From: Longimicrobiales bacterium
GTDB taxonomy: Bacteria; Gemmatimonadota; Gemmatimonadetes; Longimicrobiales; Gaopeijiaceae
Assembly: GCA_041690395.1 (NCBI GenBank)
Contig: JAWLHJ010000007.1
Coordinates: 64,001 to 128,000 of the forward strand
Direction of reading: 5' to 3'
Length of the DNA: 64,000 nucleotides
Part shown: positions 1-64,000 of the stretch, in pieces
Layout of the letters: each line of letters opens with the position of its first letter
Position numbering within the stretch: position 1 is the stretch's first letter
The notes under the pieces: model-generated
Told to the model about the DNA's origin: nothing
The model's input: the letters and a program-made list of their open reading frames with translations, nothing else
Database searches by the model: none
Program-made: the position numbers and the translations under genes

Positions 1-667
1 GATCTCGTCCGGAACTTCCACCGGATGGACGCGGACCTGCTGGCCTCCTACATCGAGAGCCACGAGTCCGGCGTCCAGGTGCTGTCGGCCCCGTTCGAGC
101 CCGAGATGGCCGAGGCGGTGACCGGTGAGCAGATCGGGCGGATTCTGGCGTTCCTCCGCAACCACTACGACTACGTCCTGGTCGATACCTCGAAGTCGCT
201 CGCGCCTCCCGCGCTCGCGGCCTTGCAGGCGGCCGACCCCATCGTCCTCGTGACGAACATGGACGTCCCGTCGCTCCGGAACATGAAGCGTTGCCTGCCG
301 ATCCTCGACAAGGTGACCGGCGGCGACGCCGAGCGACTTCGCCTCGTCGTGAACCGGTACAACCCGAAGAGCCTGGTTCGCCTCGAGGATCTCGAGGAGA
401 CACTGGGCCTCGAGGTCTTCCACACGCTCACGAACGACTACGAGACCGTCATCCAGGCGAGCAGCACCGGTCGTCCGCTCGTGCTCGAGGGCGGCTCGCG
501 GTATGCGGAGGAGCTGGGTGCGCTCGCGCGCAGCATCGCCTACGGACCCGGCGGGGGGACGGCGACCAAGCCGTCCCTGGTGAAGCGCCTGTTCGGTGGG
601 CTCCGGTCCTCGTCCGGAACGCGGACCTCCGTGCCGCTGGGCGCGGCGCCGGTGGAGGCATCGAACC

Positions 668-675
<8 letters not shown>
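1..675 (+). CDS. cpaE: Tad pilus assembly protein CpaE/TadZ (MinD/ParA-like), 5' truncated by window edge
   Basis: [14 protein letters not shown] and 'DVPSLRN' MinD-like C-terminal motifs; directly upstream of tadA-tadB-tadC. Confidence 0.85.
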
Positions 676-2080
<1,405 letters not shown>

Positions 2081-2092
2081 GGAGGGTCGACG

Positions 2093-3070
2093 ATGCCACG
2101 CCCCGAACCCTGGATGCTCGCCCTCCTGGCCGCTCTCAGCGCCGCGCTTGCCGTGTTCGTGCTGTTTCAGGCCTTCATGGTGCTCCGCGAGTGGCGGATA
2201 CGACGCGACGCGCTGGCGTCCCTGGGCCGGGCCGACCGTCCACGGAGCGACACGCAGTCGACCACCTCCGTCGTTCGGCAGGGCGACGTGGAAGACGACG
2301 TGCTCGTCGCTCTGGGTGACCGTGTTCCGCAGCTGTGGGACCTGCACCACGCGTTGAGTCAGTCCGGTCTGGGCTGGACGCTCGGCGGGTTCGCGACCCG
2401 GACTCTGGTCGCCGCGGCCGCAGGAGGGTTGGTGGGCTTCGTCCTGTCGGGTCCCATGCTGGCGCTCGCGGTGGCCCTGTTCGGCGGCATGGCTCCCTAT
2501 ATGCTCGTCCGCTGGAAGCGGACCCGGCGGATTCTTTCGCTCGAGAGCCAGCTCCCCGACGCGATCGACCTGCTCGCACGTGCCGTGCGCGCGGGACACC
2601 CGCTCTCCGAAGGTCTGCGCATGGCCGCGGAGGAGGCCCAGGACCCGCTGGCGTCCGAGTTCCGGATCACCTTCGACGAGCAGAAGTTCGGCCTCCCGTT
2701 CGAAGAGGCGCTGCTCGGCCTCGGCGACCGGGTGGAGATCGTGGACATGCGGATCCTCATCACGGCGATCCTCGTCCAGCGTGAGGTCGGGGGAAATCTC
2801 TCCGAGATCCTCGACCAGATCGCGGAGACCATGCGGGCGCGATTCACGCTCAAGCGACAGGTCCGCGTCTATACCGCACAGGGGCGGATGAGCGGCTACA
2901 CACTGGCGGCGCTACCGGTCGTGGTCGGCTTCGTCATCACGCTCATCAACCCGAGCTACATGACGACGCTGTTCCAGGAGCCCCTGGGTCAGGCCCTGCT
3001 CGGCGGCGCGGTCCTCCTCCAGGGGATCGGATTCCTCTGGATCCGTCGCATCGTCGACGTCCGGTACTGA
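2093..3070 (+). CDS. tadB: Tad pilus inner-membrane platform protein TadB (T2SS F family)
   Basis: QLPDAIDLLARAVRAGH, QREVGGNL, TAQGRMSG; GGAGG RBS. Confidence 0.92.
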   Translation: MPRPEPWMLALLAALSAALAVFVLFQAFMVLREWRIRRDALASLGRADRPRSDTQSTTSVVRQGDVEDDVLVALGDRVPQLWDLHHALSQSGLGWTLGGFATRTLVAAAAGGLVGFVLSGPMLALAVALFGGMAPYMLVRWKRTRRILSLESQLPDAIDLLARAVRAGHPLSEGLRMAAEEAQDPLASEFRITFDEQKFGLPFEEALLGLGDRVEIVDMRILITAILVQREVGGNLSEILDQIAETMRARFTLKRQVRVYTAQGRMSGYTLAALPVVVGFVITLINPSYMTTLFQEPLGQALLGGAVLLQGIGFLWIRRIVDVRY

Positions 3071-3071
3071 G

Positions 3072-4010
3072 GTGCTGATCATGCCCTATCTGGTCGCGAT
3101 CCTGGCGGGCGCGTGCGTGACGCTCCTTCTCTACGGCCTCTACGAGCTGGCCGCGGCTCCCACGCGCGCGGTCACCCGGGAGATCGAGGAGATCCGGAGC
3201 TTCAATCCCAGTCCCTTCGGCGCGACGTCTCGTCGCCGCCGGCAGTCCCGGAAACAGCAGCTCGGCGACGTCATCCGGAAGCTCGGGGCGCACGTGGAGC
3301 GTGGCGGCCTCGATCTCGAGGGGTGGGCCCGGCGCCTCGTGCAGGCCGGATACTGGAGCCCGGACGCCACTCGGATCTTTTTCGGGGCCCGGGTGGCCGT
3401 GGCCGCCAGTTTCGCCTTCGCCGGTCTCGGAACCGGCGTCATGCTCGACGCCCGGCTCTTCGCCATGCTCGTGCTGGCGGTCTGGCTGGGCGGATGCGGA
3501 TGGGTCCTCCCAGCGTGGTACGTGCTCCGGAAGCGGAACGCGCGGCGCACCGAGATCCACCGCACGCTCGCCGACGCCCTCGACCTCCTCGTGGCGTGCG
3601 TGGAAGCCGGCATGGGTCTGAACCAGGCGATGGTGCGGGTCGCCGACGAGATCCGGAACCTGAGCCAGGCGCTGGCCGAGGAGCTCTCCATGGTCAACCT
3701 GGAGATCCGGGCGGGCACGTCGCGCTCCGACGCGCTTCGAAACCTCGGCGCCCGAACGGGCATCGACGACGTCGAGGCCCTCGTTTCCACACTCATCCAG
3801 ACGGACCGTTTCGGCACCTCGGTCGGACGCGCGCTCCGCGTGCAAGCGGGTACGCTGCGGCAGAAGCGGCGTCAGCGCGCGGAGGAGGCCGCGGCAAAGA
3901 CCACGATCAAGCTGATCTTCCCGCTCGTGTTCTTCGTCTTTCCGGCGCTGTTCGTCGTGATTCTCGGGCCGGCCGTGATCCAGGTGATCCAGGCTCTGGG
4001 GGACATGTAA
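3072..4010 (+). CDS. tadC: Tad pilus platform protein TadC
   Basis: DALDLLVACVEAGMGL, RAEEAAAKTTIKLIFPL. Confidence 0.92.
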   Translation: MLIMPYLVAILAGACVTLLLYGLYELAAAPTRAVTREIEEIRSFNPSPFGATSRRRRQSRKQQLGDVIRKLGAHVERGGLDLEGWARRLVQAGYWSPDATRIFFGARVAVAASFAFAGLGTGVMLDARLFAMLVLAVWLGGCGWVLPAWYVLRKRNARRTEIHRTLADALDLLVACVEAGMGLNQAMVRVADEIRNLSQALAEELSMVNLEIRAGTSRSDALRNLGARTGIDDVEALVSTLIQTDRFGTSVGRALRVQAGTLRQKRRQRAEEAAAKTTIKLIFPLVFFVFPALFVVILGPAVIQVIQALGDM

Positions 4011-4360
4011 TGCGCGAGGTGAGCGTGATCCAGGCGAGCTCGGGCGTGCGCGTCGCGACCAGGGCCATGGTGGCCGATTCGTGGTGGGGTCGCCTGCGCG
4101 GTCTACTCAGACGACCCCCTCTCGAAGCGGGGCAGGGAATGCTGCTCATGCGTTGTGGATCGATCCACACGGTAGGCATGGCCCACCCGATCGACATCGC
4201 CTTCCTCGACGCCGACGGGCGGGTCGTGCGGCGCCTCGAGCGCCTCCGGCCGTGGCGCGTGGGCTTCGGAGGCCCGACGGCCGAGCATGCGCTCGAGCTG
4301 CCCGCCGGGCGCCTCGAGGAAACCGGAACCGCGCCGGGCGACCGGCTGAGCTGGAGCTGA
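4010..4360 (+). CDS. DUF192 family protein
   Basis: ADSWWGRLRGLL, SIHTVGMAHPIDIAFLD, ALELPAG; TAATG coupling to tadC. Confidence 0.85.
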   Translation: MREVSVIQASSGVRVATRAMVADSWWGRLRGLLRRPPLEAGQGMLLMRCGSIHTVGMAHPIDIAFLDADGRVVRRLERLRPWRVGFGGPTAEHALELPAGRLEETGTAPGDRLSWS

Positions 4361-4362
4361 CC

Positions 4363-5808
4363 ATGGCACCGCTGGACTCGACCACGATGACGCGCCCCGC
4401 CTCGGAGAACGGGGCGGGACCGGATTCCGCTCCCGCGGCCCGGAGCTCGCTGGGCCGGGAGGGAACGGTGCCGCCGCCCCCTGAGACGCTGGCCGAAACG
4501 GGCCTCTCCGAGGCGTTCGTCTCGGGCCTGGTCCTGAAAGCGCTCTACGTCCGGGGTGAAGCGCTCGGGGTCGAGCTGTTCGACCAGCTCGCGCTCCCGA
4601 TGTCCGTGCTCGACGACGTCATCGAGCAGCTCCAGGAGTGGCGCCTCGTGGAGGTGCACGCGACCCGCGGGCCACGCCGCGGTGAGTGGATGTTCCGCTT
4701 GACGACCGCCGGGAGGAAGCGAGCCGCCGAGGAGCTCGAAGTGTCCCGCTACGTAGGACCCGCTCCGGTGCCGTTCGACGATTGGGTCCGTTGCGTGGAG
4801 GCGCAGGCGCCTGAGCGGGCCCGCTTCGACGAAGACGAGCTGCGGCGAGCGTTCGAAGGTGTCGTGCTTCCGGACGGCATCTTCGACCTCCTCGGGCCGG
4901 CCATCAACTCCGGGCGCTCCCTCTTCCTGCATGGCGGACCGGGGAACGGGAAGACCCTTCTGGCCGAGCGGATCGCCCGGTTGTTCGGGGACCGATACTA
5001 CGTGCCGTACGCCGTACTGGTGGACGGTAGCGTCATGATCGTCCACGACCCGGTGCTGCACGACGCGGAGCCCGCCGAGGTCCAGGCGGACGCGACCGGT
5101 AGCCGGGAGAAGGACGCCGCCGACCATGCGCGCCGGGAGATCCTCCGGCCGGTGTCGAAGCACGATCGGCGGTACGCCGAGGCCCGGAGACCGGTGGTGG
5201 TGACGGGCGGCGAGCTCACGCTCGAGCAGCTCGACCTCCAGTGGGACCCATCGGGTCGCATGTATCAGGCCCCTCCGCAGCTGAAGGCCGCAGGGGGGGT
5301 GCTCGTCGTGGACGATCTGGGCCGCCAGCGGGTGCCCGTGCGCGACCTGCTGAATCGTTGGGTCGTACCCCTCGAGCACAGGCGCGACTACCTGACGCTT
5401 CGGAGCGGACGGAAGATCGTCGTGCCGTTCGACTGCTTCGTGATCTTCTCGACCAACCTGGAGCCGGGATCCCTCGCCGACGAGGCGTTCCTCCGCCGGA
5501 TCCACTACAAGATCCACGTTCCGGACCCGGACCGCGAGGAATACACGAGCATCTTCCGGGCTTGCTGCGAAGAGCGCCACATCCCCTTCGACGAAGATGC
5601 CGTGGGCTTCCTCTACGCCCGCTTTTACGCCGACGGAACCGTAACGCCCAGGCGGTGCCATCCCCGGGACGTCCTGGAGCACCTGCGTCACCTCGCGGAC
5701 TACCGCGGCACGCAGACGCGACTCGACCCGGAGCTGCTCGATCAAGCGTGCCGGAGCTACTTCCTGCCGTCCGGCGCTGACGGCACTTCGACCCCGATAG
5801 GAGCCTGA
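4363..5808 (+). CDS. Tad-associated AAA+ ATPase with N-terminal winged-helix-like region
   Basis: GGPGNGKT Walker A, LVVDDLGRQ Walker B, FSTNL, DEAFLRRIHYKI. Confidence 0.85.
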   Translation: MAPLDSTTMTRPASENGAGPDSAPAARSSLGREGTVPPPPETLAETGLSEAFVSGLVLKALYVRGEALGVELFDQLALPMSVLDDVIEQLQEWRLVEVHATRGPRRGEWMFRLTTAGRKRAAEELEVSRYVGPAPVPFDDWVRCVEAQAPERARFDEDELRRAFEGVVLPDGIFDLLGPAINSGRSLFLHGGPGNGKTLLAERIARLFGDRYYVPYAVLVDGSVMIVHDPVLHDAEPAEVQADATGSREKDAADHARREILRPVSKHDRRYAEARRPVVVTGGELTLEQLDLQWDPSGRMYQAPPQLKAAGGVLVVDDLGRQRVPVRDLLNRWVVPLEHRRDYLTLRSGRKIVVPFDCFVIFSTNLEPGSLADEAFLRRIHYKIHVPDPDREEYTSIFRACCEERHIPFDEDAVGFLYARFYADGTVTPRRCHPRDVLEHLRHLADYRGTQTRLDPELLDQACRSYFLPSGADGTSTPIGA

Positions 5809-5812
5809 TCCG

Positions 5813-6445
5813 ATGAACCATGGCATGTCTGACCCGGCCACCCTCGGGGGGGGCACTGCGGGAGCGGCCTCCGACTCGGACTACCGGATCCGGGAGTCGG
5901 AAGCGCGTCTCGAGCGGAGGATCGCGGGGCTGGAAGCACGGCTCGTCCGAGGGCGTTGGCTCGCCCGCCTGGGTGTCGTGAGCCTGGTCGTGAGCATCGC
6001 CGCCGCGGTGGTGGTGTTGCGCGCGCTCGCCCCCGGAGACGGGGTCTGGGCCGTCGACAGCGTCTCCACGCGCGAGGTGGTGCTGCGCGACACGGACGGG
6101 ATCGAGCGCGGCCGACTGGCGACCGACGACGACGGCCGGGCGCACCTGGCGCTGTCCGACCGCGAAGGGCGCGCGCGCATCCGGCTCACCGTCCTCGCGG
6201 ACGGCTCGCCGGGCGTCACGATCCACGACGGCGAGTCCCGTCCGCGCGCCGTGCTCGGGTACCTGCCCGACGGTACGGCCAACCTGGTCTTCGCCGACGC
6301 CGAGGGGGTCAGCCGGGCGGTGCTCGGCCTCGAGCCCGACGGCTCGACACAGGCGCTCTTCGCCGACCGCTTCGGCACACTCCGGACCCTGGTCGGCGTC
6401 GGCGCCGACGGGGCTCCGTCCGTCTCGACGTTCCCCACGCCGTGA
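5813..6445 (+). CDS. Single-TM protein with coiled coil and five 23-aa beta repeats, unknown function
   Basis: Coiled coil ESEARLERRIAGLEARL, hydrophobic helix, then repeated DxxGxxRxxLxxxxDG units. Confidence 0.75.
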   Translation: MNHGMSDPATLGGGTAGAASDSDYRIRESEARLERRIAGLEARLVRGRWLARLGVVSLVVSIAAAVVVLRALAPGDGVWAVDSVSTREVVLRDTDGIERGRLATDDDGRAHLALSDREGRARIRLTVLADGSPGVTIHDGESRPRAVLGYLPDGTANLVFADAEGVSRAVLGLEPDGSTQALFADRFGTLRTLVGVGADGAPSVSTFPTP

Positions 6446-6447
6446 GG

Positions 6448-7389
6448 ATGAGCATGGGCACCACGCATCGGGCCAGAGCGCTGGCCTCCCTTCTGATCGT
6501 CGCGGCCGCGCTGGCCGCGTGCGGAGATGCTCCTCTCGAGTTGCGGGTGGAGCAAGCATGGTCGGACGAGGAGTTCGACTTCTCCGCCCGCGACGTGATC
6601 GCGTTCGAGTCGCACCGCGACGGGAACCGCGAGATCTACCTCATGGCCGACGACGGGATGGACGGAATCAACATCACGAACCATCCCGCTCAGGACGGAG
6701 ATGCGTCGTGGTCGCCGGACGGCGAGCGGATCGCTTTCGCGTCCACCCGGGACGGCAACACCGAGATCTACGTGATGGATGCGGACGGCTCGAACGTCAC
6801 GCGCCTGACCGACCACCCCGCGATCGACCGGTTCCCCAGCTGGTCCCCGGATGGCGAGCGGATTGCCTTCTCATCGACCCGGGACGGGAACTCCGAGATC
6901 TACGTGATGAACGCGGACGGTTCGGCGGCCGAGCGCCTGACCGACCACGAGGACGAGGACTCCGAGCCGCAGTGGCTCGGCCCGGCCACGCTCGTGTTCT
7001 TCTCGACCCGCTCCGGAAACGGCGACATCTGGAGGATGAGCGTCGACGGAAGCGGACTCGAGAACATCACCGACGACCCCGCGTTCGACGGAGCTCCCAA
7101 GACGGTGCCCGGCTCCACGGCGCCGGGCAAGATCGCGTTCGTCAGCGACCGTGCCGGAGGCAACATGGACCTCTACACGATGAATGCCGACGGGTCGGAC
7201 CTCCGGCGGATCACGACGCACCCAGGGGACGACTTCGACGCCTCCTGGTCGTCGGACGGAGCGCTCCTCGCGTTCGACACCGACCGGAACGGCAGCTGGG
7301 ACATCTACGTCGTCGAAGCCGCCGGCACCAACACCGTACGCCTGACCGCCACTGACGCGGACGACGAGCGTCCCGTCTGGCGACCCTGA
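6448..7389 (+). CDS. TolB-like PD40 beta-propeller lipoprotein
   Basis: Lipobox LAAC; repeated SWSPDGERIAF.S.RDGN.EIYVM.ADG. Confidence 0.9.
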   Translation: MSMGTTHRARALASLLIVAAALAACGDAPLELRVEQAWSDEEFDFSARDVIAFESHRDGNREIYLMADDGMDGINITNHPAQDGDASWSPDGERIAFASTRDGNTEIYVMDADGSNVTRLTDHPAIDRFPSWSPDGERIAFSSTRDGNSEIYVMNADGSAAERLTDHEDEDSEPQWLGPATLVFFSTRSGNGDIWRMSVDGSGLENITDDPAFDGAPKTVPGSTAPGKIAFVSDRAGGNMDLYTMNADGSDLRRITTHPGDDFDASWSSDGALLAFDTDRNGSWDIYVVEAAGTNTVRLTATDADDERPVWRP

Positions 7390-7424
7390 TGGAATCCCGC
7401 AGCGTAACCCAAGGAGAACACAAG

Positions 7425-8210
7425 ATGTACCAGCGCAATCATATTCCGAGCCGACGGAAATTCTGGGGCGTCACGGTCGCCCTGGTGGCCCTCACCGCCT
7501 CCGGATGCGACGAGAGCACGGTCGCGCCACCCGTCGAGGAAGAGGAGGAGGTCCTGCCGGGGGCGATCGCGGTGACCACCGAGACGTCTGGCTTCATGAA
7601 GGACAACGGCTACGAGCTGATGGTGGACGGCGAGAGCACGGGGGCCATCGGACCGAACGAGCAGATCACGATCGCGGACCTCGATCCCGCGACCTACGAG
7701 GTCGCGCTCGGAGACGTGGCGGACAACTGCTCGGTGGACGCCGTTTCCGTGGATGTCGGTGCCGACCAGACGGCCGAGGCGACACTGAGCGTGGTGTGCG
7801 CGCCCGGCGATGGCACCGAGTACACCATCCAGTTCGGGCGGGAGCGGCCGAACCTCGATGACGGTGAGGTCATCGTGTGTCCGTTCAGCATCTGCTCGGA
7901 CAACACGGTGTGGGACATCTATGTGCACAACAGCACCCAGACCGACCCGCACGCCGTCATCCGGCAGAACCAGACGCTCGGAACGGAGATCGCGCATCTC
8001 CCGGGCATCACGCTCGACGTGCTCACCGAGGAGGACGTAGCGGGGGCGGTGTTCACCACCGACCTCGTCGCCGATCCGTTCGACGCCGAGCGCGTGATCC
8101 TGATCCGGACGAGCGCAGGTGGCGTCTATGCCCTCGGCAATCCGGTCGAGGATGGAACGGCACTGACGCTCACGTTCGACGCGGTCCTGGTCGTGGATCC
8201 GAGTCCGTAG
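7425..8210 (+). CDS. Lipoprotein of unknown function
   Basis: AAGGAG RBS; signal peptide ending ASGC; acidic, beta-rich, Cys pairs. Confidence 0.75.
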   Translation: MYQRNHIPSRRKFWGVTVALVALTASGCDESTVAPPVEEEEEVLPGAIAVTTETSGFMKDNGYELMVDGESTGAIGPNEQITIADLDPATYEVALGDVADNCSVDAVSVDVGADQTAEATLSVVCAPGDGTEYTIQFGRERPNLDDGEVIVCPFSICSDNTVWDIYVHNSTQTDPHAVIRQNQTLGTEIAHLPGITLDVLTEEDVAGAVFTTDLVADPFDAERVILIRTSAGGVYALGNPVEDGTALTLTFDAVLVVDPSP

Positions 8211-8235
8211 ATTCCGGCAGCCGGTCCCGAACACG

Positions 8236-8272
8236 AAGCGGCTCCGGGTCGAAAGGCCCGGGGCCGCTTTTC
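8236..8272 (+). terminator. Intrinsic terminator hairpin between convergent genes
   Basis: AAGCGGCTCCGGGTC-GAAA-GGCCCGGGGCCGCTT followed by TTCT. Confidence 0.8.
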
Positions 8273-8826
8273 TAATCCACGATGCGCCGGGCGGCGACCA
8301 GCCGTTGCCGCCAGTAGGGGTTTGAGAGGTCGGACACCCTCACTCCGTTCGAGCTGCTGTGGATGAACTCACCGGCCCCGACGTAGAGGCCGACGTGGTC
8401 CGTCGCGCCGTCACCGTCTTCCGTGAAGCCGAGCACGTCGCCGGGCCGGAGGAGTCGAGGGTCGGGGGCGACAGGAGAGCCCGATCCGATCTGGGCCCGG
8501 CTGATGCGCGGGAGCAGGATGCCCACCTGCGCGTACGCGTACTGGATGAGGCCCGAGCAGTCGAAGCCACCGGCGCCGGTGCCCCCCCACACGTACGGGG
8601 TGCCGATGGATGCCAGCGCGATCTCGACGACCTGGCTCGTGACCCGGTTGGCCTCGGTCGCGGGGTCGTCGAGGACCGGACCGGGCGCGGGTGTGGCCGG
8701 CCGGTCGGGAGCGGGCGCGCGCACGACCTCCGGCGGTGGACGGACGGGCGCGGGCGCACCGACCATCGTACAGGCCCCGAGGAGCGATGACGCCGAGGCG
8801 ACCAGGAACAGACGGTGAAGGCTCAT
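8272..8826 (-). CDS. NlpC/P60 (C40) cell-wall peptidase lipoprotein
   Basis: LLGAC lipobox; GTPYVWGG, FDCSG, HVGLY, FIHSS; only the C-terminal part of the listed 969-aa ORF. Confidence 0.92.
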   Translation of the reverse strand: MSLHRLFLVASASSLLGACTMVGAPAPVRPPPEVVRAPAPDRPATPAPGPVLDDPATEANRVTSQVVEIALASIGTPYVWGGTGAGGFDCSGLIQYAYAQVGILLPRISRAQIGSGSPVAPDPRLLRPGDVLGFTEDGDGATDHVGLYVGAGEFIHSSSNGVRVSDLSNPYWRQRLVAARRIVD

Positions 8827-8919
8827 CCTTCCACGGTGGGAGTCCCGGTCCGCGGAAGTCAACGAAAATCCCGCGGGACCGCCGTCACCGGTTGAGGTCC
8901 GGGACGACGTCGTGGATAC

Positions 8920-11127
8920 TTGGAGGTCGTGACCCTGGGTCCCGTTTCGGGAGGTGGTGTGCTGGACTCCCTGTTCTTCCCGCGCTCGGTGGCGGTCGTG
9001 GGCGCCTCGCGCGATCCGCAGGCCGTCGGTCACCGCATCGTGACTGCGCTCCTCCACGCCGGGTTGCAGGGGGCGATCTACCCCGTGAACCCCAGTGCGG
9101 ACGCCATCGCCGGCGTACCCGCCCATCCGTCTCTGGCCTCGGTCGGTCGTCCGGTCGACCTGGCGGTGATCGCGGTCCCCGCGGCGCGCGTTCCCGAAGC
9201 CGTCGACGATTGCGCCGAGGCCGGAGTTCGTGCGCTGGTCGTGGTCACCGCCGGCTACGCCGAGGTGGGCCCGGAGGGGGCACGCCGCCAGGCGTCGCTC
9301 GTGGATCAGGCGAAGGCCCACGGCATGCGTCTCGTGGGACCCAACTGTCTGGGCGTGATTCAGACCGACCCGAACGTGCGCATGAACGCCACCTTCGCCC
9401 CGGACATGCCGCCACGGGGCAGGGTGGCGTTCTGCTCCCAGAGCGGCGCCCTCGGGGTCGCGGTCATCGCTCTGGCACGCGAGATCGGATTGGGGATGTC
9501 CACGTTCGTGAGCATCGGCAACCGCGCCGACGTATCCGGGAACGATCTTCTGGAGTACTGGGAGAGCGACGAGAGCACGGACGTGATGCTCTACTACCTG
9601 GAGTCGTTCGGAGACCCCCGGCGCTTCGCTCGCCTCGCCAGGCGGGTCGGGCGACAGAAGCCCATCGTCGTCGTGAAGTCGGGACGGTCGGAGGCAGGTC
9701 GCCGCGCCGCCTCCTCGCACACCGCGGCCCTCACCTCGCCGGATACGGCCGTCGAGGCACTGGTCCGCCAGGCCGGGATCATCCGTGCCGACACGCTCGA
9801 GGAGATGTTCCACGTGGCGAGGGTCCTCGTGCACCAGCCGCTCCCCGAGGGGCGCCGGGTCGGCGTGGTCACCAATGCCGGCGGTCCGGCCATTCTCTGC
9901 GTGGACGCGCTCCAGGCCGCCGGCCTGGAGGTTCCCGAGCTGGGTGCCGACGTCAAGGATACGTTGGCGGGATTCCTTCCCGCCGAGGCCAGCTTCCGGA
10001 ATCCCGTCGACATGATCGCCGCCGCCGGCCCCGAGGAGTACCGCCGAGCCGTCTCGGTGCTGCTGGCGGACGATGGGATCGACGCCCTGGTCGTGCTCCA
10101 CACACCCGTAGGCGTCCACTCGCCGGAAGCCATGGCGCGCGCCGTATGCGACGGACTCGACGAGGCCCGCCGGAGCGGTGGGGTCGACAAAACGGTCGTG
10201 GCTTCCATCGTGGGGTCCGGGCTCCGGACCTACGAGCTCCGGTCGGGTGAGGGGGAGGTCGTGCCCGTCTTCCTCTTCCCTGAAGAAATCGGGGCCACGC
10301 TGGGCAAGATCGCCCGGTACGCCGAATGGCGGGCGGCTCCTCTCGGCGACTACCGGACGTTCGACGACCTCGCGCTGGAGCGCTCGCGAGATATCTGCCG
10401 AAGCGCGCTCGAGGCGCGGGGCCCGGGGTGGCTCGGTGTCGCCGAGGCACGAGCGGTGCTGGAGGCGGCCGGGATCGTCACCACGCCGGGAGGTGTGGCG
10501 GGCTCGGGGGAAGAGGCCGTCCGCCTCGCCGACGGCGTGGGATACCCGGTCGCCCTCAAGCTGGCTTCCACCGGACTCGTCCATAAGACCGAGGTCGGTG
10601 GCGTGCGGCTGGGGCTCGAAGATGCCGAAGCGGTGCGGACGGCATTCCGGGAGATCCGTGAGCGCCTTGCCGACGAGGGACGAGAGGAGGACATCGAGGG
10701 CGCGCTCGTCCAGCCGATGCTGACGGGTGCGGCGGAGATCATGATCGGCGCCCAGGCAGATCGCTCTTTCGGACACATCCTGGCGTTCGGGCTCGGCGGG
10801 ATCCACGTGGAGATCCTGCGGGACGTTTCCTTCGGGGTGGCACCGCTCACCGACACGGATGCCGAGCAGATGGCACGGGGCATCCGTGGCTTCCGCCTCC
10901 TCGAGGGCTACCGCGGCCACCCGGCCGCGGACGTGCCAGCCCTGGAGGAGGCCCTTCAGCGCGTCTCGCGGCTCGTGGAGGCGGTCCCGGAGATCGAGGA
11001 GATGGACCTGAACCCGATCTTCGCGCTGGAGCCCGGACAGGGCTACCGGGTGGCGGACGTGCGCATCGCGGTCGCCGAGCCGGCGGGGAATCCGGAGGCG
11101 GCCCCGCCGGACGACCGGAAAGGTTGA
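8920..11127 (+). CDS. ADP-forming acetate/acyl-CoA ligase, fused alpha/beta (start may be GTG 8959)
   Basis: PRSVAVVGASR, GPNCLG, SQSGALG, SHTAAL, ATP-grasp HKTEVGGV, EMDLNP. Confidence 0.9.
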   Translation: MEVVTLGPVSGGGVLDSLFFPRSVAVVGASRDPQAVGHRIVTALLHAGLQGAIYPVNPSADAIAGVPAHPSLASVGRPVDLAVIAVPAARVPEAVDDCAEAGVRALVVVTAGYAEVGPEGARRQASLVDQAKAHGMRLVGPNCLGVIQTDPNVRMNATFAPDMPPRGRVAFCSQSGALGVAVIALAREIGLGMSTFVSIGNRADVSGNDLLEYWESDESTDVMLYYLESFGDPRRFARLARRVGRQKPIVVVKSGRSEAGRRAASSHTAALTSPDTAVEALVRQAGIIRADTLEEMFHVARVLVHQPLPEGRRVGVVTNAGGPAILCVDALQAAGLEVPELGADVKDTLAGFLPAEASFRNPVDMIAAAGPEEYRRAVSVLLADDGIDALVVLHTPVGVHSPEAMARAVCDGLDEARRSGGVDKTVVASIVGSGLRTYELRSGEGEVVPVFLFPEEIGATLGKIARYAEWRAAPLGDYRTFDDLALERSRDICRSALEARGPGWLGVAEARAVLEAAGIVTTPGGVAGSGEEAVRLADGVGYPVALKLASTGLVHKTEVGGVRLGLEDAEAVRTAFREIRERLADEGREEDIEGALVQPMLTGAAEIMIGAQADRSFGHILAFGLGGIHVEILRDVSFGVAPLTDTDAEQMARGIRGFRLLEGYRGHPAADVPALEEALQRVSRLVEAVPEIEEMDLNPIFALEPGQGYRVADVRIAVAEPAGNPEAAPPDDRKG

Positions 11128-11201
11128 TCCTGGACGTACCGCGGTCGGAGGACGCAGGTTGTCGGTCCGAGCCGTCCGCACCCCAGGCCGAGGTGATCAT
11201 C

Positions 11202-12179
11202 ATGCGCCGAGCCCGTATCGTCCCCGTCGCGATCCTGCTGTCCTGCCTCCTTCCGGCGGCCTGTCGTGACGCGCCGCCCCCCGACTCGGCCGACGCGAGC
11301 GATACACCGAACCCCGCCCATCTCGCTCCCGACCCGCTCACGGTGCCGCAGACCGTCTCACTCCTCGGCGAGGAGCTCTACGCCATGGAGGACACGACCG
11401 GCGCCATCGCCGCGGCCGACTCGGCGCTGGCCGAGGCCCCGGACGACGTCGAGCGGCTGATCGAGGCGGGAAGGGTCCGCAGGAACTTCTGGCACTACCG
11501 GCAGGCCATGGCGCTCTACACGCGGGCGGCGGAGCTGGCCCCGGAGGACTGGCGCCCCTACCGGTTCCGCGGGCACCGCTACATCTCGCTCAGGGACTTC
11601 GACGAGGCCATCGTCGACCTCGAGCGGGCCCGGGAGCTCGCGCCGCTCAACTGGGACGTGTCCTATCATCTGGGGCTCGCCTACTTCCTGGCGGGACGCT
11701 TCGACGACGCGGCGGACGAGTATCTGCGATGCCTTGGCCTGGCCAACGACGATGCGGCCCGTGCGGCGGCGTCTCCGGACTTCCGCTCCTGCTCGGCCAA
11801 CGGAGACGACCCGGAGTCCTGGGTGGCCATGACCGAGTGGGCGGTGCGAGCCCTCATGCGAGCCGGGAGGAACGAGGAGTCCGAGCGGCTCCTGGCCGAA
11901 GTGCCGAGCGAGCTCGATGTCGAGGAGAACATCGCCTACTACCACACGCTCCTGCTGTACAAGGGCGAGATGACCGCGGATGATCTGCTGAACCCGGGGC
12001 CGGATGCGCCGTACCGGCTGGAGACGGTGGGGTTCGCGGTGGCCAACTGGATGCTCGCCCGGGGGGAGACGGCCGAGGCGCGTGCGGTGCTCGAGCAGCT
12101 CGTGGAGGATCCCTGGTGGCCCGGGTTCGGACGTATCGCCGCTGAAGTCGAGTTGGCGCGGATGGGCGGTCCCGGCTGA
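11202..12179 (+). CDS. TPR-repeat lipoprotein
   Basis: Signal ending PAAC; TPR patterns YRFRGHRY...A...LERA and YHLGLAYF. Confidence 0.8.
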   Translation: MRRARIVPVAILLSCLLPAACRDAPPPDSADASDTPNPAHLAPDPLTVPQTVSLLGEELYAMEDTTGAIAAADSALAEAPDDVERLIEAGRVRRNFWHYRQAMALYTRAAELAPEDWRPYRFRGHRYISLRDFDEAIVDLERARELAPLNWDVSYHLGLAYFLAGRFDDAADEYLRCLGLANDDAARAAASPDFRSCSANGDDPESWVAMTEWAVRALMRAGRNEESERLLAEVPSELDVEENIAYYHTLLLYKGEMTADDLLNPGPDAPYRLETVGFAVANWMLARGETAEARAVLEQLVEDPWWPGFGRIAAEVELARMGGPG

Positions 12180-12209
12180 GTCGGCCGCGGCCGACCGCGT
12201 CGCGTTGGT

Positions 12210-12238
12210 TTGACGCGGGCGCCCGCGGTCCGTAATTG
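12210..12238 (+). promoter_or_regulatory. Possible sigma70-type promoter for the amidohydrolase pair
   Basis: TTGACG-N17-TAATTG; imperfect -10. Confidence 0.35.
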
Positions 12239-12272
12239 TCATCCAACCCACTCTTGCTTGTCGAGGAACACC

Positions 12273-15233
12273 GTGAAGGGAATCCATTTCGCGTTGGCGC
12301 TGGCGCTCCTGCCCGTCGGGGTCGCCGCCCAGCAGACGACCCGCACGCAGCCCGTCGAGGGCATGCGGGAGAACACGGCCACCTTCCATGCCCTGACCGG
12401 GGCGCGGGTCGTCACCGCTCCGGGCCAGGTCATCGACGGCGCGACCGTCGTCATCCGGGACGGGATCATCCAGGCGGTGGGACCGAACGTCAGCCCTCCG
12501 GCGGGAGCCCGGGTGTGGGACCTCAGCGGGCACACGATCTACCCCGGCTTCATCGACGCCCACGCCGATCTCGGCCTGGACGCCGTTCCCGAGGACGGTG
12601 ACATCGGTCCGACGCACTGGAATCCGCAGGTGCGCGCGTGGTTCAGCACCACGATGAACCTGACCGACGAGTCCGAGCGGAGAAGCTCCCTCCGCTCGCA
12701 GGGCTTCGGCGTGGCCCTCGCCGTGCCCAAGCAGGGAATCTTCCGCGGGAAGGGATCGGTCGTGAACCTCGGCGACGGTGGCCCCCGCGACCGCGTCCTC
12801 CGGCCCGACCTGGTGCAGGCCGTCGGCTTCCAGAGGAGCTTCCAGCTGGGCGGGTCGTATCCGAACTCGCCCATGGGGACCGTCGCGCTCATGGAGCAGA
12901 CGTTCATGGACGCAGACTGGTACCAGCGGGCGTGGGCCGCGTACGAGTCCAGCGGAAGGGCGTTCCTGCCGCCCGAGACGAGTGCGGCCCTCGAAGCCCT
13001 AGAATCCGTGATCGCGGGCCGGCAGCCGGCCCTCTTCGAGACGGGATCCGAGGAGGAGTACCTGCGGGCCCATCGGATCGCCGGCGAGTTCGGCGTGACA
13101 CCATGGTTCCGGGGCAGCGGTCAGGAGTACCGCATCGTGGACGTTCTCCAGGGCCGGACCGATCCGTTGATCGTTCCGCTCGACTTCCCCGACGCGCCGG
13201 ACGTCGACGACCCGGAGGCGGCTCTCAATACCTCCCTGGCGGAGCTGCGTCATTGGTACCTCGCTCCCACGAGCCCGGGAGCGCTGGCGCGCGCCGGGGT
13301 CCCCTTTGCGATCACCTCGGACGGGCTCGCCTCGCTGAACCAGTTCCTTCCCAACCTGCGTATCGCGGTGGCGCGGGGTCTCAGCCCCGCGGACGCACTG
13401 GCGGCGCTCACCGTCACGCCGGCCGGTTGGTTGGGCATCGAGCGGACCCACGGCACGATCGCCGAGGGGAAGGTGGCGAACCTCGTGGTGGCGGACGGGG
13501 ACCTCTTCACGCAGGAGGCCGACGTCGTGGACGTCTGGATCGACGGCCGCGCCTACGACGTGACCCGCTCTCCGGTCATCGACGCCCGTGGCACCTGGCG
13601 GATCGCGTCCAGCGACGACTTCGGCTTCGAGGCCGAGCTCAGACTGGAAGGACCGTTGAACCGGCTCGAGGGACACATCGTGGTCGCACCGGACGGACCG
13701 GGCGGCGGTATCACGATCCCGCTTACCGCCGCATCGGTGGTGGCCGAGACCGGGGGGCTCGAAGTGCGCTTCCCGGGCGACCCGCTGGAGTACGAGGGGA
13801 GCATCCTCCTGGCCGGCTCGGTGGCCGGCGACGAGTTCTTCGGCTGGAGCAGCCTGCCGAACGGAGCGGATCCGGCGTTCAGCGGATCCCGCACCCAGGA
13901 GTACACGGGCGACGTGCGCGGGACCGTGGCGATGAACGTCCCGGAGCTGGATCTCCCGTTCATTCGTCCGATGATGGAGTACGGACGTTCCTCGATTCCC
14001 GACCAGCCCGCGGCCGTTCTGGTGCGCAACGCCACCGTCTGGACCCAGGGGCCCGACGGGCGCATGGAGAATGCGGACCTCCTGATCCGGGCGGGAGAGG
14101 TCGCCGAGGTCGGGCAGAACCTGAGCGCCCCCTCGGGCGCCGTGGTGATCGACGGCACGGGCAAGCACGTGACGCCCGGCCTGATCGACCCGCACATCCA
14201 CTCGGGAACGAACGGCGTCAACGAGAGCGGCTTCGCCATCGTGCCCGAGGTGCAGATGGGCGACGTGGTGACCCACAACAACATCTGGATGTACCGGCAG
14301 CTCGCCGGGGGCCTCACGACCGCCCACATCAAGCATGGCTCGGCGAACCCGATCGGTGGCGAGAACGTGTTCGTGAAGATGCGCTGGGGTGCCCTCCCGG
14401 AGGATCTGAAGCTCGAGGGCGCCCCGCGGACGGTGAAGTTCGCGCTGGGTGAGAATCCGAAGCGGCGGTCCGAGCGTTATCCGGATACGCGCATGGGGGT
14501 GCAGGAGATCGTGCGCGACCACTTCCTCGCGGCCCGGGACTACGAAGCCGAGTGGAACCGGTGGGAAGCCACCGGGGAGGGCATCCCCCCGCGTCGTGAC
14601 CTCCGCATGGAGGCGATCCTGGACATCCTCGATCAGGAGTTGCTGATCTCGTCCCATGGGTATCGACAGGACGAGTTCCTGGCGCTGATCCGCCTCGCCG
14701 AGGAGTTCGGCTTCCGGGTGCAGACGCTGCAGCACGGGGTCGAAGCCTACAAGATCGCGCCGGAGCTGGCGGAGGCGGGTGTGGCCGCCGTGGTGTGGAG
14801 CGACTGGGGGGCGTTCAAGCTCGAGGCGTACGACGCCACGATCTACAACGCCCGGATCCTGATGGAGGCCGGCGTGCTCACGTCCCTCCACTCGGACAAT
14901 TCCGAGATCGCGAGCCGCATGAACTGGGAGGCTGGTAAGCTGCTCAGGACGGGACTCACCGAAGAGCAGGCATTGTCCCTGGTCACGAATCAGGCGGCGC
15001 AGGCGGTCGCCATCGATGAGCACGTGGGGTCGCTCGAGGTGGGCAAGGACGGTGACTTCGTGATCTGGAGCGGAAATCCGCTCTCGCAGTTCACCCGCGC
15101 GGAGCAGACGTGGGTGGACGGCCGGCGCTACTTCTCGCTGGAGGAGGACGCCGAGCTGCGGGCACAGATCGAAGACGAACGAGCGAGACTGATCCAGGCG
15201 ATTCTCGCCTCCGACGGGGGGACGGACCGATGA
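12273..15233 (+). CDS. Secreted double-domain amidohydrolase family protein
   Basis: Signal peptide; two amidohydrolase units (PGFIDAHAD...GKVANLVV and PGLIDPHIH...GSLEVGKDGDFVIW). Confidence 0.88.
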   Translation: MKGIHFALALALLPVGVAAQQTTRTQPVEGMRENTATFHALTGARVVTAPGQVIDGATVVIRDGIIQAVGPNVSPPAGARVWDLSGHTIYPGFIDAHADLGLDAVPEDGDIGPTHWNPQVRAWFSTTMNLTDESERRSSLRSQGFGVALAVPKQGIFRGKGSVVNLGDGGPRDRVLRPDLVQAVGFQRSFQLGGSYPNSPMGTVALMEQTFMDADWYQRAWAAYESSGRAFLPPETSAALEALESVIAGRQPALFETGSEEEYLRAHRIAGEFGVTPWFRGSGQEYRIVDVLQGRTDPLIVPLDFPDAPDVDDPEAALNTSLAELRHWYLAPTSPGALARAGVPFAITSDGLASLNQFLPNLRIAVARGLSPADALAALTVTPAGWLGIERTHGTIAEGKVANLVVADGDLFTQEADVVDVWIDGRAYDVTRSPVIDARGTWRIASSDDFGFEAELRLEGPLNRLEGHIVVAPDGPGGGITIPLTAASVVAETGGLEVRFPGDPLEYEGSILLAGSVAGDEFFGWSSLPNGADPAFSGSRTQEYTGDVRGTVAMNVPELDLPFIRPMMEYGRSSIPDQPAAVLVRNATVWTQGPDGRMENADLLIRAGEVAEVGQNLSAPSGAVVIDGTGKHVTPGLIDPHIHSGTNGVNESGFAIVPEVQMGDVVTHNNIWMYRQLAGGLTTAHIKHGSANPIGGENVFVKMRWGALPEDLKLEGAPRTVKFALGENPKRRSERYPDTRMGVQEIVRDHFLAARDYEAEWNRWEATGEGIPPRRDLRMEAILDILDQELLISSHGYRQDEFLALIRLAEEFGFRVQTLQHGVEAYKIAPELAEAGVAAVVWSDWGAFKLEAYDATIYNARILMEAGVLTSLHSDNSEIASRMNWEAGKLLRTGLTEEQALSLVTNQAAQAVAIDEHVGSLEVGKDGDFVIWSGNPLSQFTRAEQTWVDGRRYFSLEEDAELRAQIEDERARLIQAILASDGGTDR

Positions 15234-16534
15234 GGGCGATGTCGATGAGCGTGAGGGTCTGCGCGACTGCAGCGGCCCTGGTCCTCGGCGGAGCGGCCGT
15301 GGCGGAGGCGCAGGTCCGGATGACGGTCCCGGCGCAGTCGGAGCCGATCGCCCTCCGGGGGGCCACGATCCACACCGTGTCCGACGGCGTGATCGAGAAC
15401 GGAACCATCGTCTTCGAGGACGGGGTCATCACCGCGCTCGGGACCGACGTGCAGATCCCCGCTGGGGCCCGCGTGGTCGATGTGTCCGGCAAGCACCTCT
15501 ATCCCGGACTCATCGACGCCTACAGCACGGTCGGCATCACCGAGATCGGCGCCGTCGACGTCTCCAACGACGTGAACGAGCTCGGTGACTTCAACCCGAA
15601 CGTGCGTGCTGAGGTCGCGGTCAACGCAGAGAGCCGCCACATAGGCACCAGTCGCACCGCGGGCGTCCTCGTCACCGTGAGCACACCGGGGGGCGGACTG
15701 GTGTCGGGCATGTCCTCGGCGCTCAACCTCGAGGGTTGGACATGGGAGGAAATGTCGCTCGAAGGGACCGCGGCGCTCAACGTGAACTGGCCGGATCCCC
15801 TGGAGACGGACGAGGACGAGCCGTCCTACGTGTCGCAGGTCGAGCGTCTGCGCGATTTCTTCGCCGACGCCAGGGCCTACCGTGACGCGGTCGCGGCGGG
15901 TGAGTCCGTGCGGACGGACTCCCGCTACGCGGCGATGATCCCGGCCCTCGATCGCGTGATCCCCGTGGTCATCGCGGCGGACGGTGTGGCGCAGATCAAC
16001 GACGCGATCACGTTCGGCCTCGAGGAAGGCCTCGATGTCGTCATCCGCGGCGGACAGGACGCGATCCACGTGGCCGACCGGCTGGTGGCCCACGACATTC
16101 CCGTGATCCTGACGTCGACCATGGCCGCGCCCGGGCGCGACTGGGAGGGGTACGATCACGAGTACACCGCGGCCGCGCGGCTCCACGAAGCCGGCGTCCG
16201 GTTCGCGATCTCGGGTGGTTCGAGCGCGGCCTACTCCAACCGGCTGCCTTGGGAAGCGGGCGTGGCCGTCGCGTTCGGCCTCCCCGAGGAGGAGGCGGTC
16301 CGGGCCGTGACGCTGAACGCCGCCGAGGTCATGGGTATCGACGACCGGGTCGGGTCGCTGGCGGTCGGAAAGGACGCCACGCTGATCATCACGACCGGAA
16401 ATCCGCTCGACACCACGAGTGACGTCGAGCAGGCGTACATCCAGGGGCGAGAGCTGAACATGCTCGACATCCATCGATTCTTCTTCGAGAAGTACATGGA
16501 GAAGGTGCGGATGTTCAGGCGGCTGGCGTTGTAG
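15230..16534 (+). CDS. Secreted amidohydrolase-like protein lacking HxH
   Basis: Signal peptide; [23 protein letters not shown] overlap with the upstream gene. Confidence 0.85.
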
Positions 16535-16668
16535 CAGCGGTAACCACGCGGGAGGGCGGGGGGCAGGATTGCCCGGAAGTGCGTTCGGGGCCACTTTTTG
16601 ACGCTGTCCCCCGCCGAGCGCGGGCGGCTCGAAACCGTCCGAGGCCGGCACCCTGCTTCTCCAGCCCG

Positions 16669-19089
16669 ATGCCCGTGTCGACGCCTCAAGACCATCTCGC
16701 GGTCGCGCCCGAGCTCAGCCGGGACGACATTCTCTCCGACTACCGCACCGCCTACCTCAGCCGCCAGATGAGCATCGTGGCGCGACGGGAGGTGCATGCG
16801 GGTCGGGCCAAGTTCGGGATCTTCGGAGACGGTAAGGAGGTCGCGCAGGTCGCGATGGCTCGGTCGTTCCAAGCGGGAGACTGGCGGGCCGGGTATTACC
16901 GCGATCAGACCCTGATGATGGCGTTGGGCCTTCTCACGCCGCAGGAGTACTTCGCGCAGCTCTACGCGCACGCCGACGTCACCGCCGACCCGGCGAGCGG
17001 CGGACGCTCGATGGGGGGGCATTTCGGGAGCCGACTCCTGGACGAGAAGGGGCTCTGGACGAGCCACCTCGCCCGGCCGAATTCGTCGGCCGACGTGTCG
17101 CCGACCGGGGAGCAGATGCCGAGGCTCGTCGGACTCGGCTACGCTTCGCGCCTCTACCGCGAGCTCGAGGAGCTGCATCACCTTACCGAGTTCTCGGACA
17201 AGGGCAACGAGATCGTCTTCGGCACCATCGGGAACGCGAGCTGCGCCGAGGGGCTCTTCTGGGAGTCGCTGAACGCGATCGGCGTGCTGCAGGCTCCGGT
17301 CATCGTCTCGATCTGGGACGACGGCTACGGGATCTCCGTGCCCGGCGAGCTCCAGGTGCTCGGAGGCAACCTCACCGAGCTCCTGCAGGGCTTCCGGCGT
17401 CGGGACGACCTGCCCAACGGCTTCCACCTGCATACCGTGCGCGGGTGGGACTATCCGGAGCTCCTCTCGGTGTACCGACGCGCCGCGGACAACACACGGA
17501 ACGGACGGATCCCGGCCATCGTGCACGTCGTGGAGATGACCCAGCCGCAGGGACACTCCACGTCCGGCAGCCACGAGCGGTACAAGCCGCAGGAGCGGCT
17601 CGACTGGGAGACCGAGTACGACCCGCTGACGAAGATGCGTGCCTGGATGATCGCGGAAGGGATCGCGGAGGAGTCGGATCTCGCGGTCATCGAATCCGAG
17701 CTCGACAAGAAGGTCTTCGAGTACCGGGACGAGGCCTGGGATGCCTTCCGGAAGGAGCCTTGCGCCGAGGCGGACGAGCTGGCGGGCCTGATCGAAGAAG
17801 CCGCTGGGCACTCGGATCGTCGCGAGGAGCTCTTCTCGGTGGCGAGCAAGCTGCGCGCGATGGAGGCGCCGTTCCGGAAGCAGCTCGTGGAGTCGTGCCG
17901 CTCCGCGCTCATGATCGTCCGGACCGAGCAGAACCCGGTCGAGGCCCGACTCGCGGCCTGGAACCGTAAGGCGCTCGCCGAGGGCCGGGCCATCTTCGCG
18001 CGTCACCTGACCAGCGAGTCGGAAGAGTCTCCGCTCAGGGTACCCGCGGTCCCCCCGGTCTACGGCGACGACCCCGAGCAGCTCCGTGGCTTCGAGATCC
18101 TGAACAAGGCGTTCGACGCGATTCTGGAGCGCGACCCGCGCGTGCTGATCTTCGGTGAGGACGTGGGCAAGCTCGGTGGGGTGAACGCCAGCCTGACCGG
18201 GCTCCAGGACAAGTACGGGGAGCACCGTGTCGGCGATACCGGCATCCGTGAGGCGACGATCGCGGGGCAGGCGGTGGGCCTCGCCGTGCGTGGGCTCCGC
18301 CCGATCGCCGAGATCCAGTACCTCGACTACATCCTCTACGCGATCCAGGTGCTCTCGGACGATCTCGCGATGATGCAGTGGCGATCCGCGGGCGGTCAGA
18401 AGGCTCCGGCCATCATCCGCACGAGGGGTCACCGGCTCGAGGGCATCTGGCACTCGGGCTCACCGATGGCTGCGCTCGTCGGGTTGCTCCGCGGCATGCA
18501 CGTCGTGGTGCCCCGGGACTTCACGCGTGCGGCCGGCTTCTACAACACGCTGCTCCAGGGTGACGACCCCGCGCTCGTGATCGAGGTCCTGAACGGATAC
18601 CGCCTGAGGGAGCCGGTGCCGGAGAACCTGACCGAGATGACGATTCCCCTCGGTCAGCCCGAAGTGCTGCGCTCGGGACGCGACGTCACGCTGGTGACGT
18701 ACGGGGCGTGCTGCCGCATCGCCGAGTCCGCGGCCGACCTGCTCGCGGAGGCCGGGATCGAGGTCGAGATCATCGACGTGCAGACGCTGCTCCCGTTCGA
18801 CCTGGATCACCGGATCGTCGAGTCGGTCAGGAAGACGAGCCGGCTGGTCGTGCTCGACGAGGACGTTCCGGGTGGGGCGTCCGCCTACATCGTGCAGAAA
18901 GTGGTCGAAGAGCAGCAGGGGTTCATGTGGCTCGATGCGCCCCCGACGACGATCACGGCGCAGGAGCACCGTCCGGCCTACGGGTCCGACGGGGACTTCT
19001 TCAGCAAGCCCGGCGTCGAGGACGTCTTCGAGGCGGTCTACGCGCTCATGCACGAGTTCAAGCCGAGTCGGTACCCGCGGATCGGCTGA
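16669..19089 (+). CDS. 2-oxoacid dehydrogenase E1 alpha/beta fusion (TPP-dependent)
   Basis: [46 protein letters not shown]. Confidence 0.92.
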
Positions 19090-19098
19090 CGCGCGAGG

Positions 19099-19159
19099 GA
19101 CGGGGCGAGCGCGACGGCGCGTCCCCCGGTAGGGGTAGCGCCGTCGCGCCGGCCCCGTC
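19099..19159. terminator. GC-rich hairpin after the E1 gene, no U-tract
   Basis: GCGCGACGGCGC (19109-19120) / GCGCCGTCGCGC (19138-19149) plus outer GACGGGGC/GCCCCGTC. Confidence 0.5.
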
Positions 19160-19242
19160 ACGTTGGGGGTGCGTCTCGGATGCGATCCGGGGCGACCGCG
19201 TCGTGCCGGCGCGGTCCGGATCCCTCCCGCTCCGCCGCATTC

Positions 19243-19854
19243 ATGGACGACTCCGAACGCCCGGTCGACGTGCTCGTCGTCGACGACGTCGAGGAGAACC
19301 GCCTCGAGCTCACGACCTTTCTCGAGCATCCCAACCGGCGGCTGATCACCGCTCCAGACGGGGAAAAGGCACTGGCCTGGCTCGCGGAGCACGACTTCGC
19401 GGCGGTCGTGCTGGACGTGCATCTGCCGGGGCTCAGCGGATTCGATGTCGCGGAGCGGATGCGGCAGGAACCGCGTACCGAGCACGTCCCGATCCTCTTC
19501 GTCACCGCGGTCATGCAGCAGCCCCAGGACGTCTTCGTGGGTTATGAGGTGGGGGCCGTGGACTACCTGCTTCGCCCCATCGATCCGCACGTGCTCCGGA
19601 GCAAGGTCACGATCCTGTGCGACCTGTGGGTGCAGCGGCGAATCATCGAGGAGAAGAATGCGCAGCTGGAGCGCCACCTCGCGGAGATCGAGACATTGCG
19701 CGGCTTGATTCCGGTCTGCGCGCGCTGCCACCGGATTCGCGACTCGGACGGACTCTGGGAGCGCTGTGTCAGCTATATGACACGGCACACCGAGGCCGAG
19801 TTCACCCACACGATCTGCGAGACCTGCTCGGAGGTCCTCTACCCCGACGAATGA
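19243..19854 (+). CDS. Response regulator: REC domain plus C-terminal Cys/His-rich tail
   Basis: VLVVDD, VVLDVHLPG, FVTA, DYLLRP; tail CARC...HTICETC. Confidence 0.88.
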   Translation: MDDSERPVDVLVVDDVEENRLELTTFLEHPNRRLITAPDGEKALAWLAEHDFAAVVLDVHLPGLSGFDVAERMRQEPRTEHVPILFVTAVMQQPQDVFVGYEVGAVDYLLRPIDPHVLRSKVTILCDLWVQRRIIEEKNAQLERHLAEIETLRGLIPVCARCHRIRDSDGLWERCVSYMTRHTEAEFTHTICETCSEVLYPDE

Positions 19855-19971
19855 CGGTTGTCCTCCGGGGCGGTAGGGCACGCGGTCCCGGGTCCGTACA
19901 CGCCGCGCAACTTGTGGGTGGCTCGGACCGTAGGGAAGAGAGTCACGATCGTTCCTCACCGGAGCTCACCC

Positions 19972-20250
19972 ATGGGCCTCGACTTTCTCGTTCCGATCTT
20001 CGGTATCCTGCTCGTGCTGGTGCCGGTTACCGGCCTCACGGCGGTCTTCACACTGCGCTATGGAGGCAAGCCGTTCATCGAGACCCTCGCGCGCGAGTTG
20101 CGGGGGGCCGGTACGCTTCCTCATCCCGAGTCCTCGCGGCAGATCGAGGTGCTTACCGAACAGGTCGAGCAGCTCACGGCCGAGGTCGAGCGCCTGAGGG
20201 AGGCTCAGAGCTTCGACGAGCGGCTCCTGGAGCGGGAGAAGCGGGGCTAG
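19972..20250 (+). CDS. Small membrane protein (TM plus coiled coil)
   Basis: GGAG RBS; hydrophobic N-terminus; heptads QIEVLTEQVEQLTAEVERL. Confidence 0.7.
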   Translation: MGLDFLVPIFGILLVLVPVTGLTAVFTLRYGGKPFIETLARELRGAGTLPHPESSRQIEVLTEQVEQLTAEVERLREAQSFDERLLEREKRG

Positions 20251-20355
20251 TAGTCCGCCTGGTGGTGGACGTCTTGCTCATCGCGGACTCACCCGCGTTC
20301 GTGTGTACACCGTGGGGTGGGGCCCTCGATGTGAACACCGATCCAGGAGGTACGC

Positions 20356-21312
20356 GTGCCGGAAGCCCAGCTGCATGTCGTTTTCGGAGCAGGGCAGGTC
20401 GGGTGGTACCTCGCCAGGGATCTCCTCACGCACGGCGCTCGAGTCCGCGTGGTCAAGCGATCGCCCGGTGACCTCCCCGAGGGTGTCGAGACGCTGCTCG
20501 GCGACGCGACCGATCCCCGGTTCTGCGAGGAAGCCGCTCGCGGCGCGGATGTCGTCTATCACTGCATGAATCCGGCGTACGACACCCGCGAGTGGGCGCA
20601 GCTCCTCCCGCGCTTCCTCGAGAACCTGATCGGGGCGGCGGGCAGGGTGGGTGCTCGCCTGGTCGTGATGGAGAACCTGTACATGGTCGGTCGCGGTGGA
20701 GACACGGCCATCGACGAAGAGACGCCGATGAACCCGGAGAGCCGGAAAGGTGAGATCCGCGCGCGCCTGGCCGAGCAGCTCTTCGAGGCCCACGAGCGCG
20801 GCGACGTACGGGCGGTCTCCGGCCGCGCCTCCGACTACTACGGGCCGCGCGGCGTGGGGACGCACTTCGGCGGCGCGTTCTGGCGGCCGGCGTTGAAAGG
20901 TAAGCGGGCGGCCTTCCTCCCCGACGCGGACACGCCGCACAGCTACCATTACATCCCCGACGTGGGGTGCGCGCTCTCGGAGCTCGGGCGTGCCGAAGAC
21001 GATGTCCTCGGGCGGCACTGGATGCTCCCGTGCGCACCCGGGGAGCCGAGCCGCTCGCTCGTCGCCCGCTTCGAGCGCGTTCTCGGGCAGCCGATCGAGC
21101 TACGGGGGATCCCGCGCCCCGTGGTGAGACTACTCGGCCTCTTCATGCCTATGCTCGGCGAGATCGGCGAGATGCTCCACCAATGGGACGAGCCGTTCGT
21201 CGTGGACGACCGGAGATACCGGGCGCGCTTCGGGGGCACGCCCACCGCCCCCGACGTGGGTGCCGCCGCCACCGTGGCGTGGGCCCGCGAACAGTTCGCC
21301 CGGGCCGGCTGA
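20356..21312 (+). CDS. NAD-dependent epimerase/dehydratase family protein
   Basis: VVFGAGQVG, ENLYM, RASDYYGP; AGGAGG RBS. Confidence 0.85.
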   Translation: MPEAQLHVVFGAGQVGWYLARDLLTHGARVRVVKRSPGDLPEGVETLLGDATDPRFCEEAARGADVVYHCMNPAYDTREWAQLLPRFLENLIGAAGRVGARLVVMENLYMVGRGGDTAIDEETPMNPESRKGEIRARLAEQLFEAHERGDVRAVSGRASDYYGPRGVGTHFGGAFWRPALKGKRAAFLPDADTPHSYHYIPDVGCALSELGRAEDDVLGRHWMLPCAPGEPSRSLVARFERVLGQPIELRGIPRPVVRLLGLFMPMLGEIGEMLHQWDEPFVVDDRRYRARFGGTPTAPDVGAAATVAWAREQFARAG

Positions 21313-21425
21313 GGGGGGCGGAGTAAGGGGGGGCCGGTTGGGCTGACCCGCTCCGGGGCGTATCTTGCGAGCTTCCGGGCGCGCATCTGCGTCCATCCCT
21401 GAGACACACGATACCGGGCAACCCG

Positions 21426-23531
21426 ATGTCCGAAGTCGAAGACCAGAAGCTGTCGAAAGAGCTCGGCCTATTCGACGTGTTCGCCATCAGCACTGGCGCC
21501 ATGTTCAGCTCGGGTTTCTTTCTCCTTCCGGGACTGGCCGCCGCCGAAGCGGGGCCTTCCGTGGTCCTCGCGTACTTGATCGCGGGAATCCTCATGCTGC
21601 CGGCCATGCTGAGCATGGCGGAGCTTTCGACGGCGATGCCGCGGGCGGGTGGCGCGTACTACTTCCTCGATCGTGCGCTCGGCCCGGTCGTCGGGACGGT
21701 CGGCGGCGTGGGAACCTGGATCGCCCTGATCCTGAAGAGCGCCTTCGCGTTGATCGGGATGGGCGCGTACCTGGGACTGTTCTTCGACGTCCCGGCCAAG
21801 CAGTTGGCGGTCGCGCTCACGGTCCTGTTCACGGTGGTGAACATCGTGGGGGCCAAGGAGACGGGGCGCCTCCAGCGGTGGCTCGTGGTGATCCTGCTCG
21901 CCGTCCTGTTCTTCTTCCTGGTCCAGGGATTCCTGGAGATCGCATCGCTCGGGGTCGGTCAGGTCCGGGAAAACCAGTTCTCGCCGTTCATGCCGTTCGG
22001 GCTCACGGGTCTCTTCGCGACCGTGGGGCTGGTCTTCGTGTCGTACGCCGGACTCACCAAGGTCGCGAGCGTCGCCGAAGAGGTTCAGAACCCCGACGTG
22101 AACATCCCCCTGGGGATGACGTTGTCGCTGATCGTCGCGACGGCGGCCTACGTCCTCGGCGTTCTGATCATCGTGGCCGTGCTGGAGCCCAGCGCGCTCC
22201 ACGACGACCTCACGCCGGTGGCGACGGCCGCGCAGTCCTTCTTTGACTGGCTGCCCGGGTCGACCGGCGTCATTCTCATCGTGATGGCGGCGATCGCGGC
22301 GTTCGCCTCGACGGCCAATGCCGGCATCATGTCGGCGTCGCGCTACCTGTTCGCCATGGGGCGGGACAAGGTCGTGTCGCCGGGGTTCGCCAGGGTCGGA
22401 CGGTTCAAGACGCCGACGCGCGCGGTCTGGGGGACGGGCGCGGTCATGGTGGTCATCCTGGTCTCGTTCGACGTGATGTCCGTCGCCAAGCTCGCCAGCG
22501 CGTTCCAGCTGCTGATCTTCGCGATGCTCAACCTCGCCGTGATCGTGCTGCGGGAGAGTCGTATCGAAGGGTACGACCCCGGGTACCGCTCGCCGTTCTA
22601 TCCCTGGATCCAGGGGGCCGGGACGCTGATTCCGCTCTGGCTCATCACCCAGATGGGCGGTATCACCATCCTGTTCACCTTCGGTCTCATCGGCGCCGCG
22701 CTCTGGTGGTACGCCTACTACGCCAGGGAGCACATGGCGCGGGAAGGGGCCGTGCTCCACCTCTTCGAGCGCCTCGGCCGGCAGCGCGATCCGGGGCTGG
22801 AGCGGGAGCTCCGTGAGGTCCTGCTCGAGTCGGACCGTGCGGGTCGGGACCCCTTCACCGAGCTGGTCGCCGAGTCGCGCGTCATCGATCTCGAGGAACC
22901 GACCGAGTACGAGACCATCGTGTGGCGGGTGTCGGCACGGTTGTCCGCGGAGTACGGCATCGCCGCCGACGATGTGGCCGAGGGCATCCTGACGGAGTCA
23001 CGGGTCGGATTGACGCCCGTGGCCAACGGCGTCGCGCTGCCACACGTGAAGCTCGCCGATCTCAAGACGTTCCACCTCGTGTTGGTGCGTACCTGTGAGG
23101 ACGTGTGCCTCACCGTGGAAGGTGGCAGGACGTCCAAGCCCGTTCGCGCGCTGTTCTTCCTGGTGAGCCCGGAGTCCAGGCCCAGGCGCCACCTCGGCCT
23201 GCTGGCGTCGCTCGCGGGCCGCATGGACGACGACGTCTTCATGGAGGAGTGGCTGTCGGCCGAGACCGAGCAGGAGCTGAAGGAGGCCGTCCTCCAGGAG
23301 GAGCGGTTCCTGTCGCTCGAGATCGCCGAGGAAGGAGCTACGGCCGAGCTGGCCGAGCACGAGGTTCGGGAGATCGAGCTCGTGGAAGGCGCGTTGATCG
23401 CGCTGGTCCACAGGAACGGCACCGTGGTCATCCCCAGGGGGAGGACAAGGCTGGAAGAGGGCGACCGGCTGACCATCGTCGGGGAGCCGGACGCGATCAG
23501 GGAGCTGCGGTTGCGGTTTGCGGGGGACTGA
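21426..23531 (+). CDS. APC amino-acid permease fused to PTS EIIA-like and RCK_C (TrkA-C) domains
   Basis: GAMFSSG, AELSTAMPRAGGAY, ~12 TMs; GVALPH; IPRGRTRLEEGDRLTIVG. Confidence 0.88.
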   Translation: MSEVEDQKLSKELGLFDVFAISTGAMFSSGFFLLPGLAAAEAGPSVVLAYLIAGILMLPAMLSMAELSTAMPRAGGAYYFLDRALGPVVGTVGGVGTWIALILKSAFALIGMGAYLGLFFDVPAKQLAVALTVLFTVVNIVGAKETGRLQRWLVVILLAVLFFFLVQGFLEIASLGVGQVRENQFSPFMPFGLTGLFATVGLVFVSYAGLTKVASVAEEVQNPDVNIPLGMTLSLIVATAAYVLGVLIIVAVLEPSALHDDLTPVATAAQSFFDWLPGSTGVILIVMAAIAAFASTANAGIMSASRYLFAMGRDKVVSPGFARVGRFKTPTRAVWGTGAVMVVILVSFDVMSVAKLASAFQLLIFAMLNLAVIVLRESRIEGYDPGYRSPFYPWIQGAGTLIPLWLITQMGGITILFTFGLIGAALWWYAYYAREHMAREGAVLHLFERLGRQRDPGLERELREVLLESDRAGRDPFTELVAESRVIDLEEPTEYETIVWRVSARLSAEYGIAADDVAEGILTESRVGLTPVANGVALPHVKLADLKTFHLVLVRTCEDVCLTVEGGRTSKPVRALFFLVSPESRPRRHLGLLASLAGRMDDDVFMEEWLSAETEQELKEAVLQEERFLSLEIAEEGATAELAEHEVREIELVEGALIALVHRNGTVVIPRGRTRLEEGDRLTIVGEPDAIRELRLRFAGD

Positions 23532-23564
23532 GGCCCGGCTCGATCGAGGGTCGGCCGAGTTGCG

Positions 23565-23593
23565 TTGACCTCGTGGTCCCCCGCCACTAGCCT
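23565..23593 (+). promoter_or_regulatory. Putative sigma70 promoter of ychF
   Basis: TTGACC-N17-TAGCCT about 60 bp upstream of the ATG. Confidence 0.55.
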
Positions 23594-23652
23594 CCCACGT
23601 TCTTCCGGCCCCCGAAGGGTGCCGGACCGTCGTCTTCCACCGCCTCCGCTCC

Positions 23653-24756
23653 ATGCTCAAGGTCGGCATCGTCGGCCTGCCCAACGTGGGCAAGTCGTCT
23701 CTTTTCAATGCGCTCACCGCGGCGGGCGCCCCGTCGGAGAACTATCCGTTCTGCACGGTCGACCCGAACATCGGGACGGTCGAGGTCCCCGACACCCGGC
23801 TCGACGAGATCCATCGGCTGACCGGCTCGAAGACCCTGGTGCCGACGGTCATCCAGTTCGTGGATATCGCTGGGCTGGTGGAGGGCGCCTCCGAGGGGGA
23901 GGGGCTCGGGAACAAGTTCCTCGGTAACATTCGGGAAGTCGACGCGGTCGTGCATGTGCTCCGCTGCTTCGACGATCCGGACGTCACACACGTGCTCGGG
24001 GACGTCGACCCCGCCCGGGACCGCGACATCGTGGAGACGGAGCTGGCCCTCGCCGACCTGGACACCGTGGAACGGCGGCTGGAGCGCGTCGAGAAGAAGG
24101 CCAAGTCGGGTGAGAAGGAGGCCATCAAGGAGAAGGCCGTCCTGGAGAAGGCGCTCGACGCGCTGACGTCCGGACGGCCGCTCCGGTCCCTCGACCTCGC
24201 CGACGACGAGCGGCAGATCCTGAAGGGATTCCAGCTGCTGACCTCGAAGCCCGTTCTCTACGTCGCGAACGTGTCCGAGGAGGACCTCCCGGAAGGAGAG
24301 AACGCCTGGACCGCGGCTCTGCGGAAGGCCGTGGACGAGGGCGCTGGGGGACGCGAGCAGGTCGTCACCATCTGCAGCGCGATCGAGTCGGAGCTCGCTG
24401 AGCTGGACACCGAGGAGCGGGACCTGTTCCTGGCCGATCTGGGGTTGGAGGAGACCGGCCTCAATCGGTTGATCCGGGCCGCGTACGATCTGCTCGGCCT
24501 CGCGACGTTCTTCACGACCGGCGAGAACGAGAGCCGTGCCTGGACCATCCGGGCCGGCAGCACGGCTCCCGAAGCAGCGGGCACGATCCACACGGACTTC
24601 GAGCGCGGCTTCATCCGAGCCGAGACGATCCATGTGGACGAGTTCAGGCGTGTCGGCTCGTGGAAGGACGCGCGCGACCAGGGGGTCCTGCGGTCGGAGG
24701 GGAGGAGCTACGTTGTGAAGGACGGCGACATCATGTTGTTCCGCTTCAACGTGTAG
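23653..24756 (+). CDS. ychF: Redox-regulated ATPase YchF
   Basis: GIVGLPNVGKS, NYPFCT, DIAGLV, IHTDFERGFIRAE, FRFNV end. Confidence 0.98.
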   Translation: MLKVGIVGLPNVGKSSLFNALTAAGAPSENYPFCTVDPNIGTVEVPDTRLDEIHRLTGSKTLVPTVIQFVDIAGLVEGASEGEGLGNKFLGNIREVDAVVHVLRCFDDPDVTHVLGDVDPARDRDIVETELALADLDTVERRLERVEKKAKSGEKEAIKEKAVLEKALDALTSGRPLRSLDLADDERQILKGFQLLTSKPVLYVANVSEEDLPEGENAWTAALRKAVDEGAGGREQVVTICSAIESELAELDTEERDLFLADLGLEETGLNRLIRAAYDLLGLATFFTTGENESRAWTIRAGSTAPEAAGTIHTDFERGFIRAETIHVDEFRRVGSWKDARDQGVLRSEGRSYVVKDGDIMLFRFNV

Positions 24757-24777
24757 CAGAGGTGCTGATCTAGACTC

Positions 24778-25050
24778 ATGGACGTCACCCACGACGAGCG
24801 GCACGAGCGCTTCGTGATCGAGCACGAAGGGACCCTCTCCATGGTCCAGTACCGGAAGACCACGCCCGGTGTCCTGCATCTGGTGAGGACCTGGGTGGCG
24901 CCCGAGTACCGGGGCGGGGGCTTCGGCGCTGAGCTCGTGCGCGCGGCGCTCGACTACGCCCGCGAGGAAGGGCTGAAGATCACGTCGTCATGCTGGTTCG
25001 TCGACGAGTTCATCGAGCAGGTCCCCGGATACGACGACCTCCTGGCCTGA
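24778..25050 (+). CDS. Small GNAT N-acetyltransferase (YjdJ-like)
   Basis: TWVAPEYRGGGFG, CWFV. Confidence 0.8.
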   Translation: MDVTHDERHERFVIEHEGTLSMVQYRKTTPGVLHLVRTWVAPEYRGGGFGAELVRAALDYAREEGLKITSSCWFVDEFIEQVPGYDDLLA

Positions 25051-25138
25051 CCGCTGGGTGGTGGCCAACAGGAACCGCAACCCCTCCGAGCGGTGAGCCG
25101 CGGCGCGTCGGTGACCCGCTGTCCGGCGATCCGGTCGG

Positions 25139-26020
25139 TCAGCGAGGCAGGGTCGTGCCGGCGATCACGTCGAGGTTGGGCAACATCACGATCTCGATCC
25201 GGCGGTTGCGCCGCCGCCCCGCCGCGTCGTCGTTCGAGGCCACCGGTTGGAATTCCCCGAAGCCGGCGCCCGACACCCGCACCGGGTCGACTCCCGCCTG
25301 GATGAGGACCCGGACCACCGACAGGGCCCGGGCGCTCGAGAGCTCCCAGTTCGACGGGAAGCGCTCGGTGGAGATCGGGACGTCGTCGGTGTGGCCTTCG
25401 ACCTGGAACTCCCGATCGTCGAGCTCGGCGATGACCGATCCGACCTCCTGAAGGGTCCGCCGGCCTTCCGCGCCGATGTTCGCGCTCCCCGACGCGAACA
25501 GGATGTCCTGCGGGAGTTGGATGACCATGCGCCCCCGGACGATGTTCACCGAGACCTGGCCACCGTCGATGAGCGACTGGAAGCGCCCGATCATGTCTTC
25601 GTAGATCCGGTTGCGGTCGCGGATCTCCTCCTCGATGGCGCGCAGCGTGGCGAGCTGTTCGCGGAGCGCCTCGTACTCGCTGCCCCTCTGGCTCAGGAGC
25701 AGCTGGAGCCGCTCGACTTCGGAGCGCGTGGTGTTGAGGCCGACCACGGCCTCGGAGCGGAGGGCCTCGAGCGTCCGGACCTCGCGCTCCAGCTCGGCGA
25801 CGCGTGCCTCGAGTCGGGCCTCTCGCTGGCCCAGGGCGTCCAACTCCCGCTCGAGCTCGGCCTCACGCTCTTCCTGAGCGGCGACCCGGTTCCTGAGCTC
25901 CTCGCCTTCCTCCCTGGCCTCCGCGAGACTGGCCAGCGCGACCTCGTGCGTGCTCTTCTTGACGCACGCCGAAAGGGGCATGAGCAGAGTGAGTGCCAAC
26001 CAGATGGATCGCCGGGGCAT
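25139..26020 (-). CDS. OmpA/MotB-like peptidoglycan-binding lipoprotein with long coiled coil
   Basis: LSAC lipobox; VEGHTD, NWELSSARA, NRRIEI. Confidence 0.88.
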   Translation of the reverse strand: MPRRSIWLALTLLMPLSACVKKSTHEVALASLAEAREEGEELRNRVAAQEEREAELERELDALGQREARLEARVAELEREVRTLEALRSEAVVGLNTTRSEVERLQLLLSQRGSEYEALREQLATLRAIEEEIRDRNRIYEDMIGRFQSLIDGGQVSVNIVRGRMVIQLPQDILFASGSANIGAEGRRTLQEVGSVIAELDDREFQVEGHTDDVPISTERFPSNWELSSARALSVVRVLIQAGVDPVRVSGAGFGEFQPVASNDDAAGRRRNRRIEIVMLPNLDVIAGTTLPR

Positions 26021-26138
26021 TGTCTTTCCTCCGAGGAATACGGATACGCGACGAGAAAAGGTATCGGCAGAGCGCCGTCGTGTCTTGCTCCGCATCCGGG
26101 CCGACGTGACCTTGAGGGTGGATAAGCCACGGACGCCA

Positions 26139-26567
26139 ATGATGAGCGAGGACCAGATGACGCCCCGATCCGGAGACGCCGCCGACGAACGGCTCAGACC
26201 CCCGCCCTCGGAGCGGTTCGGCGGTCCGAGCCACATGTTCGATCTCGACGAGGTCGCGCGTAATCTGCGTGCGGAAGATCATCCGTCCCGGCATGGTCAC
26301 CGCCAGATGACCCTCTTCCAGCGAGACCACATCACGCATGTGGTCTTCGTCTTCGACGAGGGCGGGCACCTCGCGGAGCACTCTGCTCCTGGGCTGGTGA
26401 CCATCCACGCCCACTCGGGACGGATCCGCGTGACGGAGAACGAGAACACGCATGAGCTGAGCGCCGGTAAGCTGGTCGTCCTGGCTCCCGGAGTCCCGCA
26501 TGCCGTCGAAGCGACGGAGCCGAGCGTGATGTTGCTCACCGTGCATGTGGAGCGGCATGATCGCTGA
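26139..26567 (+). CDS. Cupin-domain protein
   Basis: HLAEHSAPG...GVPHAVEA. Confidence 0.8.
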   Translation: MMSEDQMTPRSGDAADERLRPPPSERFGGPSHMFDLDEVARNLRAEDHPSRHGHRQMTLFQRDHITHVVFVFDEGGHLAEHSAPGLVTIHAHSGRIRVTENENTHELSAGKLVVLAPGVPHAVEATEPSVMLLTVHVERHDR

Positions 26568-26609
26568 CATGCCTCGCCCGGCCCGGGTTCGAGAGGGCCG
26601 CGCGCGCAG

Positions 26610-27551
26610 GTGACCTGGCTCTTCGGTGTGGCCGGGCTCCTCCTGCTCTTCGTGGGAGGAGAGGCACTCGTGCGCGGCGCCGCCGCGCTGGCGCTCCGTT
26701 TGGGGCTCTCACCACTCGCCGTCGGGCTCACGGTCGTGGCGTTCGGGACGAGCACGCCGGAGCTCGTCGTCTCACTCGACGCCGCGTTCGCCGGCGTTCC
26801 CGACATCGCGGTCGGTAACGTGATCGGCTCGAACATCGCCAATGTGACGCTCATCCTGGGCGTGGGCATGTTGTTCGGCCCGGCTCGGGTCGTCGCGCGG
26901 ACCGTGCGGGTGGACGCGCCTCTCGTCGTGTTGGTCTCGGTGGTGATGGTGCTGATGCTGGGAGACGGCACGGTATCCCGCATCGAGGGCATCGCCCTCG
27001 TGACCGCCCTTTGCGCGTTCACCGGCATCACGTTGATCCAGGGACGGAAGGAGCCGGCCGGCGTCAAGCAGGAGTTCGAGGGCGCGGTCGAGGGACCGCC
27101 GCACACGGTCCTCTTCAGCGTGCTACTCGTGTTGGCTGGGCTCGGTGGGCTGGTGCTCGGTGGTCAGCTCTTCCTCAATTCGGCCGTACAGCTCGCCCGT
27201 GCCCTCGGCGTGACTGAGGCGGTGATCGGGCTGACCGTCGTGGCGGTGGGTACGAGCCTGCCCGAGCTCATCACCTCGGTCGTGGCCGCGCTCCGGGGGC
27301 AGGGCGATATCGCCATCGGCAACGTGCTCGGCAGCAACATGTTCAACGTGCTGGGCATCCTGGGCGTCACCGCGGTCGTGCTGCCGCTCCAGCCGGGCGG
27401 GATCACGGGGGCTACGCTCGGCGTGCTCGTGGGCTCCGCGGTCGTGGTCGCGGGAATGGCCGTGACGGGACGTCGCATCACGCGGCTCGAGGGCGGGGTG
27501 CTGGTCGCCGGCTACATGGCCTACACCGTCTGGCTCGTAGGTGGCGGCTGA
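26610..27551 (+). CDS. Ca2+/Na+ antiporter (YrbG-like CaCA family)
   Basis: Two alpha repeats: GTSTPE...GNVIGSN and GTSLPE...GNVLGSN. Confidence 0.92.
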   Translation: MTWLFGVAGLLLLFVGGEALVRGAAALALRLGLSPLAVGLTVVAFGTSTPELVVSLDAAFAGVPDIAVGNVIGSNIANVTLILGVGMLFGPARVVARTVRVDAPLVVLVSVVMVLMLGDGTVSRIEGIALVTALCAFTGITLIQGRKEPAGVKQEFEGAVEGPPHTVLFSVLLVLAGLGGLVLGGQLFLNSAVQLARALGVTEAVIGLTVVAVGTSLPELITSVVAALRGQGDIAIGNVLGSNMFNVLGILGVTAVVLPLQPGGITGATLGVLVGSAVVVAGMAVTGRRITRLEGGVLVAGYMAYTVWLVGGG

Positions 27552-27554
27552 CTG

Positions 27555-30350
27555 CTACCCGGTTCCGGAATCCAGGAGCTGCGCGATGCGCGAATCCTGC
27601 CGAAGCACGACGAAGTCGTGGTGGCCGGACGCGTGCATCCACGGGAAGCCGGAAGACCCGTGGTCGAGCGACTGGGCCAGCGCGTCCAGGGCCCGGCCGG
27701 GCTGGCCCAGGATGGCCGCGGCTCGCGCCGCGTAGATGAGGCGATCTCCGACCTCGTATCCCCAGGATTCGGGGCTGAGGTACTTTTCGGCCGCCTCACG
27801 GTCGCCGAGGCGCGCGGCGGCCACCGCGGCCATCCCCAGGTACGCCGTCGAGGTGGGGTTCGACTCCAAGAGGGCGACGAACGTCGAGAGCGCCTCGTCC
27901 CAGCGCCCCAGGTCGTAGAGGGCGCTCCCCTTCCAGTACCCGTGGGCTTGGTAGTCGGGCTCCGCTTCGATTTGCCGGTCGAGCCATTCCAGCGCCCGGA
28001 GCAGGTACGGCCGAGCCATCTCGGCTGAGGCATGCGCGAGGAGCTCCTCTCCGGCGACGACGAGGGCTGCGCCGTGTGACCAGTAGGTTCGGGGCGGACG
28101 CACGGCGGACCCCTCCAGGCTGACCTCCAGCGCTGTGAGGTCCCCGGCGGCAGCGAGCGCACGGGCCTCGAGGACGGGAGCGAGGGTTCGTTCCGGGTGC
28201 CGACGGATCATCTCGCGGGCGGCCCGTGCCTCCTCCCCGTGGCGAGCCAGGAGGTGGTTGGCGTGCGTCACCTGGGTCCAGTACTGGGCCCAGCCGCGCA
28301 TGGGTCCGTTGTCCGGATCGATGCGCTCCAGAGCCTCTATGGCCTCGGCCGGCCGGTTCATGATGATCGCCTGCCGGGCGAGGTTGTACCCGGCCTGCGA
28401 GCCGGGGGCGATGCTCTCGGAGCGTCTCAGCACCCTCAGGATCTCCTGGCCGTCGGCGCGGAGCATGGCGTCGAGGAACTGCCAACGCAGATCGTCGTAC
28501 TCGCTCAGACGAGCCCGGCGCGCACCGACCACTCGTACGAGCGAGTCGGTGAGTCGACGGTCGCCGTGGTTCCAGGCAGTGGTGGCGCCGTACAGCAGGC
28601 TCATGGTGAATGTGGTGTCCTGCGCGTACGCCTCGAGGAAGACGGGCGTCGCCTGCGTGTACTCCTGGGCCAGGTAGTGGCTCATGGCACGGTCGAACAG
28701 CCGGTAGGCCTCGAACGTCGGCGCGCGGTTCGCCAGCCCGGGGAGGGCTCCCGCGCGCGCTCCGCCGAGGACGGCCAGGCCTCCCATGATGCGGTCCCGG
28801 AGCTCGGCGATGCCGTCTTCCGGCCGGTCGGCGGGGACCCGGACGGATTCGAGCGCGAGTCGCACCCGCTGGCGTTCCGCGTCCACGACCTCCGCCTGGA
28901 AGCGAAGCTCGTCGCCTACCCGGTAGAAGGCCCCGGCGACGACCGTGCGAGCCCCGGTCGCATCGCGCAGATGGGGCGTGGGGTCCACCGCTCCAGCGGT
29001 CCGCGCCTCGCCGGACGCGGCCAGCGCCGAGGGCCATGGCACTACCTGGGCCACGTCGAGGTCCTGAAGTCCCTGGGTGAGCCAATCGCCCGCCAGGCGG
29101 CCCACGAAGTCGAGGGACGGATCACCGGTCTCGTTGCGGAACTCGGCGACGGCGACCGGACCCGGCAGCGCCGCTGCCGTGGCCGCTCCCGGCGCCCCGG
29201 CGCCACGGGTCAGGCCGAAGACGAGCACGACGCCGGCCGCCGCGGTGCCGAGCAGCCAGCCCGCGCTCCGTCGTGGGCGGGCGGTCGCGCGCCCGTCGCG
29301 GGTCTCCACCGCCCCCGTCAGTCGGTCGAGCTCTATCACGATCTCGCGCGCCTCCGGCCGCGCCTCGCGCTCGGGTGAGAGGGCCCGGGCGACGAGCCGG
29401 GTGATGCCCCGGGGCAGGTCCGGGTGCGTGTCCCGGAGGCGCTCGGCGACCTGCTCGCCCGTGGTCCAGGGCGCAGGCCGGACCGCGCCGGTCAGACACT
29501 CGTGGGCGAGCTGGCCCCACGCGAAGACGTCGGCGGGCGGCCCCACGTCGGGGCGCGCCTCGATCTGTTCGGGAGCCATGTACCGCGGTGTCCCCGGCAC
29601 GAAGCCGACTCGTGTCCGAGGCGCGCCATCCGGCGCCGAGCGAAGCGCCTTCGCCACCCCGAAATCCATGAGGTAGGCGTGAGCCCCGGCGCAGAGGACA
29701 TTCCCGGGCTTGAGGTCACGGTGCACGACCCCTTCACCGTGCGCGTAGGCCAGCGCCTCCGCGACGTCGCGAAGGAGGGGGACGGCGGACGCAACGGGGA
29801 TGGGCGCCTCGCGCTGTAGGCGCTCGTACAGCGGCTCGCCCTCCACGTGGGGCATGACGTAGTAGAGCAGGCCGTCCGCGCGTCCCGAGTCGATGAAGGG
29901 CAGGATGTGCGGGTGCGACAGCGCCGAAGCGAGTCGGACCTCCTCGAGAAAGCGGTCCTGTCCGAAAAGCACCTGGGCGTCGGGACGCATGACCTTGAGG
30001 ACGACACGGCGGTCGTGCTTCTTCTCCCACGCCAGGAAGACGACGGCGGTGCCTCCCTCGCCGAGCCGTCCCACGATGCGGTACCGGTCCGCGAGGGCAT
30101 CGGCGACGCGTGCCTCCAGATCGGGCTCTTCCACCGGCGGGCCGAACGCCCCGTCCAGGATCCCGTCGCGTTCGTGCGCGGCCAGGAGCGCCATGACCTC
30201 GCGCGCGAGACGGTCGTCCCCGCCGGAACGCTCCTTCACGAAGGCCTCCCGTCCGCGGGCCGGCTGGTCCAACGCCTGGGCGAACAGGTCGCTGGCGCGA
30301 CGGAACAACTCCCGGTCGGGTCGGGACGATCCCTCCGAGGGTGCGCTCAC
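27555..30350 (-). CDS. Membrane Ser/Thr protein kinase with C-terminal TPR-like region
   Basis: LGEGG, VVLK, HRDLKPGN, DFG, GTPRYMAPE; one TM; N-terminal DLFAQALD helical segment. Confidence 0.93.
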   Translation of the reverse strand: MSAPSEGSSRPDRELFRRASDLFAQALDQPARGREAFVKERSGGDDRLAREVMALLAAHERDGILDGAFGPPVEEPDLEARVADALADRYRIVGRLGEGGTAVVFLAWEKKHDRRVVLKVMRPDAQVLFGQDRFLEEVRLASALSHPHILPFIDSGRADGLLYYVMPHVEGEPLYERLQREAPIPVASAVPLLRDVAEALAYAHGEGVVHRDLKPGNVLCAGAHAYLMDFGVAKALRSAPDGAPRTRVGFVPGTPRYMAPEQIEARPDVGPPADVFAWGQLAHECLTGAVRPAPWTTGEQVAERLRDTHPDLPRGITRLVARALSPEREARPEAREIVIELDRLTGAVETRDGRATARPRRSAGWLLGTAAAGVVLVFGLTRGAGAPGAATAAALPGPVAVAEFRNETGDPSLDFVGRLAGDWLTQGLQDLDVAQVVPWPSALAASGEARTAGAVDPTPHLRDATGARTVVAGAFYRVGDELRFQAEVVDAERQRVRLALESVRVPADRPEDGIAELRDRIMGGLAVLGGARAGALPGLANRAPTFEAYRLFDRAMSHYLAQEYTQATPVFLEAYAQDTTFTMSLLYGATTAWNHGDRRLTDSLVRVVGARRARLSEYDDLRWQFLDAMLRADGQEILRVLRRSESIAPGSQAGYNLARQAIIMNRPAEAIEALERIDPDNGPMRGWAQYWTQVTHANHLLARHGEEARAAREMIRRHPERTLAPVLEARALAAAGDLTALEVSLEGSAVRPPRTYWSHGAALVVAGEELLAHASAEMARPYLLRALEWLDRQIEAEPDYQAHGYWKGSALYDLGRWDEALSTFVALLESNPTSTAYLGMAAVAAARLGDREAAEKYLSPESWGYEVGDRLIYAARAAAILGQPGRALDALAQSLDHGSSGFPWMHASGHHDFVVLRQDSRIAQLLDSGTG

Positions 30351-30940
30351 GCCTCCTCCTCCGGCAGCTCCTCCGACAACTCGCGGTGCAGCCAGGCGCG
30401 GGCCTTCACCCAGTCTCGCTGGACGGTGCGGCGGGTGACACCGAGCGCCTCGGCGATCTCCTCGTCCTGCAGGCCCCCGAAATACCGGAGCTCCACCACC
30501 TGTCGGAGACGGGCATCGAGCGCGTCCAACCGGTCGAGGGCCTGGTCGAGCGCGAGGATCTGCTCCGGCTCCGAGCCCACCCCCGCGAGCTCCTCGTTTA
30601 GCGTCACCGGGACGGCGCCCCCTCCGCGCTTGCTGGCGGACCAGGCGCGGGCATGATCCACCAGAACCTGGCGCATGGCACGCGCCGCGACCCCGAGAAA
30701 GTGGCTCCGGTTCTCGGTGCCTTTCGGGGGACGCTGAACCAGCTTGAGGTACGCTTCGTTGACCAGCGCCGTCGGCTGGAGCGTGTGGCCGGCGCGCTCC
30801 CGTCCGAGCTGCGCGCGGGCGATACGCTGCAGCTCCTGATACACGAGCGGAAACACCCGCTCGAGCGCCTGGTCGTCTCCGTCCTCGGCCCGCTTCAGGA
30901 GAGCCGTGACGTCGCCGCCGTCGATGGGATGATCGGACAT
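30347..30940 (-). CDS. ECF sigma factor of the kinase-associated type
   Basis: HTLQPTALVNEAYLKL, AMRQVLVDHAR, VELRYFGGL, TVQRDW; overlaps the kinase start. Confidence 0.92.
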   Translation of the reverse strand: MSDHPIDGGDVTALLKRAEDGDDQALERVFPLVYQELQRIARAQLGRERAGHTLQPTALVNEAYLKLVQRPPKGTENRSHFLGVAARAMRQVLVDHARAWSASKRGGGAVPVTLNEELAGVGSEPEQILALDQALDRLDALDARLRQVVELRYFGGLQDEEIAEALGVTRRTVQRDWVKARAWLHRELSEELPEEEA

Positions 30941-31099
30941 GGTCCCCACGTGGATACGATAGACAGGCATGATGGCGACGGCGATCGGCGATCGCCAGGG
31001 CTCCCCCCTACGGTGTCACACGGTTCACGGATTCAGCGCATCTCCCGGTAACGAGTGCGTGATCCACCTTCTGCCGAGGACAACTCCGTGAAGACCGCC

Positions 31100-32167
31100 A
31101 TGCGCTCCGCCGATCTGGACGAGGAGGTCCGGGACGCCTTCAGGGCGCGCCTCCGCGAGATCCACAACAGCGGAGCCCTCGCCCTGGCCGTATCGCTCGG
31201 GCATCGTCTCGGGCTGTTCGACCTCATGGCCGGCATGACGCCTGCCCTGAGCGGGGACGTGGCCGAGGCCGCGGGGCTCGACGAGCGGTACGTGCGGGAA
31301 TGGCTCTCCGCCCTCACGGCGGGGGGCATCGTGGACCTGGATCCGGTCACCGGCACCTTCGTCCTTCCTGCCGAGCACGCGAGCCTCCTCACCCGGCGCG
31401 CGAGCCCCGAGAACATGGCCGTGTCGCTGCAGTTCATCCCGCTCCTCGCCTCGGTGGAGACGGAGCTCGTCACCCGGTTCCAGGAGGGGGGCGGGCTCGG
31501 ATACGAGCATTACGACCGGTTCCACGACGTGATGGCGGAGATGAGCAGCCAGACCGTCGTCAGCGCGTTGTTCGACAGGGTCCTGCCCCTCGTGCCCGAG
31601 CTGCCGGGTCGCTTGCAGCTGGGGATCGACGTGATGGACGTGGGGTGCGGGCGGGGCAGGGCCCTCGTAGCGCTGGCGAGCGCTTACCCGAACAGCCGCT
31701 TCCTCGGGATCGACATCTCCGACGACGCCATCGCCGTGGCTCGTGCCCGGGCCGAGGCGCTGCGCCTGAGAAACATCCGTTTCGAGGTCGTCGACGCGGC
31801 GCGCATGCCCGACGGGAGCTTCGAGCTGGTCACGGCCTTCGATGCGATCCACGATCAGGCCGAGCCGGAGCTCGTGCTGTCGCGGATCCGGTCGCTGCTC
31901 CCGGAGGACGGGGTCTTCCTCATGCAGGAGATGGCGACCAGCAGCCACCTGGAGCGGAATCGCGACCATCCGCTCGGCGCGTTCCTCTACACGCTGTCCT
32001 TCGCCCATTGCATGACCGTGTCCCTGGCGCGGGGCGGCGCGGGGCTGGGCACCTGCTGGGGCCACGAGCGGGCCACCGAAATGCTGCGGGCCGCCGGTTT
32101 CCGGGAGATCGAGCGGCATCGACTGGAGCACGACCCCCTCAACGAGTTCTACGTCGTTCGACCCTGA
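31100..32167 (+). CDS. Class I SAM methyltransferase with N-terminal winged helix (Rv2258c-like)
   Basis: ERYVREWL, DVGCGRG, FDAIHD, HCMTVSLA. Confidence 0.88.
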   Translation: MRSADLDEEVRDAFRARLREIHNSGALALAVSLGHRLGLFDLMAGMTPALSGDVAEAAGLDERYVREWLSALTAGGIVDLDPVTGTFVLPAEHASLLTRRASPENMAVSLQFIPLLASVETELVTRFQEGGGLGYEHYDRFHDVMAEMSSQTVVSALFDRVLPLVPELPGRLQLGIDVMDVGCGRGRALVALASAYPNSRFLGIDISDDAIAVARARAEALRLRNIRFEVVDAARMPDGSFELVTAFDAIHDQAEPELVLSRIRSLLPEDGVFLMQEMATSSHLERNRDHPLGAFLYTLSFAHCMTVSLARGGAGLGTCWGHERATEMLRAAGFREIERHRLEHDPLNEFYVVRP

Positions 32168-34152
32168 GGGGAGGCTGCCTCTCCCCGTGCACTGAGCAGG
32201 ATGCCGAACGATGCGCCGAGCGCGGCGACCGCGGCGGCATAGATCCACCAGGGTAGCTCCGTCGAGGCGTCGATCCACCCCATGCGGGCGGGCACGATCG
32301 CCAGCGCGTTGTTCAGGAAATGCCAGAGCATGGCCGGGTAGATCGACCCGGTGAGCACGACGGTGGTCGCGAGGATCACCCCGAGGTATGCCGTCGGCAC
32401 GATCCGGAAGAGCGACACGTGGAAGAGACCGAACACGGCTCCGGCCGCGAGGGTCGCGGCGACGGGGCGCATGCGGGCACGCAGGCCGTGCAGCAGCACG
32501 CCCCGGAACGCCACCTCCTCGGCGATCGCGGGCATCACCGCGAGGAAGAGGAGGAGCTGCCAGACGGGGATCGTCTCGATGAGCATCGCCTCGCCGAACG
32601 CTTCCAGCATGCTCTGTGGCACCGGCAGCAGGTAGGCGTCGACGAGGCCGGCGAGCCCGATGGCGGTCAGGTACCCGGCCGGTGCACCGAGCGCGACCGC
32701 GAGCCACGTGCGACGGGGCGGGGGGCGAAGGGAGAGGGCCGTGCGGGGGGCGAGGCGGTACCGGCGGATCATGAGCCAGGTGGCGCCGCTGAACAGGACG
32801 ATCAGATTCACGACGACCTGACCCCGGACGCCCAGCGCGTCGCCGAACCACAGGGAGACGGTGAAGAACAGCGCCCACAGCACCGCGAACCAGCGGGCGA
32901 CCCGGTACGGGAAGAGGGCCGGCCCTCCCCGGGCCTCCTTTTCCGACAGCGTGCCTCCGCCGATGAGCCGCTCCGTCGAGAGCCCACGCTCCGCGAGTCG
33001 GGTGAGCAGGTAGGCCGCGCCTCCGCTCGAGAGCCATGCGAGCGCCAGGAAGAGCCAATCGCGCTCACCCACCATCACCTCGCGGACGGCCACGCCGAGC
33101 CCGGCGACCGGCACGAGTGCGATCGCCGAGCGAAGCTCCATGCCCGGCAGGGCGGCCGGAGCCGCCAGAGCCACGAATGCGAGCATGACCGGGAAGAAGG
33201 CGATCTGGAAGTCCTTGTATCCGTCGACCCTCCCGGAAAGGAACAGCAGCGCCCCCGCGACCAGCACCGCGAGCGGGACCAGCAGGAGGAGCACGAGCAG
33301 GGCGTCGTTTGGTGCCACGGATAGCGCCAGCCCGGCGGGGAGCTCCAGCACTCCGATCACCAGGTACGTCACGAGATTCGCCGCGTTCACCGTCACGAGG
33401 ACGAGCCCGAGCGCGACGATCGCCAGGAGCTTCGCCCGGATGATCTCGGCCCGGGTGAGGCCCGTCGTGAGGAGTGTCTCCAGCGTGCCGCGTTCCTTCT
33501 CGCCGCTCAGCGTGTCCACCGCGGCAATGGAGCCGCCGGTGAGCAGGAGGAGCAGGACGAACGGCATGAGCAGGAGGCCGAGGCGGGCGCCACCCTCCCG
33601 GGCGGGCGTGGCCACATTCGTGGCTTCGAGCTCGAGCACGCGTCCGGGATCGGTTGGGAATCCAGACGCGCGGAAGACGCTGTCGCGTTCCTGGCGTCCC
33701 AGAGCGAGGAGGCGCGCTTCGAGCTCGGTGGAGGCGGCGCGCGAGAGGTCGCTGTCGGCGCGGTACCGGAGGGTCACGCCGGGGCGGTGGGGGCCGGCGG
33801 TCACGTTGTCGGCCGCGCTCCACTCGGCCAGGAGCTGGATGTCACCGGCCGCGAGCGCGGAGTCCGGAGTGGCCGTACGAGCCCGCTCGAACCGGGCGCC
33901 CGGGCGGTCGCCGGGCAGCGTGAGCGCGTGCTCGATCAGCCCCGCGAGGTCCCGACCCTGCACGGTGTCGCTCACCGCGTAGCGGTATACGGCGCTGTCG
34001 AGCCGTGCGGACTCGTCCTGCTCGACTGCGCGCAGGACCAGGATCAGTCCCGGGAAGAGCACGAGAGGGAGGACGACCGCGATGAAGATCATCCGCGTGT
34101 CGCGTGTGAGCAGCCGGAGCTCGTGGCGGAGCAGGGCGCCGAAGGGAGTCAC
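32149..34152 (-). CDS. NatB-like ABC permease fused to a CPBP (CAAX) intramembrane protease
   Basis: GEKERGTLETLL; C-terminal EEVAFRG, FGLFH, HFLNN. Confidence 0.88.
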   Translation of the reverse strand: MTPFGALLRHELRLLTRDTRMIFIAVVLPLVLFPGLILVLRAVEQDESARLDSAVYRYAVSDTVQGRDLAGLIEHALTLPGDRPGARFERARTATPDSALAAGDIQLLAEWSAADNVTAGPHRPGVTLRYRADSDLSRAASTELEARLLALGRQERDSVFRASGFPTDPGRVLELEATNVATPAREGGARLGLLLMPFVLLLLLTGGSIAAVDTLSGEKERGTLETLLTTGLTRAEIIRAKLLAIVALGLVLVTVNAANLVTYLVIGVLELPAGLALSVAPNDALLVLLLLVPLAVLVAGALLFLSGRVDGYKDFQIAFFPVMLAFVALAAPAALPGMELRSAIALVPVAGLGVAVREVMVGERDWLFLALAWLSSGGAAYLLTRLAERGLSTERLIGGGTLSEKEARGGPALFPYRVARWFAVLWALFFTVSLWFGDALGVRGQVVVNLIVLFSGATWLMIRRYRLAPRTALSLRPPPRRTWLAVALGAPAGYLTAIGLAGLVDAYLLPVPQSMLEAFGEAMLIETIPVWQLLLFLAVMPAIAEEVAFRGVLLHGLRARMRPVAATLAAGAVFGLFHVSLFRIVPTAYLGVILATTVVLTGSIYPAMLWHFLNNALAIVPARMGWIDASTELPWWIYAAAVAALGASFGILLSARGEAASPQGRTT

Positions 34153-34925
34153 GGGGAGGCGACGTCGGCGCCCGTGAGGTCGGCCAGGAAGATGTCCTCG
34201 AGGTAGTGGAGACCGGTTCGCGATCGGTGCTCCTCGAGCGTTCCGACCGACAGGATGTGCCCTCGGTGCATGATGGCGATCCGGTCACACACCTTCTCCG
34301 CCTCCGGCATGATGTGCGTCGAGAAGAGGATCGTCTTCCCGGCATCCCTCAGCTCGGCGACGATCCGCCGCAACTCCAGCGCGTTCACGACGTCGAGCCC
34401 CACGGACGGCTCGTCGAAGATGAGCACCGGGGGGTCGTGCGCGACGGTGCGCGCCAGCGAGACCTTCTGCTTCATGCCGCTCGACAGCGTGTCGATACGG
34501 GCGTCCGCGTAGGGGCGGATGTCGAAGCGGTCCAGGAGCTCGTCCACCCGTCCCGGGACCGCGTCCACCGGGTACCCGTTCACCCGGGCGAAGAACTCGA
34601 GGGTCTCCTTCGCGGTGAGCCGAGGATAGAGGGCCGTCGAGGCCGAGTGGAATCCGATGCTCCGACGGACGGACTCGGGCGACCGCGCCACGTCGTGACC
34701 GTTCACGGTCGCCCGTCCCGCGGACGGCTGCAGCGTCGTGGCCAACACCCGGAGCGTCGTCGTCTTGCCCGCGCCGTTGGCCCCCAGCAGACCGAACACC
34801 TCACCCGGAACGCATTCGAAGTCGATGCCGTCGACGGCACGAACCTCGCCGCGGCCCTCGTCCCAGAACCGCTTGACCAGCCCTTCGACCCGGACCCGTC
34901 CGTCGTTCACCCCGGCAGGCGTCAT
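34149..34925 (-). CDS. NatA-like ABC ATP-binding protein
   Basis: GANGAGKTT, LSSGMKQK, IFDEP, STH. Confidence 0.92.
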   Translation of the reverse strand: MTPAGVNDGRVRVEGLVKRFWDEGRGEVRAVDGIDFECVPGEVFGLLGANGAGKTTTLRVLATTLQPSAGRATVNGHDVARSPESVRRSIGFHSASTALYPRLTAKETLEFFARVNGYPVDAVPGRVDELLDRFDIRPYADARIDTLSSGMKQKVSLARTVAHDPPVLIFDEPSVGLDVVNALELRRIVAELRDAGKTILFSTHIMPEAEKVCDRIAIMHRGHILSVGTLEEHRSRTGLHYLEDIFLADLTGADVASP

Positions 34926-36223
34926 CGAGCGCTCCTCAGCTTGTCCCGCACGAAGCGCCACGGACGACCCGTGTGGCTCCCGATCATGAAGTCCTCGAAC
35001 CCGAGGACCCATCGGGCGAAAGTGATGAAGGCCAGGATGAGCGCGGCGCTGACCGCCGCGGTGACGCCGAGAAGGGGCCAGATGAAGACACCATGGATGG
35101 CGTCCCGGACGGCCATGGCGATGTTCGCGACGGGGATCATGGCGATGGCCGGTGTGAGCGTGCGGTCCGTCTGCTGGCCGAGGACGAGGGGGATGAGGGC
35201 GAGGTAGAACACGGGCGTCACCAGGGCCTGACCGTCCTTGAAGGTGCGGGCGAACGCCGCCAGCGGCATCATCGCCGCGGCGAAGAAGAGGGCGAGGAGG
35301 ACGGCCCCGAGCGCCATCACGACGATCGCGGTCGGAGCGAGGGACACCACCAGCCCGCCGTCGCCGAGTCCCTGCAGCGGCGCGAGGATCGGGCCGAGCG
35401 AGATCGACATGGCGGCCACGTTGAGCACGCCGGCCGTGGCCCCGAAAGACGCCACATAGAGGTATTTCGCGGTGACGATGCTGCCCCGCGACGCCCGGGT
35501 GGTCATGAGCGTCTCCCAGGTGCCCCGCTCACGCTCGCCCGCCGTGGTGTCGACGGCCGGGACGAGGCAACCGAGCGCCACGGCGATGACCAGGAAGAGC
35601 GGGATCATCAGGCCGAGCAAGGTGGTGCCCAGCGCTTCGTCGGTCGACACGTTCCTGCGGGTCACCCGTAGCGGCTCGGCGGCCCCGGGCGGCAGCGCGA
35701 GCCTGTCCGCCTCGAGGGCGAGCCGGTCAGCGCGAACCTCGTCGACCCGGCGTTCGATGCGCTCGAGCGCCCGGCGGCTCCGGTCCACGGAGCGGTCGTA
35801 GCGCACCACGACCCGGGCGTCATTCTCCAGAGCGTCGCCTCCCGCCGCGGCGTCCTCGAGCGTGACGACAGCGTCCAGGTCGCCGGCGGCCAGGCGCGTG
35901 AGGGCCTCGTCGAGCGTCACCTCCGTGGCGACGATCTCGATCGGGCTCGCGTCGTCACCGGGCCCGCCGTCTTCGGGCCCGCCCTCCAGCGCCTCGACGA
36001 TCTCCGTCCGCGCGGCGGCGTCCCCCAGCAAGGCGATGCGTGCCGACGACCGCTCGGCCAGGCCCGCGACGAACCCGAGGGCGCTGATCTCGATCCAGAG
36101 GAGGAGGGGGTACAGGACGACCGGCAGGAGGATGCTGTTGACGACGACGCTCCGCTCCCTGAGCGCCCCCCGCACCTCCCGTCCCCACAGCACCCCGACG
36201 TCGCGCCAGAACACCTGGCTCAT
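34922..36223 (-). CDS. NatB-like ABC permease
   Basis: GERERGTWETL, FARTFKDGQ, multiple TMs. Confidence 0.85.
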   Translation of the reverse strand: MSQVFWRDVGVLWGREVRGALRERSVVVNSILLPVVLYPLLLWIEISALGFVAGLAERSSARIALLGDAAARTEIVEALEGGPEDGGPGDDASPIEIVATEVTLDEALTRLAAGDLDAVVTLEDAAAGGDALENDARVVVRYDRSVDRSRRALERIERRVDEVRADRLALEADRLALPPGAAEPLRVTRRNVSTDEALGTTLLGLMIPLFLVIAVALGCLVPAVDTTAGERERGTWETLMTTRASRGSIVTAKYLYVASFGATAGVLNVAAMSISLGPILAPLQGLGDGGLVVSLAPTAIVVMALGAVLLALFFAAAMMPLAAFARTFKDGQALVTPVFYLALIPLVLGQQTDRTLTPAIAMIPVANIAMAVRDAIHGVFIWPLLGVTAAVSAALILAFITFARWVLGFEDFMIGSHTGRPWRFVRDKLRSAR

Positions 36224-36262
36224 CCCTGGGGCCGCGGGTGCACCCGCCGCCGGTCGACCGTG

Positions 36263-36481
36263 CTACCCCTCCACCGGGGCCAGCGTCGGATCCCAGTCAC
36301 ACGTCTTGTGCGAGCCGTCGCAGAACGGCTTCCTCGACGAGTCGCCACAGCGGCACAGGGAGTACGGGCGGCCTTCCGGCGTCGGGATGCGGTTCCCTTC
36401 CGCGTCGAACAGCGGCACGTCGCCCTCCACTCGGAGGGAGCCACGGGCGGAGACGGTGATCTTGATGGCGGGTTCGGTCAC
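36263..36481 (-). CDS. CDGSH iron-sulfur domain protein
   Basis: LCRCGDSSRKPFCDGSH. Confidence 0.9.
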   Translation of the reverse strand: MTEPAIKITVSARGSLRVEGDVPLFDAEGNRIPTPEGRPYSLCRCGDSSRKPFCDGSHKTCDWDPTLAPVEG

Positions 36482-36660
36482 TTGGAATTCCTTAGGGTTC
36501 TTGGAGTCGATCGGATTCTTCTACCATCGCCAGGGCCGGGTCGGGTGCACAAGGCTCGGTCTCCTTGGTCCGCCTCCGGCCGTCCGGTAGATTCCCGGTG
36601 TGCAGAACCCGCTCCGGGATCGAGGGTGGGATGCGGCGAGCCCAACAGCGTGAGGCGAGT

Positions 36661-37893
36661 GTGATTGCGGTAGAGCGAAGGAAGTCCGTTCCCGTCGACG
36701 TGGGTGGTGTCACGGTGGGCGGGAACGCGCCGATCGTGGTCCAGTCGATGACGAACACCGACACGGCGGACGTCCAGTCCACCGTCGACCAGGTGAAGCT
36801 GCTCGCCGATGCGGGCAGCGAGATCGTCCGAGTGACGGTGAACCACGACGAAGCGGCGCGGTCGGTGCCCGAGATCGTGCGTCGCCTGCGAGACGACGGG
36901 TACCGGACGCCGATCGTGGGAGATTTCCACTACAATGGGCATCTCCTGCTCAAGAAGTACCCCGATGCCGCCGACGCCCTGGCGAAGCTGCGCATCAACC
37001 CCGGGAACGTCGGGACCAAGCACCGCGACGCGAACTTCCAGCAGATCATCGAGGTCGCTGTCGAGCACGACAAGCCGGTGCGCATCGGTGTGAACTGGGG
37101 CTCGCTCGACCAGCGACTCCTCACCGAGCTCATGGACGAGAACGCGACGCGGGCAGAGCCGAAGGAGGCGCAGGTCGTGCTCCTCGAGGCGATGATCGAG
37201 AGCGCGCTCCGGTCCGCCGCCCTCGCCGAGGAGACCGGGCTCGGGCACGACCGCATCGTGATCTCGGCCAAGGTGTCGTCGGTGCGGGACCTCCTCACCG
37301 TGTACCGGATGCTCGCGCCGCGCTGCGACTATCCGCTCCATCTCGGCCTCACCGAAGCCGGGCTCGGCGCCAAGGGGATCGTCGCCACGACGGCCGCGCT
37401 CGCCCCGCTGCTACTCGAAGGGATCGGCGACACCATCCGGGTGTCGCTCACGCCCAGGCCGGGTGGGGACCGGGCCGAGGAGGTTCGGGTCGCCCAGCAG
37501 ATCCTCCAGTCGCTGGGCATCCGCCACTTCGAGCCGCAAGTGACGTCCTGCCCGGGCTGTGGCCGGACCACCAGCACCTTCTTCCAGGAGATGGCCGAGG
37601 ACATCACGGCCTACATCCGGGAGCGGATGCCGGAGTGGAGGAAGGAGTATCCGGGCGTCGAGGAGATGGAGGTGGCGGTGATGGGGTGCGTCGTGAACGG
37701 ACCCGGCGAGTCGAAGTACGCGAACATCGGGATCTCGCTGCCCGGCACCTTCGAGGAGCCGAAGGCACCGGTCTATATCGACGGGGAGCACTCCGTGACG
37801 CTCAAGGGCGAGGGGCTCGTCGACGAGTTCAAGGGACTCCTCGAGGACTACGTGGTCCGCCGGTACGGATCGGAGGTCGCGACGCCGGTGTGA
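36661..37893 (+). CDS. ispG: HMBPP synthase IspG (GcpE)
   Basis: [39 protein letters not shown]. Confidence 0.98.
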
Positions 37894-37917
37894 CGGCTTC
37901 GCGAGGAGGGTGGCGCC

Positions 37918-38496
37918 ATGGGTAAGCGAACCGGCGTGACGATTCCGAATGCGCTGACCTGGTTTCGGATCGTCACCTCGCCCGTGCTCGTCGTCCTGGC
38001 CTGGGCCGGTGGTACCGGTTGGGTCGTCGCATTCCTGCTCGTCCTGCAAGTGACCGACTGGGTGGACGGCCCGCTCGCGCGTGGTCTCCGCCAGCACACT
38101 ACCGCGGGGGCTCGACTCGACTCGCTGGCGGACGTGCTCATGTTCGGCAGCCTGCTCGCGGCGCTCGCGGTCCTCGAAGGGCCGCTCCTGTGGGACGCGT
38201 GGCCGTGGGTCGCCGCCGCGGTCGGGAGCTACGCGGCCTCGTCCGCGTACGCGCTGGCCCGGTTCCGCCGGATGCCGACCTACCATCAGTGGACGGCCAA
38301 GGTGTCCGGGCCCATCACCCTGGTCGCCACGCTTGCCGTGCTCCTGCTCGGAGAGGGGTGGCCCGTTCGGGTGGCGGCGGCCGCCGTGACGCTCGGGAAC
38401 CTGGAGGGCGCGCTCATCACGTCGAGGCTCTCGGCGCCGCGCACCGACATTCCCTCGGTGTTCGCCCTCCCGGACCGGGACGCGCGTAGCCCATGA
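37918..38496 (+). CDS. CDP-alcohol phosphatidyltransferase
   Basis: PNALT, DWVDGPLAR...GARLDSLAD. Confidence 0.9.
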   Translation: MGKRTGVTIPNALTWFRIVTSPVLVVLAWAGGTGWVVAFLLVLQVTDWVDGPLARGLRQHTTAGARLDSLADVLMFGSLLAALAVLEGPLLWDAWPWVAAAVGSYAASSAYALARFRRMPTYHQWTAKVSGPITLVATLAVLLLGEGWPVRVAAAAVTLGNLEGALITSRLSAPRTDIPSVFALPDRDARSP

Positions 38497-39332
38497 CCCG
38501 CCGCCGGCTTCTGTACGCCGCCGCCGCGGTCGGCGCTCTCGGGCTCGGCTTCTGGTTCGTCGTCATCCCTTATCCCCGGGGACTGGCGACCGGGGATCCC
38601 GGAATGACGGCGCTCATGGAGCAGCGCGTCCGCCAGGCGCGAGCGGCCGGAGACTCGCTCGTGATCCGGCGGGAGTGGGTCGACCTCGACGCCATCTCGC
38701 CGAACGTCCGCCGTGCGGTCGTGGTCGCGGAGGATTACCGGTTCCGTGAGCACCAGGGCGTCGACTGGGTGTCGCTCGCCGAGGAGGTCCAATGGACCGG
38801 CGCCGAGGACTTCTCTTGGTGGAGCCTCGATGATCTCCGGGCGCTCGCCGGGGCTGTGACATACGCGTGGCGGAACCGGTCGGAGCTTCGCGGACGGAGT
38901 ACCATCACCCAGCAGCTCGCGAAGAACCTGTACTTCGGGACGGACCGCTCGTTCGCTCGCAAGGCGATGGAGCTCGTGGTGGCGAAGCGGCTCGAGCGGC
39001 ATCTGGACAAGGACCGGATCCTCGAGCTCTACCTGAACGCCGCCGAGTGGGGTCCGGGAATTTTCGGCGTCGAGGCGGCGGCCCGTGCCTATTTCGGGCG
39101 TTCGGCCGCGAACGTCGGGTTGGCGCAGGCGGCCGCGTTGGCCGGGACGCTGCCACACCCGCTGACGTCGAACCCCGCCTACCGTCCGAGCCGGATGGCG
39201 TGGAGGCGGGACCTCATCCTGTCGAGGCTGCAGCCCGGCGCGAGCGTCGTGCCGGCGCCGATTCCCGAGCCGCCTCCGGAGCTGGTGATTCCCGACACGA
39301 GCCTCAGTCGTCCCCCAGGTGGCGGCGCCTGA
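38493..39332 (+). CDS. mtgA: Monofunctional peptidoglycan transglycosylase
   Basis: EDYRF..H.G, STITQQLAKNL, RKAME, LELYLN. Confidence 0.9.
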   Translation: MTRRRLLYAAAAVGALGLGFWFVVIPYPRGLATGDPGMTALMEQRVRQARAAGDSLVIRREWVDLDAISPNVRRAVVVAEDYRFREHQGVDWVSLAEEVQWTGAEDFSWWSLDDLRALAGAVTYAWRNRSELRGRSTITQQLAKNLYFGTDRSFARKAMELVVAKRLERHLDKDRILELYLNAAEWGPGIFGVEAAARAYFGRSAANVGLAQAAALAGTLPHPLTSNPAYRPSRMAWRRDLILSRLQPGASVVPAPIPEPPPELVIPDTSLSRPPGGGA

Positions 39333-40413
39333 GCTCGGCCCATTCCTCGCTGGCCAGGTACTCGAGCAGGACGAGGTTGATGGCGTCACGGTCGGCCGCG
39401 CCCGCCGGCAATGCGATCGCGTAGTACTGCTCCGCGAACGTTCCCGGGAGGACGCGCGTGCGGCCCCGGAACTCGTTCTGCCCGAAGTAACGGAGGATCG
39501 GCTCGTCGTGCACGAACGCGTCGATGTTCCCGGACGCGAGCGCCTCGAGGCCGTCGGGGATCGACCCGAACGATTGCGACGCGATCCCGTCGTCCTCCAG
39601 ATACGTTGCGGCGGCTGACTCTTCGAGCGTGCCGACGCGAGCGTGCGGCAGGTCCTCGGGGCCTCTCACCCGGCTGTCGAGTTGCGTCACGGTGAGGCTC
39701 GACGCGATGGTCGCGGTGAAGAACGAGATGACGATGATGCCGGTGAACATCCAGACGAAGCCCACGATCCGGCCGCCGAGCGTCCTCGGCGACTTGTCGC
39801 CGTATCCCACGGTCGTCATGGTCACCGCGGCCCACCAGAATCCGCTGCCGATACCCTCCGCGGCGGTTCCTCCGAACTCCCCGGCGTTCTCGACCCGTTC
39901 GAAGAGCCAGACGAGCGCGCCCCAGAAGAGCAGGACTCCGAGGAGAAGCCCGAACACCCAGAGAAAATCGAGCGAGAACAGCCGGAGTACGGCCTGGATG
40001 AAGTCGGCCGGCCGTTCGGGAACCGCGATGGCCAGGCCGGACGTGAAGAACGGATGCGTGAAGTCGACCCGCTCCTCTCGCTCGGCCGTAACCGTGAGCG
40101 CCGAGACGGATGCATACAGCGAGCCGTCCTCGACGCCGGTGAAGAGCCCTTCCAGGTCCCGTTCCTCGAAGACGAACGGAAGCTCCATCGCCTCGGCCAC
40201 ATGGGTCCAGAGCGCCACGCTGAGCCCCGCGTAGCCGCCTTCTTGGTCCATGACGAAAGGCGCGGCCACCCGGGTTCCGACGAGCACCGTGTCCGACGGG
40301 GTGCTCTGCGACAGAGCCGGGGAGGGGAGAACCGCCTGCGCAGCGAGGAGGGTGGCCAGGGTCACCGCGCAGGATGTCAGCGCCTTCACGGCGTTCGAAA
40401 GATGTCTGTTCAT
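39304..40413 (-). CDS. GluR0-like ligand-gated K+ channel (split SBP family 3 domain around the pore)
   Basis: Signal peptide, SBP S1, TM, WWAAVTMTTVGYGD filter, TM with FTATIASSLT, SBP S2. Confidence 0.9.
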   Translation of the reverse strand: MNRHLSNAVKALTSCAVTLATLLAAQAVLPSPALSQSTPSDTVLVGTRVAAPFVMDQEGGYAGLSVALWTHVAEAMELPFVFEERDLEGLFTGVEDGSLYASVSALTVTAEREERVDFTHPFFTSGLAIAVPERPADFIQAVLRLFSLDFLWVFGLLLGVLLFWGALVWLFERVENAGEFGGTAAEGIGSGFWWAAVTMTTVGYGDKSPRTLGGRIVGFVWMFTGIIVISFFTATIASSLTVTQLDSRVRGPEDLPHARVGTLEESAAATYLEDDGIASQSFGSIPDGLEALASGNIDAFVHDEPILRYFGQNEFRGRTRVLPGTFAEQYYAIALPAGAADRDAINLVLLEYLASEEWAELRRRHLGDD

Positions 40414-40536
40414 GGCCTCGGACCGTACAAGCGCGGCCGGCGTCCGAGCAACCCACGGTCCGCTTGCCCCCGCCCGGGATCGCGCCTACCGTCGGGCGTC
40501 CATCTCGGCCACGCTCCACAACGCGAGACCCGCTCC

Positions 40537-42705
40537 ATGCCGCACTCGATGCCGTCCATCGTCAGATCGTTTTCGAGATCGCTCCTTTCGACCCTGACCG
40601 TCCTCACGCTCTCGGCCGTGTCGCTCCCAGCCGAGGTCGAAGCCCAGGTGCGGACCGAGATCGAGGTACCCATCGGCTTCTCGGCCACGAACGCCGCACG
40701 CCAGGACTACTGCGAGGCACGCTTCCTGGAGCTGCCGTCCTCGGACGCGTTCCGGGAGCATCTGCGGCTCATCACCGCCAACCCGCACCCCACCGGCTCG
40801 GCGCAGCAGGTCGAGGTCGGGAACTACCTCGACCGTGTGATGACGGCTGCCGGCTTCACGGTGCGCCAGCATCCGTACGACGTCTATCTGCCGCAGCTGA
40901 CGGACGACGTCGAGGTGCACATCGTCTCGCCGGTCGCCATGCAGCTCTCGAACCGTGAGCCGGTACTCGACGAAGACCGCTTCAGCAACCACCCAGACCT
41001 GTTGAACGGGTGGAACGCGTTCTCCGGAAGCGGTGATGTGACCGGTGAGGTCGTGTATGCCAACTACGGACGGCGAGAGGATTTCCGTGCGCTCGACTCG
41101 CTCGGCATCGATCTGACCGGGAAGATCGTGATCGCCCGTTACGGCGGTAACTTCCGGGGATACAAGGTGCTCTTCTCGGAGGAGCGGGGCGCGGCGGGCG
41201 TCATCATGTTCAACGACAAGCCGGAGGACTGGTCCGACCCGTATCCCGAGGGCCCGATGCTCAACGGCCAGATCATCCAGCGAGGATCGGTGTTGACGCT
41301 CCCGTGGACCGGCGATCCGCTGACGCCGTTCGAGCCCGCGCTTCCCCTGGACGGGCCGGAGCAGGTGGAGCGCCTCGACCCCGACGAGGTCGGGCTCCAC
41401 ACGATCCCGGTCCTGCCCGTCGGGTGGGACGCCGCGGCCGAGATCCTGTCGCGCATGAGCGGTGAGCAGGCGCCGGACGACTGGCAGGGCGGGCTGGACA
41501 TGCCGTACCGGCTGACCGGGGGGAGCGACCTGACCGTGCGGGTCCGGGTCAATCAGCCCAAGGCGATCACGCGGGCCATCAATGTGGTCGGGACGCTCGA
41601 GGGCACGCACTTCCCGGACGAGTGGATCGTGCTGGGGGCGCACTACGACCCATGGGCGTTCGGTGCGGTCGACCCGAACGGCGGCACCGCGATGCTGCTG
41701 ACGCTGGCCGAGGCGCTCGGGACGCTCGCCGACGAGGGCTGCCGGCCCCGGCGCTCCATCCTGATCGCGCACTGGGACGCCGAGGAGTACGGCATCATCG
41801 GGTCGACGGAGTGGGTGGAGGAGTTCCTGCCGGAGCTCGAGGCGGGGGCCATCGCGTATCTGAATGCGGACGGTGCGGTCTCCGGCCCGAACTTCGGCGC
41901 GTCGGCATCGCCGTCGCTCAAGCAGCCGATCCTGGACGCGGTGCGCGACGTGGCGTACCCGGGAACGGAGCAGTCGATCTACGAGTGGTGGGCCGAGCAG
42001 GCCGAGGATGGCGTGCCGGCCATGGGCAACCTGGGCGGCGGGTCCGACCACGTCGCGTTCTACACCCATGCGGGTATCCCGTCGGCCGGCCTCAGCACGG
42101 GTGGGCGGAGCGGAGTCTACCACTCGAACTACGACAACTTCGCCTGGTTCGAGCGCTTCGGCGACGCGGAATGGGTGTTCGGGCCTATGCTCGCGCGCGC
42201 CGATGGGCTCGTGGCGCTCCGCTTCGGCAACGCGGATCTGCTCCCGTACGACGTGACTCGGTACGCGACCGACACGCGGACGCACGTGAACACGCTGTTC
42301 GAGGTGGCCGAGGCATGGAGCATGGAGGTCGACTTCACGCGACTGGTCGAGGCCAGTCGTCAGCTCGACGTGGCCGCCGAGGAGCTCGATCAGGCGCGGG
42401 CGCGGCGCGTCGGGCTCGGGCCCGTCCCCGCGGACGAGGCCGCGCGTATCAACCGGGCGTTCATCGATCTCGAGAAGGCGTGGTTGGACGACCGCGGGCT
42501 TCAGGACCGTCCGTGGAGCCGCTCGCTCTACGTCTCACCGGACCCGTTCAGCGGGTATGCTTCGTGGATGCTGCCGGGGCTTCGCTACGAGATCGAGACG
42601 GAGAATCCGGCGGGGGTGGTGGAGTGGGAGGGGCGCTACGTGGATGCGATCGGGCGGCTGGTGGAGGGGATGCGGCGGGTGACGCGGTTGATCGAAGGGG
42701 GGTAG
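40537..42705 (+). CDS. M28 glutamate carboxypeptidase II-like peptidase with PA domain
   Basis: VYANYG, GAHYD, GAVDP, WDAEE, YHSNYD; signal peptide. Confidence 0.92.
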   Translation: MPHSMPSIVRSFSRSLLSTLTVLTLSAVSLPAEVEAQVRTEIEVPIGFSATNAARQDYCEARFLELPSSDAFREHLRLITANPHPTGSAQQVEVGNYLDRVMTAAGFTVRQHPYDVYLPQLTDDVEVHIVSPVAMQLSNREPVLDEDRFSNHPDLLNGWNAFSGSGDVTGEVVYANYGRREDFRALDSLGIDLTGKIVIARYGGNFRGYKVLFSEERGAAGVIMFNDKPEDWSDPYPEGPMLNGQIIQRGSVLTLPWTGDPLTPFEPALPLDGPEQVERLDPDEVGLHTIPVLPVGWDAAAEILSRMSGEQAPDDWQGGLDMPYRLTGGSDLTVRVRVNQPKAITRAINVVGTLEGTHFPDEWIVLGAHYDPWAFGAVDPNGGTAMLLTLAEALGTLADEGCRPRRSILIAHWDAEEYGIIGSTEWVEEFLPELEAGAIAYLNADGAVSGPNFGASASPSLKQPILDAVRDVAYPGTEQSIYEWWAEQAEDGVPAMGNLGGGSDHVAFYTHAGIPSAGLSTGGRSGVYHSNYDNFAWFERFGDAEWVFGPMLARADGLVALRFGNADLLPYDVTRYATDTRTHVNTLFEVAEAWSMEVDFTRLVEASRQLDVAAEELDQARARRVGLGPVPADEAARINRAFIDLEKAWLDDRGLQDRPWSRSLYVSPDPFSGYASWMLPGLRYEIETENPAGVVEWEGRYVDAIGRLVEGMRRVTRLIEGG

Positions 42706-42837
42706 TGCGGGGAGGTGCCGAGAGGTCATCCCCAGAGGGGCGCTCCGCTACGGACGCTTTGCGTCCAATCCCTCTGGGGATGACCTCTCGGCACCTCCCC
42801 TCCCATCACTCCGGACGCGCGTCACCCGCCGCATCCC
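42667..42837. repeat. Nested inverted repeats: perfect 31-bp inner and 20-bp outer arms
   Basis: 42709-42739 vs 42770-42800; 42667-42686 vs 42818-42837; loop holds GGACGC-TTT-GCGTCC. Confidence 0.9.
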
Positions 42838-43031
42838 GTCCGCCGCGACGATCGGGGCGCGTACCTGGTGGCGCGGAGTGGGGAGAGGGTCGGCAACGAC
42901 CGGTGTGCCAACGGTCGAATGCTCACTGGCCGCTGGTCCGTCAAGATGAATGAGTGGATCTGGGCGATGGATGATGAAATGACCGAAGGAATCCAGCCAG
43001 GGTGGAACGGCCGAGCCTCGAGAGGGAGACG

Positions 43032-44018
43032 ATGAGGGCTGTGCTGCAGGAGCAATATGGAGCTCCCTCGGAAGTTCTCGAGTATCGCGAAGTAGACGCT
43101 CCGGAGCCCGATGAGGATCAGGTTCTCGTGCGCGTACGTGCGGCAGCCATCGCGGGTGACGATTGGCACCTGATGCGAGGCGAACCATACATCGCCCGCC
43201 TTGATCTCGGCCTTCGACGGCCGAAATACACGATTCCGGGGCGGGACGTGGCGGGGGTTGTCGAAGCGTGCGGCGCGGCGGTGCGCCACCTCAACCCGGG
43301 GGATGAGGTCTTCGGCTGGTGCACCGGGGCATTCGCCGAGTATGCGCTGGGATCGGCGGACACGCTCACCCCGAAGCCACCGCTTCTCGACTTCACAGAG
43401 GCCGCTGCCGCGCCCACCGTCGGAGTGACGGCGCTTCAGGCTCTTCGGGATCAGGGTGGCATCGCACCGGGACAGAAGGTGCTCATCATCGGTGCCTCGG
43501 GTGGGGTCGGGACGTTCGCCGTGCAGATTGCAGCGAGCTTCGGCGCCGAAGTCACGGGAGTGTGCAGCACGCGCCACAGGGAATTGGTACGCTCCCTGGG
43601 AGCGAGCCACATAATCGATTATACGCGAGAAGACTTCACTCGGAGGAGCGAGACGTACGACCTCATCGTGTACCTCGCCGGGAACCGTAGCGTGTCAGAG
43701 TGCAGACGTGTGCTCACTCCCGACGGAACACTCGTCCTCGTCGGAGGATCGGGGGGTCGCTTGCTGGGAGGCGTGGCCCGCTGGCTGCACGCCATCGTGG
43801 TGTCCCCCTTCACCCGACAGAAGCTTCGCCCTCTCGTCCATTCCAGGAACGTGGCCGACCTGAATACGCTCCGCGATCTCTTCCAAGCGGGATCCGTGAG
43901 GCCTGTGGTCAGCGCAACGTACACGTTCGAGGATGTCCTTGGAGCTTTCCGGCATTTCGAGGAGGGTCACGGGACTGGCAAGGTCGTCCTATCCTTTCCG
44001 GAGAATCGCCGCTCATGA
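43032..44018 (+). CDS. NAD(P)-dependent MDR oxidoreductase (quinone reductase / ADH-like)
   Basis: YGAP, PGRDVAGVVEA.G, GDEVFG, GASGGVG, GKVV. Confidence 0.9.
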   Translation: MRAVLQEQYGAPSEVLEYREVDAPEPDEDQVLVRVRAAAIAGDDWHLMRGEPYIARLDLGLRRPKYTIPGRDVAGVVEACGAAVRHLNPGDEVFGWCTGAFAEYALGSADTLTPKPPLLDFTEAAAAPTVGVTALQALRDQGGIAPGQKVLIIGASGGVGTFAVQIAASFGAEVTGVCSTRHRELVRSLGASHIIDYTREDFTRRSETYDLIVYLAGNRSVSECRRVLTPDGTLVLVGGSGGRLLGGVARWLHAIVVSPFTRQKLRPLVHSRNVADLNTLRDLFQAGSVRPVVSATYTFEDVLGAFRHFEEGHGTGKVVLSFPENRRS

Positions 44019-44761
44019 CTCCGCAGACGCAAGGAGGCCCATCGGTGGCACAGGCGAGGCTCGCTGGTGTCCTCTACCTGATTATCATCCTATGCGCCGG
44101 CTTCAGCGAAGGGTACGTCCGCGGGGGCGTGATCGTGTCGGGTGACGCCGCTGCAACCGCAGCCAACATTCGTGCATCGGAGTGGTTGTTCCGAATCGGC
44201 TTCACGACCGACCTGCTCGCGTTCTTGAGCGACGTCGCTCTGGCGGTGCTCTTCTACGTGCTGCTCCGCCCCGTAGACCAGGTGATCGCAATGATCGCCG
44301 CGGCGTTCCGGCTCGCCCAGGCCTCGATTCTCGGAATCAACCTCCTGAATCATTTCGAGGTGATCCTGCTCTCGAGCGAAGCTGGCTACCTCGGGGTGTT
44401 CTCATCAGCCCAGATTGACGCCCTGATGCTGCACGCTTTGGAGACGCACCGACACGGATACTTGATCAGTCAGATGTTTTTCGGTGTCCACTGCCTACTG
44501 ATCGGGTACCTCCTCTGGAGAGCCGCTTCCTTTCCGCGCGCGATCGGCGCCCTGATGGTCATCGCGGGGGTGGGTTACCTCGCTGACGGGTTCGGCTTCT
44601 TTCTCCTCCCGTCGGTCGCCCCAACCGTATCCCCCTTTTTCCTGACACCCGTGGTAGTAGCGGAGTTGTCGCTTTGCCTCTGGCTGCTTCTGAAGGGTGT
44701 CCGCACGCACGATGCTGGGCGTGGCGGCGGACACGGGCGGGAGTTTCGCGCCGTCACATAA
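44015..44761 (+). CDS. DUF4386-like membrane protein
   Basis: ARLAGVLYL, DAAATAANI, FFG.HCLLIGYL, WLLLKG; ATGA overlap. Confidence 0.8.
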   Translation: MTPQTQGGPSVAQARLAGVLYLIIILCAGFSEGYVRGGVIVSGDAAATAANIRASEWLFRIGFTTDLLAFLSDVALAVLFYVLLRPVDQVIAMIAAAFRLAQASILGINLLNHFEVILLSSEAGYLGVFSSAQIDALMLHALETHRHGYLISQMFFGVHCLLIGYLLWRAASFPRAIGALMVIAGVGYLADGFGFFLLPSVAPTVSPFFLTPVVVAELSLCLWLLLKGVRTHDAGRGGGHGREFRAVT

Positions 44762-45101
44762 CAAGCCATCACATAGCAAGGTGTTTCCGGCGCCGCTCAC
44801 TTCGTTCGCTCTGGCCTATGGGCCGGAGCTGTAGTGGTGCCCGGGATGCACACCGCGGTTGAGGGAAGGGGAGTGCCCCGCCAGACTTCCAGGGCTTCGG
44901 GCGTTGTTGGAAGAGGACAGGCTCTATCGTCGATCGCCCGACAAAAGGAGTTCTACCCCGTCCGCGTCATGGAGGGGGATACCGAGTCCCTTGCTCCTTC
45001 CGTGGGGGATGTCGTCACGAGTGACGGTGACCTCTTTCACCTGGAATGGTGTCCGGACTGAGGGCGCACGGCCCCGCCTTCCGGCGAGGCCAGCCCCTCC
45101 C

Positions 45102-46412
45102 TCAGGCCGGTAGCCCGTGCCGCACCACCCGCTCCAAGACGTCCACGAAGCGGTCGAGCTCCGGAAGCGTCGTGTAGACGCTGGGGGAGATACGGACGCC
45201 TCGGAATTCGGCATGGTTGATGGGCGTGGTGATGATGCGGTGCTCGGCCCAGAGGTGCTCGACGAGGGCGCTCGGCTCGATGCCGTCGATCTCGACGTTC
45301 GCGATGCCGCATGCGAAGCCGGGCTGCAGACTCGTGTGGAGCCGGACGCGGTCGTGCTCGAGCAGCGGGCGGGCCCAGTAGTCGCGCAGGTAGACCAGAC
45401 GGGCTTCCTTGCGGGCGCCGCCGATCCCCTCATGGAAGGTGAGCGCTTCGCCGATGGCCAGGTAGTTCGCGGCCGGGTGCGTGCCGATCTCCTCGAACTT
45501 CCGGATGTCGTCGTCCATCGTGTCCGGCGCCGCCATGAGCGGCCACACCTCGGGGATCTTCTCCCGACGCACGTAGAGCAGGCCGGTGCCGTGGGGCGCG
45601 AACAGCCATTTGTGGAGGGACGTCGAGTAGTTGTCCACGTCCAGATCGGCCAGCTTGAAGTCGAAATGGGCCAGGGCGTGGGCGCCGTCGATGATGAGCG
45701 GGATGCCGTGCCGGCGGGCGAGCTGGTTCAGTTCCCGCACGGGCAGGATCTGGCCCGTCAGGTTGATCATGTGGCAGGCGAGGATGGCGCGGGTCCTGGG
45801 TGTGATCGCTTCCTCGAAGAGCCGCACGACCTCGGCGGGGTCCTCGGCGGGGACGGGAATCCGGATCTGGCGGAGGACGATCCCCTCGCGGCGCTCACGC
45901 TGCTTGAACGTCGTGATCATCCGCCCGTAATCCTGCGTGGTCGTCAGGACCTCGTCGCCGCGCTCGAGATCGATGCCGAGCTGCATCGTCTGGAGACTCT
46001 CCGAGGCGTTCCGGGTGAATGCGATCTCTTCCGGATCGACGCCCCAGGCCCGCGCCACTCGCTCCCGCACACCTTCACGCTGCGGCTCGAGCACGCGCCA
46101 CATCGTGTGCGTCGGCGCGAGGTTCGAGAAGTCGAGATGCCGCTTCATGGCCTCCTGGACCCACCCGGGCGAGGGGCTCACGCCGCCGTTGTTCAGGTTG
46201 AGCAGCGTGCGATCGACCGTGAACGCCCGCGCGACCTCGAACCAGAAGTCCTCGTCGTCGGCCACCTCGGCCGCCGTTCCGGGATGGGACGCCAACGCTC
46301 GGGCGACGTCCGACGCGGAGCGTGACAGGAGTGAGGGGCGTAGCGGGAAGCCACCGGCCGCGGCGGCGAGGGGAAGCGAGACGGCTCCGAGGAAGCTGCG
46401 GCGGCTCTGCAC
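45102..46412 (-). CDS. Class V PLP enzyme (isopenicillin N epimerase-like) with Tat signal
   Basis: SRRSFLG; LNNGG, RNASE, DGAH, SLHKWLFAP.GTG. Confidence 0.9.
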   Translation of the reverse strand: MQSRRSFLGAVSLPLAAAAGGFPLRPSLLSRSASDVARALASHPGTAAEVADDEDFWFEVARAFTVDRTLLNLNNGGVSPSPGWVQEAMKRHLDFSNLAPTHTMWRVLEPQREGVRERVARAWGVDPEEIAFTRNASESLQTMQLGIDLERGDEVLTTTQDYGRMITTFKQRERREGIVLRQIRIPVPAEDPAEVVRLFEEAITPRTRAILACHMINLTGQILPVRELNQLARRHGIPLIIDGAHALAHFDFKLADLDVDNYSTSLHKWLFAPHGTGLLYVRREKIPEVWPLMAAPDTMDDDIRKFEEIGTHPAANYLAIGEALTFHEGIGGARKEARLVYLRDYWARPLLEHDRVRLHTSLQPGFACGIANVEIDGIEPSALVEHLWAEHRIITTPINHAEFRGVRISPSVYTTLPELDRFVDVLERVVRHGLPA

Positions 46413-46787
46413 GGGATCCTCCAGGACTCGAGCGGCTGGTGACCCGGTAGCCGGGCCCCTGAAGCTCACGATACGGGGCGAGATTGCGGATGTCCAACGG
46501 GCCGATGTGATGGCGGTCGCTCGCTGACTCGAGCGTGGCCCTCCCCCCGGCCGGCTGCGACGCTCGGACGCGACACGTGTCGCGGCCCCGGTCCGCGGCA
46601 TGCTCCTGAAAAGCGTTGCGGTACGCTATGCCGAGCATGGCATGAAGCTTGAGACTTCATCGGAACGCGAGGCCGACCGTGGGTACTATTCGGTGTCTGA
46701 TTCCAGTGCTGTATTCTTCGAAGTGGAGGCATCCCCCTGCCAGGCCCGGAGTACGTTGCGCGTCCGGTCGCATCTCGAGGTCGTTAC

Positions 46788-47945
46788 ATGTCCCCCAGGG
46801 ACGCGCATTGCCCTCCGCTCCGCGCCTTCCGGTGGGGCCTCGCTGCGCTCGCCCTGACGCTCGGTCCCGCGTCCGCCTCCGCCCAGGATCTCCCGTTCCA
46901 ACGGGACTACCCCGGCTCGAGTCAGTACGAGTGCGGCTCGTCCGACCCTCCGGCCGTCGCCAGCGCCGAGGCCAGGGGCCAGGCCGCCCAGCTCGCATCG
47001 AGTGCGGCCCAGGCGGTTCTCCTCGGCGATCTGGATCGGGCCGGCGCCATGCTGGAGCGGGCCACGGAGCTCGACCCCGCATCTGCGGATCTGGCGTATC
47101 GGCGGGCCAGGGTCCTGGAAGATCTCGGGCAGCGAGAGGCGGCCGGCGGCGAATATTGCCGGTCCCTCGCGCTCCTCGACTCCGGCGACACCGCCGAAGA
47201 CGCCCGGGCGCGGCTCGAGGCCCTCGTAGAGGCCGAAGCGGAGAGCGTCCCGACCCAGGCCTTGGCGGCGTTCCGCATGGGGCTCGAAGCCGTGGATGCG
47301 GGTATGCTGGATGAGGCCGTCGACGCGTTCCAGGTCGCGGAGACCGAGGGGGGCGACTGGCCGGCCGCCACGTACAACCGGGGGGTTGCGCTGGAGCGCC
47401 TCGGACGGCCGGGAGAGGCGGCCCAGGCTCTCTCCTCCTATCTACAGCTGCGGCCGGACGCCCCGGACGCCTTGGTGGTCTCCCGGCGCATCGGTCAGCT
47501 GCAGAGTCTCGCGCTGTCTGACGGGCCCAGCCCCGGGACCGCCCTCACCCTGGGGATCCTCATGCCCGGTCTCGGGCACTTCTACTCCGGCCGGCCCGGG
47601 AGCGGCGTAGCGGTCCTCGCGCTCGCCGGCGGCGCCGTGGCGGCAGGGTTCCTGATCAAGGAAGTGGATATCCGGTGCCTCACGCCCCAACAGGGCGCGT
47701 GTCCGCCCGATCAGGTCGTTTCGCGCACCACGAGCCGACCGTATCTCACCGCCTCGCTGGCCGCTGCTGCTGCGGTGGGCCTGGCCGGAGCCATCGAGGC
47801 GTTCGTCGATGCGCGGGGGAGGCGGGGAAGTGGCGCCACGTTCGCGCAGTCTGCGGGTGACGACACCGATCTCGTCGTGCTCCCGGGGCTCGACATCCAT
47901 CGTGGAAAGATCGGTTTCGGCCTTCTCGGGCTGAGGTTCCGCTGA
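46788..47945 (+). CDS. Secreted TPR protein with C-terminal hydrophobic PGLGHFY region
   Basis: Signal peptide; TPRs (YNRGVALE.LG); GILMPGLGHFYSG. Confidence 0.78.
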   Translation: MSPRDAHCPPLRAFRWGLAALALTLGPASASAQDLPFQRDYPGSSQYECGSSDPPAVASAEARGQAAQLASSAAQAVLLGDLDRAGAMLERATELDPASADLAYRRARVLEDLGQREAAGGEYCRSLALLDSGDTAEDARARLEALVEAEAESVPTQALAAFRMGLEAVDAGMLDEAVDAFQVAETEGGDWPAATYNRGVALERLGRPGEAAQALSSYLQLRPDAPDALVVSRRIGQLQSLALSDGPSPGTALTLGILMPGLGHFYSGRPGSGVAVLALAGGAVAAGFLIKEVDIRCLTPQQGACPPDQVVSRTTSRPYLTASLAAAAAVGLAGAIEAFVDARGRRGSGATFAQSAGDDTDLVVLPGLDIHRGKIGFGLLGLRFR

Positions 47946-50900
47946 TGAGCGCCAGGACGAGGGCCATGTTCCGGCGGATGACCGGTGGGTTCCGGCGCCG
48001 CTTCGTGGTTGGGCTCCTCGCGTCGGTCCTCGGCGCCCTGGGCCTGATCCAGGCGTGTACGTCGGAGAACATCTCGGGTGTCGTCGTCGGGACCGTCACC
48101 GTCTCTCCCTCCTCGCAGTCGGTCGTGGTCGGCGAGACCGCTGACTTCGATGCCACCGTGACCGACGAGAACGGAGCTACGCTCTCGGGCGCGGCCGTCT
48201 CGTGGTCCATCTCGAGCGAAGACGGCGACGTGGCCACGATCGACGGGAATGGGCGGGTCACCGGTCTGGCCATCGGCGTCGCGCGGGTCGTCGCCACGTT
48301 CCAGGGAAGCTCGGACGAGGCCACCCTGACCGTCCAACCGCCGCCGGTCCTCTCCATCACCCCGGAGGTGGCGGCGTTCTACGCGGGTGTGGGCGGACCC
48401 GACCCGGAGCCCGTCGTGTTCACCGTGGGGAACGCCGGCTCGGGCACGATCGAAGGCCTCTCCGCGGAGATCGCATATCCGGAAGGCGAGGAAACGGATT
48501 GGCTGGCCGTCGAGCTCTCCGGCTCCACGACTCCGGCCGATCTCGACATGGTCGTATCCGGCGCGGGCCTCGGCTCGGGTCGCTTCAGCGCGACCGTCAC
48601 GCTCACGACGTCCGACCCGGACGACCCGCCGTTCGTCGTGCCCGTGACGTTCGTACGGTCGAGCTTCACGCTCACCGTTCCGCCCGAGGGCCTCGTGGTC
48701 GATGAGGGGGGCAGTACGGCCACGTTCACGGTGGCGTTGGATGTCGCGCCCGAGAGCGACGTGGTGCTCGACGTGGCTTCTGCTGACGAGGAAGAGCAAG
48801 AGGTGGTCGTCGACCCTGCGCAGATCACGTTTACTCCCGAGAACTGGGATGTCGGGCAGGCCGTGACGGTGACCGGAGTCGACGACGCGGCCGAGGATGG
48901 AGCCCAGGACGTCCTGGTCACCGTTTCGGTGAACACCTCGGCATCCGATCCGGCCTACGGTCCCGCGCTGGATCGCTCGGTGACAGTCACCAACCAGGAC
49001 GATGACGCGGCGGGGTTCACGGTGGTCCAGACGAACGGGGCCACGATCGTGGACGAGGCCGGGCTGCGGGATACGTTGACCGTGTCACTCGGCACCGAGC
49101 CTACGGCCGAGGTGGTCATCTCCGTGTCCGCATCGGACCTGAGCGCGGCGATCGTGAGCCCGCAGACGCTCACCTTCACGCTCGCCAACTGGGACACGCC
49201 GCAGCGAGTCGTCGTGCAGGGCGTGGACGACGACGCCGTCGACGGGCCTCAGGAAAGCACCGTGACGTTCACCGTCGTCGATGACGAGTCGGATGCCGCG
49301 TATCAGGGGCTGCCGCCGCAGGTCATCGATGTGACGACGCTGGATGACGACGGGGCGGCGATCCAGGTGACGGAGAGCCAGGGAAATACCGTAGTGGGTG
49401 AGAGCGGGAGCACGGATGCGTTCACGGTCCAGTTGTCGGGGCGACCGAGCGCGGACGTGGTACTTTCCATTGGGAGCGCGGACACAGGCGAGGCGACTGT
49501 CAATCCAACGTCGCTGACGTTCACGCCGGACGACTACGACGTGGCTCAGCCCGTCACTGTCTCAGGAGTCGACGACAACCTCGTGGACGGTGACATGGTG
49601 ACCGACGTGACTGTGGTCGTCGTTGCCGCGAGCTCGGCGGCGGAGTATGCGGGCGCGGGGCCTGCCACGATTCAGGTCACCACCACGGATGACGACAGGG
49701 CCGCCCTGATTGTGACCCAAACAGACGGCGGGGCCGCCGTCTCCGAGGCCGGTACCTCCGACACCTTCACACTCGCCCTGTCGGCTCGTCCCCTGACGGA
49801 CGTGGTGGTCACCGCCTCGAGCGCCGATGAAGGAGAGGTCACGGTCGCGCCCGCCATCCTCACGTTCACGACCGATACCTGGGATGCTCCCCAGACCCTG
49901 ACCGTGACCGGCGTCGACGACGACATCATCGACGGGAACCAGGACGTCGACGTGACGCTCGTGGTGGATGCGGCGCAGTCAGATCCGATTTACGAGACCG
50001 TGGACACGACGGTCGTCGTCACGAACGCGGACGATGATGCCCCGGGCTTCACGATCACCTCCGGCACCACCGTGAGCGTGTCCGAGGCCGGCGGGACTGC
50101 GCCGGTCACGGTCATCCTCAACACGGAGCCGGCATCGGACGTCGTCCTCGACTTCGCGATCGCGGACGCGACCGTGGCCACCGTGGAGCCGACGACGCTC
50201 ACGTTCACCGCGGGGAACTGGGATACGCCGCAGTCCGTGACGGTCACGGGTGTGGATGACGACATAGTCGACGGCGCTCAGGTCGCCGACCTGACCGTCT
50301 CCGTGGATGCCGCGGCGTCCGACGACGACTACGACGGGGTCGCCGATCAAACCGTCTCGGTCACGGCATTGGACGACGACGTTGCCGGGTTCACGCTCGC
50401 GGACGCCGAAAGCCTGACCGTCTCCGAGGCCGGCGGGACCGACGCCTTCACCGTGGTCCTCGACGCCCAGCCGCTCGCGGCTGTGGTGCTCACCGTGAGC
50501 AGCGGTGACGCCACGGAGGTCGCGGTGAGTCCCACGACGCTCACCTTCACGGACGCCAATTGGAGCACACCTCGAACCGTGACGGTCACCGGCGTCGACG
50601 ACGACGTCGTGGATGGGGCCGCGATTACCGCGGTAACCGTGGCCGTCGATCCCGCCCAGTCAGACGACGCCTTCGACGGGGTGGCGAGCCAGGAAGCCAG
50701 TGTCACGACAACGGACAACGAAGTGGCCGGATTCACGCTGGCGGATACGGCCGGCTTGTCGGTATCAGAGAGCGGCACGGGAACGGCTGATTTCACGGTC
50801 GTGCTGGACGCTGCGCCGATCGCTCAAGTCACGTTCGCAATCACGAGTGAGGATACCGGGGAGGTCACGGCGAGTCCGCCGACGCTCACGTTCACGGCAT

Positions 50901-53191
50901 CGAACTGGAGCACGCCTCAGAGTGTCACGTTGGCCGGTGTCGACGAGTTCGTGGTGGACGGTGACCAGAGCACGACGATCAGGGTCGAGGTGGACGACGG
51001 CGCGTCGGACGACGCGTGGGATGCCCTGGCGGACCAGACGGCGAGCGTGACGACGACCGACGACGACGTGGCGGGGTTCACGCTCGCGGCCACGGCCGGC
51101 TTGTCCGTGTCGGAAGACGGCTCGGTGACGGACGCATTCACGGTGGTGCTCGACGCTCAGCCGGTGCGCGACGTAGTGCTGACGGTCACCAGCGGCGATA
51201 CGGGCGAGGTGACCGCGACGTCGCCGCTGAGGTTCACGTCGGCGAACTGGAATGCACCTCAGGATGTCACGCTCACGGGTGTGGACGACTTCGAAGTCGA
51301 TGGTGATCAAGCCACAACGATCACAGTGTCGGTGGACGCCGGCGCCTCGGACGACGCGTGGGATGCCCTGGCGGACCAGACGGCGAGCGTGACGACGACG
51401 GACGACGATGTGGCGGGGTTCACGCTCGCGGAGACGGCTGGCCTCAGCGTGAGCGAGAGCGGAACGACGGACGCCTTCTCGGTCGTGCTCGACGCGGAGC
51501 CGGCGTCGAACGTGGTGTTCAACGTGACGAGTGCGGATACGGGAGAGGTCACGGTGGCGTCGCCGGTCACGTTCACGCCTGTGAACTGGAATGTCCCTCA
51601 GAGCGTCACCGTGTCGGGTGTCGACGACGCCGTGAACGATGGCGATCAGCAGACCACGGTCACAGTGTCTGTCGACGATGCGCAGTCCGACGACGACTTC
51701 GATGGGCTGGCCGATCAATCGGTGACTGTCACTACGGTGGACGACGACGGGGTCGGTATCACCGTGGACCCGGAGACCGTATCGGTGAGTGAATCGGGAT
51801 CGACCGCGACCTTCACCGTAGTGCTCAACTCAGAGCCCTCCGAAGGCGAGGTCGTCGTCGTCGACGTGGGATCCCTGGACACCGGAGAGGCCAATGCTTC
51901 GCCGGCGCAGCTCACGTTCACACGTGCGGGCGGCGCCGACCCGTGGAACGTGCCGCAGACGGTGACCGTCACGGGTGAGGACGATGACCTCGTCGATGGC
52001 GACCAGACGACGCGAGTCGTGGTGATCGTCGATGCGCCGGCCTCCGATCCGGACTACTTCGAGGAGAGCCGTTCCGTCACGGTGACGACGACGGACGATG
52101 ACGAAGCTTCTCTCGTCTTGTCGACGACGACGGTGACGGCCGTCGAGGGCGGAGCGACGGGGACTTTCACGGTGGCGTTGGGTGCTCAGCCGAGCGGTGC
52201 GGTGGAGTTCTCGGTGGTGAGTGCGGACGCGACGCAGGCGACGGTGAGCCCTGCTTCGCTGACGTTCGACGGGACGACGTGGGACGATCCGCAGACGGTG
52301 TCGGTGACCGCGGTGGACGACGATCTCGTGGACGGAGATGAGCCGGTGGACGTCACGCTGGACGTTACGTCTTCGGCGGACGCTGCGTTCGCGGATCTGA
52401 GCGCAGTCGTAGCAGCGACCGCCGAGGACAACGACGTGCCGGGGCTGGTGCTGGAGGGTGGTCCGGTGGCAGTAACGGAAGGCGGGGCGACGGACGAACT
52501 GACGGTGCGGTTGTCGTCGGAGCCGACGGCGGACGTGACGGTCGGGTTCGCCTTCGACGCGGCGGGTCAGGTCGCATTGAGCGATACGACGCTGACGTTC
52601 ACGTCCGCGAACTGGAACGTTGACCAGCCGGTGACGGTGAGCGCGGTGGACGACAGCGTCGCCGAGGGTGAGCAAGTGGTCGGGCTCACGCTGTCAGTGC
52701 AGACGGGGGACGCGACGTACCTTGCGGTACCGGATGAGCCGACATCGGTGACGGTGACCGACAACGACGTGCCGGGGCTGGTGCTGGAGGGTGGTCCGGT
52801 GGCAGTAACGGAAGGCGGGGCGACGGACGAACTGACGGTGCGGTTGTCGTCGGAGCCGACGGCGGACGTGACGGTCGGGTTCGCCTTCGACGCGGCGGGT
52901 CAGGTCGCGTTGAGCGATACGACGCTGACGTTCACGTCCGCGAACTGGAACGTTGACCAGCCGGTGACGGTGAGCGCGGTGGACGACGCTATCGCTGAGC
53001 CGGAGCAGGTCGTGGCCCTGACGCTGTCAGTGCAGACGGGAGACGCGACGTACCTGGCGGTGCCGGACGAAGTGACATCGGCGACGGTGACCGACAACGA
53101 CCCAGCGGGTCTGGTCCTCAGAGGTGGTCCCGCGACGGTCACCTCAGTCGACACCGACGTCGCCGAGGCCGCCCTCGCCCCCTCCCGCTAA
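47945..53191 (+). CDS. Giant acidic surface lipoprotein: Big_2-like domain plus 13 Calx-beta-like repeats of about 110 aa
   Basis: IQAC lipobox; VTVSP...W...VATID.NG.VTG; 13 x LTFT..NW..PQ.VTV.GVDD. Confidence 0.88.
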   Translation: MSARTRAMFRRMTGGFRRRFVVGLLASVLGALGLIQACTSENISGVVVGTVTVSPSSQSVVVGETADFDATVTDENGATLSGAAVSWSISSEDGDVATIDGNGRVTGLAIGVARVVATFQGSSDEATLTVQPPPVLSITPEVAAFYAGVGGPDPEPVVFTVGNAGSGTIEGLSAEIAYPEGEETDWLAVELSGSTTPADLDMVVSGAGLGSGRFSATVTLTTSDPDDPPFVVPVTFVRSSFTLTVPPEGLVVDEGGSTATFTVALDVAPESDVVLDVASADEEEQEVVVDPAQITFTPENWDVGQAVTVTGVDDAAEDGAQDVLVTVSVNTSASDPAYGPALDRSVTVTNQDDDAAGFTVVQTNGATIVDEAGLRDTLTVSLGTEPTAEVVISVSASDLSAAIVSPQTLTFTLANWDTPQRVVVQGVDDDAVDGPQESTVTFTVVDDESDAAYQGLPPQVIDVTTLDDDGAAIQVTESQGNTVVGESGSTDAFTVQLSGRPSADVVLSIGSADTGEATVNPTSLTFTPDDYDVAQPVTVSGVDDNLVDGDMVTDVTVVVVAASSAAEYAGAGPATIQVTTTDDDRAALIVTQTDGGAAVSEAGTSDTFTLALSARPLTDVVVTASSADEGEVTVAPAILTFTTDTWDAPQTLTVTGVDDDIIDGNQDVDVTLVVDAAQSDPIYETVDTTVVVTNADDDAPGFTITSGTTVSVSEAGGTAPVTVILNTEPASDVVLDFAIADATVATVEPTTLTFTAGNWDTPQSVTVTGVDDDIVDGAQVADLTVSVDAAASDDDYDGVADQTVSVTALDDDVAGFTLADAESLTVSEAGGTDAFTVVLDAQPLAAVVLTVSSGDATEVAVSPTTLTFTDANWSTPRTVTVTGVDDDVVDGAAITAVTVAVDPAQSDDAFDGVASQEASVTTTDNEVAGFTLADTAGLSVSESGTGTADFTVVLDAAPIAQVTFAITSEDTGEVTASPPTLTFTASNWSTPQSVTLAGVDEFVVDGDQSTTIRVEVDDGASDDAWDALADQTASVTTTDDDVAGFTLAATAGLSVSEDGSVTDAFTVVLDAQPVRDVVLTVTSGDTGEVTATSPLRFTSANWNAPQDVTLTGVDDFEVDGDQATTITVSVDAGASDDAWDALADQTASVTTTDDDVAGFTLAETAGLSVSESGTTDAFSVVLDAEPASNVVFNVTSADTGEVTVASPVTFTPVNWNVPQSVTVSGVDDAVNDGDQQTTVTVSVDDAQSDDDFDGLADQSVTVTTVDDDGVGITVDPETVSVSESGSTATFTVVLNSEPSEGEVVVVDVGSLDTGEANASPAQLTFTRAGGADPWNVPQTVTVTGEDDDLVDGDQTTRVVVIVDAPASDPDYFEESRSVTVTTTDDDEASLVLSTTTVTAVEGGATGTFTVALGAQPSGAVEFSVVSADATQATVSPASLTFDGTTWDDPQTVSVTAVDDDLVDGDEPVDVTLDVTSSADAAFADLSAVVAATAEDNDVPGLVLEGGPVAVTEGGATDELTVRLSSEPTADVTVGFAFDAAGQVALSDTTLTFTSANWNVDQPVTVSAVDDSVAEGEQVVGLTLSVQTGDATYLAVPDEPTSVTVTDNDVPGLVLEGGPVAVTEGGATDELTVRLSSEPTADVTVGFAFDAAGQVALSDTTLTFTSANWNVDQPVTVSAVDDAIAEPEQVVALTLSVQTGDATYLAVPDEVTSATVTDNDPAGLVLRGGPATVTSVDTDVAEAALAPSR
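50999..51430 (+). repeat. Near-identical ~90-bp segments 342 bp apart inside the giant gene
   Basis: ...GACGACGCGTGGGATGCCCTGGCGGACCAGACGGCGAGCGTGACGACGAC... starting near 50999 and 51341. Confidence 0.85.
52427..53130 (+). repeat. 333-bp tandem duplication plus start of a third unit
   Basis: GACAACGAC at 52427, 52760 and 53093; first two-thirds of copies 1 and 2 nearly identical. Confidence 0.92.
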
Positions 53192-53194
53192 CCC

Positions 53195-55192
53195 ATGCCC
53201 GACCACCCCCCCGGGCCGCCCCGTCCCCCCGACCGCCCCCTCGACAACGAGCCGCCGCCCCTCCTCACCTACGACGAATCGGCGCCCGAGGAGGAGCCGT
53301 TCTCGCCCGACGGGGGTCCCCAGCGACCGAGCGGCCGGCGCCGATGGGCACTCACGCTCATCCTGCTCGCGCTGCTGGCCGGAGGCGGATACGTTGCGTT
53401 CACGGTCGCCCGATCGGCGCCGGCCGACGCCTCCCTCGAGCTCACACCGCTTCCAGCCGTGGGGTCGACCGAGGCACTGACCAGCTCCACGTCGGCCCTC
53501 ATCCCGCTGACACCGACCGACACCGTCGTCCTGCCGGGCACGGAGGTCGAGCTCGCGGTCCGCGCTAGGGAAGGGGACTCGCCGGCCGCGGACATCCTCC
53601 TCCGCTTCGAAATCGAGATCGGATCGACGGGTCGGGAGGAAGAGGTCTGGACCGACGCGTCGGGCATCGGTCGCGTCACCGTGCAGATGCCCTCGCGCCC
53701 GGCTTCCGCGCTGGTGCGGGTTTCCTCCGGATCGCTGGAGGCCGCAGGTCCGACCTTCCGGATCGCGTCCCGCACGGGATCGCCGGCGACGTTGGACGCC
53801 ACGGCGGGAGACGATCAGGAGGGCGATGCGGGAACGCTTCTGCCCGAACGGCTGGAGGTCGAGGTGCGAGACGAGTCGGGCGTTCCGGTTCCCGGCGTCG
53901 AGCTCTTCTTCGAGGTGGCGACAGGAGACGGGCTCACGGCGCCATCCCGCGCGCGGACCGACACCCTCGGCCGCGCCTCGGCCATCTGGCGGCTGGGCTC
54001 GGGTCCCGGGCCGCAGACCCTCGTGGTCTCGGCCGACGAGCTCACCGAGTCGGTGATCTTCAACGCCACCGCGCGACCGAGCGATGACGTCGCGGTCAGC
54101 GGGGGCACCCCCGGCGAGGCCCCGGGCACAGCAGAGGCCACGCCCGGCGGCCCAGGCGGAACGCCCTCCGGCCCGGTCTCCGTGGTGCCTCGGGACCGCT
54201 CCATCGGAGGCGCGAGCGTGTGCGCCATCGTCAGCGGATCGGTGACCTGCCGTGGCGCGAACGATCGCGGCCAGCGCCTGGTCGGGGGGATCACGGGGGC
54301 GAGGGCGGTAGCGGCGGGCCTCTTCCACGGCTGCGCGCTCGACGCCGCGGGCGTGGCCCGGTGCTGGGGCGCCAATGAGTCCGGGCAGCTCGGTGACGGA
54401 TCCACCACCGACCGCGCCGCACCGGTCCCCGTGACGACAGACCTCCGGTTCAACTCGATTGCTGCCGGCCTCGCCCACACGTGCGCGATCGCGGCGGCCG
54501 GGCAGGCCGTATGCTGGGGCGCGAACCTCGGTGGGCAGCTCGGTGACGGCACCCGCAACGATCGCGCTTTACCCGATGCCGTCGCGGAGTCCTCCGACCT
54601 TTCACGCGTCGTGGCCGGCTGGAACCACACGTGCGGGATCACGAGCAACGGCGTGGCCTACTGCTGGGGGCTGAACCGTGACGGAGCGGTCGGTGATGGC
54701 ACCCGCCTCGACCGGCTCGCTCCGACCCGCGTGCTCGACGGCGTGACCGACCTGGCCGCGGGCAGTGCGCACACGTGCGCCGTGCGCCAGGGCGAGGCGC
54801 TCTGCTGGGGCTCCAACGCCGCCGGCCAGCTCGGCGACGGCACCACACAGGCGAAGCCGAGCCCGGCCCCCATCGGCGATCTTCCGGGAACGGTCACGGC
54901 GATCGCCGCTGGCGCGGCCCACACCTGCGCCCTCCTCGATGACGGGTCGGCATATTGCTGGGGCCAGAACCTCTACGGTCAGTTGGGCAACGGCAGCGCC
55001 GCGCCTTCGACCGCGCCCCGCGCCGTGGCCGGCGACCTGCGTTTCGCCCGCATCCACGCAGGCGGTGGGGTCACGTGCGGCATCACCGGCGACGGCGTCG
55101 AGTACTGCTGGGGCCTCAACCAGAGCGGTGAGCTGGGCGACGGCACACGCACCAACCGAGCCGTACCGACTCGCGTCGGCGGGGGCGGTTAA
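53195..55192 (+). CDS. Membrane-anchored Ig-like plus RCC1/BLIP-II beta-propeller protein
   Basis: Pro-rich N-terminus, one TM, GDDQ.G Ig-like units, seven HTC...CWG.N..GQLGDG repeats. Confidence 0.9.
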   Translation: MPDHPPGPPRPPDRPLDNEPPPLLTYDESAPEEEPFSPDGGPQRPSGRRRWALTLILLALLAGGGYVAFTVARSAPADASLELTPLPAVGSTEALTSSTSALIPLTPTDTVVLPGTEVELAVRAREGDSPAADILLRFEIEIGSTGREEEVWTDASGIGRVTVQMPSRPASALVRVSSGSLEAAGPTFRIASRTGSPATLDATAGDDQEGDAGTLLPERLEVEVRDESGVPVPGVELFFEVATGDGLTAPSRARTDTLGRASAIWRLGSGPGPQTLVVSADELTESVIFNATARPSDDVAVSGGTPGEAPGTAEATPGGPGGTPSGPVSVVPRDRSIGGASVCAIVSGSVTCRGANDRGQRLVGGITGARAVAAGLFHGCALDAAGVARCWGANESGQLGDGSTTDRAAPVPVTTDLRFNSIAAGLAHTCAIAAAGQAVCWGANLGGQLGDGTRNDRALPDAVAESSDLSRVVAGWNHTCGITSNGVAYCWGLNRDGAVGDGTRLDRLAPTRVLDGVTDLAAGSAHTCAVRQGEALCWGSNAAGQLGDGTTQAKPSPAPIGDLPGTVTAIAAGAAHTCALLDDGSAYCWGQNLYGQLGNGSAAPSTAPRAVAGDLRFARIHAGGGVTCGITGDGVEYCWGLNQSGELGDGTRTNRAVPTRVGGGG

Positions 55193-55230
55193 GGCGCGCC
55201 ATCCAACCTGCGGGCCCGTGGCTCCGGGTC

Positions 55231-55671
55231 CTACCCGTGCCACTCCAGATGGCGCCTGTACTCCTCCAGGAACACGCGAATCAGGTCGTCCTGGTCGGCG
55301 CCCGTCACGTCGCGTTCGAGCGCGCGGTCTCGAAGATGCACCTCGGCGCGATAGGTCTTCCCCTCCGGATCGCGCAACGGCACGGCGGGGAAGGCGAACC
55401 CCTCGGTGCCGTAGGGCTTCACGCGCACCTCGAAGAAGAACTCCTCGCGGTCGTCGTGGAAGACCGTGACCGCGACGTATCGATCATCCTCGTCCACCTC
55501 GACGTGCCGGCCGTGCTCCTGAAGCTCGGCCGCGACCTCTTCGAGCGCCGGGATGACCACCCGGGCGAGGTAGTGCCGGATCCGCGGGGGCTCGCCGTCG
55601 CGCGGCCCGGCGCGCTCCGGTGCGTTCGACCGTCCGAGCAGCGCCCCCAGGTCTTCTTTCCAGTCACTCAT
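55231..55671 (-). CDS. Stand-alone BetT-type C-terminal cytoplasmic domain
   Basis: PALEEVAAEL..HG..VE, EEF.FEV, YRAEVHL, LEEYRRHLEW resemble the E. coli BetT C-terminus as recalled; own SD GGAGGTGA. Confidence 0.75.
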   Translation of the reverse strand: MSDWKEDLGALLGRSNAPERAGPRDGEPPRIRHYLARVVIPALEEVAAELQEHGRHVEVDEDDRYVAVTVFHDDREEFFFEVRVKPYGTEGFAFPAVPLRDPEGKTYRAEVHLRDRALERDVTGADQDDLIRVFLEEYRRHLEWHG

Positions 55672-57308
55672 CGATCACCTCCCGTGGGGGTTGCCGGTGC
55701 CTCGCCGGGCACCCGTTCGACCGCGGTGCGCTCGGTCTCTGCGCGTCCTCCGCCGTCCTGCGCGGCGGCCCCGGATCTTCCACCCTCCTTCTTCGCCGGG
55801 AACACCTTCCGCACGTGGGTCGGCGGAGCTCGCTCCGAACGGAGCGCCTTGAACAGTGCGAAGCACATCCCGAGAAGCACGACCGCGAACGGAAGTCCGG
55901 TCACGATCGCCGCCGTCTGCAGGGCGGCGAGCCCGCCGGTGATCAGCAGAACCGCAGCCACGGCGCCCTCGAGGAGCGCCCAGAACACCCGCTGGAACAC
56001 CGGAGGATCGGGGTCGCCTCCCGACGCCAGCATGTCGATGACGAGCGATCCGGAATCCGACGACGTGACGAAGAACGCGATGATCACGACCATGGCGAGG
56101 ACCGAGGTCACCGACGCCAGAGGAAGGCCCTGCAGGAGCGCGAAGAGCATCTCCTCGGTCGCGAGCCCGGTCAGCCCGCCGACGCCGAGCAGCTCGCGAC
56201 GCAGCGCGGTACTCCCGAACGTGGTCAGCCAGAACGTGGCGAAGGCGGCGGGCACGAGGAGCACGCCGGCCACGAACTCCCGGATGGTCCTGCCGCGTGA
56301 GATACGCGCTATGAACATGCCCACGAAGGGTGACCAGGCGATCCACCATCCCCAGTAGAACAGGGTCCAGTCGGCCTGCCATGCGCCGTCGCCCCACGTG
56401 TCGAGCCAGAACGTCGCCGATACCAGCGACGACAGGTAGTTGCCGGTGTTCTCGAGCCACGCCCCGAGCAGGAATACCGTGGGCCCCACCGTGAACACGA
56501 AAAGCACGAGCACCAGGGCCACGACGAGGTTGAAGTTCGACAGCCTCCGGATGCCGTTGTCGAGCCCGGCCACCACCGAGATGGTGGCGATCAGCGTGAT
56601 ACCCGCGATGAGCGCGACCTGGATGTTGGTGCCGATCCCGACATCGAAGAGGAAGTCGAGACCGGCGTTGACCTGCATGACACCGAGACCCAGCGAGGTG
56701 GCGACGCCGAAGAGCGTTCCGAAGATGGCCAGGACGTCGACCGTGTGGCCGATGGGCCCGTAGATGCGCTCGCCCAGCAGTGGATGGAATGCCGACCGAA
56801 TCGAGAGGGGCAGGCCCTTCCGGAACGAAGCGTACGCCAGCGCGAGCCCCACCACGATGTAGATCGCCCAGGCGTGGAATCCCCAGTGGAAGAAGGTGAG
56901 GCGCATGGCGTCGGCCGCCGCGGCCGCCGTGCCGGGCTCCGCGAAGGGAGGCGCCGCGAAGTGCGCGATCGGCTCGGCCACCGAGAAGAACACCAGCCCG
57001 ATGCCCATGCCGGCGCTGAAGAGCATCGCGAACCACGACAGGTACGAATAGTCGGGCTCCGAGTCGTCGGGCCCGAGCCGCACGCGGCCCGCCGGGCTGA
57101 ACAGCAGGTAGACGGCGAACGCGAGGAAGGCCGCGACCGACCCGATGTACAGCCAGCCGAACCTCTGCACGATCCCGGCCTGGATCGCGTCGAAGACGAT
57201 CGCCGTGCGCGCGGGAGCCAGGACGCCGAACGCGAGGAACACGGCGATGACCGCGATGGCCGGGAAGAACACCGGGGGGCTGAAGTCGAACTGCCGCTTC
57301 CAGTCCAT
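55668..57308 (-). CDS. BCCT family (betaine/choline/carnitine) transporter
   Basis: SWFAMLFSAGMGIG, WTLFYWGWWIAWSPFVG, FFVTSSDSG. Confidence 0.95.
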   Translation of the reverse strand: MDWKRQFDFSPPVFFPAIAVIAVFLAFGVLAPARTAIVFDAIQAGIVQRFGWLYIGSVAAFLAFAVYLLFSPAGRVRLGPDDSEPDYSYLSWFAMLFSAGMGIGLVFFSVAEPIAHFAAPPFAEPGTAAAAADAMRLTFFHWGFHAWAIYIVVGLALAYASFRKGLPLSIRSAFHPLLGERIYGPIGHTVDVLAIFGTLFGVATSLGLGVMQVNAGLDFLFDVGIGTNIQVALIAGITLIATISVVAGLDNGIRRLSNFNLVVALVLVLFVFTVGPTVFLLGAWLENTGNYLSSLVSATFWLDTWGDGAWQADWTLFYWGWWIAWSPFVGMFIARISRGRTIREFVAGVLLVPAAFATFWLTTFGSTALRRELLGVGGLTGLATEEMLFALLQGLPLASVTSVLAMVVIIAFFVTSSDSGSLVIDMLASGGDPDPPVFQRVFWALLEGAVAAVLLITGGLAALQTAAIVTGLPFAVVLLGMCFALFKALRSERAPPTHVRKVFPAKKEGGRSGAAAQDGGGRAETERTAVERVPGEAPATPTGGDR

Positions 57309-57523
57309 ATGGGCTCCTGGAGTCGGAGGAGGGGGGCCACGGACGATATGGCGAGTGGTGCCTGGGCGCGAGCCGATCGTCGAACGACTCGCGGGCTCGC
57401 GTGTATCCGAGAACCAGCACCGACGCGCCTTGCCGCCTCCGCGCGGCGGGCGCACGTTGCATCCTTCCGGCCTGCGGGATTCCTTCCGCTCGGCCGCTCC
57501 AACCCATCATCAGGAGTCGCTAG

Positions 57524-58360
57524 ATGAAGGTCGCTGGTTCGTCGATGCTGGCCGCCCTCGTGGCCGCCGCGCTGATCCCGGGAGGGGTCCTCGCCCAATC
57601 ACCACCGAGCTCCGTGTTCATCGAAGCCCTTACCTGGGTCGAGATCCGCGACCGGATGGAGGAAGGCGCCACGAACGTCATCATCGCGACCGCGGGCACC
57701 GAGCAGAAAGGCCCGCACATGGTGATGGGCGAGCACAAGTACGTGCTCGAGTACACGACCGACAAGATCGCGCGGGCGCTCGGCAACACGCTCGTCTCGC
57801 CGATCATCACCTACGTGCCGGAAGGCGAGTGGGGCGAGGAGCCGACCGGGCACATGCGCATGCCGGGCACGATCACCATGCCCGAGGAGTGGTTCGTGGA
57901 GCTGCTGCTCCACACGGGGCGGAGCCACCAGGAAGCGGGCTTCCGGAACGTGATCTTCCTGGGCGACTCCGGCGGCAACTACTCCGGGATGGAGACGGCG
58001 GTCGAGACGCTGAACCAGGAATGGGCCGGCACCGGCGCCCGCGCGCACCTCATCGAGGACTACTACCGGAAGGGCGGGCAGGACGCTCGCGCCTTCATCA
58101 CCGGTGAGCTGGGGATCCCCGCCGAGGAGATCGGCGGACATGCGGGCATCAGCGACACGTCGCAGATGTGGTTCGTGAACGAGCAGCACATCCGTCAGGA
58201 TCTGCTCGCCGACCGGGGCGGCTTCGAAGGCTCCGGATCGAGCGGCAACCCGACCCTCGCGTCGCCCGAGATCGGCCGGCGCATCCTCGACATCAAGATC
58301 CAGAACGCGCTGGACGAGATCCGGGCCGCGCTCGGTGAGCAGCAGGAGGACGACCGATGA
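57524..58360 (+). CDS. Secreted creatininase-family protein
   Basis: Signal peptide; LTW.EI, GTEQKGPHM, GDSGGN, HAGISDTS, GNPTLA. Confidence 0.85.
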   Translation: MKVAGSSMLAALVAAALIPGGVLAQSPPSSVFIEALTWVEIRDRMEEGATNVIIATAGTEQKGPHMVMGEHKYVLEYTTDKIARALGNTLVSPIITYVPEGEWGEEPTGHMRMPGTITMPEEWFVELLLHTGRSHQEAGFRNVIFLGDSGGNYSGMETAVETLNQEWAGTGARAHLIEDYYRKGGQDARAFITGELGIPAEEIGGHAGISDTSQMWFVNEQHIRQDLLADRGGFEGSGSSGNPTLASPEIGRRILDIKIQNALDEIRAALGEQQEDDR

Positions 58361-59232
58361 GCCGCACGACGACACGAGTCCAGCGTGACGGGATGGGACG
58401 CGTCCTGCTGGCTGCGGGATGCCTCGCGACACTCGCGACGTTGGGCGCCCCGGCATCCCTCACTGCGCAGGCCCAGAGCCCCGGCGACCCGTTCATCGAG
58501 GAGATGACCTGGACGGAGATCCGCGACGCGATGGAGGCCGGCAAGCGGGTCGCCATCGTACCCACGGGTGGTACCGAGCAGAACGGCCCGCACATGGTCA
58601 TGGGGAAGCACAACTACATCATCACGCACGCGGCGGGACTGATGGCGCGTAGGCTGGGGAACGCCCTGGTCGCGCCCACGGTCGCCTGGGTGCCCCAGGG
58701 TGACTACGCCCGGGACGGCTGGGAGGACAAGCCGGGAGTCATCTCGCTCCCGTCGCCGAGCTACGACCGCCTGCTGGAGGCCGCGGCCCGGAGCCTCGAG
58801 TCGCACGGCTTCACGCACATCCTGTTCATCGGGGACAGCGGCGGGAACCAGAACGGCATGCAGGCCACAGCCGACCGGCTGAACGAGGAGTGGGCCGGCG
58901 GACCCACCAAGGTGTTCGCGCTCACCGACTACTACCGCATGGGGCAGCAGTATTCACGCGCCTGGCTCCAGGCCGCGTACGGCTACGATATGGAGGAGAT
59001 CGGGAGCCACGCCGGCATCACCGACACGTCGGCGGTCATGTACGTGTTCCCGGACGGCGTGCGCAACGACCTGCGCATGCCGCGCGGCGGCAGTCCGGAT
59101 GCGGGCGTGACTGGCGACCCGACGCTCGCGACACCCGAGATCGGCCGGATGGTCATCGAGTTCAAGGTGCTCGCGGGGCTCGAGCAGTACGCGGAGCTGA
59201 CCGCCGAGCCGAGGGGGCGGGGCGGGAGGTAG
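58357..59232 (+). CDS. Secreted creatininase-family protein (paralog)
   Basis: Signal peptide; MTW.EI, GTEQNGPHM, GDSGGN, HAGITDTS, GDPTLA. Confidence 0.85.
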   Translation: MSRTTTRVQRDGMGRVLLAAGCLATLATLGAPASLTAQAQSPGDPFIEEMTWTEIRDAMEAGKRVAIVPTGGTEQNGPHMVMGKHNYIITHAAGLMARRLGNALVAPTVAWVPQGDYARDGWEDKPGVISLPSPSYDRLLEAAARSLESHGFTHILFIGDSGGNQNGMQATADRLNEEWAGGPTKVFALTDYYRMGQQYSRAWLQAAYGYDMEEIGSHAGITDTSAVMYVFPDGVRNDLRMPRGGSPDAGVTGDPTLATPEIGRMVIEFKVLAGLEQYAELTAEPRGRGGR

Positions 59233-59760
59233 CCGACGGGCCCGAGCGCGGCGTGATGGCGGTGATGCGTCCACACTCGGCCTTGGCCTAGCTTGGCGTC
59301 AGGGGGCGAGGCCAGCCTCAGCGGCCTCGCCCAGCCTTAGCCGTGGGGGCGGCACCACGACGTCGACATGCGCGGGGGTGGCGCGGGAGAGCGTGGGGGC
59401 CGTGCCGGGTGGCGTAAACTCGCACAACGGCACCCCCTAGGATGGTCGGTTGGCGACTTGACCGCCATATGTGGCGGGAAGGTGACTCCTCAGTGAACGG
59501 CGTCTGCGCGCCTGCGCGATTGGACGCCGCATATGGCGAAGAGCCGACATCGCCCCAAAGGGCCGCACACGAATGCAGGGTTTTCACCGCCGTGGAGGTG
59601 GAGGATGCCGGCGCGGTGGAGGGCGAGCCGGCGAGGCGAGCCAGCGCAGTGCTCCCCACTCCCGGTGCGGGCCGGGCGCCGGCAACGGTGGTGCCGCGAC
59701 GACGAAGCGTAGCAGCGCTACGGTGAGGTGTGGGCCGGCGCCATCCCTGCTCGCCGACCC

Positions 59761-62700
59761 TCAGCGCCCTCCCGGCCGCCGGTACCGCACCGGCGGCGCC
59801 GGCTCCACCTGCAGCAACTCCACGCCTTCCGTCTCCAGCAGCCGGAGTGCTTCCTCGACCGCCCGCTCGAGCTGCGGATCGCCCCCGGCGATGACCGGGG
59901 CCGGGTCGTTGCGGACCTCGATGTCCGGCGCGACGCCCGTCGCCTCCACGGCCCACTCTCCGTCCACGTCGATGAACCCGCCGCGAGGCGCCACGAACCC
60001 GCCGCCGTCGATGAGCGGCGGGGTGTCCCACGTGCCGACCAGGCCGCCCCAGGTGGTCGTGCCCACGAGCGGGCCCACGCCCTTGAACCGGAAGAGATAA
60101 GGCAGGAGATCGCCGCCCGACCCGGCGCGCTCGTTCATGACCATCACCTTCGGCCCCCACAGCCCGGCCATCGGCTGGGTCCAGGGCTTCCGGTCGCCGG
60201 CGCGCGAGTTGAAGTATCCGGTAAGCTCCCGCGCCATCACGTCGACGATGTAGTCCGCGGCCGAGCCGCCGCCGTTGTTCCGCTCGTCGATGACGGCGCC
60301 CTCGCGGTCCTGCTGCGCGAAGTACATGCGGTTGAAGTAGTCGTAGCCGCCCTGGCCGGTGTTCGGGAGCCACACGTAGGCCAGCCGACCGCCACTCATC
60401 TCGTCGACCCGGCGTTGGTTCTCGGCGACCCAGGCCCACCTGCGGATGCCCGACTCGCTCTCGACGGGCTCGACGTGGACCGTGCGCGCGTCGGCACCGC
60501 CGGGCGTCGACGCTACGGTCACCGTGATGGTCCGCCCCGCGGTCCCCTCGAGGAGACGGAACGGGTTCGCCGGCGCAGCGAGCGGCTGCCCGTCGATGGC
60601 GACGAGCCAATCTCCTTCGGCGACGCCGAGGCCCGGCAGCGACAGTGGTCCGTGCTCGCCGGGGGTCCAGTCCTCCCCGCTGTAGATGCGGGTGATGCGG
60701 TACGCTTCGTCCTCTTCCTCGAGGTCGATACCGAGGAGGCCCGTACGCGGGCTGTCGAGGTCGGGATAATCGCCCCCACGCACGTACGAGTGCCCAACGG
60801 CGATCTCACCCGACATCATGTCGAGGAGATGATTGAAGTCCGAGCGGTGCTCCACGTCCGGCAGCCAGGCCGAGTACCAGTCCCACACGTCGTCCCAGGG
60901 GGCGCCGTGTTGGTTGTCGACGTAGAGGAAGTCGCGCATGAAGCGCCAGCCGTCACGGAGCATCTGGGCCCACTCGGCCTCGGGCTCCACGAGCACGCGC
61001 ATATCGCCCAGCGCGAGCCCACCATCGTCGTCGGATGGCGCATCGTCGGTCTCCACGATGCGCCAGCTGCTTCCGCTCCTGAGCAGGATCCTCGAGCGGT
61101 CGTGCGACACGGCGGTGCGCACCACCTCGGTGGCGAACTCCTCGGCTTCCCGGTCTTCGAGCACGTACTTGTGGAGGGTCGCGCCGTCGTCGCCGGCTTC
61201 GAGCACGAAGACCGAGCCGGCCGGGCCGGGCTCGAGCCCCGTGTAGTCGCGGAGCGGGAGGCCGGGCGCGTCCACGATGCGGCGGGCGATGCCGTCGAAG
61301 TCGATGCGGACCGGGGGCGGCGGATCCTGACTCCCGGCCTGATCGGCGTCCGCACCTGCGCCCGAACCGGCGCCCCCGCCGCTCGCCTCATCGTCGCTGG
61401 CTCCGCCCCTTCCGCCCGCAGCACGCTCGGCACCCTCCTCGTCACTCGTGGGCAGGAACGGGGAAGGGGTGTCCTCCGCGAGGAGCGCGACGTACAGCGC
61501 CCGGGTCACGGGCCGGTCGTACGAGCTCATGTCGAGCCAGCCGGTATTCAGCCCGTAATCCGTCGACGCGAGGAAGTAGAGGTAGTCGCCGCTCTCGTCC
61601 CACACCGGGTCGATGGCGTCGGCCATACCGTCGGTGAGCTCGCGGGTCTCGCCGCTCTCAGTGTCGTGCACCACGATCATCCGGAGCTGGGTGTCGAGGC
61701 GCCGCGCGTACGCGATCCAGCGGGAGTCGGGCGACCAGACCGGATTCATCGTACGCTGCGGGTGCGCGTACCGGTCGGTGTCCACATGGGTGACGTCCCC
61801 CGACTCGGCGTCCAGCACGAGCACGCGGTAGTGCGTGTCGGTGAACGCCAGCTTCGAGCCGTCGGGCGACCACTCGGGCACGAAGTAGAACGACGGGTCG
61901 TCGATGGCGATGCGGTGCGCGTTGGCGCCGTCCTGGTCCGCGATGACGAGCCCGTACTCGCCGTCCTGGTCGTTGAACCAGGCGACACGGCTTCCGTCCG
62001 GCGACCAGACCGGGTGTCGGTCGGCCACGCCTGGCGAGCGCGTCAGGTTGCGCCACGACCCTTCCTCGGCGGGTACGCTGAAGATCTCACCCCGCCACTC
62101 GAAGAGCGCGCGGGCGCCGGTCGGGGAGAGGCGGGCGTCACGAAGCTGCGTCGGCGGGACGTCCTCCCACCGCGGCCGGGCCCAGTTCTGGTCGCGCGCG
62201 GCCCGGACCTCGAGCTGACGGCTCGCGCCCGTCGCCGGGTCCAGCTCGTGGAGATAACCGGCCTGCTCGTAGACCAGCACGCCGTCTCCCGCTCCGAGAC
62301 TCTTCACGTCGAAGTCCGCGTGGCGGGTGAGCTGCCGCTCCTGCCCGGTCGCCGGATCGAACTCCCAGACGTTGGCCGCCCAGTCCCGCTCCGACATGTA
62401 GTAGATCCTACCGTCCATCCATACGGGTGCGAGATGTCGCTCGCCCTCCCACGGCGCGGTGGTCCGCTCCCAGGTCGCCGTCGAGACGATGGCCGCCGGC
62501 TGCGCCTGGCCTCCTCGGTAGTTGCGCCACTCCGGGTCCCAGAGCCCGATCTCCTGGTACGTGATCCAGTCGCCGTCCTCGCTCATCTCGCCCTCGTACG
62601 CCTGGGGCAGGGCGAGCGGCTCGGGGAGTCCGCCGGTCACCGGGACCGTGTAGAAGCGCCAGAGCATGGTGGGCACGCCGTCGCGTCCGGACCGGAACAG

Positions 62701-63120
62701 GACCCGCCCGTCCGGCGTCCATCCCTGGACCGCGTCCTCGCCCGGATGCCAGGTGAGCCGCTCGGGCTGGCCGCCGGTGGCCGCCACGACGTAGACGTCG
62801 GCGTTCCCGCCGTACTCGCCCGTGAACGCGATCCACCGGCCGTCGGGGCTGAAGTGCGGATCGGTCTCGGCTCCCTCCGAGCTCGTGAGGCGGAGCGCGT
62901 CGCCGCCGTCCCGACCCACGGTCCAGACATCGTTGGCGTGGACGAACGCGATCCTCTCGGCGCTCACGTCGGGCTGGCGGAGGAAGCGGGTGCCCTGGGC
63001 GGCGACGTCGGCGGTCGTCAGCGCGGCGGCCGAGCCGGCGAGGACGAGTGTCGTGAACAGTCGGGCCAGGGTCGGCGTCGCGGCACGGGGCGTCGACGGG
63101 CTTCGGGGGGCGGCGGACAT
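59761..63120 (-). CDS. Tricorn-like S41 protease (beta-propellers, PDZ, S41)
   Basis: PD40 repeats FSPDGRWIAF, HSY, DERNNGGG, AGSGGD, GTTTWGG, GVAPDIEV. Confidence 0.95.
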   Translation of the reverse strand: MSAAPRSPSTPRAATPTLARLFTTLVLAGSAAALTTADVAAQGTRFLRQPDVSAERIAFVHANDVWTVGRDGGDALRLTSSEGAETDPHFSPDGRWIAFTGEYGGNADVYVVAATGGQPERLTWHPGEDAVQGWTPDGRVLFRSGRDGVPTMLWRFYTVPVTGGLPEPLALPQAYEGEMSEDGDWITYQEIGLWDPEWRNYRGGQAQPAAIVSTATWERTTAPWEGERHLAPVWMDGRIYYMSERDWAANVWEFDPATGQERQLTRHADFDVKSLGAGDGVLVYEQAGYLHELDPATGASRQLEVRAARDQNWARPRWEDVPPTQLRDARLSPTGARALFEWRGEIFSVPAEEGSWRNLTRSPGVADRHPVWSPDGSRVAWFNDQDGEYGLVIADQDGANAHRIAIDDPSFYFVPEWSPDGSKLAFTDTHYRVLVLDAESGDVTHVDTDRYAHPQRTMNPVWSPDSRWIAYARRLDTQLRMIVVHDTESGETRELTDGMADAIDPVWDESGDYLYFLASTDYGLNTGWLDMSSYDRPVTRALYVALLAEDTPSPFLPTSDEEGAERAAGGRGGASDDEASGGGAGSGAGADADQAGSQDPPPPVRIDFDGIARRIVDAPGLPLRDYTGLEPGPAGSVFVLEAGDDGATLHKYVLEDREAEEFATEVVRTAVSHDRSRILLRSGSSWRIVETDDAPSDDDGGLALGDMRVLVEPEAEWAQMLRDGWRFMRDFLYVDNQHGAPWDDVWDWYSAWLPDVEHRSDFNHLLDMMSGEIAVGHSYVRGGDYPDLDSPRTGLLGIDLEEEDEAYRITRIYSGEDWTPGEHGPLSLPGLGVAEGDWLVAIDGQPLAAPANPFRLLEGTAGRTITVTVASTPGGADARTVHVEPVESESGIRRWAWVAENQRRVDEMSGGRLAYVWLPNTGQGGYDYFNRMYFAQQDREGAVIDERNNGGGSAADYIVDVMARELTGYFNSRAGDRKPWTQPMAGLWGPKVMVMNERAGSGGDLLPYLFRFKGVGPLVGTTTWGGLVGTWDTPPLIDGGGFVAPRGGFIDVDGEWAVEATGVAPDIEVRNDPAPVIAGGDPQLERAVEEALRLLETEGVELLQVEPAPPVRYRRPGGR

Positions 63121-63178
63121 CGGAGGCACTCCTCGGGCGGGTAGGACCGAACCTCCGCCAGACTAAGGAGGCCGCGCG

Positions 63179-63742
63179 CTACTCGCCAGCGAACTTGGCG
63201 AGCATCCTCCGTAGGGTGTTCAGGTTGCGCATGGTGTTCGGCCCGTCGCCGAGGGCGCCGTTCAGCTCACTGAGCGTGATCGGAGCGTCGGACAGCCCGC
63301 CGCGCCGGAGCCAGATGGCCTCCGTGCCGTCGACCAGGAACCGGTCGTCGTCACCTTCGAGCGCGGCGAGGGCGTCGCGCGCACCCTCCGTGGGCGTCTC
63401 GCGCAGGAAGATCGCGTGAGCGTTGAAGCCTCGGTCCGCCGCGTCTGTGATCGACCGGAGCCCCGAGACCCGGGCCAGATCGCGGAACGCACGTACGAAG
63501 ACATGGGTGCTGAAGCCGAGCGCGTCCTCTAGATGCCGCTCGAGGAGGGGCTCGAGCGCTCGTGCGTCGGCGTCCGCGTGGTCGAACACGATGTTTCCGC
63601 TCGCGATGAACGTGGCCACGCCGTCCAGCCCGAAATCCTCGAAATGGCGCCGCAGCTCGTCCATCTTCAGCCGACGCTTCCCGAGGTTGATCCCGCTCAG
63701 GAACGCGGCGTGACGATGGGGGTGCGCGTCGTTGGTGGTCAT
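63179..63742 (-). CDS. DUF1697 family protein
   Basis: AFLSGINLG, TFIASGN, TMRNLNT. Confidence 0.88.
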   Translation of the reverse strand: MTTNDAHPHRHAAFLSGINLGKRRLKMDELRRHFEDFGLDGVATFIASGNIVFDHADADARALEPLLERHLEDALGFSTHVFVRAFRDLARVSGLRSITDAADRGFNAHAIFLRETPTEGARDALAALEGDDDRFLVDGTEAIWLRRGGLSDAPITLSELNGALGDGPNTMRNLNTLRRMLAKFAGE

Positions 63743-64000
63743 GCCCCCAAGAGGACGAGCAGCGCCGACACCGTCAACACTGCGAACACGGACGTCCAGA
63801 GCACCGTCCGCGCGGCCACCCGCGGAGCGGCCTGGTATCGCTCGGCGAACAGGTAGGTGTTCACCGCCGTGGGCATAGCGGCCAGCATGACGGCGACCGA
63901 CATCCAGAGACCGTCGAGTCCAAGGATCGGCACGGCCACGAGCCACACGAGCGCGGGGTGCACGACGAGCTTGAGGACGGTCAGCAGGAAGGCCGGCGCC
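63739..64000 (-). CDS. AEC family (auxin efflux/malonate) transporter, 5' truncated by window edge
   Basis: LKLVVHP, AAMPTAVNTYLFAERY. Confidence 0.85.
   Translation of the reverse strand, partial: APAFLLTVLKLVVHPALVWLVAVPILGLDGLWMSVAVMLAAMPTAVNTYLFAERYQAAPRVAARTVLWTSVFAVLTVSALLVLLGA

Follow-up and report, generated by a model that had tools for sequence, protein, structure and literature searches.

The question raised by this locus is whether a transporter of the BCCT family may be regulated by a domain that is encoded as a separate protein. In the window (the whole stretch of 64,000 nucleotides that was analysed, from the Longimicrobiales genome G000), a BCCT gene is followed by a small open reading frame, which a sequence-only reading of the DNA had taken for the osmoregulatory C-terminal domain (CTD) of BetT, present as a gene in its own right. 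The features of the two genes are as follows.

55668..57308, minus strand: BCCT-family transporter of 546 aa, without a C-terminal domain (PF02028, TIGR00842)
55231..55671, minus strand: free-standing BetT C-terminal-domain protein (146 aa, 17 kDa, pI 5.0), with no membrane helix and a frataxin/CyaY-like alpha/beta fold
57314..57318, minus strand: Shine-Dalgarno-like AGGAG before the transporter ATG, read from the sequence
56997..57014, minus strand: TM3 motif A-G-M-G-I-G, residues 99-104, of the GXGXG type, invariant in 10 of 10 split transporters
56334..56348, minus strand: tryptophan prism W321/W322/W325, equivalent by alignment to W327/W328/W331 of PsBetT (PMC11323884, available sections) and invariant among the split transporters
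55797..55811, minus strand: tail motif R-K-V-F-P, residues 500-504, a candidate docking motif for the free domain
55671..55793, minus strand: low-complexity remnant of a linker (residues 506-546), which drifts, with a dN/dS of about 1.04 for the two closest pairs and a 30-nt in-frame deletion in related strains
55675..55683, minus strand: Shine-Dalgarno GGGAGGTGA of the small gene, read from the sequence, with a GGAGG core 7 nt before the ATGA overlap
55315..55338, minus strand: segment H112-D115-E119, equivalent to the PsBetT contact residues H627/E630/D634, mapped by hand from the alignment

The two gene products and their junction

The transporter matches PF02028 over its full length (E=6.7e-195, 648.6 bits against a cut-off of 27), and exceeds the threshold of TIGR00842 (533.9 bits against 407.55). 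The glycine betaine BCCT equivalog NF047988 is the best-scoring model, yet its score of 602.6 lies below the cut-off of 650, and the long-form BetT model NF007399 gives 509.1 bits, below its cut-off of 695, as is also the case for the fused sister protein P0027 (582.7). The best solved relative is TmaT (8ZW8, E=5.6e-152), followed by PsBetT and E. coli-type BetT (about 1e-118), and then by BetP (about 1e-99). The substrate is most plausibly glycine betaine, and remains uncertain because TmaT, the closest solved transporter, is a trimethylamine transporter and the NF047988 score is below the cut-off. The window transporter is the sole BCCT detected in G000 (98% complete), which encodes two OpuAC-type binding proteins and has no betA over the cut-off and no MttB; these last two absences argue against a system that serves choline-to-betaine synthesis or TMA methyl transfer.

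The GXGXG motif of the BCCTs is tied to Na+ coupling in the available part of PMC11708041, and the window transporter is likely Na+-coupled. Its TM3 motif has a Gly where the AGIGID of E. coli carries a proton-coupling acidic residue (D108 type). The AGMGIG motif, which the sequence-only reading had singled out, is indeed present, but it is not distinctive, given that 10 of 17 fused relatives share it (GIG[IT]D is found in four, and three were not parsed). For the same reason, the combination of AGMGIG with the domain was rejected as a hallmark of the split form.

Two tandem creatininase-family genes (PF02633; 57524-59232, plus strand) are divergent from the BCCT gene, and one such gene is also found near the BCCT in locus L001, whereas the scan of more distant loci did not show it there. 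A 1748-aa protein built of numerous acidic Ig-like repeats (47945-53191, plus strand) is followed by a 665-aa protein with Ig and RCC1 repeats (53195-55192, plus strand), which converges on the small gene, the RCC1 gene being kept in close relatives, and a Tricorn-type S41 protease of 1122 aa lies at 59761-63129 (minus strand).

The small protein has no match in Pfam. It aligns with residues 546-662 of the PsBetT chain (8YBQ, E=4.1e-10), with positions 540-658 of the 675 in NF007399 (E=3e-11), and with residues 527-660 of E. coli K-12 BetT (26% identity, pairwise E=2e-11), and all three of the motifs named for BetT in the sequence-only reading (PAMEEVAQEL, YYRLE, and DQYERHL) are present in the E. 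coli alignment. The AlphaFold model (pLDDT 76.7) has three helices and a sheet, and the Foldseek comparison that had been proposed as a check returned a single match at E<=0.001, the PsBetT structure 8YBR (E=1.3e-6, TM 0.61). The matches to 8YBQ, NF007399, and 8YBR confirm that the small open reading frame is the whole BetT C-terminal domain. A wide fold search, in which all the matches were below the noise level of Z 8 and BetT was not among the matches listed, gave a best Z of 7.7 for a Mediator subunit and 6.4 for CyaY/frataxin (rmsd 3.2-4.5 Å over 89-94 residues); these weak frataxin/CyaY matches are in line with the fold that the available sections of PMC11323884 describe for the PsBetT domain. 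The ESM Atlas contained only unnamed clusters of 144-155 aa, with recognition below the threshold, and database records name these proteins as hypothetical or, in three JGI records, as choline/glycine/proline betaine transport protein.

The transporter ends in a low-complexity stretch (...TPTGGDR*), and the small gene starts at an ATGA overlap (55671-55668) with its stop, behind GGGAGGTGATCG, an arrangement with a strong Shine-Dalgarno that had been described correctly from the letters. A GGAG or GAGG precedes the small gene in all the relatives printed except L062. A promoter scan found 0 sites (0.2 expected), and the only terminator-like site lies inside the open reading frame (1.0 expected).

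A frameshift artefact, which the sequence-only reading had itself raised as a possible refutation, was confirmed not to account for the split. Assembled contigs from three of four runs (X2, X3, and X4; two studies), which represent related strains, bridge the junction. The X3 and X4 contigs have a net in-frame deletion of 30 nt in the tail, inside the open reading frames (12 of 43 indel rows listed), while X2 has a net change of -31 over a span that includes non-coding DNA. The gaps between the genes among the split loci are -8, -4, +10, +27, +75, +90, and +122 nt and span all three frame offsets, which, together with the GGAG or GAGG upstream in all but L062, argues against a shared assembly error or a single recoding signal. 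Pairwise dN/dS (Nei-Gojobori, seven pairs, one not computable; short alignments of GC-rich DNA) amounts to 0.37-1.04 in the tail beyond the motif, compared with 0.08-0.20 in the membrane domain. In the small gene the values are 0.13-0.35, which indicates purifying selection close to that on the membrane domain.

Distribution, wider family and history

The survey of relatives for the same split, which had also been proposed, recovered the two-gene layout in seven other Gemmatimonadota genomes and six metagenome loci. The domain is present in 8 of the 401 Gemmatimonadota genomes, split in seven (including G000) and fused in one, and a second profile gave the same eight. The seven other genomes include L001, the one new locus among three from the scan of the genome collection (two were already counted), which covered Gemmatimonadota with a single protein as the query, and L008 (genome G288), where the evidence is weak. 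In L008, which belongs to the same genus, an intact small gene is preceded by a frameshifted transporter and there is a second, truncated BCCT match; the frameshifts are likely to be assembly indels. A BCCT is found in 52 of the 401 genomes, and 44 of these have no match to the domain, which, like the frameshifted transporter of L008, counts against regulation in trans.

The domain is also found outside this phylum. A profile search of 1.84 billion representatives recovered 494 clusters at E<=0.001, and the family analysis was based on 166 sequences (the best 150 of the 494, with the earlier matches added and two dropped), of which 122 are apparently complete free proteins (<=175 aa) and 11 full fused transporters, the other 33 being fragmentary or hard to assign. 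In a quick domain tree, 86 of these sequences, free and fused mixed, form clade A, which contains the query, and the other 80 form clade B, which has no fused transporter. Clade B is, beyond what the sequence-only reading had described, a large free-standing sister clade of the domain without a BCCT nearby. It is homologous both with clade A (HHalign 100%) and, at E=3.5e-13, with the domain of PsBetT, and no Pfam model was found for the two clade-B and two clade-A proteins tested. None of 40 clade-B loci (19 groups at 70% identity, assigned to the clade by profile score) has a BCCT upstream. One of the clade-B clusters is named from Candidatus Aminicenantes.

The genes next to clade B vary, although a 2H phosphoesterase is the next gene in 4 of the 30 loci scanned. 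In a subgroup represented by L050, L071, L079, and L089, the domain gene immediately precedes a LigT-like 2H phosphoesterase gene of the same strand, which it either overlaps or from which it lies 6-160 nt away, and this enzyme is possibly a different partner of the subgroup. The proteins of this free-standing family (P0034, P0064, and clade B, with loci L016, L042, L076, and L085, among others) are BetT-CTD homologues of 140-160 aa with the motif EG-x-FR-x-G-x-QDY. A divergent group with longer open reading frames of 192-205 aa (L023, L033, L046, L049, L052, L061, L065, L077, and L084) includes copies broken by a stop or frameshift in L049 and L061. In a plasmid collection, 1634 records match the BetT C-terminal domain, 1252 of them from Klebsiella.

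A motif scan of metagenomes returned at least 120 stretches, a biased sample because the pattern requires 'PAF'. Among the stretches listed, 80 had flanks, and of these 60 contained the domain and the other 20 matched by chance; of the 40 with 300-nt flanks, 26 contained it. Clade B accounts for 50 of the 60 true matches in the flanked loci listed, none of them with a BCCT in the fetched DNA. The split loci are L030, L059, L062, L063 (L074 is nearly identical), L083, and L109, while L054 has no upstream DNA. In the clade-A free loci with at least 600 nt upstream, a BCCT was found there in six of six (three groups at 70% identity), and wherever upstream DNA could be checked, clade-A free genes were never away from a BCCT. 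In L001 and L109, two more small genes lie directly downstream of the BCCT, and no third gene common across the lineages was found among the 41 flanking open reading frames scanned. Long open reading frames in L019, L017, L050, and L080, which were considered as new fusions, were read as spurious GC-rich upstream extensions (low-complexity, with no Pfam match in L019).

The helix-1 Trp is kept in all 12 BCCT-linked free proteins, all 41 other clade-A proteins, and all 17 fused domains, and in 54 of 56 clade-B proteins. As this residue is invariant and the free proteins begin 1-4 residues before it, the cut lies at the domain boundary. The split is confirmed as real, conserved, and selected.

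On the transporter tree, which is quick and unrooted, the main split clade (SH-aLRT 99) is sister to the fused P0027 (60% identity), and two other split transporters, L010 and L083, are placed elsewhere, among the fused forms. At least three changes between the split and fused states are required, and a single clade of split forms was rejected with a p-AU of 0.032, a modest value from a test made after the first tree was seen, on 24 sequences chosen by leaving out CTD-less ones, the long-branch P0067, and near-duplicates. In these sequences, the split and fused forms are interleaved on the tree and, without a root, fission is indistinguishable from fusion.

Probable regulation in trans and its rivals

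The preferred reading, to which a probability of about 0.6 is given, is that this is a two-gene BCCT whose separate, soluble BetT-type domain likely trimerises, docks under the trimeric transporter, and regulates the uptake of betaine-type osmolytes in trans. The ATGA overlap and the Shine-Dalgarno suggest that the genes would be co-transcribed and translationally coupled. The small protein would then trimerise through its counterparts of the PsBetT CTD-CTD interface, which are among its most conserved positions, and the trimer would bind to the cytoplasmic face of the transporter, where the KV[FY]P tail motif may take the place of a tether. If binding does occur, the balance tilts slightly towards a restraint of transport at low osmolarity, relieved on upshift as in PsBetT; the small protein may alternatively have the opposite sign, with an activating role, as in E. 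coli.

This scheme draws on the available sections of the PsBetT structure paper (PMC11323884), where the protein is described as domain-swapped, with each CTD restraining the neighbouring protomer and the CTDs forming a trimer layer of their own. Deletion of the CTD activates PsBetT, which is still trimeric and highly active, and the domain is inhibitory in Pseudomonas but is needed for full activation in E. coli BetT. Since each PsBetT domain already contacts the neighbouring protomer, a covalent link is unneeded in principle, and intermolecular regulation may persist without the tether, provided that a free trimer of threefold symmetry binds with avidity, by analogy with GlnK and SbtB on AmtB and SbtA (PMC10710835, available part).

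In the same sections of PMC11323884, the CTD-CTD trimer interface of PsBetT is formed by helix 1, the beta3-beta4 loop, and helices 2 and 3. The equivalent positions of the small protein (W4, L8, P41-A42, F92-x-F94-P95, I131, F134, and Y138) are kept in 11 or 12 of the 12 linked proteins, a conservation that points to a homotrimer, and they are more conserved than the PsBetT-type regulatory contact residues. The latter were mapped by hand, with a chain offset of +3, and checked on W57, G105, and W327/328/331. The equivalent of R168, R163, is invariant in 10 of 10 split transporters, while H87 corresponds to D82 and R508 lies beyond the aligned stretch. In the 12 BCCT-linked free proteins, the position of H627 (H112) is His in eight and not in the other four, that of E630 (D115) is Asp or Glu in nine, and that of D634 (E119) is a mixture of H, D, and E. 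The CTD-TMD contact set of PsBetT thus appears to be only partly kept, which counts against regulation in trans.

The tail after TM12 is 35-62 aa long in the split transporters (16 aa in L083), comparable to the linkers of 27-75 aa in the fused forms. The [RK]KV[FY]P motif is found in 9 of the 10 aligned split transporters and in L109, and KV[FY]P was not seen in the fused-form linkers printed. In the transporter-only model, which has low overall confidence (pLDDT 61.5), the motif has a pLDDT below 50, and its absence from the two outlying split lineages, L010 and L083, also counts against regulation in trans. The CTD-less BCCT loci (25 of the 30 fetched) have tails of 9-18 aa, and show neither the tail motif nor a domain gene in the flank that was fetched, a contrast with the split transporters that lies between distant clades and is not independent. 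The points in favour of regulation in trans include the constant position directly downstream of a BCCT, the similar purifying selection, the cut at the domain boundary, the longer tails, the interleaved tree, the domain swap of PsBetT, and the correspondence of R168, H627, and E630 to R163, H112, and D115; adjacency and shared selection are, for their part, no proof of interaction.

It is unlikely that the small protein works independently, as its clade-B relatives do, with no action on the transporter, in which case adjacency would reflect shared expression and ancestry, and the transporter would be constitutively active. The existence of clade B indicates that the domain can be retained in its own right, which counts against regulation in trans, and the frequency of this clade in the flanked metagenome loci, its varied neighbours, and the high activity of the trimeric, CTD-deleted PsBetT (PMC11323884, available sections) are all compatible with such a function. 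The clade-A free genes, however, were never found apart from a BCCT where upstream DNA existed, their proteins fall among the fused domains on the tree and have the F-x-FP loop and C-terminal Trp in common with the fused forms, and a selected motif is kept in an otherwise neutral transporter tail. A permanently bound structural subunit, or an assembly or stability factor, with no osmotic switching, would fit the fixed stoichiometry suggested by translational coupling and the higher conservation of the trimer interface relative to the regulatory contacts, but it is distinctly improbable, given that the PsBetT trimer forms without the domain, which has a regulatory role in all three species tested (PMC11323884, same sections).

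Two further explanations would remove the free subunit altogether. One frameshift could bridge the overlap in the window, and the tail has the size of a linker, so that programmed frameshifting or stop readthrough might yield a conventional fused long-form transporter; this is highly improbable, as the relatives occupy all three frame offsets, nearly all with their own Shine-Dalgarno and start codon, and no single signal fits them all. That the split reflects misassembly or the decaying remains of a broken betT, for which the frameshifted transporter of L008 might speak, is effectively refuted by the independent contigs that bridge the junction, the 13 other split loci, and the dN/dS of 0.13-0.35 in the small gene.

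Relation to known systems

Regulation of the transporter in trans, if it does occur, would make this the first two-subunit BCCT among the descriptions found. The sequence-only reading knew of no described example, and a search of the open-access full text of PMC and bioRxiv found no description of a split BCCT or a free BetT domain. Regulatory domains are commonly split off by fission; what stands out here is that the split arose repeatedly, along with the candidate docking motif and the orphan clade.

A separate subunit lends itself to titration, deletion, or exchange while the transporter is left intact, and the binding of a free, soluble 17-kDa domain can be followed directly as K+, ionic strength, crowding, lipids, or metal are varied. 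In the sections available, the 2024 structure paper leaves open how BetT senses osmotic stress (PMC11323884). The BCCT-independent clade provides a first structural handle on a family without a Pfam model, and hints at an intrinsic biochemical activity of the domain. A broader and rather doubtful possibility is that the BetT CTD belongs, as one branch, to an autonomous and so far unrecognised family of small frataxin-fold trimeric sensors, of which BetT may have recruited a member. In the window, this protein would be a dissociable, PII-like subunit of a BCCT, fused or unfused more than once, and clade B (dozens of clusters at 50% identity, including Aminicenantes) would have other partners.

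The PII regulators offer the nearest parallel in mechanism. In AmtB-GlnK and SbtA-SbtB, a separate soluble trimer binds and switches a trimeric transporter, and amtB and glnK are genetically linked (PMC10710835, available part). The small protein differs in its frataxin-like fold, has no Pfam match, and the fold searches list no PII protein; it has no known nucleotide site or modification, and trimer-on-trimer binding would here be a prediction.

Both TmaT (8ZW8) and the BetP of C. glutamicum are, like the window transporter, GXGXG-type BCCTs, and both are Na+-coupled. BetP senses through a different kind of tail, helical and 49 residues long (PMC11323884, available sections), while no BetT-type domain match was seen in TmaT, and the available parts of the sources describe no separate subunit for either transporter.

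The similarities with PsBetT (8YBQ/8YBR; PMC11323884, available sections) and E. coli BetT extend to the 12-TM BCCT architecture, the Trp prism, and the frataxin-like CTD of three helices and five strands. The equivalents of R168, H627, and E630 of PsBetT are kept in the window system, where H87 is replaced by Asp, and the TM3 motif is AGMGIG, in contrast with AGISIT in PsBetT and AGIGID in E. coli. In these two proteins, the domain is fused to the transporter, whereas in the window system and 13 other loci it is a separate open reading frame. The fused long-form GMG-type BCCTs (P0027, P0046, L040, L048, L051, and L014 from Azospirillum) differ from the window system in that a linker of 27-75 aa, with no KV[FY]P in the examples printed, joins both parts in one polypeptide, and they are the nearest relatives of the window transporter, with the same AGMGIG motif and the same domain.
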